A stretch of 45,879 nt of DNA, taken from the UHGV virus genome UHGV-0132371. One strand, written 5' to 3'. The notes beneath the pieces are model-generated. The model ran no database searches, was not told the DNA's origin, and saw only the letters and a program-made list of their open reading frames with translations. The position numbers were made by a program, and so were the translations under genes. Origin of the DNA: a virus. Below, piece after piece: positions 1 through 45,879 of this stretch; within the stretch, counting starts at the first letter, position 1, and every line of letters starts with the position of its first letter.

Positions 1-49
1 GCATCAGAATGAGATATAATGAGATTTTTAGTGTTCCGCTTGAGAGTCT

Positions 50-586
50 ATGATGCTTACCCTAGACGAGATAGGTCAATCTGTACGTAACAATATCCAG
101 TTGATTATTGATCATGTCGGCTTACCTCTTGCTGTTGGTCCGCTCAGTGATGATGATTACAAGATTCTGTGTGGTGGCTATGGTGAGCTTGAATGGGACT
201 ATGCGTTAAGCACCTATGGCAACTCCAGAGAAAAGTATGAGTTCTGCATAAAACTTGTTCAGCAAGGTCGGGTTCAGGGAATACCATCAGGAGCAGCAAT
301 TTGTGTTTATGGGGTTGAAGAAAACATCTTTCGTATCCATATGATCGAAAGGTTTTCTAGAGAAGATGAATCTCACCCATTGAAAGGGCGCATGGTTTTA
401 CTCACTCTTATGAGTGCTTTTATATTTTGTAAAGCTGTTGAATGTAAAGTTGTCCACATTGTAGAGCCAGTACCAGAACTGGTGCAGTATTACGAGTCTT
501 TTGGTTTCCGCATGGAACAGTGCGGTTATGTGATGTCTGCAGTCATTGATGAGCTGCAGGATATCTTTCTTAAATTTGCTCAGTAG
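50..586 (+). CDS. Hypothetical protein, possibly GNAT-like (weak); AT-rich cargo gene
   Basis: 178 aa ORF in AT-rich context; C-terminal YYESFGF resembles the GNAT acetyl-CoA fold motif only loosely. Confidence 0.45.
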   Translation: MMLTLDEIGQSVRNNIQLIIDHVGLPLAVGPLSDDDYKILCGGYGELEWDYALSTYGNSREKYEFCIKLVQQGRVQGIPSGAAICVYGVEENIFRIHMIERFSREDESHPLKGRMVLLTLMSAFIFCKAVECKVVHIVEPVPELVQYYESFGFRMEQCGYVMSAVIDELQDIFLKFAQ

Positions 587-782
587 GTATAGACGAGAAG
601 GGTCTACAAATTGTAGGATACCCGTCCAGATTACCTTAAAGGTACATCTATGGCAGTCGTTTTGTGCTTAAACTACTAAGAAACGATGTCACCAATCGAC
701 ATGATCGATTGGCATAAGTTAGCTAAACAAGCTAGCTTTAAAGAGAGGGTTAGAGACGCCTTTACTGTCTCGGGAGTTTTCT

Positions 783-956
783 ATGAAAGATCAAAAAGCA
801 ACCAAGCCACAGGTTAAGTTCGACACAATGAAAGCATTCGCAGGTATGGGTGCTGCTGTTGAAGTTCTGATGAAGGCTGCTCCTAATGCGTTCACTCACG
901 CTACTGTCTCTGGTAAAGAGCAGCAGGGTAAGCTTCGTCGTCGCAAAGCAGCATGA
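783..956 (+). CDS. Small hypothetical protein (57 aa)
   Basis: ATG preceded by GGGAG about 9 nt upstream; ORF ends just before a strong hairpin terminator. Not in the supplied ORF track (below its length cutoff). Confidence 0.4.
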   Translation: MKDQKATKPQVKFDTMKAFAGMGAAVEVLMKAAPNAFTHATVSGKEQQGKLRRRKAA

Positions 957-975
957 TCATAGCTGGTGCTTTTTG

Positions 976-1003
976 AAAACCCGCCTTTAGGCGGGTTTTT
1001 TCT
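976..1003 (+). terminator. Rho-independent terminator, probably bidirectional
   Basis: AAAACCCGCC-TTTA-GGCGGG hairpin followed by TTTTTTCTTT; lies between convergent genes. Confidence 0.6.
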
Positions 1004-1285
1004 TTAGTGATGTTCTTTGCCCTTCTGTTTGCCTGTTCTGACCTGTTCCCACTCGATACGTCCTTCTTCTCGTCTTTTGTCTATGTATTCCGCAAGATCC
1101 TGAATATTGATGCAACGTTTTGCTTTTTGTGATGTGCCGATGCGATATGTTGGAACGGGCAACTTACAAGCGTTTGCTTTTGCTTCTGCCGTGGCTGGAC
1201 TCATGCCAAAGTACTTTTGGCTAACTGCTGAGAGTTCAATGTTAGGGGTATTGAATTCAGCCATCAGTAAAAACAAGGTGTTCAT
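1004..1285 (-). CDS. Excisionase-like / PrtN-AlpA-type small DNA-binding protein
   Basis: About 93 aa, last gene of the leftward early operon; start chosen at MNTLF, which has GGAG 8 nt upstream (track ORF extends to 1312). Family assignment from memory. Confidence 0.5.
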   Translation of the reverse strand: MNTLFLLMAEFNTPNIELSAVSQKYFGMSPATAEAKANACKLPVPTYRIGTSQKAKRCINIQDLAEYIDKRREEGRIEWEQVRTGKQKGKEHH

Positions 1286-1321
1286 AATTTTCTCCATCAA
1301 AACCGGCTGCACCCGGGAAAA

Positions 1322-1894
1322 TCATAATTCTGTGCTGGTGGCAGGAATTAATTTCTGCCAGATAGCGGAAACATATTTTGCCTGATGACGAGCATCAGCC
1401 AGGGCGTTGTGCCGTTCGCCATCGAAAGGCATGTCCATTTTGGGGTCGAATCCGATGAAACGCCCAAGCGTAACGATCGTGCGTACATCGTGGTCATTCC
1501 AGTACGCCCACGGGCAGATTTGTCCTGCTCGCTCGTAAGCTCCACGTAAAATTACGTTGTCGAAGGTGGCCCCGTTACCCCAGACTTTTAAATATTTTGT
1601 ATTGTCTGCATGCTGATTAATGAAATGGCTCAGTTCAGATAGGGCAGATGATATCGGCATCGCATCATCAACACAGATTGCTGATCGTGCTTCTGAGCTT
1701 TGTCTTAACCACCACAGAATAGTGTCACCATCCGGCACCGCTCCCTGCTCCATAGCGCTTTCAAGATTAACAGCGGTGTAAAACTCCTGACCCAGTTCAC
1801 CGCTTTGCGGATCGAAGAATACGGCACCAATGGAGACAATAGGGGCATTCGGTTTTTTGCCCATGGACTCAAGGTCGATCATTAAGTTGTTCAC
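1322..1894 (-). CDS. 3'-5' exonuclease (DnaQ-like fold)
   Basis: 190 aa; N-terminal MNNLMIDLESMG...IVSIGAV and a later H-x4-D are typical of the DEDDh exonuclease fold common in enterobacterial prophages. Confidence 0.7.
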   Translation of the reverse strand: MNNLMIDLESMGKKPNAPIVSIGAVFFDPQSGELGQEFYTAVNLESAMEQGAVPDGDTILWWLRQSSEARSAICVDDAMPISSALSELSHFINQHADNTKYLKVWGNGATFDNVILRGAYERAGQICPWAYWNDHDVRTIVTLGRFIGFDPKMDMPFDGERHNALADARHQAKYVSAIWQKLIPATSTEL

Positions 1895-1915
1895 GTTAAA
1901 TATTCTCCTGTTTGG

Positions 1916-2170
1916 CTATTCAGTAATCTTGCCGCGACGCATCGCACGTAGGTTTTTCAGGTTTGTTTCCTGCTCTATTTCGGCACATATTTTGCGATAC
2001 TCATCATGCTCCACTCGTTCAAAATCTTCGTTAAAGCGTTTGATGCTAATCGTTCTCAGCTCGCCATCATTGCGTTTAATTCGGACCGAGTGATCACTAC
2101 AGCTATGGATAATTACGGGCCAGTTGCTACTGTCCGTGTAGATTTGACCGCGCCGAATCAGGCTAAACAT
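1916..2170 (-). CDS. Hypothetical phage protein
   Basis: 84 aa ORF, operon context, AGGAG upstream. Confidence 0.45.
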   Translation of the reverse strand: MFSLIRRGQIYTDSSNWPVIIHSCSDHSVRIKRNDGELRTISIKRFNEDFERVEHDEYRKICAEIEQETNLKNLRAMRRGKITE

Positions 2171-2172
2171 TC

Positions 2173-2640
2173 TTATTTTTTCTCCTGCTCTGACTGTTCT
2201 TTGATATGCAATCGAGGTTCCCCGTCTTTCGGCTCAGGCCATTGGCGAACCTTATTTATAGCCAGCTTTTTTATCATTGCCTGGGTAATCTGCTCATCAC
2301 TGATACCGGCACGACGTTGCGCATCCCATAACAGGAATTGCATGTCAGCCCATTCGCTAAGGTCGCCTGGTTCAGCAGCAGCCTCGAGCGCTTCTTTGGA
2401 AAGGTGCTTCAGCGGACCAACTGGACCGACATCGCCGAAAGTAGCCTGTGACCACGCTGCATGCTCACGGCGTACCAGCTCGCGGGCAATAGCCCCATCA
2501 ATCACCTTCAATACATCAGCGAGAATGTAGGCTCTGTTCCCGCCGTTTGAGTATTGGGTATCATGCAGCAGGTGTTCGCGTATCTGGTGCAGGCGATCGA
2601 GTGATACAGGACCGTGCGCCGGGTGGTTGTTAGTTGTCAT
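2173..2640 (-). CDS. DUF550-type putative dATP/dGTP pyrophosphohydrolase (MazG-like)
   Basis: 155 aa; strong AAGGAGG RBS; resembles the DUF550 prophage family from memory. Confidence 0.55.
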   Translation of the reverse strand: MTTNNHPAHGPVSLDRLHQIREHLLHDTQYSNGGNRAYILADVLKVIDGAIARELVRREHAAWSQATFGDVGPVGPLKHLSKEALEAAAEPGDLSEWADMQFLLWDAQRRAGISDEQITQAMIKKLAINKVRQWPEPKDGEPRLHIKEQSEQEKK

Positions 2641-2653
2641 GGGTTAGTCCTCC

Positions 2654-2962
2654 TTAATCCCATTGCAAAACTGATGCGAAATATGCACCGCGACACGGCG
2701 AATCACGAGGATGATGCCAGCCTGAATAGCCATCCTGACCACCTATTGGGCTAACTTTGTACCAGCACTGATAATAGCGGGCGCTACTTGCAAAATCAGC
2801 CGCACCATCCGAGTCGATTACATCTTGGGACACAGAAGCCTGAATTATTTCCGCTTCCGTATAATCGCCGCGCATAACGATGAATCGCGCATCTTCCGAG
2901 CAAAGATAATCACATGAACCGTCATATTTACCTTTGGCGGTAGGTTTGATTAATTTATCCAT
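2654..2962 (-). CDS. Hypothetical phage protein
   Basis: 102 aa ORF with GGGGGAG RBS; packed in operon. Confidence 0.45.
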   Translation of the reverse strand: MDKLIKPTAKGKYDGSCDYLCSEDARFIVMRGDYTEAEIIQASVSQDVIDSDGAADFASSARYYQCWYKVSPIGGQDGYSGWHHPRDSPCRGAYFASVLQWD

Positions 2963-2963
2963 C

Positions 2964-3311
2964 TCACTCCCCCTTCACGCCAATGCCAGCGGCTACAAGT
3001 TCTGCGGTGTTGGCATCCTGCTGTCGGCAGTCGCATTCAATCTCAATCGGCTCGCCCCATGGCTGCGTGCCGCCACTATCAGTCATTCCTGTGTCGTTGC
3101 ATTTCGGGCATGGTTTTTCCTCAAGCGCATTCAGCAACATACGGATCTCATGTTGTTGTGCTGCTATCGTTGAGTCTTTGGCTTCCAACTCATCCAGCAG
3201 CGCCTCCGCCTCGATGTAAATCACCTGCCGATCGTGGTCTGCCGGGTCGCTATAGTTGTCCTGCATGAACTGGAATTCTTCACGCAGCGCCTGTTTGTTG
3301 AGTGCTGTCAT
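2964..3311 (-). CDS. Ead/Ea22-like protein
   Basis: 115 aa; coiled-coil N-terminus and C-terminal CPKC...ECDC cysteine cluster typical of Ead/Ea22-like proteins. Confidence 0.5.
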   Translation of the reverse strand: MTALNKQALREEFQFMQDNYSDPADHDRQVIYIEAEALLDELEAKDSTIAAQQHEIRMLLNALEEKPCPKCNDTGMTDSGGTQPWGEPIEIECDCRQQDANTAELVAAGIGVKGE

Positions 3312-3562
3312 TGGGCTGCTCCTTGTCTGGCTCTGCTCAAGAGCTGGTTAAACATCATGGTTAGGCTGTTACTGCAACCAAACGGCATATCGTTAATGCG
3401 GTATGTTGGAATACCCTTGCGAACACCAGACTTCACGATCCGACCGGTGCCATAGAGCTGAGATAATGCTCCGGCGACCGCTGGGGTCTTTTTGTTCATA
3501 CCTTTGGCGATTTCACCGCTGGTGGTATTCGGATGAGCCTGGAGATATTCAAATACGGTCAT
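3308..3562 (-). CDS. Small winged-helix DNA-binding protein (putative)
   Basis: 84 aa; start overlaps the upstream stop (ATGA); predicted HTH-like segment. Confidence 0.45.
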   Translation of the reverse strand: MTVFEYLQAHPNTTSGEIAKGMNKKTPAVAGALSQLYGTGRIVKSGVRKGIPTYRINDMPFGCSNSLTMMFNQLLSRARQGAAQ

Positions 3563-3726
3563 GGCGTTTTATCTTTACGTTCCTGTTCCAGTTGCACCAG
3601 AGACTCTTTTAATGCTGCGAACGTAGCGTCCAGTCTGGTGGCGACTTCGCGCATAAGCGGCGCATGCTTTGGTGGCAATTCAGCAACGGAGGCAAACGCC
3701 TCCGCTACGAGTTCTTTTACCTTCAT
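3559..3726 (-). CDS. Small hypothetical protein (55 aa)
   Basis: ORF below track cutoff; ATGA overlap with stop of the upstream gene and TGA/ATG overlap with the downstream start suggest translational coupling. Confidence 0.35.
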   Translation of the reverse strand: MKVKELVAEAFASVAELPPKHAPLMREVATRLDATFAALKESLVQLEQERKDKTP

Positions 3727-4262
3727 GCGGCGCATTGGCGCTGCTCCATCAACTCGTTAAAGCGATTGATGAACATGCCGTATGACTGGCCAGGACGAAC
3801 TGGGTTGATAATGAATAAATCCGTTGGGACAACTCCCTCGAGGCATGGCCAAATGGAACCTTCGTCAATCTCAAAATCGCGGCGTTCGCTGGCGAGCATC
3901 ACCAGGTCGGCATATTTCACGGTTGGGTGTTGCTCAGTTGGTAGACCGAACTTCTGCCGAATGGCTGCGTCCACACGAGCTTCGATTGCCTGGTAATCCG
4001 GAAGCAGGCGCTTAAGTGGGGAGGGGATGTCCTGCAGGTAGGCTTCAGCAGCATCATGAAGCAGTGCTTCTAATGCAAACTCCTGCGGAACGAGGTGGCT
4101 GGTTAAAACGCTATGCTGGCCGACACTGTAAAACTCAGGAAGATGCCCTGCAAAGCGGCAGATATGAGACAACGCGGTAGCAATATCCTCGATCACGATA
4201 TCGTCCTGTTGGATATCGAGGTAATTAAAATGTTTGCCGGATAATGTCTGAATGTAGCTCAT
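3723..4262 (-). CDS. HD-domain phosphohydrolase (putative)
   Basis: LLHDAAEAY motif with upstream histidines; start chosen at MSYIQ, which has GGAG upstream (track ORF extends to 4289). Confidence 0.55.
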   Translation of the reverse strand: MSYIQTLSGKHFNYLDIQQDDIVIEDIATALSHICRFAGHLPEFYSVGQHSVLTSHLVPQEFALEALLHDAAEAYLQDIPSPLKRLLPDYQAIEARVDAAIRQKFGLPTEQHPTVKYADLVMLASERRDFEIDEGSIWPCLEGVVPTDLFIINPVRPGQSYGMFINRFNELMEQRQCAA

Positions 4263-4370
4263 GGTTTTCTCCATATTGGCGCGCTGCACCGCGCCATTAA
4301 ATTAATGAATTGCTGAATTTAGCGTGCAGCAACCCAACCCATGCTTATGGGGGTAATTGTTGCCTGGTGT

Positions 4371-5288
4371 TTATCGCTTGGCTTCGCCGCCGAGAGAGGT
4401 TGTTAATCCGTTAATGAGAGAGATAAGCTCGCCGGTCATCAGAACAAAGTCAGCGTCGAACCGCTGAGCCGCATCCTCACGGTCGATATCGTCGTTTTGT
4501 TCTGTAATCTCATTAGAGAACTTAAGGCGTTTGATGCTGCCGTCATCGCAAAGAACGAACTGAATGCGCTGTTGCCAGTCGATAGACAGCTTTGTAACTA
4601 CTTTGCCAGCTTCCAGATGCACATGAATTTCGTCACTGACCAGAGTCTGTTTTTTAAAGCGTCCAATACCGCCATCTTCAAGAATAGCTTTCAGTTCGGC
4701 TTCATCACCCAGGCCAAAGCCAGCAGGCGCACTACCGGAACGAACCCATTCGGTCATAGTTAGTTCGATCGGCGTTTCCATAGTCAGCGGTACCACCGGG
4801 AGAGAACCGAGAGTTTTACGAAGCAGGGCCAGTGAGTCTTCGGCACGTTTAGCGCTGGCTGCATCAACCATGATCAGACCGTCGGTGACGTTGATCCACA
4901 AACTAACAGTCGAGTTTTTGGAGAACGCCCGAGGAAGCAGGGAGTGCAACACTTCATCACGCAGCGAATCTTTCTCAGTTTTTTTGAGGCGACGCCCCTG
5001 ATCGGATTCCAGACGCGACACACGCTTGCGCAGTTCTTCAGCAATGACAGGAGATGGCAGTATTTTTTCTTCCCGGCGAATAACCAACAACACTTGATTA
5101 TTGACAGTGTGATGCAAGCGATCTGACAGCTGACCAAGTGGTGATACCCAACCGGTTTTTGCCATATCCTGGCTACCGCATGGAGTGAAGCGAAATAGTT
5201 CAAGCTGCTGTTCCAGCTCTTCCTGGTTGATGGTGAAATCGCGACTAATGCGATACACCAACATATTTTTGAAAAACGGATTGTTCAT
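4371..5288 (-). CDS. rdgC: Recombination-associated protein RdgC homolog
   Basis: 305 aa, alignable by eye along its whole length with E. coli RdgC ([11 protein letters not shown]..., [37 protein letters not shown]). Confidence 0.85.
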
Positions 5289-5340
5289 TCTCGGTTCCTC
5301 AACGCCTCTGCACCGGCGCTAAAAAGTTAGTTTCTCCATA

Positions 5341-5452
5341 CACAACAGAGAAGGGCACCTGCATTGGTCGGCGGCTTGCAGAGACCGCTTTCTTTTTGCC
5401 CGGGTGGATTGGGTTATGAGCCCGTCGCCCGGTGATGCCCTTTTCTGTTGTG
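5341..5452 (-). other. Long imperfect hairpin (16 of 18 bp stem, about 76 nt enclosed) in the leader between the first early-left gene and rdgC
   Basis: CACAACAGAGAAGGGCAC at 5341-5358 pairs with ATGCCCTTTTCTGTTGTG at 5435-5452; GC-rich interior with further self-complementarity. Confidence 0.4.
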
Positions 5453-5600
5453 CCCTGAAAAAGGCTGGCGGTTACCGGAAATACACGGGAAAACACCGGG
5501 CCGCCAGAACAGGGAGTTACTTGTTATTGCTTTAGCCTGCTTTTAACCACATCAGGCGCGGTGGTATCTTGGTGTTCTCACACAACCAAGAGGGATGTTT

Positions 5601-5798
5601 ATGGGCGCTTTTGATAACCAGGAAATTACGTTACCCGCATGCCCTAAGTGCGGCACTAAGACGAAGAAGAAAATCGCTTGGCTCAAGTCGAACAAAAGTT
5701 TCACTTGTCGATGTGGAGCTACTATCAATGTCAACAGCAGCCAGCTTACTTCCGAAATCAGGATGGTTGAGGACAAGCTGAAGAAGCTCTTTAAATAG
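5601..5798 (+). CDS. Small zinc-ribbon protein (CPKCG...CRCG), antisense to the early-left gene
   Basis: AGAGGGA RBS, possible TGnTATCTT promoter upstream, hairpin plus T-run downstream; but it overlaps the minus-strand ORF 5631..5996, so it may be a shadow frame. Confidence 0.35.
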   Translation: MGAFDNQEITLPACPKCGTKTKKKIAWLKSNKSFTCRCGATINVNSSQLTSEIRMVEDKLKKLFK

Positions 5799-5996
5799 TT
5801 TTTTATCGACTGATATTATTTCGTTATCAGAGGTTGGTTTTTCAGCCTCTGATTTTTTAGTCAGGATCATTTTTTCTACACATGTGACTACGCATTCCGA
5901 ACAGATGGCAGGTTCGTCCTTACCACCTTTTGCGACGATCTTTATCGCTCCCAGTTCGGTTGCTCCGCAAAATGAGCATGTGAATAAATGATTCAT
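5631..5996 (-). CDS. ClpX-type zinc-finger protein, first gene of the leftward early operon
   Basis: N-terminus LFTCSFCG...(x19)...ICSECV..C closely matches the ClpX N-terminal zinc-binding domain; GAGG RBS before the ATG at 5996. Confidence 0.5.
   Translation of the reverse strand: MNHLFTCSFCGATELGAIKIVAKGGKDEPAICSECVVTCVEKMILTKKSEAEKPTSDNEIISVDKKLFKELLQLVLNHPDFGSKLAAVDIDSSSTSTSETFVRLEPSDFLLRLSAALRACG
5826..5859 (+). terminator. Possible hairpin terminator after the plus-strand small ORF
   Basis: ATCAGAGG...CCTCTGAT inverted repeat followed by TTTTTT; large loop, so weak. Confidence 0.3.
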
Positions 5997-6014
5997 GTAA
6001 ACCTCTACCCCCAA

Positions 6015-6252
6015 CCTAAGTTTTCTGTCAGCGAATCATCCGGTTATTCATATGCCACCGGCGGCTACTTCGTGGGCGTCCTGCCTGTTCGCTGTTGATG
6101 AATACATAATTAACCAATGGCTAATATTTGTAAACAACCAATAGTTAATTTTTGAGTGTTTAGGAATTAACTCAATGATTTTTAATAAAATATATTTTGT
6201 TGTTAAGTGATGACGTGCTTAAAAAAAACACCATCTACAAAAGAGGAGTGTT
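6015..6252. promoter_or_regulatory. AT-rich intergenic region; candidate early-left promoter/operator and promoter of the plus-strand small gene
   Basis: Very AT-rich with repeated GTTAAT/ATTAAC half-site-like motifs also present in the cI-cro intergenic region. Confidence 0.3.
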
Positions 6253-6459
6253 ATGGAACGTGATGATCTGGAAGAAGACCGCGCAGCGTTCATTGCTGGC
6301 GAGATAGGCGGAGTGGTGATTCAGTTAATCATCGAAGGGATCGAAATCAACCGTGATAATATCGTTGAGTATCTGGAGGCAAAGCGTCGCGCGGTTGGTA
6401 ACGTGATCCACAAAGGCTTGCTGAGAGATGCTGCGGAATTTGTGAGGAAAGGGCAATAA
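6253..6459 (+). CDS. Small acidic hypothetical protein (68 aa), moron-like
   Basis: Strong AAGAGGAG RBS; AT-rich upstream region; opposite orientation to neighbours. Confidence 0.5.
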   Translation: MERDDLEEDRAAFIAGEIGGVVIQLIIEGIEINRDNIVEYLEAKRRAVGNVIHKGLLRDAAEFVRKGQ

Positions 6460-6481
6460 AAACCCGACGCGGTGGTCGGGT
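6456..6481 (-). terminator. Rho-independent terminator ending the cI-cargo operon
   Basis: CCCGAC-CACCGC-GTCGGG hairpin followed by a U-tract on the minus strand, immediately after the stop at 6481. Confidence 0.55.
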
Positions 6482-6672
6482 TAGAACAGGAGTTTAACTG
6501 CGGCTAGGGTCAGACCTGTGATTGTAAAGATCGCACCAACTATCGACCAAGTCTGAATCCTGAGTTCCTTTTGTAGGTCTTCTCGTGTCGCGTAATTAGA
6601 CTTGATAACAGCAACATCAGTCTTAATGGACGCGATATCTACCTCAAGCTGCCTAACTCTTGCTTCAAGCAT
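6481..6672 (-). CDS. Small coiled-coil protein with C-terminal transmembrane helix (XhlA-like architecture)
   Basis: Start chosen at MLEARV, which has GGAGGTGA 6 nt upstream (track ORF extends to 6795 and would overlap the upstream gene); hydrophobic C-terminus [22 protein letters not shown]. Confidence 0.5.
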
Positions 6673-6739
6673 ATCATCACCTCCGCCATCTCCGCCTCGT
6701 CGTGTTATTGCAGGTAGTTCACTATTAAATGGTACTACA

Positions 6740-7087
6740 TTATTTTGCGGCGTCGGCATTTTTTTCATCTTCCGTTTTTGCCGGGAATTTTTCATTTACC
6801 CAGTTAAGAACTGAAAACGCATTTATATGTGTTTCATTTCCACAATTGTTGCATATTAGTGAAAAGTAATACTGGTTAGCAGTATCGGAATAAATGCTTT
6901 TTTCAGTAAAAACATTTACATAACTACCAAGCGCCATAGTGCATGGCATTCCAACACTCGCACTGACTTGAGGCACCGTTAACCTGTCATGCCCACATAG
7001 CGTGCATTTTAGATATATATTCTTTTCTGAGAAGTAAGAGACTAACATGTCCATGTTGATCCTTTCGAACCCCTGTTCACTCGCCAT
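6740..7087 (-). CDS. Zinc-ribbon protein (CTLCG...CNNCG), gene directly downstream of cI
   Basis: 115 aa, GAGGA RBS, starts 16 nt after the cI stop, so probably co-transcribed with the repressor. Confidence 0.55.
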
Positions 7088-7103
7088 TCACATATCCTCA
7101 GAG

Positions 7104-7838
7104 TTAAAGTCGATTATATTTAATTGACTCATGAATCAATGCCTTACCCATGACATAAAGCTGATCCTGATTCGCCTCATTGATGTACCACTTTTCATAT
7201 GCAGAGTTATCAGACAGAACAGCGAGCTTGTCACCTTGCATCTGTAGGCGCTTAACATGAAACGTCTTACCGTATACGAAAGAGTAAACACCGTCGGTCT
7301 GGAAGTGACGAACTGAGATGTCGACGAATAGTCGATCACCAGAAACGAGGGTTGGTGACATACTGTCGCCGTTAACAGTCATGACCTTCACATCTTCTGG
7401 ATCGCGATTTCCAAAAAGCACTCGGGCATGTTCAGTCGTGAACTCAATGGCGTACAAGACTTCAACATAGTCAGAAAGCATGTAGGTGCCAGGTCCAGCA
7501 CTGACAGATAAATCCAGAACTTCAACGCGATAAACATCCTGCTCTGGCTTATTAACCATGCGTTTCACTTCCCCTGTATCTGTTGGCTCACCAACACCGT
7601 ATTCCAGCCATTCGGCACGTACACCAAGTACTTTACTGAGAGCCACTATTTTCTGACTGTCCGGTATGGCCTGGGCGTTGAACCACTTCCAAACTCCAGG
7701 TGTAGTGATCTCCACCCCGGCTTTATTAAGCAGGTCTGCAAGGTTTTTGTTTCGTCCCCGACCAGTTAATCCAGCAAGTTGACAAACTTGCAGCAGCCTA
7801 GTCGTGAAACCTTCTTTCGTTTCGTCTCTCTTAACCAT
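7104..7838 (-). CDS. cI: CI-like prophage repressor (N-terminal HTH, C-terminal S24 LexA-type peptidase domain)
   Basis: VNGDSMSPTL serine motif and downstream HVKRL lysine; divergent from a Cro-like gene. Confidence 0.85.
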   Translation of the reverse strand: MVKRDETKEGFTTRLLQVCQLAGLTGRGRNKNLADLLNKAGVEITTPGVWKWFNAQAIPDSQKIVALSKVLGVRAEWLEYGVGEPTDTGEVKRMVNKPEQDVYRVEVLDLSVSAGPGTYMLSDYVEVLYAIEFTTEHARVLFGNRDPEDVKVMTVNGDSMSPTLVSGDRLFVDISVRHFQTDGVYSFVYGKTFHVKRLQMQGDKLAVLSDNSAYEKWYINEANQDQLYVMGKALIHESIKYNRL

Positions 7839-7921
7839 TAGTTAAATATCCGGGAACTTGACTTTGCTGTCAGTTAATATTTATTATTAACTTGTGGTTA
7901 ATTTTGTAATCAGGAGAGTCA
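7839..7921. promoter_or_regulatory. Divergent immunity promoter/operator region (PRM/PR-like)
   Basis: 83 bp AT-rich spacer between divergent cI and cro-like genes containing GTTAATATTTATTATTAAC and TTAACTTGTGGTTAAT dyads. Confidence 0.5.
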
Positions 7922-8170
7922 ATGAACGCTGTAGAAATTGCAGTAGAAGCTGTCGGTGGACAAACAGCAGCCGCAAAAATTTGTGGTTTATCCCCGGTAG
8001 CTGTTCACCGCTGGGTTAAAAACGCCTGTCTTCCTCGTACCGAATACACAAAAAAAACGGAATACGCGGAGTTACTTGCTTCTAAATCAGCAGGTCAGTT
8101 CACTGCTGACTGGTTGCTGGAAAATGCTAATCCTGATCGTCCAGGAAAGGTTAACGATCCATCAGCTTAA
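7922..8170 (+). CDS. cro: Cro-like / YdaS-type HTH regulator
   Basis: 82 aa, AGGAGAG RBS, first gene of the rightward operon; HTH signature GQTAAAKICGLSPVAVHRW. Confidence 0.7.
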   Translation: MNAVEIAVEAVGGQTAAAKICGLSPVAVHRWVKNACLPRTEYTKKTEYAELLASKSAGQFTADWLLENANPDRPGKVNDPSA

Positions 8171-8198
8171 ACGTAACCACAGAAATTAGGGGATAACC

Positions 8199-8762
8199 GT
8201 GGATAAACAACACTGGAAAGTAGAGCGCCAACCTGCATGGCTGGTGGCTGCAATCAAAAGAACTATTGCCGAAATGCCAGGCGGTTATACAGAAGCTGCT
8301 GAATGGCTTGGCCTGTATCGCGCTGGAAAACTCTCAACGGATGCGCTCTACAACAGACTGCGTAACGAAGGAGATCAAATTTTCCCGCTTGAGTGGGCGA
8401 TGGTGCTTCAGGATGCAAGTGGTACTAAGTATGTCACCGATGCGATAGCCCGCCGTAGTGGTGGCGTCTTCGTTCCGCTGGTGGAGGTTGATGATCTTGA
8501 TAACGGCGATATCAACCAGCGCCTGATGGAGTCCATCGAATGGATTGGTAAACACTCGCAGTACCTGCGTAAGGCAACCGCTGACGGGGTTATTGATCCG
8601 GCAGAACGTGAGCAGATTGAAGAGAACAGCTATCAGGTGATGGCTAAGTGGCAGGAACATTTGACGCTGCTTTTCCGTGTGTTTTGTGCGCCGGAAAAAG
8701 GTGACGCCCGCGAGTGTGCAGCTCCGGGCGTCGTGGCAGACAAATCTTGTATGGAGAAGTAA
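8199..8762 (+). CDS. CII-like / YdaT-YmfL-like putative regulatory protein
   Basis: 187 aa directly after the cro-like gene; GTG start with AGGGGA RBS. Family from memory, uncertain. Confidence 0.45.
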   Translation: MDKQHWKVERQPAWLVAAIKRTIAEMPGGYTEAAEWLGLYRAGKLSTDALYNRLRNEGDQIFPLEWAMVLQDASGTKYVTDAIARRSGGVFVPLVEVDDLDNGDINQRLMESIEWIGKHSQYLRKATADGVIDPAEREQIEENSYQVMAKWQEHLTLLFRVFCAPEKGDARECAAPGVVADKSCMEK

Positions 8763-8934
8763 TCCGCATGACCAGTTTAACGGCTTTTAACCGTTTACCG
8801 CAACTCAGGATGATCCCGGTACCGGGCGCTCCGTTGTTTCGGTATGAACGCAGAATAGCAAACCGCTGGGTGCCATGTAACCACAGTCGGGCGGTCGCAA
8901 TTGTGGGGGTTTACTACAGGAAGGCGAAACGCTT

Positions 8935-9108
8935 ATGCGCGAAGTTAACCGAAGGTTCAAAGACCACAGAGGGATCCCCGTTCGGGTTATCCGGTGGGAG
9001 CCTGAAACGCGGCGTGTTATCTACCTGCGAGCAGGGTATGAGCACGAATGCTTCAGCCCACTTGAGCATTTCAGGCAAAAGTTCAGGGAGATAGAGGATG
9101 AGAGCTAA
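8935..9108 (+). CDS. Small hypothetical protein (57 aa)
   Basis: AGGAAGG RBS before the ATG; the alternative frame starting at 8768 is also open but ends in low-complexity sequence. Confidence 0.3.
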   Translation: MREVNRRFKDHRGIPVRVIRWEPETRRVIYLRAGYEHECFSPLEHFRQKFREIEDES

Positions 9109-9136
9109 CCCAATGAAAAAAAACTTAACTGAGAAT

Positions 9137-9538
9137 TTATCCTGCCAGGGCATTAATCCTCAATTTGATAGCCTTTTCTTCAACTTTGAACCTCTTTTTC
9201 AGGTCTTCGAGTTCTTTGGCGAGAGCAATGTATTGATCCGCAACTCCATATTGAGCAATCAGTCCGGTTGCCAGTTTAGCATCGGCGTTTTCTGGATCAT
9301 CAACATCGATGATTTTTCCATATTTTCCGGTAATAACGGCAATACGGTGCTTGCACATCGTGCCCATTTCACCAGCAATGCAAGTGCATTCTATTTCGAG
9401 GTTACCGCTCTGATCGCTGATGGTTACATCGTAAAAACCATCACCGCTGCTGCTGTTAGCCAAAAGTTGGTAGATCACGTTGTATCTCCTTATTTTTTTG
9501 TAGCGGTTAACGCTCATCCCAACCTCATTATTGATCAT
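9137..9538 (-). CDS. SWIM-type zinc-finger protein, opposite strand within the rightward early region
   Basis: C-x-C-x7-C-x-H (ECTCIAGEMGTMCKH) SWIM signature; AT-rich. The start may instead be the internal Met at 9517, which has GAGG upstream. Confidence 0.5.
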   Translation of the reverse strand: MINNEVGMSVNRYKKIRRYNVIYQLLANSSSGDGFYDVTISDQSGNLEIECTCIAGEMGTMCKHRIAVITGKYGKIIDVDDPENADAKLATGLIAQYGVADQYIALAKELEDLKKRFKVEEKAIKLRINALAG

Positions 9539-9620
9539 GCTTTATTCCAGGTATACACTGTCTCGGCAGCGGCAAAATCCGTTGCCGGGATTGGCGTCCT
9601 GGAATTGATTAAAGAGCACA

Positions 9621-9642
9621 ACCGCGCTCTGGCGGTTTTTTT
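9621..9642 (+). terminator. Possible weak intrinsic terminator (tR1-like)
   Basis: Short ACCGC...GCGGT stem followed by TTTTTTT. Confidence 0.3.
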
Positions 9643-9807
9643 GTGCGAAATGCATTGCTACACCCTGATTATGGTGGGGCGTGCAGGGGCATCGAAAGAT
9701 GCGCCGGCTTCTTTAGTCACCGGTTACGCCAACCCTGCACGTCTCACCACCAATGAGATTGGCGTCTCTTGTGGTGAGTTGTTAAAACTGACTAAAGAGG
9801 CAGCCAT

Positions 9808-10354
9808 CATGGCTACGATCCCAACCCTCGTTCAACCTGAAATTTCCGTAATTAACGGTCAGGCCGTTACCTCCTCTCTGGCTATTGCCGACTTCTTCAC
9901 TAAGCGTCACGATGACGTACTGAAAAAAATCCGCGCTCTGGAGTGTTCGCTAGAATTCACTGCCCGCAATTTTGCGGTGAGTGAATACACCGACGCTACA
10001 GGCCGCAAACTTCCCTGCTATCAAATCACCCGCGATGGCTTCGCGTTCCTCGCTATGGGCTTCACTGGTAAGCGAGCAGCACAGTTCAAAGAGGCATACA
10101 TCACAGCCTTCAACAGGATGGAAAATGCGCTTCACGGGGCAAGTGATAATTTCTGCGCAGCGCACAATGCCCACGTTGTTTACCTCTACATGTCTGAAAT
10201 TCACCGCGTCTGGTTAGAACAACTTTATCCGATGTTGGTTTCTGTTCAGTCTCCGCTAGCTTCATCACTCTACGACTACATCAACGATGGTGTATTCGTT
10301 GCTGGGTTGGTGGACTCGGAACTGAACAAAAAGCACAAGGAGGTGCGAAAGTGA
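9808..10354 (+). CDS. Rha-family phage regulatory protein
   Basis: Start at the ATG with AAAGAGG RBS (track ORF artificially extends upstream to 9098); ING..VTSSL.IADFF.KRHDDVLKKI and YQITRDGF.FLAMGFTG.RAA.FK motifs. Confidence 0.6.
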
Positions 10355-11217
10355 GCACTAAATTAACCGGCTACGTATGGGATGGTTGCGCGGCGTCGGG
10401 CATGAAGTTGTCTAGTGTCGCGATCATGGCTCGCCTCGCTGATTTCAGCAGCGATGAGGGCGTGTGCTGGCCGTCCATTGAAACTATTGCTCGCCAGCTT
10501 GGCGCAGGGCCTAGCACGATCAGAACGGCAATCGCAAAGCTTGAAAAAGATGGCTGGCTCACGCGTACACAGCGCCGTAATGGTAACCGTAATGCGTCGA
10601 ACGTGTACCGCCTGAATGTAGCGAAACTTCAGGCTGCCGCATTTTCTCAACTGTCAGATTCTGACACGTCAAAATCTGACGCATCAAAATTTGACGCCTC
10701 AAAAACTGACCCGTCGAAATCCGTCAAAAACGGCGGTTTTGACCCGTCAGAATCTGGCGGGGATCCGTCAGTAAAATCAAAACAAGATCCACAAGTAACT
10801 TCAAAACCCTCTTGTCCGGTTGCTGCGCAACCAGACCCTGAGGTTGTGATTACTGATCAGGCCAGACAGGTCTTGTCTTACCTGAACCAGACAACTGGCT
10901 CACGCTACCAGGTATGCAGTACGTCGCTGGAGAATATTCGCGCCCGTCTTCGGGAACAATTCACGGTTGATGACCTGTGCCTGGTAGTGGATTACAAAAA
11001 TGCCGATTGGCGTGATAGCGAGCAGGCGCAATACCTCCGCCCGGCAACTCTGTTCATTCCAAAAAACTTCCCTGGTTACCTGCAAAGCGCGACCAAATGG
11101 TCCAGTGCTGGCCGGCCTGAACGCGTTAACGGCAAATGGGAGACTAACTCAGCCAGCCGCGCAAACTTCCAGAGTGTTGATTACTCACTGCCAGAAAATT
11201 CGGGGTTCCGTTCATGA
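10351..11217 (+). CDS. Replication initiation protein (N-terminal wHTH, conserved phage C-terminal domain)
   Basis: GTG start with AAGGAGG RBS; O-like position in the operon; iteron array inside the gene. Confidence 0.6.
   Translation: MSTKLTGYVWDGCAASGMKLSSVAIMARLADFSSDEGVCWPSIETIARQLGAGPSTIRTAIAKLEKDGWLTRTQRRNGNRNASNVYRLNVAKLQAAAFSQLSDSDTSKSDASKFDASKTDPSKSVKNGGFDPSESGGDPSVKSKQDPQVTSKPSCPVAAQPDPEVVITDQARQVLSYLNQTTGSRYQVCSTSLENIRARLREQFTVDDLCLVVDYKNADWRDSEQAQYLRPATLFIPKNFPGYLQSATKWSSAGRPERVNGKWETNSASRANFQSVDYSLPENSGFRS
10655..10785. repeat. Iteron array (putative origin of replication) inside the replication gene
   Basis: Six or seven tandem copies of a roughly 14-15 bp unit TGAC(R)CGTCAAAA, encoding the DSDTSKSDASKFDASKTD segment. 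Confidence 0.55.
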
Positions 11218-11441
11218 TGACCAATAAATATTGCCAGGCGCTGGCGGCACTGCGTAGCAAACCAGCTCACGAATTGAAAGAAGTTGGCGATCAGTGGCGG
11301 ACACCGGATCTGCTTTTTTGGGGGATCAACGCGCTATTTGGTCCATTAGTTCTGAACTTGTTCGCAATATGCGGGGAGAGGCCGCGTGAAACTGGTCCTG
11401 CCTTTTCCTCCGAGCGTGAACACTTACTGGCGCGCCCCTAA
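11214..11441 (+). pseudogene. Possible remnant of a phage N6-adenine methyltransferase (Dam-type N-terminus only)
   Basis: 75 aa ORF whose WRTPD.LF...L...FGP segment resembles the start of phage Dam-type methyltransferases, then degenerates and overlaps the rusA start by 56 nt. Confidence 0.3.
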
Positions 11442-11772
11442 CAAGGGGCCGCTGGCCGGTCGTCACCTCATTAGCGCTGATGGTCGTAAATACCAGAGCG
11501 CTGCCTGCGTGGCGATCATTGAGCAATTACGACGTCTCCCGAAGCCATCGACTGAACTGGCAGCGGTAGAAATCACTCTGTACCCGCCGGATGCGCGCCA
11601 TCGGGATATCGATAATTACAACAAAGCCCTGTTTGACGCGCTGACGCATGCGGGTGTCTGGGAAGACGACAGCCAGATTAAGCGCATGCTGGTGGAATGG
11701 GGGCCAGTGGTGCCGAAAGGAAAGGTTGAAATAACGATCAGCATTTACGAACCGGCGGGTGCAGCCGCCTGA
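11386..11772 (+). CDS. rusA: Holliday junction resolvase RusA
   Basis: GTG start with GGGGAGAGG RBS; LPFPPSVNTYW, DIDNYNKALFDALT and EIT. motifs typical of RusA. Confidence 0.8.
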   Translation: MKLVLPFPPSVNTYWRAPNKGPLAGRHLISADGRKYQSAACVAIIEQLRRLPKPSTELAAVEITLYPPDARHRDIDNYNKALFDALTHAGVWEDDSQIKRMLVEWGPVVPKGKVEITISIYEPAGAAA

Positions 11773-11786
11773 TATGGAGAAATAGC

Positions 11787-12479
11787 ATGAATCAGTTAAC
11801 CGCAAAGGGTGTTGTGACAATGTCCAGCCGTGAAATTGCCAGGCTGGTGCAGAGCAAACATGGTGATGTGAAGCGCTCAGCTGAGCGCCTTGAATCTGCT
11901 GGTATTTTAACCGCGCCGTTGGCGCACACCCCCTACGAACACCCGCAAAATGGGCAAACATACGAGGAGTATTGGTTCAACAAACGTGATTCTCTGGTGA
12001 TCGTTGCCAGGATGTCGCCAGAATTTACCGCCGCCGTTGTCGATCGCTGGCAGGAGCTGGAGAACAGTCAGGCCGTCAGTGTGCCACAAACATTGCCGGA
12101 GGCATTACGCCTCGCGGCTGATCTGGCCGAGCAGAAAGAACAACTCAGCCAGCAGTTAGCCGCTGCTGCACCGAAAGTTGAATTTGTCGATCGGTACTGT
12201 ACTGCCAAAGGCTCAATGTCATTCCGCCAGGTAGCAAAGCTATTGCAGGCTAAAGAAACAGATTTCCGCTTGTTCCTCATTGAGAGCGACATCTTGTACC
12301 GGCTAGGCGGAGTGCTGACACCGCGGCACCAGCATATTGCGGCCGGGCGGTTTGAAGTGAAAACCGGCACTACGAGTGAAACAAACTACGCATTCAGCCA
12401 GGCGCGTTTTACGCCCAAAGGCATCGAGTGGATCGGCGGCCTGTGGACGGCACACATCGCTAAGGGGCATGCCGCGTGA
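11787..12479 (+). CDS. Phage antirepressor (Rha-like N-terminus, KilAC/Ant-type C-terminus)
   Basis: 230 aa, TGGAGAAA RBS; domain pattern from memory. Confidence 0.6.
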   Translation: MNQLTAKGVVTMSSREIARLVQSKHGDVKRSAERLESAGILTAPLAHTPYEHPQNGQTYEEYWFNKRDSLVIVARMSPEFTAAVVDRWQELENSQAVSVPQTLPEALRLAADLAEQKEQLSQQLAAAAPKVEFVDRYCTAKGSMSFRQVAKLLQAKETDFRLFLIESDILYRLGGVLTPRHQHIAAGRFEVKTGTTSETNYAFSQARFTPKGIEWIGGLWTAHIAKGHAA

Positions 12480-13537
12480 GAGGACTGTTTACAGCCGAGA
12501 CTGTTCCGCGCCTGGGGCTTGTGCTGTTAAAGCCAGGTAGCGATCTGATGTCTCTGTTCCAGCAGGGGCGTGTGCTGGTGGAGCCTCAGCCAAAAAGTAT
12601 GGCTGGGCTTCCGTCGGGGCTGGTCCCTGATGCGAGGCAGCCGCTGGCAGAAGATAAATCCCTCGAGGAATTCTTCACCGACGAGAGGGTTATCCGCGCC
12701 GCAGGCGGTTTATCCGCGTTGGACTCATGGTTAGAGCGCAACGTTAAGGAATGCCAGTACCCGCACGCTGACTACCACCATCGCGAGCTGGTAACAATGC
12801 GCCACCCCCCAGGGTCAATGCTGCTCTGCTGGCATTGCGATAACCAGCTGCGCGAGCAGACCACCGCGGCGCTGGCAGAACTGGCCCGGCGAAATCTCAT
12901 CAACTGGCTGATCAATTCGATCCTGTCTGCGCTTGGCTACAACACCGAGCGCGAACTATCCCTCGGTGAATTGTGCTGGTGGGCCGTTTATTCAGGCATT
13001 GCTGATGCAATCACGGAAAGGATGGCCCAGCATGCGCTTCGCTTACCGGATGAGCCGTTTTTATCCGTATATCGAGAAAGTGACATTGTGCCGATGCCCC
13101 CTGCAAAAAGCATTTTGCAGAAGAAGGCCACCCCTGCGGTCACGGCTGCGAAATTAAAGCATGGAGCAAATCAGGAAGTGGCCTATGACCAGCCAAAGGT
13201 TCTGGCTCTGCATGCGGATCCTGAATCCCCTGAATCATTCATGTTGCGTCCAAAACACCGCAGGTGGGTGAATGAGGACTATACCCGGTGGGTTAAAACC
13301 CAGCCCTGTGAAGGTTGCCGGCGGCCAGCGGATGATCCACACCATGTCATTGGTCACGGCATGGGCGGTACCGCCACTAAAGCCCACGATTTGTTCGTGA
13401 TCCCTCTGTGCAGAGAGTGTCACGACAAATTACATGCTGATGTTGCAGCGTTCGAGAAAAAACACGGTACCCAGCTGGAGCTGCTATTCCGGTTTATGAA
13501 TCGAGCGGTGGCGATCGGCGTAATAACAAAAGCGTAA
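12476..13537 (+). CDS. DUF968-type protein with C-terminal HNH-like zinc finger
   Basis: 353 aa; CEGC...HHVIGHG...CRECHDKLH motif. Start uncertain (GTG at 12476 or ATG at 12548). Confidence 0.55.
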   Translation: MRGLFTAETVPRLGLVLLKPGSDLMSLFQQGRVLVEPQPKSMAGLPSGLVPDARQPLAEDKSLEEFFTDERVIRAAGGLSALDSWLERNVKECQYPHADYHHRELVTMRHPPGSMLLCWHCDNQLREQTTAALAELARRNLINWLINSILSALGYNTERELSLGELCWWAVYSGIADAITERMAQHALRLPDEPFLSVYRESDIVPMPPAKSILQKKATPAVTAAKLKHGANQEVAYDQPKVLALHADPESPESFMLRPKHRRWVNEDYTRWVKTQPCEGCRRPADDPHHVIGHGMGGTATKAHDLFVIPLCRECHDKLHADVAAFEKKHGTQLELLFRFMNRAVAIGVITKA

Positions 13538-13558
13538 TTGTATGGAGCGCTGAGCATA

Positions 13559-14251
13559 ATGAATTTACAAGAACTGGAATTTACGCGGATTGAACTGCGC
13601 CGCGCGCTGGCGGATTTATCAGGCTCGACAAAAGGACAGCTGCAGGCGTTCAGTGAGCATCCACCAGCAGATAAGAACAAATACCCCCGGCACCATCCTG
13701 AAATCGTCATGGAGGGTGGGGAAGGTTGTGGATCCAAGGTTGTAAAAACGATGGCCACTCCACTTTATGTTCTTGAGACAAGGAGCCGTCGCCGACCTTT
13801 ACCGCCTATTAAGGATGCGGAGTTCGCTTGTTCAGCATGGCGTCGTTCGGTCAATGGTCTTGGGGAGCATTTGCAGGCATGGGTGCGGTACTGCTATGGG
13901 CATGACCTTGCTTTCCGGTACCAGAGGTTAATGTGCCAGCACGTATGGGAAGAGTTTCAGCGTCAGCATAGCGGCAAAAAAATCCAGGACCGTGTCACTA
14001 AAAAACTGGTAGGGCTTGTCTGGCTGGCGGCGCAAGAAGTTGCTGCCTCGCGTAATAACGATACCTATCAGGAGTATGCTGGTGCAGCTCTGGCGCGCAT
14101 GGTCAGCGTTGAGCGTTCCACCTGGCTCAGAGTGTATTCATGCCACTGGGCGGCTTTCAAAGCGTCGTTTACTGAGATGGACAGCCAGGCACTAAGCGAA
14201 ATTTTGTCACGGTACGAAGAGTACCAAGAACTGAAAGTGGCGGAAATGTGA
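13559..14251 (+). CDS. Q: Late-gene antiterminator Q-like protein
   Basis: Position before the lysis genes; the only ATG start is at 13559 (track begins at a TTG at 13538); family from memory. Confidence 0.55.
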   Translation: MNLQELEFTRIELRRALADLSGSTKGQLQAFSEHPPADKNKYPRHHPEIVMEGGEGCGSKVVKTMATPLYVLETRSRRRPLPPIKDAEFACSAWRRSVNGLGEHLQAWVRYCYGHDLAFRYQRLMCQHVWEEFQRQHSGKKIQDRVTKKLVGLVWLAAQEVAASRNNDTYQEYAGAALARMVSVERSTWLRVYSCHWAAFKASFTEMDSQALSEILSRYEEYQELKVAEM

Positions 14252-14281
14252 GGTAACTTTCACTAACTCCCTCAAATGGGC

Positions 14282-14345
14282 TTGCAAAATGCAACAAAAT
14301 AAGCGATATTTAAAGCTAATTTGATATGTTGCCATGAGTATATAA
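14282..14345 (+). promoter_or_regulatory. Candidate late promoter (PR'-like) and qut region
   Basis: TTGCAA then about 17 nt then GATATT downstream of Q, followed about 50 nt later by a terminator, as in lambda PR'/6S RNA. Confidence 0.35.
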
Positions 14346-14368
14346 ACCCGCCAGCGAGCGGGTTTTTC
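14346..14368 (+). terminator. Rho-independent terminator (tR'-like)
   Basis: ACCCGC-CAGCGA-GCGGGT hairpin followed by TTTTT. Confidence 0.55.
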
Positions 14369-14576
14369 ATTTTCACGTACTAAGTGGATGGGATTACCCG
14401 GCGACCATAACAACATAAAAAGATACTGTTTATACATTCATAGGAATTTGTTGTTAAGCTGCACTTACAACAAAAAAAGTCAAGAAATCTCCGAGAAACA
14501 CCACTAATCTGTGCAAAAAAGATTGCATATAACGTATGTTCAGACCATATTTAGCGCATAACTAAAGCAATCTTGA

Positions 14577-14597
14577 CCTCCACTTGGGAGGTTTTTT
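14577..14597 (+). terminator. Rho-independent terminator
   Basis: CCTCC-ACTTG-GGAGG hairpin followed by TTTTTT. Confidence 0.55.
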
Positions 14598-14679
14598 CGT
14601 ATCTATCCCTTAGTGAAATCTACATGTTGTGTGCCGAAGTTGTTTTTTTACTACATGTAGTTTGTTGGAGAGCGCAGCC

Positions 14680-14889
14680 ATGAACATAAACCAGCTTTAT
14701 GACGATTTTGGTATCACCCCCGCAGAATTTTTGCCAAACGAAACAGCAACTGATTTTGGTCGCAGAGTAATGAGTACCTCATCAGTTGGTTCTGGGCAAA
14801 AAGGTGTGATTTATTCGACAGGTTCTCACCTGGAAAATGTTGATTACAATCAACAAGGAAATGCATCGTACCAACTGTATTCATACTAA
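14680..14889 (+). CDS. Small hypothetical protein (69 aa), first gene of the cargo cassette
   Basis: GGAGAG RBS before the ATG (track ORF begins earlier at 14629); AT-rich. Confidence 0.4.
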   Translation: MNINQLYDDFGITPAEFLPNETATDFGRRVMSTSSVGSGQKGVIYSTGSHLENVDYNQQGNASYQLYSY

Positions 14890-14903
14890 CAATAAGATGA
14901 ACA

Positions 14904-15803
14904 ATGCCTAATTGGAATCATGTTATGGGCGAGGTTGCAGTCCTCGCCCAAAAAAGCCCCCTAGACACAGTAAGAAGCAAATATATCAAAGAGATGTCGC
15001 AGATGACCGGACGTAACGTCATTGCGTACTACTCGGGGTTCCTTCAGAATAGCTCGCATTTATGTACTATGTCTGATGATGATAAAAATGGATTCATGAC
15101 AGCGGTTCATGGGCTCGATGCCACGAAGGGGCTTGATCTCATTTTGCATACACCTGGTGGGGATATCGCCGCCTTAGAATCGATAGGTTATTACTTGAGA
15201 GCTAAGTTCGGTAACGATATCCGTGCTTTTGTCCCCATGATATCTATGTCAGCAGGGACTATGTTGGCTTGTTGTGCAAAAGAAATCATCATGGGGAAAC
15301 AATCAAATATCGGTCCTTTCGATCCCCAAATAGGTGGCGTGCCAGCACATGGCGTGATTGAAGAAGCGCAGAAGGCTATGCAAGATATTATTAAAAACCC
15401 TGCGACTGCTGCGTATTGGCAATTTACACTGTCTAAACTCAATCCGACGTTCATTGGTGAGTGTGAAAAGGCAATCCAATGGGCAACAACAATTGTCAGT
15501 GAATGGCTAATTACTGGTATGTTTGATGGGGATCCAGATGCCCAGCAAAAGGCTGAAGCTATTTGTTCAAGCCTGAATAACCACAGTTCAACTTTTGCTC
15601 ATGCACGTCATATTCACAGTGATAAAGCTAGCCAAATTGGTTTGAAAATCATACCGATGGAAGCAGATCAGGCATTACAAGATATTGTGTTAACGATACA
15701 TCATAGCTATATGCACACTTTTGGTGGCAGTACAGCAGCCAAGATTATCGAGAACCATGAGGATGGCCGAAGAGTCTGGCATGTCCCTCCTGGAAACGCG
15801 TAA
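14904..15803 (+). CDS. S49/SDH-family ClpP-fold serine peptidase (second copy besides gpC)
   Basis: 299 aa with LILHTPGGDI and MISMSAGTMLACCA motifs typical of ClpP/SppA-fold peptidases; AT-rich; bracketed by terminators. Confidence 0.6.
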   Translation: MPNWNHVMGEVAVLAQKSPLDTVRSKYIKEMSQMTGRNVIAYYSGFLQNSSHLCTMSDDDKNGFMTAVHGLDATKGLDLILHTPGGDIAALESIGYYLRAKFGNDIRAFVPMISMSAGTMLACCAKEIIMGKQSNIGPFDPQIGGVPAHGVIEEAQKAMQDIIKNPATAAYWQFTLSKLNPTFIGECEKAIQWATTIVSEWLITGMFDGDPDAQQKAEAICSSLNNHSSTFAHARHIHSDKASQIGLKIIPMEADQALQDIVLTIHHSYMHTFGGSTAAKIIENHEDGRRVWHVPPGNA

Positions 15804-15824
15804 ATTTCAGATTTTATTAAAAAT

Positions 15825-15852
15825 GCCCTGACCTGAAAATCAGGGCTTTTTT
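15825..15852 (+). terminator. Rho-independent terminator
   Basis: GCCCTGA...TCAGGGC hairpin followed by TTTTTT. Confidence 0.6.
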
Positions 15853-16021
15853 ACGCCTTCGTTCCTTCAATATGGAGGAGTTTTGCTGTGGAATGGGCGG
15901 CTGGTGGGTGTTGTAGCACCCGACCAACCATCAGCTCATGCTTACAGGTCACAAGCTAACCAAGGCCCATTGCTTTAGCGCAAAAGCAAAGAGAGCCTAT
16001 CAGAGTTACGCTTATTGATCT

Positions 16022-17074
16022 ATGAAAAATACTGTAAATATAAACAGTGTTGAGTTAGTCAACGCTGATAGCCTGCAATACATCGCCACTCTCCCTGATA
16101 ACTCCATTGACCTGATAGTCACGGATCCGCCGTACTTCAAAGTGAAACCAAACGGCTGGGACAACCAATGGAAAGGGGATGATGATTATCTTCGATGGCT
16201 TGATATGTACCTCGCACAATTCTGGCGAGTGCTTAAACCTGCCGGCAGTCTTTATCTTTTCTCCGGTCACCGCCTGTCGGCAGACATTGAGATCATGATG
16301 CGTGAGCGGTTCAACGTCCTGAACCACATCATCTGGGCTAAACCGTCTGGCCGCTGGAATGGCTGTAATAAAGAGAGCCTTCGCTCTTACTTCCCTGCAA
16401 CAGAGCGCATCCTGTTCGCTGAGCATTACCAGGGGCCGTATAAACCAAAGAGCGACGGGTACGCTGAGAAGGGAAGCGAGCTGAAGCAGCATGTAATGAC
16501 TCCCCTAATTTCTTATTTCCGGGATGCACGTGAAGCGCTTGGCATATCCTCAAAACAAATAGCCGATGCGACTGGAAAGAAGAACATGGTGTCTCACTGG
16601 TTCAGCGGTAGCCAGTGGCAATTACCGAATGAATCCGACTACCGGAAACTTCAATCCCTTTTCACGCAGGTAGCCATCGAAAAGCACCAGAACGGCGAAC
16701 TGGCAACACCACACCACCAGCTGGTGGCCCTGTGGCATTCGTTAAATCGCAAGTATTCAGAGCTGCTCGAAGAGTACAAATCGCTTCGGCGGCATTTCTC
16801 TGTTTCCGTATCCGTTCCTTATACCGACGTCTGGACACATAAACCCGTTCAGTTTTACCCAGGTAAACACCCATGCGAAAAACCCGCTGACATGTTGCGG
16901 CAGATCATCAACGCCAGCAGTAAGCCTGGTGATGTGGTGGCTGATTTCTTTATGGGGTCCGGTTCGACCGTGAAAATCGCGCTGGAACTTGGCCGCCAGG
17001 CTATCGGCGTTGAACTCGAGGAAGACAGGTTTAGCCAGACGGTGGAGGAAATAAGGGCGTTAACAGGGGAGTAA
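16022..17074 (+). CDS. Orphan DNA methyltransferase (beta-class N6-adenine/N4-cytosine; DPPY before FxGxG)
   Basis: 350 aa with TDPPY near the N-terminus and DFFMGSGST near the C-terminus; no adjacent restriction endonuclease. Confidence 0.8.
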   Translation: MKNTVNINSVELVNADSLQYIATLPDNSIDLIVTDPPYFKVKPNGWDNQWKGDDDYLRWLDMYLAQFWRVLKPAGSLYLFSGHRLSADIEIMMRERFNVLNHIIWAKPSGRWNGCNKESLRSYFPATERILFAEHYQGPYKPKSDGYAEKGSELKQHVMTPLISYFRDAREALGISSKQIADATGKKNMVSHWFSGSQWQLPNESDYRKLQSLFTQVAIEKHQNGELATPHHQLVALWHSLNRKYSELLEEYKSLRRHFSVSVSVPYTDVWTHKPVQFYPGKHPCEKPADMLRQIINASSKPGDVVADFFMGSGSTVKIALELGRQAIGVELEEDRFSQTVEEIRALTGE

Positions 17075-17142
17075 ACGTGAGGTCGCTCAAGCGGCCTTTT
17101 TTATTACCTCAATAACACCCGCACACAGCGAGGTGAGAGACC

Positions 17143-17445
17143 ATGAAAATGAATGATTCAGGGAACATTTTCACGCAGTTCTTCGCGTGGGTAGCAGCTC
17201 TGGCGTCAGCCATTGGTTTTACCACTCAGGATATGGTGTTCATGTTCTTTGGCGCCGCTGGTCTGCTTATCTCGTTTGCCTCCTATGTCAATGGTCGCGT
17301 GGATGCCCACCGCAGGCGTAGAGAGGACGAAAAGCGAACAAAAATGGTTAATGACTACCTGAAAGGCGTTGGTGATAAACCCCTTCACGAACGTCCTGCG
17401 GCTGCAAGCGTGGTCGTTGAGGCATTACAAAAGGAAGGTGAGTGA
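17143..17445 (+). CDS. Holin (two-TMD, pinholin-like)
   Basis: 100 aa, two hydrophobic helices and a charged C-terminus; immediately upstream of a SAR endolysin; GAGGTGAGAG RBS. Confidence 0.6.
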   Translation: MKMNDSGNIFTQFFAWVAALASAIGFTTQDMVFMFFGAAGLLISFASYVNGRVDAHRRRREDEKRTKMVNDYLKGVGDKPLHERPAAASVVVEALQKEGE

Positions 17446-17981
17446 TGGGATCCAGAGCAAAATTAAGCGCTGCTGTTCTGGGGCTGGTACTTGCTGGTGC
17501 GCCAGCATCCGTCATTCTCGATCAGTTTCTGAATGAGAAAGAGGGAAACAGCCTTACAGCGTACAAAGATGGCAGCGGCATCTGGACGATTTGCCGGGGA
17601 GCTACCACGGTTGACGGCAAGCCTGTTAACCCAGGTATGAGGCTATCGCCAGAGAAATGTAATCAGGTGAACGCCAGCGAGCTGAACAAGGCGCTGGCTT
17701 GGGTCGACCGCAATATCCAGGTACCACTGACCGAACCTCAGAAAGCGGGGATTGCCTCATTCTGCCCGTACAACATTGGTCCTGGTAAATGCTTTCCTTC
17801 GACCTTTTATAAACGCATCAACGCCGGTGATCGTAAAGGGGCGTGTGAAGCAATCCGCTGGTGGATCAAAGATGGTGGCCGTGATTGTCGATTAACCAAA
17901 GGCCAGAAGAACGGCTGCTATGGTCAGGTCGAGCGACGGGACCAGGAAAGCGCGCTGGTGTGCTGGGGGATAGAACAGTGA
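17445..17981 (+). CDS. SAR endolysin (T4-lysozyme-like muramidase with N-terminal signal-anchor-release domain)
   Basis: N-terminal hydrophobic LSAAVLGLVLAGAPASVIL followed by the E-x8-D-x5-T catalytic triad. Confidence 0.8.
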   Translation: MGSRAKLSAAVLGLVLAGAPASVILDQFLNEKEGNSLTAYKDGSGIWTICRGATTVDGKPVNPGMRLSPEKCNQVNASELNKALAWVDRNIQVPLTEPQKAGIASFCPYNIGPGKCFPSTFYKRINAGDRKGACEAIRWWIKDGGRDCRLTKGQKNGCYGQVERRDQESALVCWGIEQ

Positions 17982-18493
17982 AATTTAATCTCTTCGCGGT
18001 CCTGGTTGTAGTCATTGCAGGTCTGTCAGTCGCCCTCGTCAAAAGTTGCTCAAACGCCAGTAGCCTACAGAGCGATAACGACGTTCTGCGAAGTGACAAC
18101 TCTATGCAGGGGCAGGTGATCGCCACCCAGGCATTCAACTTCAATCGATTCAATCAGGTTGCAGAACATGCCAACAGGCTTAACTCCCTGATCGACACCA
18201 GCACCGAAGAAACCGTAATCGAATACCGGGAGATTCTCCGCCGTGAAAAAACCTGTGATCTGCCTGTTCCTGCTGACATTGCTGGTGGGCTGCTCGAATA
18301 CGCGTACCGTTTACGTTCCAGCGCAATGCACGCCGATACCGACGGAATTAACGCAGCCGATGATAGTACCGCTGCCGCCGGCTCAATAACGTACTGCCAG
18401 GCTGTGCTCTGGATTAAGCCGCTGCTGGCCGTGATTGAAAAGGGCAATAACAATTTCGCTGGAATTCGTCAAATAGAGAGCGAGCGTCAATAG
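17978..18493 (+). CDS. Rz-like inner-membrane spanin
   Basis: GTG start overlapping the endolysin stop; N-terminal TMD then coiled coil; contains an embedded lipoprotein ORF. Confidence 0.6.
   Translation: MKFNLFAVLVVVIAGLSVALVKSCSNASSLQSDNDVLRSDNSMQGQVIATQAFNFNRFNQVAEHANRLNSLIDTSTEETVIEYREILRREKTCDLPVPADIAGGLLEYAYRLRSSAMHADTDGINAADDSTAAAGSITYCQAVLWIKPLLAVIEKGNNNFAGIRQIESERQ
18243..18389 (+). CDS. Rz1-like outer-membrane spanin lipoprotein, embedded in Rz in the +1 frame
   Basis: 48 aa with lipobox LLVGC and proline-rich C-terminus PLPPAQ; GTG start; not in the ORF track. Confidence 0.55.
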   Translation: MKKPVICLFLLTLLVGCSNTRTVYVPAQCTPIPTELTQPMIVPLPPAQ

Positions 18494-18494
18494 T

Positions 18495-18545
18495 CTTTAT
18501 CCCTAGCAAGGGATAAAGCAACCATTATCCCCGCTAAGGGATAGG
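18495..18545. repeat. Two tandem palindromes (TATCCC...GGGATA class)
   Basis: CTTTATCCCT-AGCA-AGGGATAAAG (perfect 10 bp arms) then TTATCCCCGCTAAGGGATA, right after the Rz stop. Confidence 0.5.
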
Positions 18546-18600
18546 CGTTACAGCAGACACTCACCTAATGCCTGTTGCCATTCAGCCAAGGAGCCAGCCT

Positions 18601-18846
18601 ATGAAAAAAGTTAAAGTTACAATTGCTCACCTTGAAGAGCACTACGAGGGTATTGTTCGAGCCGCAAACGTCACATTCCAGGTTATTCAGAATGAAAGTG
18701 TGATAGTGAAGGATTCTTTATCCGGTAAAGCTTCCCATCCCTTCACTAAAATTTACGCTGTCGATGTTGATGAATCAGCTGTACATGTGATGCATGATCG
18801 GCCTGATTTGAGCTGGTTAACAATTACAGCAGAGCTTGTTGAATAG
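18601..18846 (+). CDS. Hypothetical protein (81 aa)
   Basis: AAGGAG RBS before the ATG (track ORF starts at 18568). Confidence 0.45.
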   Translation: MKKVKVTIAHLEEHYEGIVRAANVTFQVIQNESVIVKDSLSGKASHPFTKIYAVDVDESAVHVMHDRPDLSWLTITAELVE

Positions 18847-18905
18847 TATTTATTTTGCAGCTTCAATTGCTTAGCATTATCTCCGGGTACCCAAAGGAGA
18901 TAAAT

Positions 18906-19127
18906 ATGTTTGTTGCAGAAGGCTTGAAGCCTGACCTTGATAATATAGGTTGGGTTATGGGGTGGGGGGTTGTAAGGAATGCCCCGTGGCATTTAGTCGG
19001 TGTTTACGCCACCAAAGATGTGGCCGAAACTAAGGCAGCCTCACTAGGTGAGGGCTATGAAGCCCATTATGGCTCACATCGGTTAGGCTCTGACGACTTC
19101 ATCCACCACAACTTCACGCGCAGTTAA
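18906..19127 (+). CDS. Hypothetical protein (73 aa)
   Basis: AAAGGAGA RBS before the ATG (track ORF starts at 18855). Confidence 0.45.
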   Translation: MFVAEGLKPDLDNIGWVMGWGVVRNAPWHLVGVYATKDVAETKAASLGEGYEAHYGSHRLGSDDFIHHNFTRS

Positions 19128-19150
19128 CAAAAGAAGTTGTTCGATATTTA

Positions 19151-19174
19151 GCCTCGCTTATGCGGGGCTTTTTT
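19151..19174 (+). terminator. Rho-independent terminator
   Basis: GCCTCGC-TTAT-GCGGGGC hairpin followed by TTTTTT. Confidence 0.5.
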
Positions 19175-19287
19175 ATGCGCATCGCACGCGCACACCGTAG
19201 AAAGTCTTTCAGTTGTGAGCCTGGGCAAACCGTTAACTTTCGGCGGCTTTGCCGTGCGACAGGCTCACGCCTAAAAGGAAATAAATC

Positions 19288-19755
19288 ATGGGTCATAAAA
19301 TTATCACGTTGTCCGGCGCGGCGACGGATGTTCTGTATGCGCTGTTTTTCCGTGGCGCGCTTCAGTCTGGTGATCTGCCAGCCAAATCTGGTGCTGCTGA
19401 GCTTCTAGAGCTGGGATTCGCTGAAACACGCCATACCGCGACGGAGTATCAAAAGGAAAATTATTACACCTTCCTGACCGCTGAAGGGCAGGAGTTCGCC
19501 ATTAAGCACCTGGTGAATACGCGCTTTGGTGTTCCTGCTGGTGGTTATATTGGTGGCTCTGTAAATATTCAGTTTGGCCGGATAGAGAACGACCCACGAA
19601 AAGGCTATGCCATCAATGTTGGCATCTGTCCCGAAATTAAGACCGGCGTGAAGCTATCCCCTGAAATGGTAAAAGCGATCTCAGATGTTGTGTCCGAGGA
19701 ACTGAAGAAGAGTCTTCGGCCAGGTGGCACGATATGGTCAGCGCTGTCGCGATGA
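19288..19755 (+). CDS. Hypothetical protein (155 aa) immediately upstream of cos
   Basis: AAAAGGAAAT RBS; function unknown. Confidence 0.5.
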   Translation: MGHKIITLSGAATDVLYALFFRGALQSGDLPAKSGAAELLELGFAETRHTATEYQKENYYTFLTAEGQEFAIKHLVNTRFGVPAGGYIGGSVNIQFGRIENDPRKGYAINVGICPEIKTGVKLSPEMVKAISDVVSEELKKSLRPGGTIWSALSR

Positions 19756-19839
19756 ATGGACGTTTAGACGTCCAAATGGGTGCGAATCAAGTCGCATTCC
19801 CGCAAATGATAATCATTATCATTTGCGGGTCCTTTCCGG

Positions 19840-20040
19840 CGATCCGCCTTGTTACGGGGCGGCGTCCGCGCAGATTCTCGCTATTTATGAAAATTTTCAG
19901 GCATTTGCCGTTTCCGTTCTTCTTCTCGCTAATTCATTGTTTTAACTGTAAACACCCCTGAAAAGAAAGGAAATGATAAGCCTTAAAAACGGCTAAATAG
20001 CCAGAGGGCGTTTCCTTTCTCTGTTTTTGTGTATGGAGTG
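19840..20040. other. cos region (cosQ-cosN-cosB) of a lambda-type packaging system
   Basis: TTACGGGGCGGCGTCCGCG...CTATTTATGAAAATTTTC closely parallels the lambda cos junction (lambda cosN is GGGCGGCGACCT) and lies just upstream of Nu1. Confidence 0.65.
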
Positions 20041-20044
20041 AGCT

Positions 20045-20590
20045 ATGGAGGTCAACAAAAAGCGTCTTTCTGAAATATTTGGGGTCAGCGTGCGAACCAT
20101 TCAGAACTGGCAGGATCAGGGAATGCCTGTAGCACGTGGCGGTGGAAAAGGTAATGAGGTCCTCTATGAATCTTCCGCGGCTATCGAATGGTATTCCGCA
20201 CGCGACGCGGCGATTGAGAATGAGAAATTACGGAAGGAGGTGGAAGACCTTCGTCTTGCATCGGAATCCGACCTTCAGCCTGGTACGATTGACTATGAGC
20301 GTCACCGCCTCACCCGAGCGCAGGCAGATGCCCAGGAACTAAAAAATGCAAAAGATTCCGCTGAGGTGGTGGAAACCGCATTCTGCACGTTCGTGCTGTC
20401 GCGGATGGCCGGAGAAGTAGCCAGCATTCTTGATGGAGTTCCTCTGTCGGTTCAGCGGCGCTTCCCGGAGCTGGAAAACCGACATATTGATTTCCTCAAG
20501 AAGGACATCATTAAAGCCATGAACAAAGCAGCTGCGCTGGATGAAATAATACCGGGGTTGCTGAGTGAATATATCGAACAGTCAGGTTAA
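20045..20590 (+). CDS. nu1: Terminase small subunit Nu1
   Basis: Near-identical to lambda Nu1 over its whole length (MEVNKK...IQNWQ.QGMPV.RGGGKGNEVLY...LSEYIEQSG). Confidence 0.9.
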   Translation: MEVNKKRLSEIFGVSVRTIQNWQDQGMPVARGGGKGNEVLYESSAAIEWYSARDAAIENEKLRKEVEDLRLASESDLQPGTIDYERHRLTRAQADAQELKNAKDSAEVVETAFCTFVLSRMAGEVASILDGVPLSVQRRFPELENRHIDFLKKDIIKAMNKAAALDEIIPGLLSEYIEQSG

Positions 20591-22487
20591 GGGGCTGCAG
20601 CACTCTGCGCGCGCGGGTCTACTTTCGCTGTACCGACCTGAGCCGCAAACGGCGGTTGAATGGGCAGACGATAATTACTATCTCCCCAAAGAGTCGGCCT
20701 ACCAGGAAGGGCGCTGGGAAACGTTGCCGTTTCAACGCGCGATCATGAATGCGATGGGTAACGATTACATACGTGAGGTCAACGTTGTTAAGTCTGCCCG
20801 TGTTGGCTATTCAAAAATGTTGCTGGGTGTTTATGCGTATTTTATTCAGCACAAGCAGCGAAATTCCCTTATCTGGCTGCCTACTGATGGTGACGCCGAA
20901 AACTTTATGAAGTCGCATGTTGAGCCGACGATTCGCGATATTCCGTCACTTCTGGCGCTGGCCCCCTGGTATGGAAAAAAGCACCGGGACAATACGCTCA
21001 GTATGAAACGCTTCTCCAACGGTCGCGGGTTCTGGTGTCTGGGTGGTAAAGCGGCGAAAAACTATCGTGAGAAATCGGTCGATGTCGCCGGTTACGATGA
21101 ACTGGCGGCATTCGATGAAGATATTGAGAAAGAGGGATCCCCGACGTTCCTGGGTGATAAACGTATTGAGGGGTCTGTCTGGCCCAAATCTATTCGCGGC
21201 TCAACGCCAAAAACAAAGGGGACCTGCCAGATTGAGCGTGCTGCCAGCGAGTCCGGGCATTTCATGCGTTTTCATGTTGCCTGTCCGCACTGTGGTGAAG
21301 AGCAGTACCTTAAATTCGGCGACAAAGAGACCCCGTTCGGGCTGAAATGGACACCGGGCGAACCCTCCAGCGTCTTTTACCTGTGTGAACATAATGCCTG
21401 CGTCATTAAGCAGCAGGAGCTGGATTTCACTGAAGCTCGTTACATCTGCGACACCACCGGGATCTGGACACGCGACGGTTTATCCTGGTTTTCATCAACA
21501 GGCACCGAAATCGACCCGCCAGACAGCGTGACGTTTCACATCTGGACGGCATACAGCCCGTTTACCACCTGGGTTCAGATCGTTAAAGACTGGCTAAAAA
21601 CGAAAGGGGATACAGGAAAGCGTAAAACCTTCGTGAACACCACTCTGGGCGAAACATGGGAGCCTAAAATTGGTGAACGGCCTGACGCGGAGCTCATGGC
21701 CGAACGCAAAGAGTTCTTCGGGGCATCCGTACCGGAGCGTGTTGCTTATCTGACAGCCGGGATCGACTCCCAACTGGATCGATATGAAATGCGCGTCTGG
21801 GGATGGGGGCCCGGTGAGGAAAGCTGGCTGATTGACCGGCAGATCATTATGGGCCGTCATGATGATGAAGCGACCCTCGTCAGGGTGGACGAGGCGATTA
21901 ACAAAACCTATCTCCGAAAGAATGGCGTGGAAATGTCGGTATCCCGTATCTGCTGGGATATCGGCGGTATTGACCCCACCATTGTCTACAATCGCTCAAA
22001 AAAGCATGGTTTGTTTCGCGTGATCCCGATTAAAGGGGCTTCCGTTTACGGTAAGCCTGTCGCGAATATGCCGCGTAAACGCAACAAGAACGGCGTTTAT
22101 CTGACGGAAGTGGGGACTGATACCGCAAAGGAGCAGATTTATAACCGCTTCACACTTCAGCCGGAAGGGAGTGAACCTCTTGCCGGTGCCGTGCATTTTC
22201 CCAATAACCCCGAAATTTATGATCTGGCTGAGGCGCAGCAGCTTACTGCTGAGGAGCAGGTTGAAAAATGGGTGGACGGGCGTAAGAAAATCGTCTGGGA
22301 CAGCAAAAAGCGACGAAATGAGGCGCTGGACTGCTTCGTGTACGCGCTGGCTGCCCTGCGGATCAGTATTTCGCGATGGCAACTGAATCTTGATTCACTG
22401 CTCGCGAGCCTACTGGAGGAAGAGGGGAACCGGACCAATAACAAAACCCTGGCTGATTATGCCAGGGCATTATCTGGAGATGAATAA
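20565..22487 (+). CDS. A: Terminase large subunit gpA
   Basis: 640 aa, high similarity to lambda A throughout. Confidence 0.9.
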
Positions 22488-22693
22488 TGGCGACACAGAC
22501 TGATCTGGATGCCGCCCGCGCTGCGTTGCACGATCTCATGATGGGAAAGCGGGTGGCAACGGTGCAAAAAGACGGCCGGCGGGTTGAGTTTACCGCGACC
22601 TCCGTCAGTGACCTGAAAAAATACATTGCCGAACTTGAGTCACAGGTTGGCACCACTCCACGACGCCGGGGACCGGCAGGATTTTACGCATGA
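22487..22693 (+). CDS. W: Head-tail joining protein gpW
   Basis: 68 aa, close to lambda W ([42 protein letters not shown]). Confidence 0.85.
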
Positions 22694-24282
22694 AAACACC
22701 TGCTTTGTTAGGACCGGACGGTAAAACCGCTCTGCGGGATTATGCCGGATACCATGGCGGTGCTGGTGGCTTTGGCGGTCAGCTCCGCGCCTGGAATCCA
22801 CCGAGTGAAAGCGCAGATGCTGCGTTATTGCCTAATTTTTCCCGTGGTAACGCGCGCGCTGACGATCTGGTCCGCAATAACGGCTATGCGGCAAACGCGG
22901 TACAGCTCCATCAGGACCACATTGTAGGGTCGTTTTTCCGGCTCAGTTATCGGCCCAGCTGGCGTTTTCTTGGCATTGGAGAGGAAGAGGCCCGGGCGTT
23001 CTCCCGTGAAGTTGAGGCGGCCTGGAAAGAATTTGCGGAGGATGATTGCTGCTGCATTGATGCGGAACGTAAGCGTACATTCACCATGATGATCCGTGAA
23101 GGTGTATCCATGCATGCGTTTAACGGTGAGTTATGTGCACAGGCCACCTGGGACAGTGATTCCACGCGTCTTTTCCGCACACAGTTCAAAATGGTGAGCC
23201 CGAAACGCATCAGCAACCCCAATAACGCCGGAGACACGCGAAACTGTCGGGCGGGGGTCAGAACAAATGACAGTGGCGCCGCGCTGGGATATTACGTCAG
23301 CGAAGATGGCTATCCGGGGTGGATGGCGCAGAAGTGGACCTACATCCCGCGTGAGCTGCCAGGCGGGCGGCCTTCCTTTATCCACGTATTTGAACCCCTG
23401 GAAGATGGGCAGACACGCGGTGCTAACGTGTTTTACAGCGTCATGGAGCAAATGAAAATGCTCGATACACTGCAGAATACGCAGCTCCAGAGCGCGATTG
23501 TCAAGGCGATGTATGCCGCCACGATTGAAAGTGAGCTGGATACGCAAACCGCGATGGACTTTATTCTCGGCTCAGACAGTAAAGAGCAGCAAAGCAAGAT
23601 GACCGGCTGGCTGGGGGAGATGGCCTCGTACTATACCGCTGCGCCGGTTCGTCTCGGCGGCGCGAAGGTGCCGCATCTGATGCCGGGCGACTCCCTGAAT
23701 CTTCAGTCAGCGCAGGATACTGATAACGGCTATTCGACGTTTGAACAATCTCTGCTGCGCTACATTGCCGCAGGGCTGGGTGTGTCGTATGAGCAACTCT
23801 CTCGCAACTATTCGCAGATGAGTTATTCCACCGCCCGCGCCAGTGCTAACGAGTCCTGGGCGTACTTTATGGGGCGCCGCAAATTTGTTGCCTCCCGCCA
23901 GGCCTGTCAGATGTTTTTATGCTGGCTGGAAGAGGCCATTGTTCGCCGGGTGGTGACACTACCGTCTAAAGCCCGATTCAGTTTTCAGGAGGCGAGAAGC
24001 GCCTGGGGAAATGCAGACTGGATCGGCTCCGGGAGAATGGCCATTGACGGTCTGAAGGAGGTGCAGGAGGCTGTCATGCTCATTGAGGCTGGGCTGAGCA
24101 CCTATGAGAAGGAATGCGCCAAACGGGGGGAAGATTATCAGGAAATCTTTGCCCAGCAGGTTCGCGAAACGATGGAGCGTCGCGCAGCGGGACTTAAACC
24201 GCCAGCGTGGGCGGCTTCGGCCTTTGAGTCTGGAGTGAAAAAATCGAATGAGGAGGGGACCGATGACGCCAGAGCTGCGTAA
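22690..24282 (+). CDS. B: Portal protein gpB
   Basis: 530 aa, high similarity to lambda B. Confidence 0.9.
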
Positions 24283-25600
24283 TCTCCCGCACATTGCCAG
24301 TATGGCCTTCAATGAGCCGCTTTTACTTGAACCCGCCTATGCGCGGGTTTTCTTTTGTGCTCTCGCTGGTCAGTTAGGTATCACCCGTCTGACCGACACC
24401 GTGTCGGGCGTGACGCTAGGTGCAGAGCAGATGGCTGAACCGCTGGCTCTCTTTGGTGATGATGAGGACATGGGCCCAAAACCAGCGCGAAGCTACCAGG
24501 TTACTGATGGTATCGCGGTGCTGCCTGTTTCCGGGACGCTGGTCAGTAAAACCCGCTCACTCCAGCCGTATTCGGGGATGACGGGGTACAACGGCATCAT
24601 CGCCCGCCTCCAGCAGGCAATCAGCGATCCGGGTGTAGACGGCATTCTTCTGGATATGGATACGCCAGGTGGAATGGTGGCGGGTGCCTTTGACTGTGCG
24701 GACATCATCGCCCGCATGCGGGATATCAAACCCATCTGGGCGTTAGCCAACGATATGAACTGCAGCGCTGGCCAGCTGATTGCCAGTGCGGCATCACGTC
24801 GGCTTGTGACCCAGACGGCCAGAACGGGATCCATCGGGGTCATGATGGCCCACAGCAATTACGGCGCCGCCCTTAAAACCAGCGGCGTTGAGGTCACGCT
24901 GATTTACAGCGGCGATCACAAGGTGGACGGGAACCCCTACGAGAAATTACCCAAAGAGGTACGCGCAGATTTTCAGGCGCGTATCGACGCTACCCGGCAG
25001 ATGTTCGCTGAAAAGGTGGCGGGTTATACCGGCATGTCGGTTCAGGCCGTTCTTGATACTGAAGCAGCTGTGTTTTCAGGCCAGGAATCAGTTGACAACG
25101 GCCTGGCGGAGCAGCTGGTCAACAACATGGATGCGCTGAACGTTATGCGCGATGCAATTAACAAACGAACGATGATTTCCCGAGGAGGAAGCATGAAAGG
25201 TACTACTGCATCCGCAGATACCACTCAACCAGCAGCATCTGCTGACCAGACCGTGACCACCGTTGACGTGCCTGTTGCGGTCGTTACTGACCCTGCAGCG
25301 GGCGCAACTGTTGATATCAGCAGCCAGGTGGCAGCGGCGGTCGCAGCCGAAAACGGTCGCATTATGGGGATCCTGAACTGTGAAGAGGCGAAAGGGCGTG
25401 AATCACAGGCGCGCGCGCTGGCGGAAACGCCCGGGATGACGGTGGAAAGTGCCCAGCGCATCCTTGCCGCGGCTCCTCTGAGTGCTCAGGCGCGTACGGA
25501 TACCGCGCTGGATCGTCTGATGGAAACCGCACCCGGCACCATAACGGCAGGTAGCGCTTCTGCCGAAGCGGGTGACGATTTGTTAAATACGCCTGTTTAA
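24263..25600 (+). CDS. C: Prohead protease/scaffold gpC (S49 family); a Nu3-like scaffold is probably encoded in-frame in its 3' part
   Basis: Close to lambda C; start at the ATG with GAGGAGGGG RBS. Confidence 0.85.
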   Translation: MTPELRNLPHIASMAFNEPLLLEPAYARVFFCALAGQLGITRLTDTVSGVTLGAEQMAEPLALFGDDEDMGPKPARSYQVTDGIAVLPVSGTLVSKTRSLQPYSGMTGYNGIIARLQQAISDPGVDGILLDMDTPGGMVAGAFDCADIIARMRDIKPIWALANDMNCSAGQLIASAASRRLVTQTARTGSIGVMMAHSNYGAALKTSGVEVTLIYSGDHKVDGNPYEKLPKEVRADFQARIDATRQMFAEKVAGYTGMSVQAVLDTEAAVFSGQESVDNGLAEQLVNNMDALNVMRDAINKRTMISRGGSMKGTTASADTTQPAASADQTVTTVDVPVAVVTDPAAGATVDISSQVAAAVAAENGRIMGILNCEEAKGRESQARALAETPGMTVESAQRILAAAPLSAQARTDTALDRLMETAPGTITAGSASAEAGDDLLNTPV

Positions 25601-25609
25601 GAGGTCAAC

Positions 25610-25942
25610 ATGTCTAACACTGAACAATTTACGCACAATCAGCCCCTCGGGAACAGTGATCCGGCGCATACCGGTTTTGCACCTGGTGAACTGACGAAAG
25701 CAGTACCGGCGATGACGCCCCTGATGCTGGATGCCACTTCCGGCAAGCTGACCGTCTGGGATGGTGCTCATGCTGGCGCGGCAATGGGCATCCTGGCTGT
25801 AACCGCAGACCAGAACAGCGCGGAACTGGCATATTACAAATCTGGCTCTTTCCGTATTGAAGATGTCCTCTGGCCATCTGCCGTCACCGACGACAACATT
25901 AAACGTAACGCGTTCGCCGGTACTGCAATCAGCATCGTTTAA
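25610..25942 (+). CDS. D: Head decoration protein gpD
   Basis: 110 aa, similar to lambda D (GNSDPAHT...AMTPLMLD...[10 protein letters not shown]). Confidence 0.85.
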
Positions 25943-26009
25943 TCCGCATTTCTACAACCATCATCATTCATAAAAGCCGCTTGCGCGGCTTTTTTTACGG
26001 GAAAAATCT

Positions 26010-27035
26010 ATGTCCGTTTACACCACTGCCCAACTGCTGGCGGTCAATGAGAAGAAATTCAAATTCGATCCGCTTTTCCTGCGTATCTTTTTCCGCGAAA
26101 CCTATCCCTTCAGTACAGAGAAGGTTTACCTGTCGCAAATTCCTGGCCTGGTCAATATGGCGCTTTACGTCTCGCCGATTGTCTCCGGCAAAGTGATCCG
26201 CTCCCGTGGCGGCAGCACGTCTGAATTCACGCCGGGTTATGTGAAGCCGAAACACGAAGTTAACCCACTGATGACTCTCCGCCGCCTGCCGGATGAGGAT
26301 CCGCAGAATCTCGCTGACCCGGTCTATCGCCGTCGCCGCATTATCCTTCAGAACATGAAGGATGAAGAGCTGGCGATTGCTCAGGTCGAAGAGAAACAGG
26401 CTGTTTCGGCGGTGCTCAGCGGTAAATACACCATGACCGGGGAAGCGTTCGAGCCTGTTGAAGTCGATATGGGCCGCAGCGCTGGTAACAACATTGTCCA
26501 GGCCGGTGCGGCTGCATGGTCAACCCGCGACAAAGAAACGTATGACCCGACCGATGACATTGAAGCCTACGCGCTCAACGCCAGCGGTGTGGTCAACATC
26601 ATTGTGTTCGATCCGAAAGGCTGGGCGCTGTTCCGTTCCTTCAAGGCTGTTGAGAAGAAGCTGGATACGCGTCGTGGTTCTAACTCTGAGCTGGAAACTG
26701 CCGTGAAAGACCTGGGTATGGCTGTTTCATACAAGGGGATGTTTGGCGATGTGGCCATCGTGGTGTACTCCGGCCAGTACGTCGAAAACGACGTCAAAAA
26801 GAATTATCTGCCGGACCTGACAATGGTGCTGGGGAATACCCAGGCTCGTGGCCTGCGTACCTATGGCTGCATTCTTGATGCTGATGCCCAGCGCGAAGGT
26901 ATCAATGCCTCGACACGCTACCCGAAAAACTGGGTGCAGTCGGGGGATCCGGCGCGCGAATTCACCATGATTCAGTCAGCTCCGCTGATGCTGCTGCCAG
27001 ACCCTGACGCATTCGTCTCCGTCAAACTGGCATAA
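26010..27035 (+). CDS. E: Major capsid protein gpE
   Basis: 341 aa, near-identical to lambda E. Confidence 0.9.
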   Translation: MSVYTTAQLLAVNEKKFKFDPLFLRIFFRETYPFSTEKVYLSQIPGLVNMALYVSPIVSGKVIRSRGGSTSEFTPGYVKPKHEVNPLMTLRRLPDEDPQNLADPVYRRRRIILQNMKDEELAIAQVEEKQAVSAVLSGKYTMTGEAFEPVEVDMGRSAGNNIVQAGAAAWSTRDKETYDPTDDIEAYALNASGVVNIIVFDPKGWALFRSFKAVEKKLDTRRGSNSELETAVKDLGMAVSYKGMFGDVAIVVYSGQYVENDVKKNYLPDLTMVLGNTQARGLRTYGCILDADAQREGINASTRYPKNWVQSGDPAREFTMIQSAPLMLLPDPDAFVSVKLA

Positions 27036-27080
27036 CTTCCCCCAGTGGCCCTGTCGGGCCACCTTTCTGGAGTATTTCCC

Positions 27081-27524
27081 ATGACAGAAAAAGAAAAGCT
27101 GGTCGCCCGCCTGAATGAACTTGGGACCCAGCTTAACCGCGAGGTCAGTACCAGCGGCACCATTCAGGAACTGACGATGCGTATTGCTGAGCTTGAAGAG
27201 GAACTGGATGGCAATGCCGGGTCAGTTGACGGTGAAAACGGCGTGCAGAATGCTTCCGACAGCACCGACAGCACCGACAGCACCGACAGCACCGACAGCA
27301 CCGACAGCACCGACAACAATGTTGCTAACGTGGCAAAAGTAAAAACGGAATCGGCCACAACGGGTGACCTGGTATCAGTAGAAACGCTGGCCACCCTGCA
27401 TATTGACGCTCTGCATGCCACGCGTAACGAGCCGGTATCTATCGTAGAGCCTGGTGTGATTATCCGCGTATCTGAACAGGATGCCGACGACTTGATCGCA
27501 AAGGGGCTGGCTTTCGAAGTCTGA
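27081..27524 (+). CDS. FI: DNA-packaging protein FI-like, carrying an internal (DST)n repeat
   Basis: Resembles lambda FI (ARL.ELG.QLNR...LHIDALHATR.EPV); start at the ATG with GGAG upstream. Confidence 0.7.
   Translation: MTEKEKLVARLNELGTQLNREVSTSGTIQELTMRIAELEEELDGNAGSVDGENGVQNASDSTDSTDSTDSTDSTDSTDNNVANVAKVKTESATTGDLVSVETLATLHIDALHATRNEPVSIVEPGVIIRVSEQDADDLIAKGLAFEV
27258..27311. repeat. Six perfect tandem copies of the 9-bp unit GACAGCACC inside FI
   Basis: Read directly from the sequence; encodes (DST)6. Confidence 0.9.
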
Positions 27525-27534
27525 AGGGGGCCAC

Positions 27535-27888
27535 ATGGCTGATTTCGATAATCTCTTTGACGAGGCCATGTCGCGAGCTGATAGCGCTATCCGTGGTGTG
27601 ATGGGCACAGAGGCAAAGGTGATGTCAGGCGCTTTGTCAGGTGCCACCCTGGTCGGTGTATTCGATGATCCAGAAAATATCGGATATGCCGGTGCCGGGA
27701 TTCGTGTTGAAGGAACCAGCCCGACCCTGTTTGTGGAAACCGCCACTGTCAGGCAGCTGCAGCGTATGGACACGCTGACGATTAACGGTCGGCAATTCTG
27801 GGTTGAACGTATTGGTCCGGATGACTGTGGCTCCTGTCATATCTGTCTGGGTAACGGCTCTCCACCTGCATCTTCGCGTCGCCGTTAA
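27535..27888 (+). CDS. FII: Head completion protein FII
   Basis: 117 aa, close to lambda FII. Confidence 0.85.
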   Translation: MADFDNLFDEAMSRADSAIRGVMGTEAKVMSGALSGATLVGVFDDPENIGYAGAGIRVEGTSPTLFVETATVRQLQRMDTLTINGRQFWVERIGPDDCGSCHICLGNGSPPASSRRR

Positions 27889-27897
27889 GGAGCGCAT

Positions 27898-28452
27898 ATG
27901 TCCATAAAAGGCCTTGAACAGGCCATAGAAAACCTTAACAGCATCAGCAAAACGGCTGTTCCGCGGGCATCGGCGCAGGCCGTTAACCGCGTGGCAAACC
28001 GGGCCGTCAGCCGCAGCGTGGCAGTCGTATCAAAAGATACGCGCGTACCGCGAAAACTGGTAAAGCAACGCGCCAGGGTGAAGCGTGCGACGGTCAATAG
28101 ACCTCGTGCACTTATCCGGGTAAACCGGGGAAATTTACCGGCCATTAAACTCGGTACCGCAAGCGTGCGACTTTCCCGCAGAAAACGGGACAAGAAAGGG
28201 GCCAACAGCGTTCTGCGCATAGGGCCATTTCGTTTTCCGGGCGGCTTTATCCAGCAACTTAAAAATGGTCGCTGGCATGTCATGAGGCGGACTTCAAAAC
28301 CTCGTTACCCCATTGAAGTGGTCAGCATCCCGCTGGCAGCTCCATTAACTACGGCATTTAAAGAAGAACTGCCGAAGCTCATGGAGTCAGATATGCCCAA
28401 AGAGCTCCGGGCATCCCTTACCAACCAACTCAGGTTAATTCTGACACGATGA
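27898..28452 (+). CDS. Z: Tail completion protein gpZ
   Basis: Close to lambda Z. Confidence 0.8.
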   Translation: MSIKGLEQAIENLNSISKTAVPRASAQAVNRVANRAVSRSVAVVSKDTRVPRKLVKQRARVKRATVNRPRALIRVNRGNLPAIKLGTASVRLSRRKRDKKGANSVLRIGPFRFPGGFIQQLKNGRWHVMRRTSKPRYPIEVVSIPLAAPLTTAFKEELPKLMESDMPKELRASLTNQLRLILTR

Positions 28453-28847
28453 AACACAGCGATATTCGCAAGGTGATTATTGACGCGCTGGAAAGCGCGA
28501 TTGGTACTGATGTCATTTATTTTGACGGCAGACCTGCAGTGCTCGAAGAGGGTGATTTTCCCGCTGTTGCCGTCTACCTGACAGATGCGGAATACACAGG
28601 GGAAGAACTGGACGCCGATAGCTGGCAGGCCATTCTGCATATCGAAGTCTTTCTTGAGGCTCAGGTACCTGATTCTGATCTGGATGACTGGATGGAGACG
28701 AGAGTGTATCCGGTTCTCGCAGAGGTTCCGGGTCTTGAATCCCTTATCACCACAATGGTTCAGCAGGGTTATGACTACCAGCGCGATGACGATATGGCGC
28801 TGTGGAGTTCTGCCGACCTGAAATATTCCATTACTTACGACATGTGA
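28449..28847 (+). CDS. U: Tail terminator gpU
   Basis: Close to lambda U. Confidence 0.85.
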
Positions 28848-28854
28848 GGACCCT

Positions 28855-29592
28855 ATGGCCACACCAAACCCGCTGGCACCAACAAAAGGTGCTGGTACCA
28901 CCCTATGGGTTTACACCGGAACCGGTGACCCCTATGCCAACCCGCTTTCAGACGTTGACTGGCTGCGCCTGGCAAAGATTAAAGACCTGCAGCCCGGTGA
29001 ACTGACGGCTGAATCTGAAGATGACACCTACATCGATGATGAAAATGCTGACTGGACATCAACGATGCAGGGGCAGAAATCAGCCGGTGAAACCAATCTG
29101 ACGCTCGCGTGGATGCCGGGAGATTCCGGTCAGCAGGACCTGGTGAACTGGTTCGATGAGGGCACCGTGAGGGGATATAAAATCAAATACCCAAATGGTG
29201 TTGTCGATGTGTTTAATGGCTGGGTGAGCAGCCTCGGTAAAACCATTACTTCCAAAGAGGTCATGACCCGCACGGCCAAAATCACAAACAACGGCAAACC
29301 GTCGCTGGCAGAGGACGGCGGTACCGCGCCGATTGCTGTCACGGGGATCAGTCTGGATAAATCTACTGCAGCTGTCGCGGTCGCAGCCACAACGCAACTG
29401 GTGGTTTATGTCCTGCCGGCCAGTGCGTCAGATAAATCCTTCCGCGTAGCCAGCTCTGATCCTTCAAAAGCAACGGTCACCGTTAACGGCAATACCCTGA
29501 CTGTCACCGGTGTGGCGGCGGGCACCGTCGAAATCATCGTCATGAGCAATGACGGTAACTTTGTGGCGATCTGCAAAGTCACTGTTTCCTGA
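28855..29592 (+). CDS. V: Major tail protein gpV
   Basis: Close to lambda V, including the C-terminal Ig-like region. Confidence 0.85.
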
Positions 29593-29628
29593 TAACCGGG
29601 GCGAAAGCCCCGTTCCCCCGGAGTAATT

Positions 29629-30051
29629 ATGTTTCTAAAGAGCGAGCTGCTTGAAAGTAACGGCAGCAGCGTCACATTGTTCCAGCTGTCGGCGCTGCAG
29701 CGTATTGAATACCTCGAATACCTGAAACAACTTGAGGCGGTTGAAGCTGGTGATTTTCAGGCTGCCATTACCCTTACCGTGAAGAGTGGAGCATATCTGG
29801 TGGCAATGTCACTCTGGCATGGCCACGCGCTTAAAGGATCGCAGGGAGAAAACGCGGCGGCGGAAGTGGAGCAGATTCAGGATGAGGTCATGCAGACATG
29901 GCCGACCGAACTTGTTGCCGAAGCCGAATATAAGGTGAAACTCCTGTCCGGGATGATTGCGCCGGTCACTGATGACCAGGCTGAGCCCGGTGAAGAACGT
30001 AATGAACCCGCTGAACCTGTTACTGCGGAAAAGCCCTCGCCAGTGAGCTGA
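29629..30051 (+). CDS. G: Tail assembly chaperone gpG
   Basis: Close to lambda G; ends just after a candidate -1 slippery site. Confidence 0.8.
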   Translation: MFLKSELLESNGSSVTLFQLSALQRIEYLEYLKQLEAVEAGDFQAAITLTVKSGAYLVAMSLWHGHALKGSQGENAAAEVEQIQDEVMQTWPTELVAEAEYKVKLLSGMIAPVTDDQAEPGEERNEPAEPVTAEKPSPVS

Positions 30052-30059
30052 AGTTTGCC

Positions 30060-30380
30060 ATGAAACTGGCGCGTGAGTTCGGTCGCCCGGACTGGCGTGC
30101 CATGCTTGCTGGCATGTCCTCAACGGAATACGGCGACTGGAAAATCTTCTACCAGGACAATTACTTTCATGATGCGCAGCTGGACGCACATTTCTCCGGC
30201 TTGCTCTACACCATCTCAACCCTGTTTTTTGCCGATCCGGAGTTAACCCCGGACAGTTTCAGCATTCTTTCCTCTGCACCGGAAGACATCGACATCGATG
30301 ATCCGGATGACGATACGCTGATGGCGAAGGCTGCAGGTATTTCAGGAGGCGTGCGCTATGGCCCAGACGGCAGTCGGTGA
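30060..30380 (+). CDS. T: Tail assembly protein gpT, probably made as a G-T fusion by -1 frameshift
   Basis: Resembles lambda T; its frame is open upstream from about 30015 and is the -1 frame relative to G. Confidence 0.7.
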   Translation: MKLAREFGRPDWRAMLAGMSSTEYGDWKIFYQDNYFHDAQLDAHFSGLLYTISTLFFADPELTPDSFSILSSAPEDIDIDDPDDDTLMAKAAGISGGVRYGPDGSR

Positions 30381-32874
30381 TCTGGTCGTTAACCTTGACG
30401 TTAACTCGACAAAATTCAACGAGCAGCTCAGCTACGTCAAAAAAGAATTAAAACAGACCGGCAATACGGCAAACGATGAAGCGTTACGTATCCAGCAGTC
30501 CTTCAGCCGCCAGGAGAACGCCGCGCGTAAGGCCGGTATTTCAGTGGGTCAGTATAACGCAGCGATGCGTATGCTCCCGGCGCAGTTTACTGACGTGGCC
30601 ACGCAGCTGGCGGGTGGGCAGAACCCCTGGCTGATTCTGCTTCAGCAGGGCGGTCAGGTTAAGGACTCCTTTGGCGGGATCATTCCGACATTCCGGGCGT
30701 TACTGGGGACGATTTCCCCGTTGATGGTCGGCATTGGTGCATTGTCCGTTGCAACGGGCGCGTTGTTCTATGCCTGGTACCATGGCTCTTCCACTCTGTC
30801 TGATTTCAACAAAACGCTGGTACTGTCGGGGAACACAGCCGGACTGACAGCTGACCGCATGCTGGCACTGGCGCGGAACGGACAGGCAGCGGGGCTAACG
30901 TTCAACCAGACCAGTGAAGCCCTGACCGAGCTTATCAATGCAGGTGTGCGTACTGGCTCGCGCTTTGATGAAATGAGCCAGGCGGTGGCGCGGTTTACTG
31001 ATGCCTCCGGCGTGCCGGTGGAGAAAGTCGCTGCAGCCTACGGCAAGCTCGCAACTGACCCGACATCGGGCCTGATCGCGATGGCCCAGCAGTTCCATAA
31101 CGTTACCGCAGAACAGATTGCCCATGTGGCGCAGCTGCAGCGTGCCGGTGATGAGGCTGGCGCACTGCAGGCGGCTAACGAGGCGGCTACAGCCGGATTC
31201 AACGATCAGACCAAAGCCATCCGCGACAATATGGGGACGATAGAGTCTTCAGCGGACTCCCTGAAGCGCGCCTTCAAGTCGATGTGGGATGCAGCCCTCG
31301 ATATTGGCCGACCTGACACCGCGCAGGAGATGGTGGCAAAAGCCGAAGCCGCGTTCAAAAAAGCTGATGAAATCTGGAACCTGCGTAAAGGTGACCGATA
31401 TGTCAATGATGAGGCTCGCGCCCGATTCTGGAATGACCGCGAAACGGCCAGGCTTGCGCTGGATATGGCGCAGCAGCAGGCGGGAATTGCCAGGGCGAAC
31501 GAAGAGAATGTATCGCGCGAAGCGGCTGCGGAATCGGATCGCCAGAAGTATGCTGCGCAGGCACAGGCAAACTATGCCAAAACGCAGACGGCACTGGAGA
31601 AATACACGGCCAGGCAGAGCGAGCTCAACAAGGCGCTGAAAGAGGGGCGGATCCTCCAGGCTGACTACAACATCAACCTGGCTGCCGCGAAAAAAGAGTA
31701 CGAAGACACCCTTAAAAAGCCGAAGAAGACCCCGGCAATCAGAACCCCCGCAGGTGCCCGTGCCACCGATACGGCCAGTGCCCAGACGCTGGAGCTACAG
31801 ACACAGCTGCGCACCCTGCAGGAGCATAAGAGCATCAATGACACCATCAGCCAGCAGCGTCAGGAGCTGTGGCGTCAGCAGTCCCGCTTTACGGTTCTGG
31901 AAGAGGCCGCGAAGACCCGAACGCTTTCTGCTGAGGAAAAATCCCTGCTGGCCAGTAAAAGTGAGGTGCTTTCCCGTGCGGAGCTGAATGCGAAGCTCGG
32001 CGATCAGATAGTGGCGCAGGAGCGGCTTAATCGCCTGCAGGATACGTCCCAAAAATACGTCACGCAGATCGGCGAGAAAACCCGAGCCCTTGCGGAAAGT
32101 GCTGGTATGAGCAGTCGTGCAGCACAACGTCGCAATGAAGAGGCCCAGCTTCTTCAGGGCTGGAAAAATGGTGGTGGTTCGAAGAACGATGCTGGTTATC
32201 AGAATGAGCTGCAGGCGCTGCAGGCGTATTACGCCGAGCAGAATAAGCTGCGGGACGACTGGCAGTCCGGAGCCAAATCCGCATGGGCAGATTATGTTGA
32301 TTCTGCTTCAGATGCTTTTGGCCAGATGAAGTCGGCTGCCACCAGTGCGTTTGATGGCATCGGGCAAAATATGGCTGACATGCTGACGCGCGGAAAGGCT
32401 GACTGGGCTGACTTCACCCGCTCCACGCTCTCCATGCTGACACAGATCCTGCTGAAACAGGCGATGGTAGGCCTGGTGGATTCAGCGACAACCGCGCTGG
32501 GATTTGCAGGTGGCGGTTATACCGGTTCAGGCGGGAAATATGAACCTGCAGGTGTCGTTCACCGTGGTGAATTTGTTTTCACCAAAGAGGCTACCAGCCG
32601 GATCGGCGTCGGCAATCTTTACCGGATGATGAAAGGGTATGCCACGGGTGGGTATGTCGGGGGCGGTGGTACAGGCCCGGCTGCAGCACCTTTCGGTGTC
32701 AGTGTATATGCCCCGGTGACGGTCGAGAATGCTTCCGGTAACGCACAGCAGCAAAACGACGGAGACAGGCTGGGTAAGGCGTATCAGCAGGTGATTAACA
32801 AATCTGTCAACGATGGTATCGCCAGGGCAATCCAGCCCGGTGGGCTTATCTGGAATGCGACCAATCGCAGGTAA
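30358..32874 (+). CDS. H: Tail tape measure protein gpH
   Basis: 838 aa, similar to lambda H across its length. Confidence 0.9.
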   Translation: MAQTAVGDLVVNLDVNSTKFNEQLSYVKKELKQTGNTANDEALRIQQSFSRQENAARKAGISVGQYNAAMRMLPAQFTDVATQLAGGQNPWLILLQQGGQVKDSFGGIIPTFRALLGTISPLMVGIGALSVATGALFYAWYHGSSTLSDFNKTLVLSGNTAGLTADRMLALARNGQAAGLTFNQTSEALTELINAGVRTGSRFDEMSQAVARFTDASGVPVEKVAAAYGKLATDPTSGLIAMAQQFHNVTAEQIAHVAQLQRAGDEAGALQAANEAATAGFNDQTKAIRDNMGTIESSADSLKRAFKSMWDAALDIGRPDTAQEMVAKAEAAFKKADEIWNLRKGDRYVNDEARARFWNDRETARLALDMAQQQAGIARANEENVSREAAAESDRQKYAAQAQANYAKTQTALEKYTARQSELNKALKEGRILQADYNINLAAAKKEYEDTLKKPKKTPAIRTPAGARATDTASAQTLELQTQLRTLQEHKSINDTISQQRQELWRQQSRFTVLEEAAKTRTLSAEEKSLLASKSEVLSRAELNAKLGDQIVAQERLNRLQDTSQKYVTQIGEKTRALAESAGMSSRAAQRRNEEAQLLQGWKNGGGSKNDAGYQNELQALQAYYAEQNKLRDDWQSGAKSAWADYVDSASDAFGQMKSAATSAFDGIGQNMADMLTRGKADWADFTRSTLSMLTQILLKQAMVGLVDSATTALGFAGGGYTGSGGKYEPAGVVHRGEFVFTKEATSRIGVGNLYRMMKGYATGGYVGGGGTGPAAAPFGVSVYAPVTVENASGNAQQQNDGDRLGKAYQQVINKSVNDGIARAIQPGGLIWNATNRR

Positions 32875-32879
32875 CAGTT

Positions 32880-33227
32880 ATGACGATAGAAACATTCCCC
32901 TGGGGCATTAAGGTTTCCAGCCAGCCCACCGAGGGAAGCAAAGACACAGTCAGGAAGGTCCAGTTCGGCGACGGGTACGCACAGGTGAGCGGCTCCGGCC
33001 TGAATGATGAGATTCGTACCTATGAATATTCCTTTTCAGGGGATCCGACTACAGCGAATGAAATTCACGCTTTCCTTCGGCGGCATAAAGTGAAGTCGTT
33101 TATTTTCACACCGCCTTTCGGCGATACCGCGCTGTGGCGTGTCGAGGCTGACACGCTCAAAAAGGTGGTTAAAAACGTAAAAGTGATAACCGTAACCGCA
33201 ACGTTTGAACAGGCATTTGCACCATGA
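32880..33227 (+). CDS. M: Minor tail protein gpM
   Basis: Lambda M-like in size, position and motifs. Confidence 0.8.
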   Translation: MTIETFPWGIKVSSQPTEGSKDTVRKVQFGDGYAQVSGSGLNDEIRTYEYSFSGDPTTANEIHAFLRRHKVKSFIFTPPFGDTALWRVEADTLKKVVKNVKVITVTATFEQAFAP

Positions 33228-33979
33228 GTCTTAATGCTGATTATCAAAAACTCGAGCCGGGCAATGAAGTCCGGCTTTTTTCTGTCGATGGCACAGCGTT
33301 CGGTATGTCAGATGTACTCCGCTTCCACGCACATAACATCGCGCATACCCCGGAAGAGATTGAGGCTGCTGGCGGTGATGAAAATAAACTGCCAGCAAAA
33401 TCTATCTGGTGGCAGGGTGAGGAGTATAAAGCGTGGCCATGCCAGATTGATGGGATCGAAGCTTCAACCTCGGGAAGTAGTGCCCAGCCAAAACTTTCGG
33501 TTGCTAACCTCGACAGTTCGATCACCGCGCTTTGCCTGGCTTACGACGATATGCTGCAGGCGAAGGTGACGATACATGACACCCTTGGTAAGTATCTTGA
33601 TGCGAGAAACTTCACCGGAGGCAATCCGACAGCCGATCCGACCCAGGAGAAGCTGAAGGTTTTCTACATCGATGCAAAGAGCAGTGAAACCAATGAAGTT
33701 GTTGAGTTCACACTATCCAGCCCGATGGACCTGCAGGGGCAAATGATCCCGACGCGACAGCTTCATTCCCTGTGTACCTGGTGCATCCGGAATAAATATC
33801 GTACCGGCGACGGCTGCGACTATGCCGGCACCCGCTATTTCGATAAAAACAACAACCCGGTAAGCGATCCGTCGCTGGATGAATGCAACGGAACGCTGAC
33901 GGCCTGCAAACTTCGGTTCGGTGAAAACAACGAACTCTCGTTTGGTGGGTTCCCGGGTACGTCGCTGATCAGGAGTTGA
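33224..33979 (+). CDS. L: Minor tail protein gpL
   Basis: Lambda L-like, including the C-terminal cysteine cluster. Confidence 0.8.
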   Translation: MSLNADYQKLEPGNEVRLFSVDGTAFGMSDVLRFHAHNIAHTPEEIEAAGGDENKLPAKSIWWQGEEYKAWPCQIDGIEASTSGSSAQPKLSVANLDSSITALCLAYDDMLQAKVTIHDTLGKYLDARNFTGGNPTADPTQEKLKVFYIDAKSSETNEVVEFTLSSPMDLQGQMIPTRQLHSLCTWCIRNKYRTGDGCDYAGTRYFDKNNNPVSDPSLDECNGTLTACKLRFGENNELSFGGFPGTSLIRS

Positions 33980-33980
33980 T

Positions 33981-34691
33981 ATGCGTCAGAAAACCATCGA
34001 TGCGATTATGGCGCATGCTGCAGCTGAATATCCTCGTGAGTGTTGCGGCGTGGTGGCGCAAAAGAGCCGGGTAGAGAAATATTTTCCATGTAGTAACCTC
34101 GCTACCGAGCCGACAGAACATTTTCACCTGTCGCCAGAAGACTATGCAGCTGCTGAGGACTGGGGTACGGTGATCGCCATCGTTCACAGTCACCCTGACG
34201 CCACTACGCAGCCGAGCGAACTGGATAAAGCGCAATGCGACGCAATGCTTTTACCCTGGCATATTGTGAGCTGGCCGGAGGGGGATTTACGCACCATCCA
34301 GCCGCGCGGGGAACTGCCGCTGCTGGAGCGCCCGTTCGTGCTTGGCCACTTCGATTGCTGGGGGCTGGTAATGAGCTATTTCCGGCAGACCCACGGCATC
34401 GAACTCCATGATTACCGCGTCGATTATCCCTGGTGGGAGAACAGCTATCCGGACAACTTCTATCAGGACTGCTGGTACGAGTGCGGATTCAGGGAGTTTG
34501 ACGGCCCGCCTCAGGAAGGTGATCTGGTCATCATGCAGGTGCAGGCCGATAAGTGGAATCATGCCGGGATATTGCTGGAGGGTAACATGCTGCTGCACCA
34601 TCTTTACGGGCATCTGAGTCAGCGTGTGCCCTATGGCGGATACTGGCAGGAAAGAACTATGAAGGTTCTTCGCCATAAATCTCTGTGCTAA
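33981..34691 (+). CDS. K: Tail assembly protein gpK (JAB/MPN plus NlpC/P60-like)
   Basis: Lambda K-like N-terminus (MRQ.TID.I.AHA..E.P.ECCG...HSHP). Confidence 0.8.
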   Translation: MRQKTIDAIMAHAAAEYPRECCGVVAQKSRVEKYFPCSNLATEPTEHFHLSPEDYAAAEDWGTVIAIVHSHPDATTQPSELDKAQCDAMLLPWHIVSWPEGDLRTIQPRGELPLLERPFVLGHFDCWGLVMSYFRQTHGIELHDYRVDYPWWENSYPDNFYQDCWYECGFREFDGPPQEGDLVIMQVQADKWNHAGILLEGNMLLHHLYGHLSQRVPYGGYWQERTMKVLRHKSLC

Positions 34692-34723
34692 TCTCTCATA
34701 AACATGAATGAGAGGATAAAGCA

Positions 34724-35239
34724 ATGAAATATTTAATTTTAATACTTGGTGTTTTATTTTTGAATGGTTGTATTCCAAGGGGGATGGTTGACGGTGAAAA
34801 ATACACAACTGAATACCGAGCAAGAGAAAAGTGTGCATTAGATTTTGAGGTGAGAAATAAATTTCATCAATTTGCTTCTGCCTCTAATTTTAAAGTGGTT
34901 AGGGTTGAGGGTGGTAATTATAAATGTATACAGGTTTTCGGCGATGAGTTAAAAAGGCAACAGATGGACTCAAATGATGAATATGAGGCCGACAGAAGTG
35001 GATTAACACTTAGCCAATATAGAGATAAAAAAGAAAGTGATTATGAATCATTGAAGAAAGCATACATCAACTACTATCAGGATAAAGAAAGAGTTTACGA
35101 AGAATATCGTAAAGACGGGAAACTACACACTGATATTTCTTCAGGTCCAGATGGTGTCATTAGAGCAACGTCAATACAGGGGAATGCTCGTTGCGATACT
35201 GTTATAGGGAATACTGGAGGAACATCATCATGTGAATAA
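34724..35239 (+). CDS. Lipoprotein cargo gene (moron) inserted between tail genes K and I
   Basis: Signal peptide with lipobox LNGC; highly charged mature domain; markedly AT-rich; no lambda counterpart at this position. Confidence 0.6.
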   Translation: MKYLILILGVLFLNGCIPRGMVDGEKYTTEYRAREKCALDFEVRNKFHQFASASNFKVVRVEGGNYKCIQVFGDELKRQQMDSNDEYEADRSGLTLSQYRDKKESDYESLKKAYINYYQDKERVYEEYRKDGKLHTDISSGPDGVIRATSIQGNARCDTVIGNTGGTSSCE

Positions 35240-35268
35240 TTGATTAATTCTATGAGAGTGATAAGAGT

Positions 35269-35859
35269 ATGGCCGAAAGAATGACCCGTATTGAGCTTGG
35301 TGGCGTGCTTGGGAAAACATTCGGTAAAGTTCACCACCGCCTGATTTCCCGTGTGAACGAGGCGAGTGTTGCGCTGGCAAAGACGGTTCCGGGATTTGAG
35401 CAGTTTATGATCTCCAGCCAGCGCCGTGGGCTCACTTATTCCGTATTCAAAGGGAAAAAGAATATTGGTGTTGATGACCTTGGCTTCCCGGTCACCGGCG
35501 ATGTTATCCGCATTGTCCCGGTCATTATCGGGAGTAAAAAAGCGGGTGTACTACAGACTATTTTAGGTGCGGTTCTGGTTGCTGTCGGTGTGGTTCTTAA
35601 TTTCACGCCCTGGGCTGCGGCTTCACCATTCTTCTACAAACTTGGTGCCGCAGTCATGCTGGGCGGCGTTGTCCAGATGCTTTCCCCTCAACCAGCAGGT
35701 CTGGCCAGCAAACAAAGCTCTGATAACCGCGCCTCCTACGCGTTTGGCGGGGTCACAAACACCGCTGCGCAGGGCTACCCGGTACCACTTCTTTATGGTC
35801 GCCGGCGAATCGGCGGTGCGATTATTTCTGCCGGGATATATGTCGAAGATCAGCAGTAA
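35269..35859 (+). CDS. I: Tail assembly protein gpI
   Basis: Lambda I-like. Confidence 0.8.
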   Translation: MAERMTRIELGGVLGKTFGKVHHRLISRVNEASVALAKTVPGFEQFMISSQRRGLTYSVFKGKKNIGVDDLGFPVTGDVIRIVPVIIGSKKAGVLQTILGAVLVAVGVVLNFTPWAAASPFFYKLGAAVMLGGVVQMLSPQPAGLASKQSSDNRASYAFGGVTNTAAQGYPVPLLYGRRRIGGAIISAGIYVEDQQ

Positions 35860-35879
35860 GCTAAGTTAAGGAGATGTGT

Positions 35880-36029
35880 ATGTCTTTTGAGTCACGAGTA
35901 GAAAAAACTGAAAATGAAACATCTGAAGTTAATGAAACGGTCCCGCATGAGACCGTAGAGTACGATGCTTCAATGACATTAGGCGTCAATAAGCTTCATA
36001 TTTTTGACGATGTCTTGAATTTGTGGTGA
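35880..36029 (+). CDS. Small acidic hypothetical protein (49 aa)
   Basis: Strong AAGGAGA RBS; AT-rich; 3' end overlaps the convergent minus-strand ORF by 51 nt. Not in the ORF track. Confidence 0.3.
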   Translation: MSFESRVEKTENETSEVNETVPHETVEYDASMTLGVNKLHIFDDVLNLW

Positions 36030-36194
36030 GTTTGTCTTTGATAGGATTTCAATAACTTGTTGCCTTGTATCTACTGGCAATGCTGCTGTTAATACCATTG
36101 TAACTTGTCTTAGAGCCACAATTTCTAAAGCGATTTCTCTAGGAATATTTTCGTCAAGAGTAAATCTAAAATCCACGAACTTTTCTTCGATCAT
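35979..36194 (-). CDS. Small hypothetical protein (71 aa), opposite strand inside the tail gene cluster
   Basis: AT-rich ORF with GGAG RBS; convergent with the 49 aa ORF. Confidence 0.4.
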   Translation of the reverse strand: MIEEKFVDFRFTLDENIPREIALEIVALRQVTMVLTAALPVDTRQQVIEILSKTNSPQIQDIVKNMKLIDA

Positions 36195-36325
36195 CTTATT
36201 ACTCCATTTTAACCGGGTACTTCAGCCATCCCTCGGTCAGTTAACGCCAGAGGCCTACCACTGGCGGGCTGAGCTTACACATTAACCAGGGATTCCTGTT
36301 ACCAACAGCCTGATATTTAAACAGT

Positions 36326-36349
36326 AGCCGCCTTCGGGTGGCTTTTTTT
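36326..36349 (+). terminator. Strong rho-independent terminator immediately upstream of J
   Basis: AGCCGCC-TTCG-GGTGGCT hairpin (TTCG tetraloop) followed by TTTTTTT, 12 nt before the J start. Confidence 0.55.
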
Positions 36350-36360
36350 ATGGACGCGAT

Positions 36361-39300
36361 ATGGCTACAGAGAAAGTATTAAAGGGGCGCAAAGGCGGCA
36401 AATCCAGTTCACGAACTCCTACCGAACAGCCTGATGATCTGCAATCTGTAGCGAAGGCAAAAATCCTCGTTGCGCTTGGCGAAGGGGAGTTCGCAGGGCA
36501 GCTAACCGGCAAAGATATCTACCTGGACGGAACGGCGCTGGAGAATGCCGACGGTTCCCAAAACTTCAGCGGCGTGACGTGGGAGTTTCGCGCGGGGACG
36601 CAGGCTCAAAAATATATTCAGGGTATTCCCGGTACCGAAAACGAAATCAGCGTGGGAACTGAGGTATCAAGCGCTACAGCCTGGACGCGCACGTTTACCA
36701 ATACGCAGCTTTCAGCAGTTCGTCTGCGTCTGAAATGGCCCTCGCTTTTCAAACAGGAAGACGACGGAGATCTGGTGGGTTACTCGGTCAATTATGCGAT
36801 TGACCTGCAGACGGACGGCGGCACATGGCAGACGGTACTCAATACCAGCGTGACCGGCAAAACGACGTCTGGTTATGAGCGCAGCCACCGTATCGATTTA
36901 CCGCAAGCTGGCAGCACCTGGACAATACGTCTGCGTAAGATTACCTCTGATGCCAACAGCGCGAAGATCGGCGACACGATGACGCTGCAGAGCTTCACCG
37001 AGGTGATTGACGCCAAGTTACGATATCCAAACACAGCGCTACTCTACATCGAATTCGATTCAAGTCAGTTTAACGGCTCTATCCCGCAGATCTCCTGCGA
37101 GCCCCGCGGCCGTGTTATCCGCGTTCCAGATACCTACGACCCTGAAACCCGCACTTATAGCGGTACATGGACCGGTGCGTTTAAGTGGGCATGGACGGAT
37201 AACCCTGCGTGGATTTTTTACGATCTGGTTGTTTCTGACCGGTTCGGCCTCGGGCACCGTTTGACCGCTGCGAATATTGATAAATGGACGCTTTATCAGG
37301 TTGCCCAGTATTGTGATCAGATGGTACCAGACGGCAAAGGGGGCAACGGTACCGAACCACGTTATACCTGCAACGTGTACATCCAGGACCGAAACGACGC
37401 TTATACAGTCCTGCGTGATTTTGCGGCCATATTCCGTGGCATGACGTACTGGGGAGGCGATCAGATCGTTGCTCTGGCCGATATGCCCCGAGATGTTGAT
37501 TACAGCTACACGCGCGCCAACGTTGTTGGCGGTCGCTTCACCTATTCAAGCAGCACCACGAAAACCCGCTACACCACAGCGCTGGTTTCATGGTCAGACC
37601 CGGGTAACGCTTATGCCGACGCGATGGAGCCGGTATTTGAGCAGGCGCTGGTAGCGCGATACGGCTTCAATCAGCTGGAAATGACAGCCATCGGCTGCAC
37701 CAGGCAGTCAGAAGCGAACCGAAAGGGGCGCTGGGGCATTCTCACCAACAACAAGGATCGCGTTGTTTCGTTTGATGTCGGGCTGGACGGAAACATTCCG
37801 CAGCCGGGCTACATCATCGCCGTGGCAGACGAGCTGCTTTCCGGAAAGGTTATGGGCGGCCGCATCAGCGCCGTTAACGGTCGCGTTATCAAACTTGACC
37901 GCGTAGCTGATGCAGCACCAGGTGATCGCCTTATTCTCAACCTGCCTTCCGGAGCGTCGCAGAGCAGGACCATTCAGGCCGTGAACGGGGAATCAGTCAC
38001 AGTCACCACGGCATACAGTGAGACGCCACAGGCCGAAGCTGTTTGGGTGGTTGAATCTGACGAGCTTTACGCGCAGCAGTATCGTGTTGTCAGCGTCTCC
38101 GACAACGGTGATGGCACTTTCTCAATCACCGGCGCATGGCACGACCCGGATAAATATGCCCGCATCGATACCGGAGCCATCATTGACCAGCGGCCGGTGA
38201 GCGTGATCCCGCCTGGTAACCAGTCGCCGCCTGCGAACATCGTGATCAGCTCGTTTTCCGTGGTGCAGCAAAATATCAGCGTCGAAACGATGCGCGTGAG
38301 CTGGGACCAGGCGCAGAACGCTATCGCCTATGAAGCGCAATGGCGCCGCAACGACGGGAACTGGGTTAACGTGCCGCGCAGCTCCACAACGTCATTCGAC
38401 GTACCGGGAATATATGCCGGGCGCTACCTGGTGCGCGTGCGCGCAATCAATGCCGCAGAAATCTCGTCCGGATGGGGCTATTCAGAAGAGAAAACGCTGA
38501 CGGGTAAAGTGGGCAATCTACCGAAGCCGGCTGGCTTCATCGCTTCTGAAAATGTGGTTTTCGGCATCGAGCTGAACTGGGGATTCCCGGCGAATACCGA
38601 CGACACGCTGAAGACGGAAATTCAGTACAGCCTGACCGGTACTGATGGTGATGCGATATTGCTGGCCGATGTGCCATACCCACAGCGTAAATATCAGCAG
38701 ATGGGATTAAAGGCGGGGCAGATATTCTGGTACCGCGCGCAGCTGGTTGACCGAACCGGTAACGAGTCCGGTTATACCGGCTGGGTTCGTGGTCAGGCCA
38801 GTATCGATGTTTCTGATATCACCGATGTGATCCTGGAGGACATCAAAGGGTCTGAGACGTTCAAGGACCTGATCGAGAATGCCGTTGATGCCAACGAAAA
38901 AATTGCTGGCATGGCTGACGACATCAAACAGGCCAACGATGAACTTGAGCTCCAGGCGCAGGAAATCGCAAAAAACGCGCAGGACATTGGGCAGGTTCAG
39001 ACCAGTGTTAATGAGCTTTCGAGCACTGTCGGTGATGTGTCGTCTTCTCTCTCAGAGCTTGAGCAGACCGTCGCAACGGCTGATACCGCGCTGGGCCAGC
39101 GAATCGACAGCATCAGCGTGTCTATGGACGGCATGACGGGCGGGGTTAAGAACTCAGCCATTGCCATTATCCAGAACGGGCTGGCGCAGGTGGCCGCGCG
39201 TAAAACGTTGTCTGCATCGGTCGCCGGCAACAGCGCGAATCTGGACCGTATTGATGAGGTGATTGTCAACGACAGGGAGGCAACGGCGCGCTCGCTGCTG

Positions 39301-39912
39301 AGCCTGCAGACGGACGTCAACGGCAACAAGGCATCCATCAACAGCCTGAATCAGACGTTCTCCGACTATCAGCAGGCCACCGCCACGCAGATAGACAGCA
39401 TCACGGCGACCGTGAACGGGCATACCTCCGCCATCACCACTAACGCTCAGGCTATAGCCAACGTTAATGGCGAACTCAGCGCGATGTACAACATCAAGGT
39501 TGGTGTCTCCAGCAACGGGCAGTATTACGCCGCGGGGATGGGTATCGGCGTGGAGAATACGCCATCCGGCATGCAGTCGCAGGTTATCTTCCTGGCTGAC
39601 CGCTTCGCCGTCACCACGGCAGCCGGAAATAGCGTAGCTTTGCCGTTCGTGATCCAGAACGGGCAGACATTCATCCGGGCCAGCTTCATCCAGGACGGCA
39701 CCATTGAGAACGCCAAAATCGGCAACTATATCCAGTCCAACAACTATGCAGCTGGTTCTGCTGGCTGGAAGCTTGATAAAGGGGGGACGTTTGAGAACTA
39801 CGGTTCGACTGCTGGTGAGGGAGCCATGAAACTGACAAATCAGACGATCAGCGTCAAAGATGGCAGTAATGTTCTTAGGGTGCAGGTTGGCCGATTAACG
39901 GGAGTATTCTGA
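36361..39912 (+). CDS. J: Tail tip / host-specificity protein gpJ
   Basis: 1183 aa, lambda J-like across the N-terminal two thirds; C-terminal receptor-binding part diverged. Confidence 0.9.
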   Translation: MATEKVLKGRKGGKSSSRTPTEQPDDLQSVAKAKILVALGEGEFAGQLTGKDIYLDGTALENADGSQNFSGVTWEFRAGTQAQKYIQGIPGTENEISVGTEVSSATAWTRTFTNTQLSAVRLRLKWPSLFKQEDDGDLVGYSVNYAIDLQTDGGTWQTVLNTSVTGKTTSGYERSHRIDLPQAGSTWTIRLRKITSDANSAKIGDTMTLQSFTEVIDAKLRYPNTALLYIEFDSSQFNGSIPQISCEPRGRVIRVPDTYDPETRTYSGTWTGAFKWAWTDNPAWIFYDLVVSDRFGLGHRLTAANIDKWTLYQVAQYCDQMVPDGKGGNGTEPRYTCNVYIQDRNDAYTVLRDFAAIFRGMTYWGGDQIVALADMPRDVDYSYTRANVVGGRFTYSSSTTKTRYTTALVSWSDPGNAYADAMEPVFEQALVARYGFNQLEMTAIGCTRQSEANRKGRWGILTNNKDRVVSFDVGLDGNIPQPGYIIAVADELLSGKVMGGRISAVNGRVIKLDRVADAAPGDRLILNLPSGASQSRTIQAVNGESVTVTTAYSETPQAEAVWVVESDELYAQQYRVVSVSDNGDGTFSITGAWHDPDKYARIDTGAIIDQRPVSVIPPGNQSPPANIVISSFSVVQQNISVETMRVSWDQAQNAIAYEAQWRRNDGNWVNVPRSSTTSFDVPGIYAGRYLVRVRAINAAEISSGWGYSEEKTLTGKVGNLPKPAGFIASENVVFGIELNWGFPANTDDTLKTEIQYSLTGTDGDAILLADVPYPQRKYQQMGLKAGQIFWYRAQLVDRTGNESGYTGWVRGQASIDVSDITDVILEDIKGSETFKDLIENAVDANEKIAGMADDIKQANDELELQAQEIAKNAQDIGQVQTSVNELSSTVGDVSSSLSELEQTVATADTALGQRIDSISVSMDGMTGGVKNSAIAIIQNGLAQVAARKTLSASVAGNSANLDRIDEVIVNDREATARSLLSLQTDVNGNKASINSLNQTFSDYQQATATQIDSITATVNGHTSAITTNAQAIANVNGELSAMYNIKVGVSSNGQYYAAGMGIGVENTPSGMQSQVIFLADRFAVTTAAGNSVALPFVIQNGQTFIRASFIQDGTIENAKIGNYIQSNNYAAGSAGWKLDKGGTFENYGSTAGEGAMKLTNQTISVKDGSNVLRVQVGRLTGVF

Positions 39913-39913
39913 A

Positions 39914-40216
39914 ATGGCTTATGGAATACAGACCTGGGATGCTTCAGGAAAACCCAACAACTATGGCATCAAACCCGTTTCCGTCGTTGGGCGAATACAG
40001 CTGGCTGCCGGGCAAACCTCCGGCAGCTGGTCTTTTACGGTGCCCTCAGGAATGAAAGTTGGTTTTGTTCTTTCACTTGATGAAGGAGGTAACAGCGTAG
40101 GGCGGCGCATTGTCGCGTCAGGGAGCACAATAACCGTAAGCGCTGCATCTTCTGTAGGTCTGGGTAATTATCCGGCCTCAAAGTGTGAAGTGGTCGTTTT
40201 CATGGAGAAAGCATAA
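39914..40216 (+). CDS. Hypothetical protein downstream of J
   Basis: 100 aa ORF, GGGAG RBS, tightly coupled to the next gene. Confidence 0.5.
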   Translation: MAYGIQTWDASGKPNNYGIKPVSVVGRIQLAAGQTSGSWSFTVPSGMKVGFVLSLDEGGNSVGRRIVASGSTITVSAASSVGLGNYPASKCEVVVFMEKA

Positions 40217-40890
40217 TGGCCGAATTTGGCGCGATGATATTAATGGACAACGGGAACCCATTTGTAACGCCCCAGTCAACGCCTTTTTGTCTTTACGGCA
40301 AGTACACTTTCAACTCCTCTGCTAATGGCAGTTCGCAGCAGGTTGCTCAGAATATTGCATTAAATGCTGACTACCCTGTGATGGTATTTATCAGGACCAC
40401 AAATACCGCCCAGCCCACGCCAGTAATATCTTACCGGAACGGAGGAAATGTATATGTCGCGGGGGTTAATCCCTATAACAAGAGCTTCACGTTAACCGCA
40501 TATATATTTGCCATATTTCCCCAGACGTTACCGAAATGGGGGATGGCCATCTGGGATGCGGCAGGAAAGCTGGTGCTCACTAATGAGTCCCGGGTGTTGT
40601 CCGACCTACAGACAATTGGAACGCCTGGCGCAAACGGAGGGATAAATATCGATCAGACACTTAGCGGGCCATGGGCTGTTGCACCTGCACAGCTTGGCCA
40701 AAGCATCGTTGTGAATAACTCAACCCAGCCTCCGACAATCTACACCATTAATGCTTATTCGGCGTGCAGGTTTGACGGGGCCAATACGAGGATAAACGCA
40801 GGGGGGACCTCCACTGGCACAGGCTCTCCGGTAGGGGTAACGAATACTGGAATTTCCTTAACCGCGATAAATACAGCGGCCTATGACTGA
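40216..40890 (+). CDS. Hypothetical protein downstream of J
   Basis: 224 aa ORF, GGAGAAAG RBS. Confidence 0.5.
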   Translation: MAEFGAMILMDNGNPFVTPQSTPFCLYGKYTFNSSANGSSQQVAQNIALNADYPVMVFIRTTNTAQPTPVISYRNGGNVYVAGVNPYNKSFTLTAYIFAIFPQTLPKWGMAIWDAAGKLVLTNESRVLSDLQTIGTPGANGGINIDQTLSGPWAVAPAQLGQSIVVNNSTQPPTIYTINAYSACRFDGANTRINAGGTSTGTGSPVGVTNTGISLTAINTAAYD

Positions 40891-41001
40891 TTGATCGTTT
40901 TGGGCGATCAATAACTGATAATTGATCTATCAAATCAATTATACCCACCTCTTTCATGTTGGTATTGTCTAAGTTCATGAATACCTCTGGATATCATCAA
41001 A

Positions 41002-41235
41002 ATGATTAAGCTTCTTATCGGTATGGCTTGCGCTGCCATGCTTTCAGGTTGCGCTGGTGTACTTGAGAAACAGGAACCGATTTGCAGCGGCACGGCATAT
41101 ATGGGTGGCCATGAGAATACCGTTATGATTTACGCCGTTCGAAAGCAAAACAACCAGACGCAATACCGGGCCGGATATCCCTTTAACTGGCGCTGGGTAA
41201 GTGCGAACACATTCACAAGCACGACATGTAAATAA
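41002..41235 (+). CDS. Cor-like outer-membrane lipoprotein (putative superinfection exclusion)
   Basis: 77 aa, signal peptide with lipobox LSGC; position downstream of J as for cor in phi80/N15-type phages. Family from memory. Confidence 0.5.
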   Translation: MIKLLIGMACAAMLSGCAGVLEKQEPICSGTAYMGGHENTVMIYAVRKQNNQTQYRAGYPFNWRWVSANTFTSTTCK

Positions 41236-41255
41236 CTCATGACTTTCAATGCAAA

Positions 41256-41277
41256 CCTCGCCTCGGCGGGGTTTTTT
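41256..41277 (+). terminator. Rho-independent terminator
   Basis: CCTCGCC-TC-GGCGGGG hairpin followed by TTTTTTATT. Confidence 0.55.
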
Positions 41278-41293
41278 ATTGCCTGGAGAAAAT

Positions 41294-42301
41294 ATGCTTT
41301 ATAACACAGGAACTATCTCTATTAACGGAAATACCGCAACCGGATCCGGTACAAACTGGACTGCACCGGCCAGCCAGGTTCGCGCTGGCCAGACGATTAT
41401 TGTCATGTCTAACCCGGTTCAGATGTTCCAGATTTCATCCGTGAATAGCGCCACGTCAATGACGGTAACGCCTGCTGCATCACCGGCGCTGAGCGGCCAG
41501 AAGTACGGCATTCTGGTATCAGACAATATCTCGGTTGATGGGCTGGCGCAGGCCATGTCGCAGCTTATCAAGGAGTATGACGAGAATATTGGCGCGTGGG
41601 AGACGTTCGCCACCACCTCAGCAAACCAAAGCATCACAGTTACCATCAACGGCACCGCCGTAACCATCCCAGGCATCGGTAAACTTGCGCAGAAAGGGAG
41701 CAATGGTGCGCTTGCAATCGCTGACGGCGGGACCGGGGCAACGAAGGCAGAAGACGCTCGCAAAAACCTTGGTTTGGGAGAAGGTGCTCCAGCTATTGGC
41801 GTTCCGTTCTTCTGGCCGTCCGCCGCAATGCCAAATACTGTAATCGACAGTTGGTCCAGTATGGTGTTTTTGAAGTTCAACGGCGCGAAATTCTCTGCCA
41901 CTGATTACCCTGTGCTGGCGAAAGTGTTTCCGGCGCTAGCATTACCTGACGCACGGGGTGATTTCATTCGTATCTGGGATGATGGGCGCGGGATTGATGT
42001 CGGACGTACCCTACTTTCAGGGCAATCACACACAATTATGGATCATGCACACAATATGGAATTGTGGACGGGGGACGGGCTTGCCGCAGGAAGTGCACGG
42101 GAAGGAGTAAACCCAGGAATACTGGCTACATACGGTGACGGGGGAATAGTTAAAACGGACGAACCCGGTCTTAAGGTGCCTTCCTCACTACGAGCTCTTA
42201 GCTCTCGTAGTGTTAAACGTTATGGTGAAATTAGTGGAAATGTAGATACAGAAACCCGTCCACGAAATATTGCATTTAACTTTCTGGTGAGGGCTAAATA
42301 A
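41294..42301 (+). CDS. Side tail fibre protein (constant N-terminus plus currently expressed variable C-terminus)
   Basis: Start at the ATG with GGAGAA RBS; glycine-rich fibre-like sequence; the recombination site lies inside the gene. Confidence 0.7.
   Translation: MLYNTGTISINGNTATGSGTNWTAPASQVRAGQTIIVMSNPVQMFQISSVNSATSMTVTPAASPALSGQKYGILVSDNISVDGLAQAMSQLIKEYDENIGAWETFATTSANQSITVTINGTAVTIPGIGKLAQKGSNGALAIADGGTGATKAEDARKNLGLGEGAPAIGVPFFWPSAAMPNTVIDSWSSMVFLKFNGAKFSATDYPVLAKVFPALALPDARGDFIRIWDDGRGIDVGRTLLSGQSHTIMDHAHNMELWTGDGLAAGSAREGVNPGILATYGDGGIVKTDEPGLKVPSSLRALSSRSVKRYGEISGNVDTETRPRNIAFNFLVRAK
41757..41784. other. Left crossover site of the invertible tail-fibre segment (Hin/Gin/Pin-type)
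   Basis: CTCGCAAAAACCTTGGTTTGGGAGAAGG; its TTGGTTTGGGAGAAG core is an inverted copy of 43629..43643. Confidence 0.55.
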
Positions 42302-42894
42302 TGATACCTGTTTTTGATGAAAATGGGCTGGCTACAGTGCCGGGCGATATGCGTTGTTTTTATTATAATGCAGTAACGTATGAATATACCGGCTGGTCTG
42401 ATGAATATATTAATACTGGCGTAAGTATACCCGCCTGTTCCACTGGTATTGACCCGGGCGAAAACATCCCGGGAAAAGTGGCAGTATTTACGGGTAAGGG
42501 ATGGAGCCATGAAGAAGACCATCGCAATGAGACCGTTTACTCAACTGAAAATGGCGCAGCTGTTACAGTGGATTATATCGGTGCCATCAAAGACGGTTAT
42601 GTCACGCTTTCACCGTTAACGCCATACGATAAATGGGATGGTGAGAAATGGGTGACGGATACCGAGGCACAGCATAGCGCCGCAGTAGAAGCGGCAGAAG
42701 CACAGCGCCAGTCGCTGATTGATGCTGCAATGGCTTCCATCAGTCTGATTCAACTGAAATTACAGGCTGGGCGGAAGCTGACGCAGCCAGAAAACACCCG
42801 ACTTAACGCTGTGCTGGATTACATTGACGCGGTGACGGCAACAGATACCAGCACAGCGCCGGACGTCATCTGGCCTGAACTGCCGGAGGCGTAG
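42301..42894 (+). CDS. Tail fibre assembly protein (Tfa)
   Basis: C-terminal LNAVLDYIDAV...DTSTAPDVIWPELP motif typical of Tfa chaperones. Confidence 0.7.
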   Translation: MIPVFDENGLATVPGDMRCFYYNAVTYEYTGWSDEYINTGVSIPACSTGIDPGENIPGKVAVFTGKGWSHEEDHRNETVYSTENGAAVTVDYIGAIKDGYVTLSPLTPYDKWDGEKWVTDTEAQHSAAVEAAEAQRQSLIDAAMASISLIQLKLQAGRKLTQPENTRLNAVLDYIDAVTATDTSTAPDVIWPELPEA

Positions 42895-43309
42895 ACCATT
42901 CAATATCTGGCGCACCGGAAGTATCGACCAGTTCCAGTGCGTCCAGATAATCCAGCCACAAATTATATTGCGCCAGTTCCTCACCTTTCAGACGACCAAT
43001 TGATGCTTTACCTGGCCATTGTTTACTGTTTATGTATTCGTTGGCCTGGTTAATCAATTGCTGCTTTTTAGTTTCGGCTGATGCAATTTGTTCTTCACGT
43101 GTTGGTGGAGGAATATCTGCCCATGCAGGCAGTCCATCCTCTCCGACACATCTGTATTTTCCTTCTGGTGGTGTATCATAGAAATATTCCCTGAAAATTA
43201 CTTCGTCTATATCAACACCTTTTTCTTCAGGCCATTCACCTTTTTCAACATAAAGAGACTGAAGTTCGTAAGGATATGCCAGGTTGTTTACGTACAGATA
43301 TTTCATCAT
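42866..43309 (-). CDS. Alternative tail fibre assembly protein (Tfa')
   Basis: C-terminal NLWLDYLDALELVDTSGAPDIEW motif; opposite orientation inside the invertible segment. Confidence 0.65.
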   Translation of the reverse strand: MMKYLYVNNLAYPYELQSLYVEKGEWPEEKGVDIDEVIFREYFYDTPPEGKYRCVGEDGLPAWADIPPPTREEQIASAETKKQQLINQANEYINSKQWPGKASIGRLKGEELAQYNLWLDYLDALELVDTSGAPDIEWSTPPAVQAR

Positions 43310-43662
43310 TACCAGCCCTTAGCGAAAAACGCACCACCTTCAAGACCATAATTGCAGTGAGCTATGAAGCCGGTAGTGCTCCAGTTGGTCGCCCCCCACA
43401 TATTCCCGCCCCCGAAACCACCATCGCACACAATTACAATGCCCGGTGTCTGTGTAAATGGAATCGGGAATGAAACATTGGCGGATACAGGCCCGTGTTC
43501 ACCAGGAAAACTAATTCGTCCCCACTGTTCAATTGAACCATCTGGCATTTTTCGCCAGCCTGAACCTGATGCATATGATGACATATCAGGTATCTGATTT
43601 TCCCCTGTTCCCACATTCCGTTTTGCCGCTTCTCCCAAACCAACCTTTTTTATAACCATCAA
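43309..43662 (-). CDS. Alternative tail fibre C-terminal segment (promoterless; expressed after inversion)
   Basis: The frame stays open through the right crossover site and encodes KKVGLGE, matching KNLGLGE at the left site in the expressed gene. Confidence 0.55.
43629..43655. other. Right crossover site of the invertible tail-fibre segment
   Basis: CTTCTCCCAAACCAACCTTTTTTATAA; inverted copy of the left-site core. Confidence 0.55.
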
Positions 43663-43714
43663 AAATCTGGTGATGCTTCGCCGTTTCTCCTGTTTTCATA
43701 ACAGGAGAAATCCC

Positions 43715-44278
43715 ATGATTTACGGTTATGCCCGAGTATCAACAAACCACCAGGACACTGAATTGCAACTAACGGCGCTCAAGTCAGCGGGTTGTGAGAA
43801 AATTTTTGAAGAGCATGCCAGCGGGAGGAAATCGAATCGGCCGGTTCTAAAACGGCTCATCGCCACTATGCAGCCGGGGGATGAACTGGTGGTCTGGAAG
43901 CTGGACAGGATAGGCCGCAACGTTCTGCATGCGCTGTTGATGTTCCAGCAGTTACAGGAAAAGGGTATCAACTTCCGCAGTATTACCGATGGCGTGGATC
44001 TCAAAACAGCCAGCGGCCGCTATAACTTTCGTAACATCCTTTCCGCAGCACAATATGAATCTGATCTTAATAGCGAACGTACCTTAGCAGGGCTGGCCGT
44101 AGCCAGGGCAAAAGGGCGAGTTGGTGGGCGTAGACCGAAGTTTAGCGACGAGCAGTGGCAACAGATGGGAGCGCTCATAGCGGCAGGGAAATCACGGCGT
44201 TATGTTGCACGTATCTATAACGTTGGGCTATCAACCCTATATAAACGATTTCCTGTTACTGGCATTCAAACGAAATAA
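43715..44278 (+). CDS. Serine recombinase, DNA invertase of the Hin/Gin/Pin/Cin family
   Basis: MIYGYARVSTNHQ catalytic N-terminus; C-terminal HTH; AGGAGAAA RBS (track ORF starts upstream at 43670). Confidence 0.85.
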   Translation: MIYGYARVSTNHQDTELQLTALKSAGCEKIFEEHASGRKSNRPVLKRLIATMQPGDELVVWKLDRIGRNVLHALLMFQQLQEKGINFRSITDGVDLKTASGRYNFRNILSAAQYESDLNSERTLAGLAVARAKGRVGGRRPKFSDEQWQQMGALIAAGKSRRYVARIYNVGLSTLYKRFPVTGIQTK

Positions 44279-44421
44279 TTTAAAAGCAATTTAAAGAGTT
44301 ATTTGTCTAATGTTGGAAGCCGCAGCCACGTCGTATGCAAGAACGTGCTGCGGCTGGCTGGCGAACTTTCGATAGTGCGAGTATTGAATGATTTCCAGCC
44401 GTTACCGATTTTACGTGTTAA

Positions 44422-44670
44422 TTAGTGAACAAACCACTCGTCAGCAGATTCCCAGGTATCTTTCAGAGTCTCCTGAACAAAAGTTTTTGCAGAATCCTTA
44501 TCTGCGGTGCGTGTAACAGAAAGGCCATCGTTGCTGGTGGCTTTTACGATCACCTCTACATCGTCATAACGTTTACTGATGCGTCGGGTTAATTCTTCCT
44601 TTAACGCATCCACAGCACCGGTTGGCATTTTAGTCATTTTTTCTTTGGCTATGCAGATTTCAATACGCAT
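44422..44670 (-). CDS. dinI: DinI-like DNA-damage-inducible protein
   Basis: 82 aa resembling E. coli DinI (MRIE..IAK...GA.DAL..EL.RRI...[11 protein letters not shown]). Confidence 0.75.
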
Positions 44671-44683
44671 AAAAGTCCCTCTA

Positions 44684-44731
44684 TACTGTGTTTGTATACA
44701 GTATTGTTTTTAACTGTATTGATAAACAGTG
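44684..44731. promoter_or_regulatory. Two tandem LexA boxes (SOS operators) upstream of dinI
   Basis: TACTGTGTTTGTATACAGTA (44684..44703) and AACTGTATTGATAAACAGTG (44712..44731), both CTGT-N8-ACAG. Confidence 0.65.
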
Positions 44732-45829
44732 TCAAGAGATCTTATTTCTGCTCCTTTGGAGCTCTTCAAAACGATTATGTAAAGATTTTGGATACAGTTC
44801 GGTATATACCTGCCATAGCACGTTTAATGAACGATGCCCTGTAACCTGGGCTACTTCCTCAATACTAAAACCAGCCTCAAATAAGCGACTTGCCCCTTCT
44901 CTACGCAAATCATGGTATCGCAGATCCTTAATACCTAATTTGCTTCTTACCCTCTGAAATCCCGCAGTAACAGAAGTGCTGTTATATGGAAAAATGAATT
45001 CCGATTTTTGGGGCTGTCGTTGGACGATATCCCAGGCTTCCCCAAGCAAGGCTACTTTCATGTGGTTGCCTTCCTTTTTGCGTGGATCTTTCCTGTCTCT
45101 TACGAGTATAGATTTTTGTTCCTGGTCGAGATCTTCCCATCGTAACCGGCATACTTCTCCGATTCGCATACAGGACCACACAGAAAATTTGAGGATATCA
45201 ACGAACGGAATTTTTGAGCATTTATGAGTAGATCGTTGTTGAAGGCCTTCAATGAGCATGTCCAGTTCATCAGATGCTGGTCTACGATTACGACGGTTTG
45301 ATTTACCAATTAAACCAAGTTTAAGTAGATATGGACGAGCGGCTTTTGCTGGGTTTGATGTGTAATTAATTCCATATACAGGTTTGGCAGCATCCAGAAC
45401 ACTGCCAAGATAACTAACATCGTGGCTAACTGTAGCTGGACCTGCACCAGCGTTGTTTCTTAGCCTGCAATGTTCAATTACGTCATTTTCTGTCAGTTCA
45501 GATAGTTTGATCGCGGAGATGTCACTATCCATAAGCAGTTCCAGCACATATCTTTTAGTACGGCCTGCTTTACCTCCGGCATTTGGGTCATTTAAATATT
45601 TGTGTAGTAAGTCACGGACTGTAAGTCCGTCAACTGCATTTGATGATGGAATGCCATATAGATCTAATTCCATCACTTTCTGTGTGCCCCATGTTTTGGC
45701 ATGAGCATGTTTAGGGAATGTTTTGCTTTCCCTGTAAGTGATAACACCTTTTTCTTTGATAATCACATTACAGCGATAGCGTGGTGTGCCATCGGATTTT
45801 AGTCGTTTCTCTATGTTATAGTACGCCAT
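44732..45829 (-). CDS. int: Tyrosine site-specific integrase
   Basis: 365 aa; C-terminal catalytic motifs (HDLRREGASRL, VTGHRSL, YTELY); GAGG RBS. Confidence 0.85.
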   Translation of the reverse strand: MAYYNIEKRLKSDGTPRYRCNVIIKEKGVITYRESKTFPKHAHAKTWGTQKVMELDLYGIPSSNAVDGLTVRDLLHKYLNDPNAGGKAGRTKRYVLELLMDSDISAIKLSELTENDVIEHCRLRNNAGAGPATVSHDVSYLGSVLDAAKPVYGINYTSNPAKAARPYLLKLGLIGKSNRRNRRPASDELDMLIEGLQQRSTHKCSKIPFVDILKFSVWSCMRIGEVCRLRWEDLDQEQKSILVRDRKDPRKKEGNHMKVALLGEAWDIVQRQPQKSEFIFPYNSTSVTAGFQRVRSKLGIKDLRYHDLRREGASRLFEAGFSIEEVAQVTGHRSLNVLWQVYTELYPKSLHNRFEELQRSRNKIS

Positions 45830-45879
45830 TACACGACCTCGTTATTTCGGGTTCCCATAAAACGTGGGAACCTGTGCGG

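Follow-up and report, generated by a model that had tools for sequence, protein, structure and literature searches.

An Escherichia coli phage sequence that is most probably an mEp460-like, dusA-specific prophage ending just short of both attachment sites

The dusA-specific integrases form a family that was described in 2015, together with the replacement of the 5' end of dusA by the inserted element and the frequent presence of a prtN homologue (Farrugia et al., PMC4482086). Phage 1720a-02 was shown experimentally to integrate 100 bp into dusA, with a 7-base core and an in-frame phage dusA' (PMC6328086). Its int gene is adjacent to the prophage junction, and its published attB, GCTCCCATGCTCGACTGGA (here the reverse complement of the printed sequence), has the same core as the one located below (PMC6328086). 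Moreover, RdfN, a protein of the PrtN family, was demonstrated to act as the excision factor for a dusA-specific element whose int and rdfN genes flank attP (Durand et al. 2021, PMC8409611). That element, IMEVchUSA3, is a mobilisable island whose rdfN gene is driven by AcaCD from an IncC plasmid (PMC8409611).

The DNA analysed here is a stretch of 45,879 nt (hereafter, the window) with an overall GC content of 50.8%. We conclude, with a probability of about 0.9, that it is an mEp460-like lambdoid prophage of E. coli encoding a dusA-specific integrase, that its ends lie about 50 nt outside the terminal genes and that both of its att sites lie outside the window. The prophage is of an ordinary type that is very common in E. 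coli, and its integration system is already known. Both ends of the window were colinear with the mEp460 group of lambdoid phages, and the closest complete genomes showed 99.9-100% identity at either end. The window contains no host DNA and no host gene. The genes near its two ends are the following.

50..586, plus strand: ORF of 178 aa in the position of a moron beside attP (phrog_4350 only; GC 41.7%)
783..956, plus strand: ORF of 57 aa (phrog_2741 only; GC 47.7%)
1004..1312, minus strand: rdfN/prtN-family gene, the "Xis-like" gene (PF11112, PrtN, E 4e-23; PHROG 1300, 'excisionase', E 8e-40); start in RefSeq relatives at 1285
1322..1894, minus strand: 3'-5' exonuclease gene
43670..44278, plus strand: Pin-type serine invertase; start in RefSeq relatives at 43715
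44422..44670, minus strand: DinI-like gene directly downstream of int (PF06183, E 1e-19)
44732..45829, minus strand: int, dusA-specific tyrosine integrase of 365 aa (PF00589, E 7.5e-21)

The initial annotation had placed an integrase gene at the right end and an Xis-like gene at the left end, and both genes were recovered there by domain matches (PF00589 for the former, PF11112 and PHROG 1300 for the latter). The start codon of int lies 50 nt from the end of the window. Its product shares 99.7% identity with the Int of phage 1720a-02 and 98.4% with that of mEp460, and the catalytic residues R222, H306, R309, H332 and Y342 were invariant or nearly so in an alignment of 115 homologues.

The sequence that joins the two ends was found in a circular record from E. 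coli AH02 (a "plasmid" of 43,680 bp), which matches the first 40 nt and the last 40 nt of the window exactly and connects them by exactly 237 bp. This interval comprises 134 nt including the phage copy of the dusA 5' end, the core ATGCTCGA (8 nt) and a further 95 nt; in window coordinates, the core starts 135 nt past position 45879 (+135 to +142) and ends 95 nt before position 1. Strain AH02 also carries an integrated copy, and the circular record is the excised form of a closely related phage. Since 237 bp separate the ends in this circular relative, the window is a sequence in prophage order that falls short of the circle by those 237 bp. Similarly, 339 bp lie between the start of int and the start of the 178-aa ORF in mEp460, and only the outer 50 and 49 nt of them are kept in the window:

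45830..45879, no strand: first 50 nt of the int-proximal (P) arm of attP; the last 40 nt are as in AH02 exactly
1..49, no strand: last 49 nt of the int-distal (P') arm of attP; exact in AH02 and in the attL of E. coli PMV-1

The rest of the P arm, the phage mimic of the dusA 5' end and the core are beyond the right end, while the core and both repeats of the P' arm precede the left end. Once the phage is circular, the 339-bp attP thus stands between int and the genes of the left end, which face each other across it. It had been proposed that int and the Xis-like gene would be neighbours in a circle, separated only by two AT-rich ORFs, and this arrangement was indeed seen in mEp460 and AH02. 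Read from the int start codon, attP consists of three copies of GGGAACC (one inverted and two direct), the dusA 5' copy, which covers the first 35 codons and the upstream region, the core ATGCTCGA and two more direct copies.

The ends of the window fall on either side of attP, about 50 nt beyond the first and last ORFs, from which we infer that the window was cut from a larger contig by gene coordinates. Trimming of this kind would leave both att sites just outside the window. It also accounts for the failure to find an att site within it, since the attachment site lies about 100-140 nt beyond the ends; a search of the whole window for a sequence like the dusA att core, with up to two mismatches, returned no match.

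The crossover was located by a four-way alignment of attP (from mEp460), attL and attR (both from strain 97.3) and attB (the empty site of K-12). The partner switch occurred at ATGCTCGA, at about codons 33-35 of dusA, and the junctions read as follows.

attP: GCATTGCTCCT-ATGCTCGA-TAGGATG
attB: GCGTTGCACCA-ATGCTCGA-CTGGACG
attL: left half of attB and right half of attP
attR: left half of attP and right half of attB

The core context GC.CC.ATGCTCGA..GGA is common to attP, attB, attL and attR and matches the published attB of C. rodentium. A 105-bp phage dusA' was present in attP and in attR, where it forms an in-frame fusion, and a 105-bp pseudogene fragment of host dusA was present at attL. Since the phage carries 35 dusA codons of its own, DusA stays in frame across attR (MHDNHETQKINQTSVMPEKTGVYWNSRFSIAPMLD|WTDRH...). 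Recombination at the identical ATGCTCGA accordingly gives an attR in which the phage dusA 5' end is followed by host dusA, leaving the gene intact, and an attL in which the displaced 5' fragment of host dusA is set beside the P' arm. The left flank predicted by this model would consist of a dusA 5' fragment, GC.CC.ATGCT[C/T]GA and then TAGGATGTACCG, ending 95 nt before position 1; on the right, dusA' would start 39 nt past the window end, and the core at +135 to +142 would run on into dusA. The core itself sits within the dyad TCCTAT-GCTCG-ATAGGA, for which the corresponding dyad of EKP1 is CCCAT-GCTCG-ATGGG; a dyad of this kind is what would be expected of two core-type sites flanking a short overlap.

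These junctions lie inside the coding sequence of dusA, and a scan of the whole window for tRNA and tmRNA genes returned none, so the element is not one that targets a tRNA gene. The initial annotation had seen no tRNA-derived core, which holds and is explained by the target being the protein-coding dusA.

We then considered the hairpin just upstream of int. It is formed by GGTTCCCA (45850..45857) and TGGGAACC (45865..45872), and its full stem has 11 bp (45848..45858 with 45864..45874; folding z-score -2.9 on the plus strand). The suggestion that it is associated with the attachment site was sound, in that the hairpin lies within the int-proximal arm of attP. The two halves read GGTTCCC and GGGAACC and are thus inverted copies of one heptamer:

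45850..45856, minus strand: probable arm-type Int site, GGGAACC inverted, left half of the hairpin
45866..45872, plus strand: probable arm-type Int site, GGGAACC direct, right half of the hairpin

A third copy starts at 45878 and is split by the end of the window (GG inside, GAACC beyond). Over the 339-bp attP, GGGA[A/G]CC occurs inverted at 21, direct at 37 and 49 on the int side, and direct at 236 and 247 beyond the core; the two copies on the far arm, GGGAGCC and GGGAACC, lie 50 and 61 nt past the core. Five occurrences in attP compare with 0.07 expected at the background rate of the window (Poisson P of about 1e-8), and across the whole window the motif occurs at chance frequency.

The same five-site layout on both arms was observed with other words in related elements, namely five copies of GGGGTGC in YeP2 (Int identity 68%) and five copies of GGTGTAC in EKP1 (67%). 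Thus, five heptamers at fixed positions co-vary on both arms across three motif classes. More than 40 other genomes moreover have this P arm, with one inverted and two direct copies, upstream of int, and they fell into four word classes. We compared the motif class with the integrase sequence. Among Int pairs that were 80-100% identical over residues 60-355, residues 1-45 were 96% identical when the two belonged to the same class and 71% identical when they belonged to different classes. The Int of Xenorhabdus hominickii, which goes with GGTGTAC, was 88-90% identical over residues 60-355 to the Xenorhabdus Ints of the GGGGTGC class and 73% identical to them over residues 1-45; with one Int of its own class it shared 93% of the N-terminus and 76% of the remainder. 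Residues 1-45 therefore appear to track the motif class beyond overall relatedness, in a comparison that is partly confounded by shared descent.

The N-terminus of Int was examined in a structural model. The AF2 model built from the 115 homologues had a mean pLDDT of 87.9 and a three-domain layout like that of lambda Int (a single-sequence model, with a mean pLDDT of 40.5, was discarded). It places strands at residues 2-10, 16-26 and 29-38 and a helix at 41-58, with pLDDT values of 85-93 over residues 1-50; beyond residue 58 follow the core-binding and then the catalytic domain. Full-length lambda Int aligned to the model over 367 columns, and lambda Int 75-356, from which the arm-binding domain is missing, over 291. 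Searches with sequence returned no Pfam match to residues 1-110 at E values up to 10, a sub-threshold Int_N match to residues 72-165, and chance matches only when a 28-sequence profile of the N-terminus was compared with the PDB sequences. The assignment of an arm-binding domain consequently rests on the predicted fold, in which residues 1-58 form a three-stranded sheet plus helix of the lambda arm-binding type.

Since the heptamers co-vary with the N-terminal domain of Int, they are probably arm-type integrase sites, which would be read by its sheet-plus-helix domain as in lambda Int. Located 20-43 nt upstream of the int start codon, the inverted pair probably also allows regulation of the divergent int and dusA' promoters by Int. 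Because this palindrome stands between the divergent start codons of int and dusA', occupancy by Int could couple int autoregulation and dusA expression. A sigma-70 consensus scan of attP yielded no promoter for int or dusA', and promoter and terminator consensus scans of attP and around the hairpins gave nothing useful; a TATAAT is present at 15..20, upstream of the ORF at 50..586. Taken as a whole, we somewhat favour the view that the five heptamers are the arm-type sites of dusA-specific integrases, read by an N-domain of about 45 residues that is exchanged between lineages together with the repeats, and that occupancy of these sites could link autoregulation of int to expression of dusA. 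We found no description of the arm-site architecture of dusA-specific integrases in the open-access literature searched; the term 'arm-type' is absent from the text of PMC4482086, and no description of arm-type repeats was found there.

The inverted GGGAACC pair could instead be an RNA or DNA hairpin, acting as a leader or terminator for dusA' or int, or else an operator for RdfN or a repressor. Its 11-bp stem and the z-score of -2.9 would suit a hairpin, whose two halves would also change together across lineages through base-pair covariation, as they do, and an excision factor is likewise expected to bind the int-side arm. However, the direct copies 12 nt away and the two copies on the other arm change along with the pair, and a hairpin needs none of them. 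Moreover, the motif class follows residues 1-45 of Int also where the remainder of the integrase comes from another lineage, and it is this N-terminus that has the predicted arm-binding fold. We therefore hold a hairpin or operator function in place of arm sites to be unlikely, and retain the arm-type reading of the heptamers.

The flanks of the prophage were then examined in chromosomal copies. In those that are 99-99.9% identical at the int end, dusA-pspG-qorA lie directly to the right of int, with 88 bp between int and dusA and the two genes divergent. In copies that are 99.8-100% identical at the left end, zur lies to the left, in some cases together with a yjbM-like gene. In strain 97.3 the left flank also has a pseudogene of 105 bp, whose annotation is the 5' end of a tRNA-dihydrouridine synthase. 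Host genes bordered both ends, and the displaced dusA 5' fragment lay on the left, in all of the near-identical chromosomal copies that we examined. The attR junction was detected in 742 of 5426 complete E. coli genomes (about 14%). An intact attP was found in only three small circular records. Circular copies bearing attP were co-assembled with an integrated copy in strains AH02, CT01 and CX04, which is indirect evidence of excision and integration at dusA. An exact scan of IMG/VR with the last 50 nt of the window returned 62 loci, 58 of which had enough downstream sequence to be informative; 53 of the 58 run into host dusA, with an identical core offset in all but one, and three loci continue into attP.

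These results bear on the proposal of the initial annotation that the window is a complete circular or permuted phage genome, opened at an arbitrary point, whose ends join directly. Such a genome would fit the absence of host genes from the window, the location of int and the excisionase-like gene at opposite ends and the existence of circular copies of near-identical phages in assemblies. However, all complete relatives contain an additional 237 bp between the ends, including the crossover core, and the position of the ends, which flank attP about 50 nt past the terminal ORFs, fits a prophage trimmed by gene coordinates and not a circle opened at random. The opening is thus at attP and not at an arbitrary point, with the 237 bp that include the core missing. 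The right end of the window is, in addition, fused to dusA in the 742 genomes mentioned above. Likewise, host flanks had been suspected to be lacking, whereas the near-identical chromosomal copies show zur/yjbM and the dusA fragment on the left and dusA-pspG-qorA on the right; host genes directly flanking both ends, which had been named as the observation that would refute a complete genome, were seen in every such copy examined. We thus consider a directly closing genome very improbable and keep to the reading of the window as a trimmed dusA-specific prophage.

A second hairpin had been put forward as an att-associated candidate at 44319..44356. The hairpin exists, formed by GCCGCAGCCACG and CGTGCTGCGGC with 8+3 pairs, and spans 44319..44354, the end having been given 2 nt too far; the supposed relation to att did not hold up. 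For the intergenic region 44279..44421 the folding z-scores were -2.2 (plus strand) and -3.2 (minus strand). The hairpin belongs to a larger feature:

44318..44414, no strand assigned: conserved element of about 100 nt containing the hairpin at 44319..44354, found in 198 phage records

We observed this element also in lambda (24160..24256), in cdtI, in Salmonella SP-016 and in Stx phages with other integrases. It usually lies downstream of a dinI-like gene, the integrases of the carrier phages are unrelated, and it was internal to the prophage in every genome examined. The lambda copy lies in the b region between ea47 and ea31, presumably about 3.5 kb from the lambda attP. There is no T-run after the hairpin on either strand and the terminator scan was silent there; lacking a T-tract, the hairpin is not a canonical intrinsic terminator. 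A search of this region against Rfam gave no match at the gathering threshold and, at a relaxed threshold, a sub-threshold match to the CssrB 3' hairpin (23.5 bits, compared with a gathering score of 76). Analysis of pair covariation in seven element sequences revealed no significant pairs, partly because two of the sequences pair in a shifted register. It does not serve as an attachment site, and may be a mosaic joint or form a structure at the 3' end of the dinI transcript. An attP downstream of int, at or near this hairpin between pin and dinI, would recall the lambda attP adjoining the 3' end of int and would draw on a strong hairpin that marks the left limit of the similarity to mEp460, but it can be dismissed, since the prophage junctions map to the opposite side of int and the element, which is shared by 198 phages whose integrases and integration sites are unrelated, lies inside the prophage in every genome examined and in lambda belongs to the b region.

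At the left end of the trimmed prophage, the PrtN/RdfN-family protein encoded at 1004..1312 is the probable recombination directionality factor that directs excision; a comparison with the PDB sequences returned no match for it. In YeP2 and EKP1, the prtN homologue directly abuts attP and the interval from int through attP to prtN contains no other gene. Given this arrangement, the two AT-rich ORFs of the window look like inserted morons. Neither the 178-aa nor the 57-aa ORF had a match in Pfam, NCBIfam or PADLOC.

The analysis is mainly a matter of bookkeeping, in that it assigns the prophage to a well-described integration system that is present in about 14% of complete E. coli genomes. Its only addition is the anatomy that we infer for attP, with five arm-type repeats that change in step with a swappable N-domain of Int, and a dyad core. 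These repeats also overlap with the stretch from which both int and the substitute 5' end of dusA have to be driven. If this anatomy is confirmed, arm specificity in dusA-specific elements could be predicted by a simple rule, and occupancy by the integrase would be tied to dusA expression in a way that can be tested.

Compared with known systems, the block dinI-int-attP-ORF178-ORF57-prtN-exonuclease is present in mEp460 (JQ182728.1) in the same order and at 95-98% DNA identity. The mEp460 sequence is a packaged, cos-ended genome with an intact attP in the middle, whereas the window is in prophage order; in addition, mEp460 lacks the Pin invertase that the window has between the tail-fibre genes and dinI. 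Phage 1720a-02 (a Stx2 phage, Phi-stx2dact, KF030445.1) carries stx2, and its early and late modules are unlike those of the window; DNA similarity to the window is confined to about 1.5 kb at the int end and 0.9 kb at the opposite end.

In lambda Int, a heterobivalent integrase with arm-type and core-type sites with which the sequence identity is only about 17%, the arm-binding, core-binding and catalytic domains follow each other in the order predicted here. As in the lambda attP, repeats that are unlike the core are present on both arms, and attP and attB have a short identical overlap. Whereas the lambda attP is downstream of int, the present one is found upstream, in the interval between int and the gene for the excision factor; this factor belongs to the PrtN family and is not Xis, and the target is a coding gene for which the phage supplies a replacement 5' end.

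The island IMEVchUSA3 likewise encodes a small PF11112 protein across attP from a dusA-specific int, and, as described for that island (PMC8409611), the element restores the reading frame and the promoter of dusA; the element of the window is a lambdoid phage, whereas IMEVchUSA3 is a mobilisable island. The window alone is without att sites and without the dusA mimic because it was trimmed. With the circle completed, we find nothing essential that differs from the dusA elements of Farrugia et al.: the tyrosine integrase gene is divergent from the adjoining dusA, insertion is at the 5' end of the gene with a replacement 5' end supplied, semi-conserved att repeats surround a short core, and a prtN homologue lies across attP.

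The native 5' end of dusA in E. coli was found to occur in two quite different types, as seen in E. coli PMV-1 (L003, 2700..2905) and in the sequences L131 and L130. The K-12-type gene begins MHGNSEMQK..., and the second type, MPAESHTVYPAYRFSIAPMLD, is carried by PMV-1 and by the type strain ATCC 11775 and was counted in 1123 genomes. In this second type, zur lies immediately upstream of dusA, without yjbL or yjbM. Both native types are used by the prophage. We observed that PMV-1 has ATGCTTGA in place of ATGCTCGA at attL and attR alike; therefore, the T either stood already in the attP of the PMV-1 phage or arose when mismatched bases in the overlap were resolved in its favour.

Three entries of 37.7 to 43.7 kb listed in RefSeq as "plasmid" (NZ_CP081704.1, NZ_CP081794.1 and NZ_CP081716.1) turned out to be circular, excised dusA prophages with an intact attP. 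For each of them the integrated copy was assembled from the same strain as well, and this joint assembly of circular and integrated copies indicates that the prophages were being induced spontaneously in the cultures used for sequencing.

Two ORFs are placed between attP and the excision-factor gene of the prtN family, from which they are separated by a stem with a T-run:

50..586: orphan ORF, phrog_4350, of low GC content (41.7%)
783..956: orphan ORF, phrog_2741
about 980..1003: GC-rich stem followed by a T-run

Neither ORF had a match in Pfam, NCBIfam or PADLOC. The int-attP-prtN interval is gene-free in the phages YeP2 and EKP1. The latter is recorded as "Elizabethkingia phage EKP1" (OM284015.1) with a host in Flavobacteriia. 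This stated host looks doubtful, given that EKP1 encodes an enterobacterial-type dusA integrase (67% identical), DinI and PrtN and carries a dusA 5' mimic that terminates in FSIAPMLD.

Toward the right end of the window, we observed a conserved element and, beside the Pin invertase gene, an inverted repeat:

41762..41783 and 43629..43650: 22-nt inverted repeat AAAAACCTTGGTTTGGGAGAAG, the two copies being 91% complementary
44318..44414: conserved element of about 100 nt with two hairpins, common to 198 phage records

Among the 198 records with the conserved element are those of lambda (24160..24256, in the b region), cdtI, Salmonella SP-016 and an Actinobacillus phage. The sole match of the element in Rfam was the CssrB 3' hairpin, below threshold. 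Between the repeat copies lie alternative tail-fibre C-termini and assembly genes, and this bracketed stretch resembles a segment of the Gin/Cin/Pin type whose inversion changes host range.

Two small RNAs were matched in Rfam, both enclosed by a mechanically called ORF (9098..10354):

9566..9642, plus strand: Hfq-binding RNA isrK (74.6 bits)
9667..9754, plus strand: C4 antisense RNA (81.2 bits)

The occurrence of this pair in a lambdoid prophage suggests an RNA-controlled antirepressor module, for which we propose a likeness to that of P1 and P7.

Follow-up and report, generated by a model that had tools for sequence, protein, structure and literature searches.

A dinI-like gene with two predicted LexA operators in a putative mobile cassette of a dusA-type lambdoid prophage

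In Salmonella, the Gifsy prophages have dinI–antirepressor (gfoA/gftA)–irsA operons, and LexA directly represses their dinI homologue, which DNA damage induces (PMC3121763, PMC8072944). Non-polar deletions of the dinI homologues in Gifsy-1 and in Gifsy-3 did not significantly affect induction (PMC3121763). Tum of coliphage 186 is the product of another LexA-controlled phage gene, and its C-terminal half is DinI-like (PMC3121763). LexA ChIP was shown at the dinI promoter of Klebsiella (PMC10907235). Cryo-EM of the RecA-DinI complex showed that L13, L21, W71, W77, and F78 of E. coli DinI form a hydrophobic pocket for F203 of RecA and that E24, E69, and D76 form an acidic patch (PMC9926225). LexA, UmuD, and CI-type repressors such as lambda CI use the same groove of the RecA filament (PMC9926225). 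A phage DinI-like gene was linked to the later emergence of quinolone resistance in one comparative study (PMC10575684).

Here we analyzed a dinI-like gene in the virus genome UHGV-0132371, whose whole stretch of 45,879 nucleotides is called the window below. The feature is of a known kind; it is common, it is annotated in close relatives, and its kind has been shown experimentally in Salmonella prophages. The best explanation for the locus, which we regard as highly probable, is an SOS-regulated 'moron' cassette in a lambdoid prophage that integrates at dusA, with a product that would tune RecA-dependent cleavage. The features of the locus are listed in Table 1.

Table 1 Features of the dinI-like locus and of related genes in the window.
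Feature	Position	Strand	Description	Basis
Tyrosine integrase gene, dusA-targeting type	45829..44732	−	Same strand as dinI, upstream	Pfam Phage_integrase, E = 7.5e-21
Predicted −35, TTGACA	44730..44735	−	Perfect hexamer; contains the integrase TGA; upstream edge of the cassette	
Promoter-distal LexA operator (predicted), AACTGTATTGATAAACAGTG	44712..44731 (core 44714–44729)		Fills the −35/−10 spacer; abuts the integrase stop codon, ending one base before it	
Predicted −10, TAAAAA	44707..44712	−	Without the usual T at position 6	Read from sequence
Promoter-proximal LexA operator (predicted), TACTGTGTTTGTATACAGTA	44684..44703 (core 44686–44701)		13 nt from the ATG; over the predicted transcription start	
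Shine-Dalgarno sequence, GAGGGA	44676..44681	−	5 nt before the dinI ATG	Read from sequence
dinI-like CDS	44670..44422	−	82 aa; ATG 44670..44668, stop TAA 44424..44422	ORF list and homology
dinI 3'UTR	44355..44421	−	Roughly 67 nt; conserved across contexts; invariant core CATTCAATACTCGCACTATCG at 44390..44370	
Terminator hairpin	44319..44354	−	GC-rich; downstream edge of the cassette	Fold
CI-like repressor gene	7104..7838	−	Peptidase_S24 domain, Ala-Gly site, GDSM serine, VKR lysine	
Full-length rdgC homologue	4371..5288	−		Pfam, E = 8e-116

The dinI-like gene and its predicted LexA operators

The original prediction had named the ORF that follows the integrase gene a dinI homolog, and profile and structure searches confirmed this assignment. 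The 82-aa product matched Pfam DinI (PF06183) over profile positions 1–63 of 63 (E = 1.1e-19; score 70.9 bits, cut-off 24.2), PHROG 189 'RecA filament binding protein DinI' (E = 5.7e-31), and the E. coli DinI structures 1GHH/7YWA (E = 3.7e-13). In a pairwise alignment with the 81-aa DinI of K-12, 38 residues were identical. The alignment with the E. coli DinI structures covers the eight RecA-contact positions, of which five are identical (E. coli to phage: L21 to L23, E24 to E26, W71 to W72, W77 to W78, and F78 to F79) and three are conservatively replaced (L13 to M15, E69 to D70, and D76 to E77). Among relatives with 9–74 nucleotide differences, synonymous changes made up 41–67% of the changed codons, which is consistent with selection on the protein.

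The phage protein scored 73 bits against the NCBIfam equivalog for chromosomal DinI (NF007893), which has a cut-off of 111 bits; therefore, its activity may differ. The protein is thus a member of a paralogous subfamily carried by phages, for which RefSeq uses the name 'DinI-like family protein', and not the host gene. A 55-aa ORF lies antisense to dinI on the plus strand of the window, and phi80 annotates a similar one. Neither a family match nor any other support was obtained for this antisense ORF, and the stop-free antisense stretches of relatives range from 45 to 68 aa.

The integrase stop codon TGA (44734..44732) and the dinI ATG are separated by a 61-bp gap that holds both predicted operators. 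On the minus strand, the gap and its edges read 5' to 3' TTGACA-CTGTTTATCAATACAGT-TAAAAA-CAA-TACTGTATACAAACACAGTA-TA-GAGGGA-CTTTT-ATG. The predicted promoter has the layout TTGACA-17-TAAAAA, and the proximal box begins 3 nt past the −10 hexamer. A simple consensus promoter scan did not call TTGACA-17-TAAAAA because it requires T at position 6 of the −10 hexamer. We assigned the promoter on the basis of the annotation of phage mEp460, whose GenBank record places a promoter at exactly the same bases, and of conservation across genera.

CTGT-N8-ACAG matched exactly at five places in the whole 45.9-kb window, where 0.61 would be expected; in 100 shuffles, a count of five was never attained. We also scored every 20-mer with a symmetrised heterology-index-style (HI-like) matrix rebuilt from 29 E. 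coli LexA sites; the absolute scores are approximate. On this scale, on which the reference sites range from 1.9 to 11.9, the proximal box scored 4.88 and the distal box 5.89; the operators of recA, dinI, and sulA scored 4.5, 4.7, and 5.0, respectively. Only three 20-mers in the window scored 10 or lower, and all three were below 6, while 0.002 per window were expected at 6 or lower (500 shuffles). The pattern enrichment and the operator scores, both set against shuffles, exclude chance as the origin of the boxes.

The claim that two CTGT-N8-ACAG boxes abut the integrase stop codon was thus correct to the base, and their reading as SOS boxes agrees with the exact pattern and with the strong-operator scores over the predicted promoter. 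As for membership in the LexA regulon, the locus has operators of fitting pattern and score, and these overlap the predicted promoter. LexA-dependent expression of the gene is predicted from its sequence, from conservation, and from the experimental precedent of the Gifsy dinI homologues (PMC3121763, PMC8072944). We rejected the boxes as operators of the phage's own repressor, since the cI–cro intergenic region has TTAA-rich palindromes and not CTGT-N8-ACAG.

A third strong LexA-type box, TACTGTAAATATAAACAGTG, which is unrelated to the dinI locus, is located at 16030–16049 and had the best HI-like score in the window (4.46). It lies inside codons 3–9 of a DNA methylase gene (16022..17074, plus strand; Pfam N6_N4_Mtase, E = 1e-42). 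With this gene a new transcription unit begins, preceded by a terminator-like hairpin at about 15826–15850. Only four phage records match this stretch. The methylase may be SOS-controlled.

The layout with two operators was conserved. Both boxes were present in all 62 IMG/VR loci having upstream sequence, including loci with unrelated sequence upstream of TTGACA, and both are kept in PhiR12_2_star and Stx2_EH2201. In diverged loci of the same DinI subfamily from Erwinia, Mixta, and one mislabelled record (56–72% protein identity), TTGACA is fused to the distal box and the second box is kept; the distances from the boxes to the ATG are 13–15 and 40–42 nt despite changed box sequences, and those in the window are about 13 and 41 nt. 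The −10 sequences of relatives are A/T-rich (TAAAAT/TAAATA/TAAATT) and lie 17–18 bp after TTGACA, and their Shine-Dalgarno sequences are GAGGGA, GGAGG, or AAGGAG.

Across Enterobacterales, 73 of 80 dinI-family loci have at least one good box, and the chromosomal-type dinI genes of this set typically have only one, at a distance of about 19 nt from the ATG. The two phage operators are 27–28 bp apart from centre to centre, or about 2.7 helical turns, and we infer that this spacing reflects the geometry of the promoter rather than face-to-face cooperativity. As a modest new point, two operators at fixed positions are a conserved hallmark of the phage-borne DinI subfamily, whereas chromosomal dinI usually has one. 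From this hallmark, SOS induction is predicted to be tighter and to come later.

Phage JLK-2012 (L090) has a copy of the cassette that is decaying. The proximal box of this copy is disrupted (CACTTGTACATAACCACAGTT) and its distal box weak (HI-like score, 9.75), and the conserved Trp equivalent to W71 of E. coli DinI is replaced by Arg. Enterobacterial-type dinI cassettes also occurred in three records titled Chryseobacterium sp., Candidatus Saccharibacteria MAG, and Vagococcus sp. (L096, L097, and L122, respectively), which probably represent contamination or mis-binning and not real hosts.

Cassette borders, integrase, and attachment site

We read the promoter, the dinI-like gene, its 3'UTR, and the terminator hairpin as one mobile cassette spanning about 44317–44739. 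Homology to other phages, including mEp460, starts at about 44317 and stops just past the −35 hexamer, and the sequence upstream of TTGACA is unrelated between the contexts in which the cassette occurs. The GC content of the cassette is 0.43 compared to 0.51 for the window. The cassette thus has its own promoter and terminator, sharp borders in varied contexts, and an atypical composition, as phage morons do. The cassette occurs in many lambdoid and Stx phages, and its neighbors differ between them: in Stx phages it is located near attR beside T3SS effector genes, and in mEp460 between the tail fibre and integrase genes. Of 5426 complete E. coli genomes, 1407 carry at least 80% of the cassette.

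Copies of the terminator hairpin differ by compensatory changes in the stem, and most relatives have a TTTTTCTTTTT tail after the hairpin. In the window, the U-tract is missing (UUCC...), since it has been replaced by the junction with the invertase module, which comes immediately after the hairpin. An invertible tail-fibre segment occupies 42866–44278 and includes a Hin/Pin-type serine invertase gene (43715–44278, plus strand). Beside the invertase gene, the minus strand carries alternative genes for the tail-fibre C-terminus and for assembly, at 43662..43309 and 43309..42866. This invertase/tail-fibre module meets the dinI cassette exactly at the terminator hairpin.

The integrase gene belongs to the dusA-targeting family, which was described previously (PMC4482086); the assignment follows from its position beside dusA in lysogens. 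Two lysogens were examined; in both, 88 bp separate the start codon of the integrase gene from dusA, and the two genes are divergent. The full 2.28-kb stretch of integrase, dinI, and invertase is contiguous in 65 E. coli genomes. In mEp460, the attP region, which is a look-alike of the dusA 5' end with a crossover (divergence) point, is found upstream of the integrase gene. Of this mEp460-type dusA-mimic region, about 235 bp are missing between the end and the start of the window (45830–45879 and 1–50, compared with L001 4063–4299), and in mEp460 the missing stretch joins the upstream side of the integrase gene to the first early gene. The window is phage or prophage sequence, trimmed to just inside the att region. 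The contiguity of the block in lysogens and the dusA mimic upstream place the att site upstream of the integrase gene, beyond the end of the window.

These data bear on the suggestion in the original prediction that the region right after the integrase gene is a candidate attachment site. In lambda, attP lies just downstream of int, and the stretch downstream of dinI is homologous to a sequence that is annotated as attP, by similarity only, in HK633 (L088 2505–2585), although HK633 has a different, IntS-type integrase. Against this suggestion, the gap stays internal in lysogens, as given by the contiguous block beside dusA, and is not split between the prophage ends; the attP region of mEp460 is on the other side of the integrase gene; and the 61-bp region is found in other phages without an adjoining integrase gene. 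We rejected the gap as attP, and the chance that it is or contains the attachment site is close to nil. That dinI lies against the integrase stop codon results from the point at which the cassette and the integrase module were joined.

The same junction could be read as a control point for the integrase. LexA bound at the 3' end of the integrase gene would act as a transcriptional roadblock, so that the mRNA is cut before the stop codon and the protein is tagged for degradation, and the integrase level would rise on SOS induction. The two genes are co-oriented with no terminator between them, and the distal operator begins 1 nt past the integrase stop codon. Lac repressor acting as a roadblock at the 3' end of lacI is a known precedent. 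However, the cassette with two boxes occurs in other phages without an upstream integrase gene, which argues that the juxtaposition arose from module joining. LexA gating of integrase expression is accordingly improbable, and we consider it weaker than the RNA-based idea described in the following section.

The 3'UTR and a possible regulatory RNA

The core of the 3'UTR of the dinI-like gene was invariant even where the coding sequence was only 70% identical, and copies of the element (44317–44479 in the window) are kept in lambda-like phages and on the K-12 chromosome where dinI is absent. The 3'UTR and hairpin without dinI were found in the lambda b region, HK75, HK630, HK446, and mEp234. The element is also located between ykgJ and ecpE (K-12, L087 3001–3152) in nearly all E. 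coli chromosomes. The ykgJ–ecpE copy is unannotated, and because the match reaches about 58 nt into the dinI coding sequence, it looks like a remnant of a prophage or of dinI.

Just 5' of the terminator hairpin, 17 nt on the mRNA strand (44370..44354) form a perfect antisense to codons 21–26 of E. coli dinI (nt 61–77 of the K-12 gene). BLAST over a small search space gave an E value of about 1e-4, and the sequences on either side are unrelated. The dinI genes of other genera match the 17-mer at only 6–14 of 17 positions. Among 88 copies of the element, the 17-mer is perfect in only 30; the others match at 12–16 of 17 positions, the commonest alternative variants at 15. The perfect match may result from lineage drift, and we treat it as unexplained.

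From these features, the 3'UTR could give rise to a small regulatory RNA that pairs with the host dinI mRNA; in Klebsiella, DinR is released from dinI in this manner (PMC10907235). On SOS induction, the prophage of this lineage would then silence the host DinI and supply its own. The invariant core, the persistence of the element without dinI, the perfect 17-nt antisense stretch, and the Klebsiella precedent favor such an RNA. On the other side, the copies without a perfect 17-mer carry 1–5 mismatches, and at the level of the family the match is about 15 of 17, which could be due to chance. Furthermore, the 3'UTR has no similarity to that of Klebsiella DinR, its pairing with the ftsZ leader was no better than that of shuffled sequence, and an Rfam scan of 44000–45879 gave only two hits, both sub-threshold (CssrB at 22 bits with a cut-off of 76, and a miRNA family). 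Release of the 3'UTR as a regulatory RNA is thus unlikely, and silencing of host dinI by it is equally so.

Two related readings of the 3'UTR were rejected. A DinR-like sRNA targeting ftsZ does not fit, since the 3'UTR is unrelated to Klebsiella DinR and its duplex energy with the ftsZ leader falls within the shuffle distribution. An inverted remnant of dinI does not fit either, since only the 17-mer (LAGELS) matches and its flanks are indistinguishable from shuffles (p = 0.40 and 0.94); in this test of the 3'UTR, no Pfam match was obtained, and BLASTP aligned six residues only.

Proposed regulation and comparison with known systems

The original prediction placed dinI next to a LexA-like repressor system. 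A CI-type repressor with a Peptidase_S24 domain does exist in the window, but it is about 37 kb away from dinI; across the att junction, the distance is about 7–8 kb. Cro-like and CII-like genes are also present in the window. With the Peptidase_S24 domain and the Ala-Gly, GDSM, and lysine motifs, the CI-like repressor can probably cleave itself.

These properties bear on whether the locus is an induction module of the Gifsy type, a LexA-controlled operon in which dinI is followed by the gene of a small antirepressor, and this antirepressor inactivates a repressor unable to cleave itself. PHROG 189 also takes in longer Tum-like proteins, which would suit such a module. However, the region between the dinI stop codon and the invertase gene (44279–44421) has no minus-strand ORF of at least 20 aa that could encode an antirepressor, the conserved 3'UTR and the terminator hairpin directly follow dinI, and the phage repressor carries the S24 motifs of a probably self-cleaving protein. 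We therefore rejected a dinI–antirepressor operon, and an induction module of this type is very improbable here.

An SOS-regulated phage dinI homologue remains the main interpretation and is well supported. In a lysogen, host LexA dimers bound to both operators, one in the spacer and one at the transcription start, would keep the dinI-like gene tightly off, as the sequence and its conservation suggest. After DNA damage, RecA would be activated and LexA would cleave itself, and both operators would have to clear before transcription. The dinI-like gene would probably be turned on later than single-box host genes, or at higher damage. Its product would bind the groove of the RecA filament and stabilise the filaments, and at high dose it would compete with the substrates of self-cleavage. 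Such stabilisation and competition could tune cleavage of the CI-like repressor and hence the threshold of prophage induction and the SOS output of the host. Given the lack of a significant effect of the Gifsy-1 and Gifsy-3 deletions, any effect of dinI on induction may be small.

The window also encodes a full-length RdgC homologue (Table 1). RdgC is a second protein that modulates RecA, so that the phage has two candidate RecA modulators. In the lambdoid prophages of E. coli and Shigella, Stx phages included, DinI-like genes belong to the commonest accessory genes. If the product alters RecA filaments, each copy adds a damage-induced modifier of SOS output, and prophage and toxin induction as well as mutagenesis could be affected. 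The instance itself adds little that is new; its value is that of a clean and well-delimited example.

Among known loci, the closest is that of mEp460 (JQ182728, mEp460_021), which has the same integrase–dinI junction at 98% identity and in which dinI is annotated as DinI-like. SKA5 and many Stx-converting phages have cassettes 89–99% identical to that of the window. In the records of mEp460, SKA5, and the Stx phages, the LexA operators are unannotated. The cassette of the window abuts the DNA-invertase/tail-fibre module and has no U-tract, whereas that of mEp460 abuts the side tail fibre gene.

The dinL gene of phi80 (JX871397), like the gene of the window, is a DinI-family gene between the tail-fibre and integration regions, and its TTGACA is likewise fused to a CTGT-N8-ACAG box that fills the spacer and is annotated as a LexA site. 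Unlike the window, phi80 has a single operator, 38 nt from the ATG, and the dinL product is only 31% identical. The dinI gene of E. coli (b1061), which is LexA-regulated, shares with the phage gene the fold family, the C-terminal WESAD(D/E)WF helix, and the RecA contacts, but its single operator lies 19 nt from the ATG, and its 3'UTR is different.

Compared with the Gifsy operons, dinI of the window is monocistronic without an antirepressor gene, it has two operators instead of one, and the phage repressor is probably self-cleaving. As for Tum of coliphage 186, the protein of the window aligns to positions 71–149 of the 151 positions of PHROG 189 and is without the N-terminal antirepressor half of Tum.
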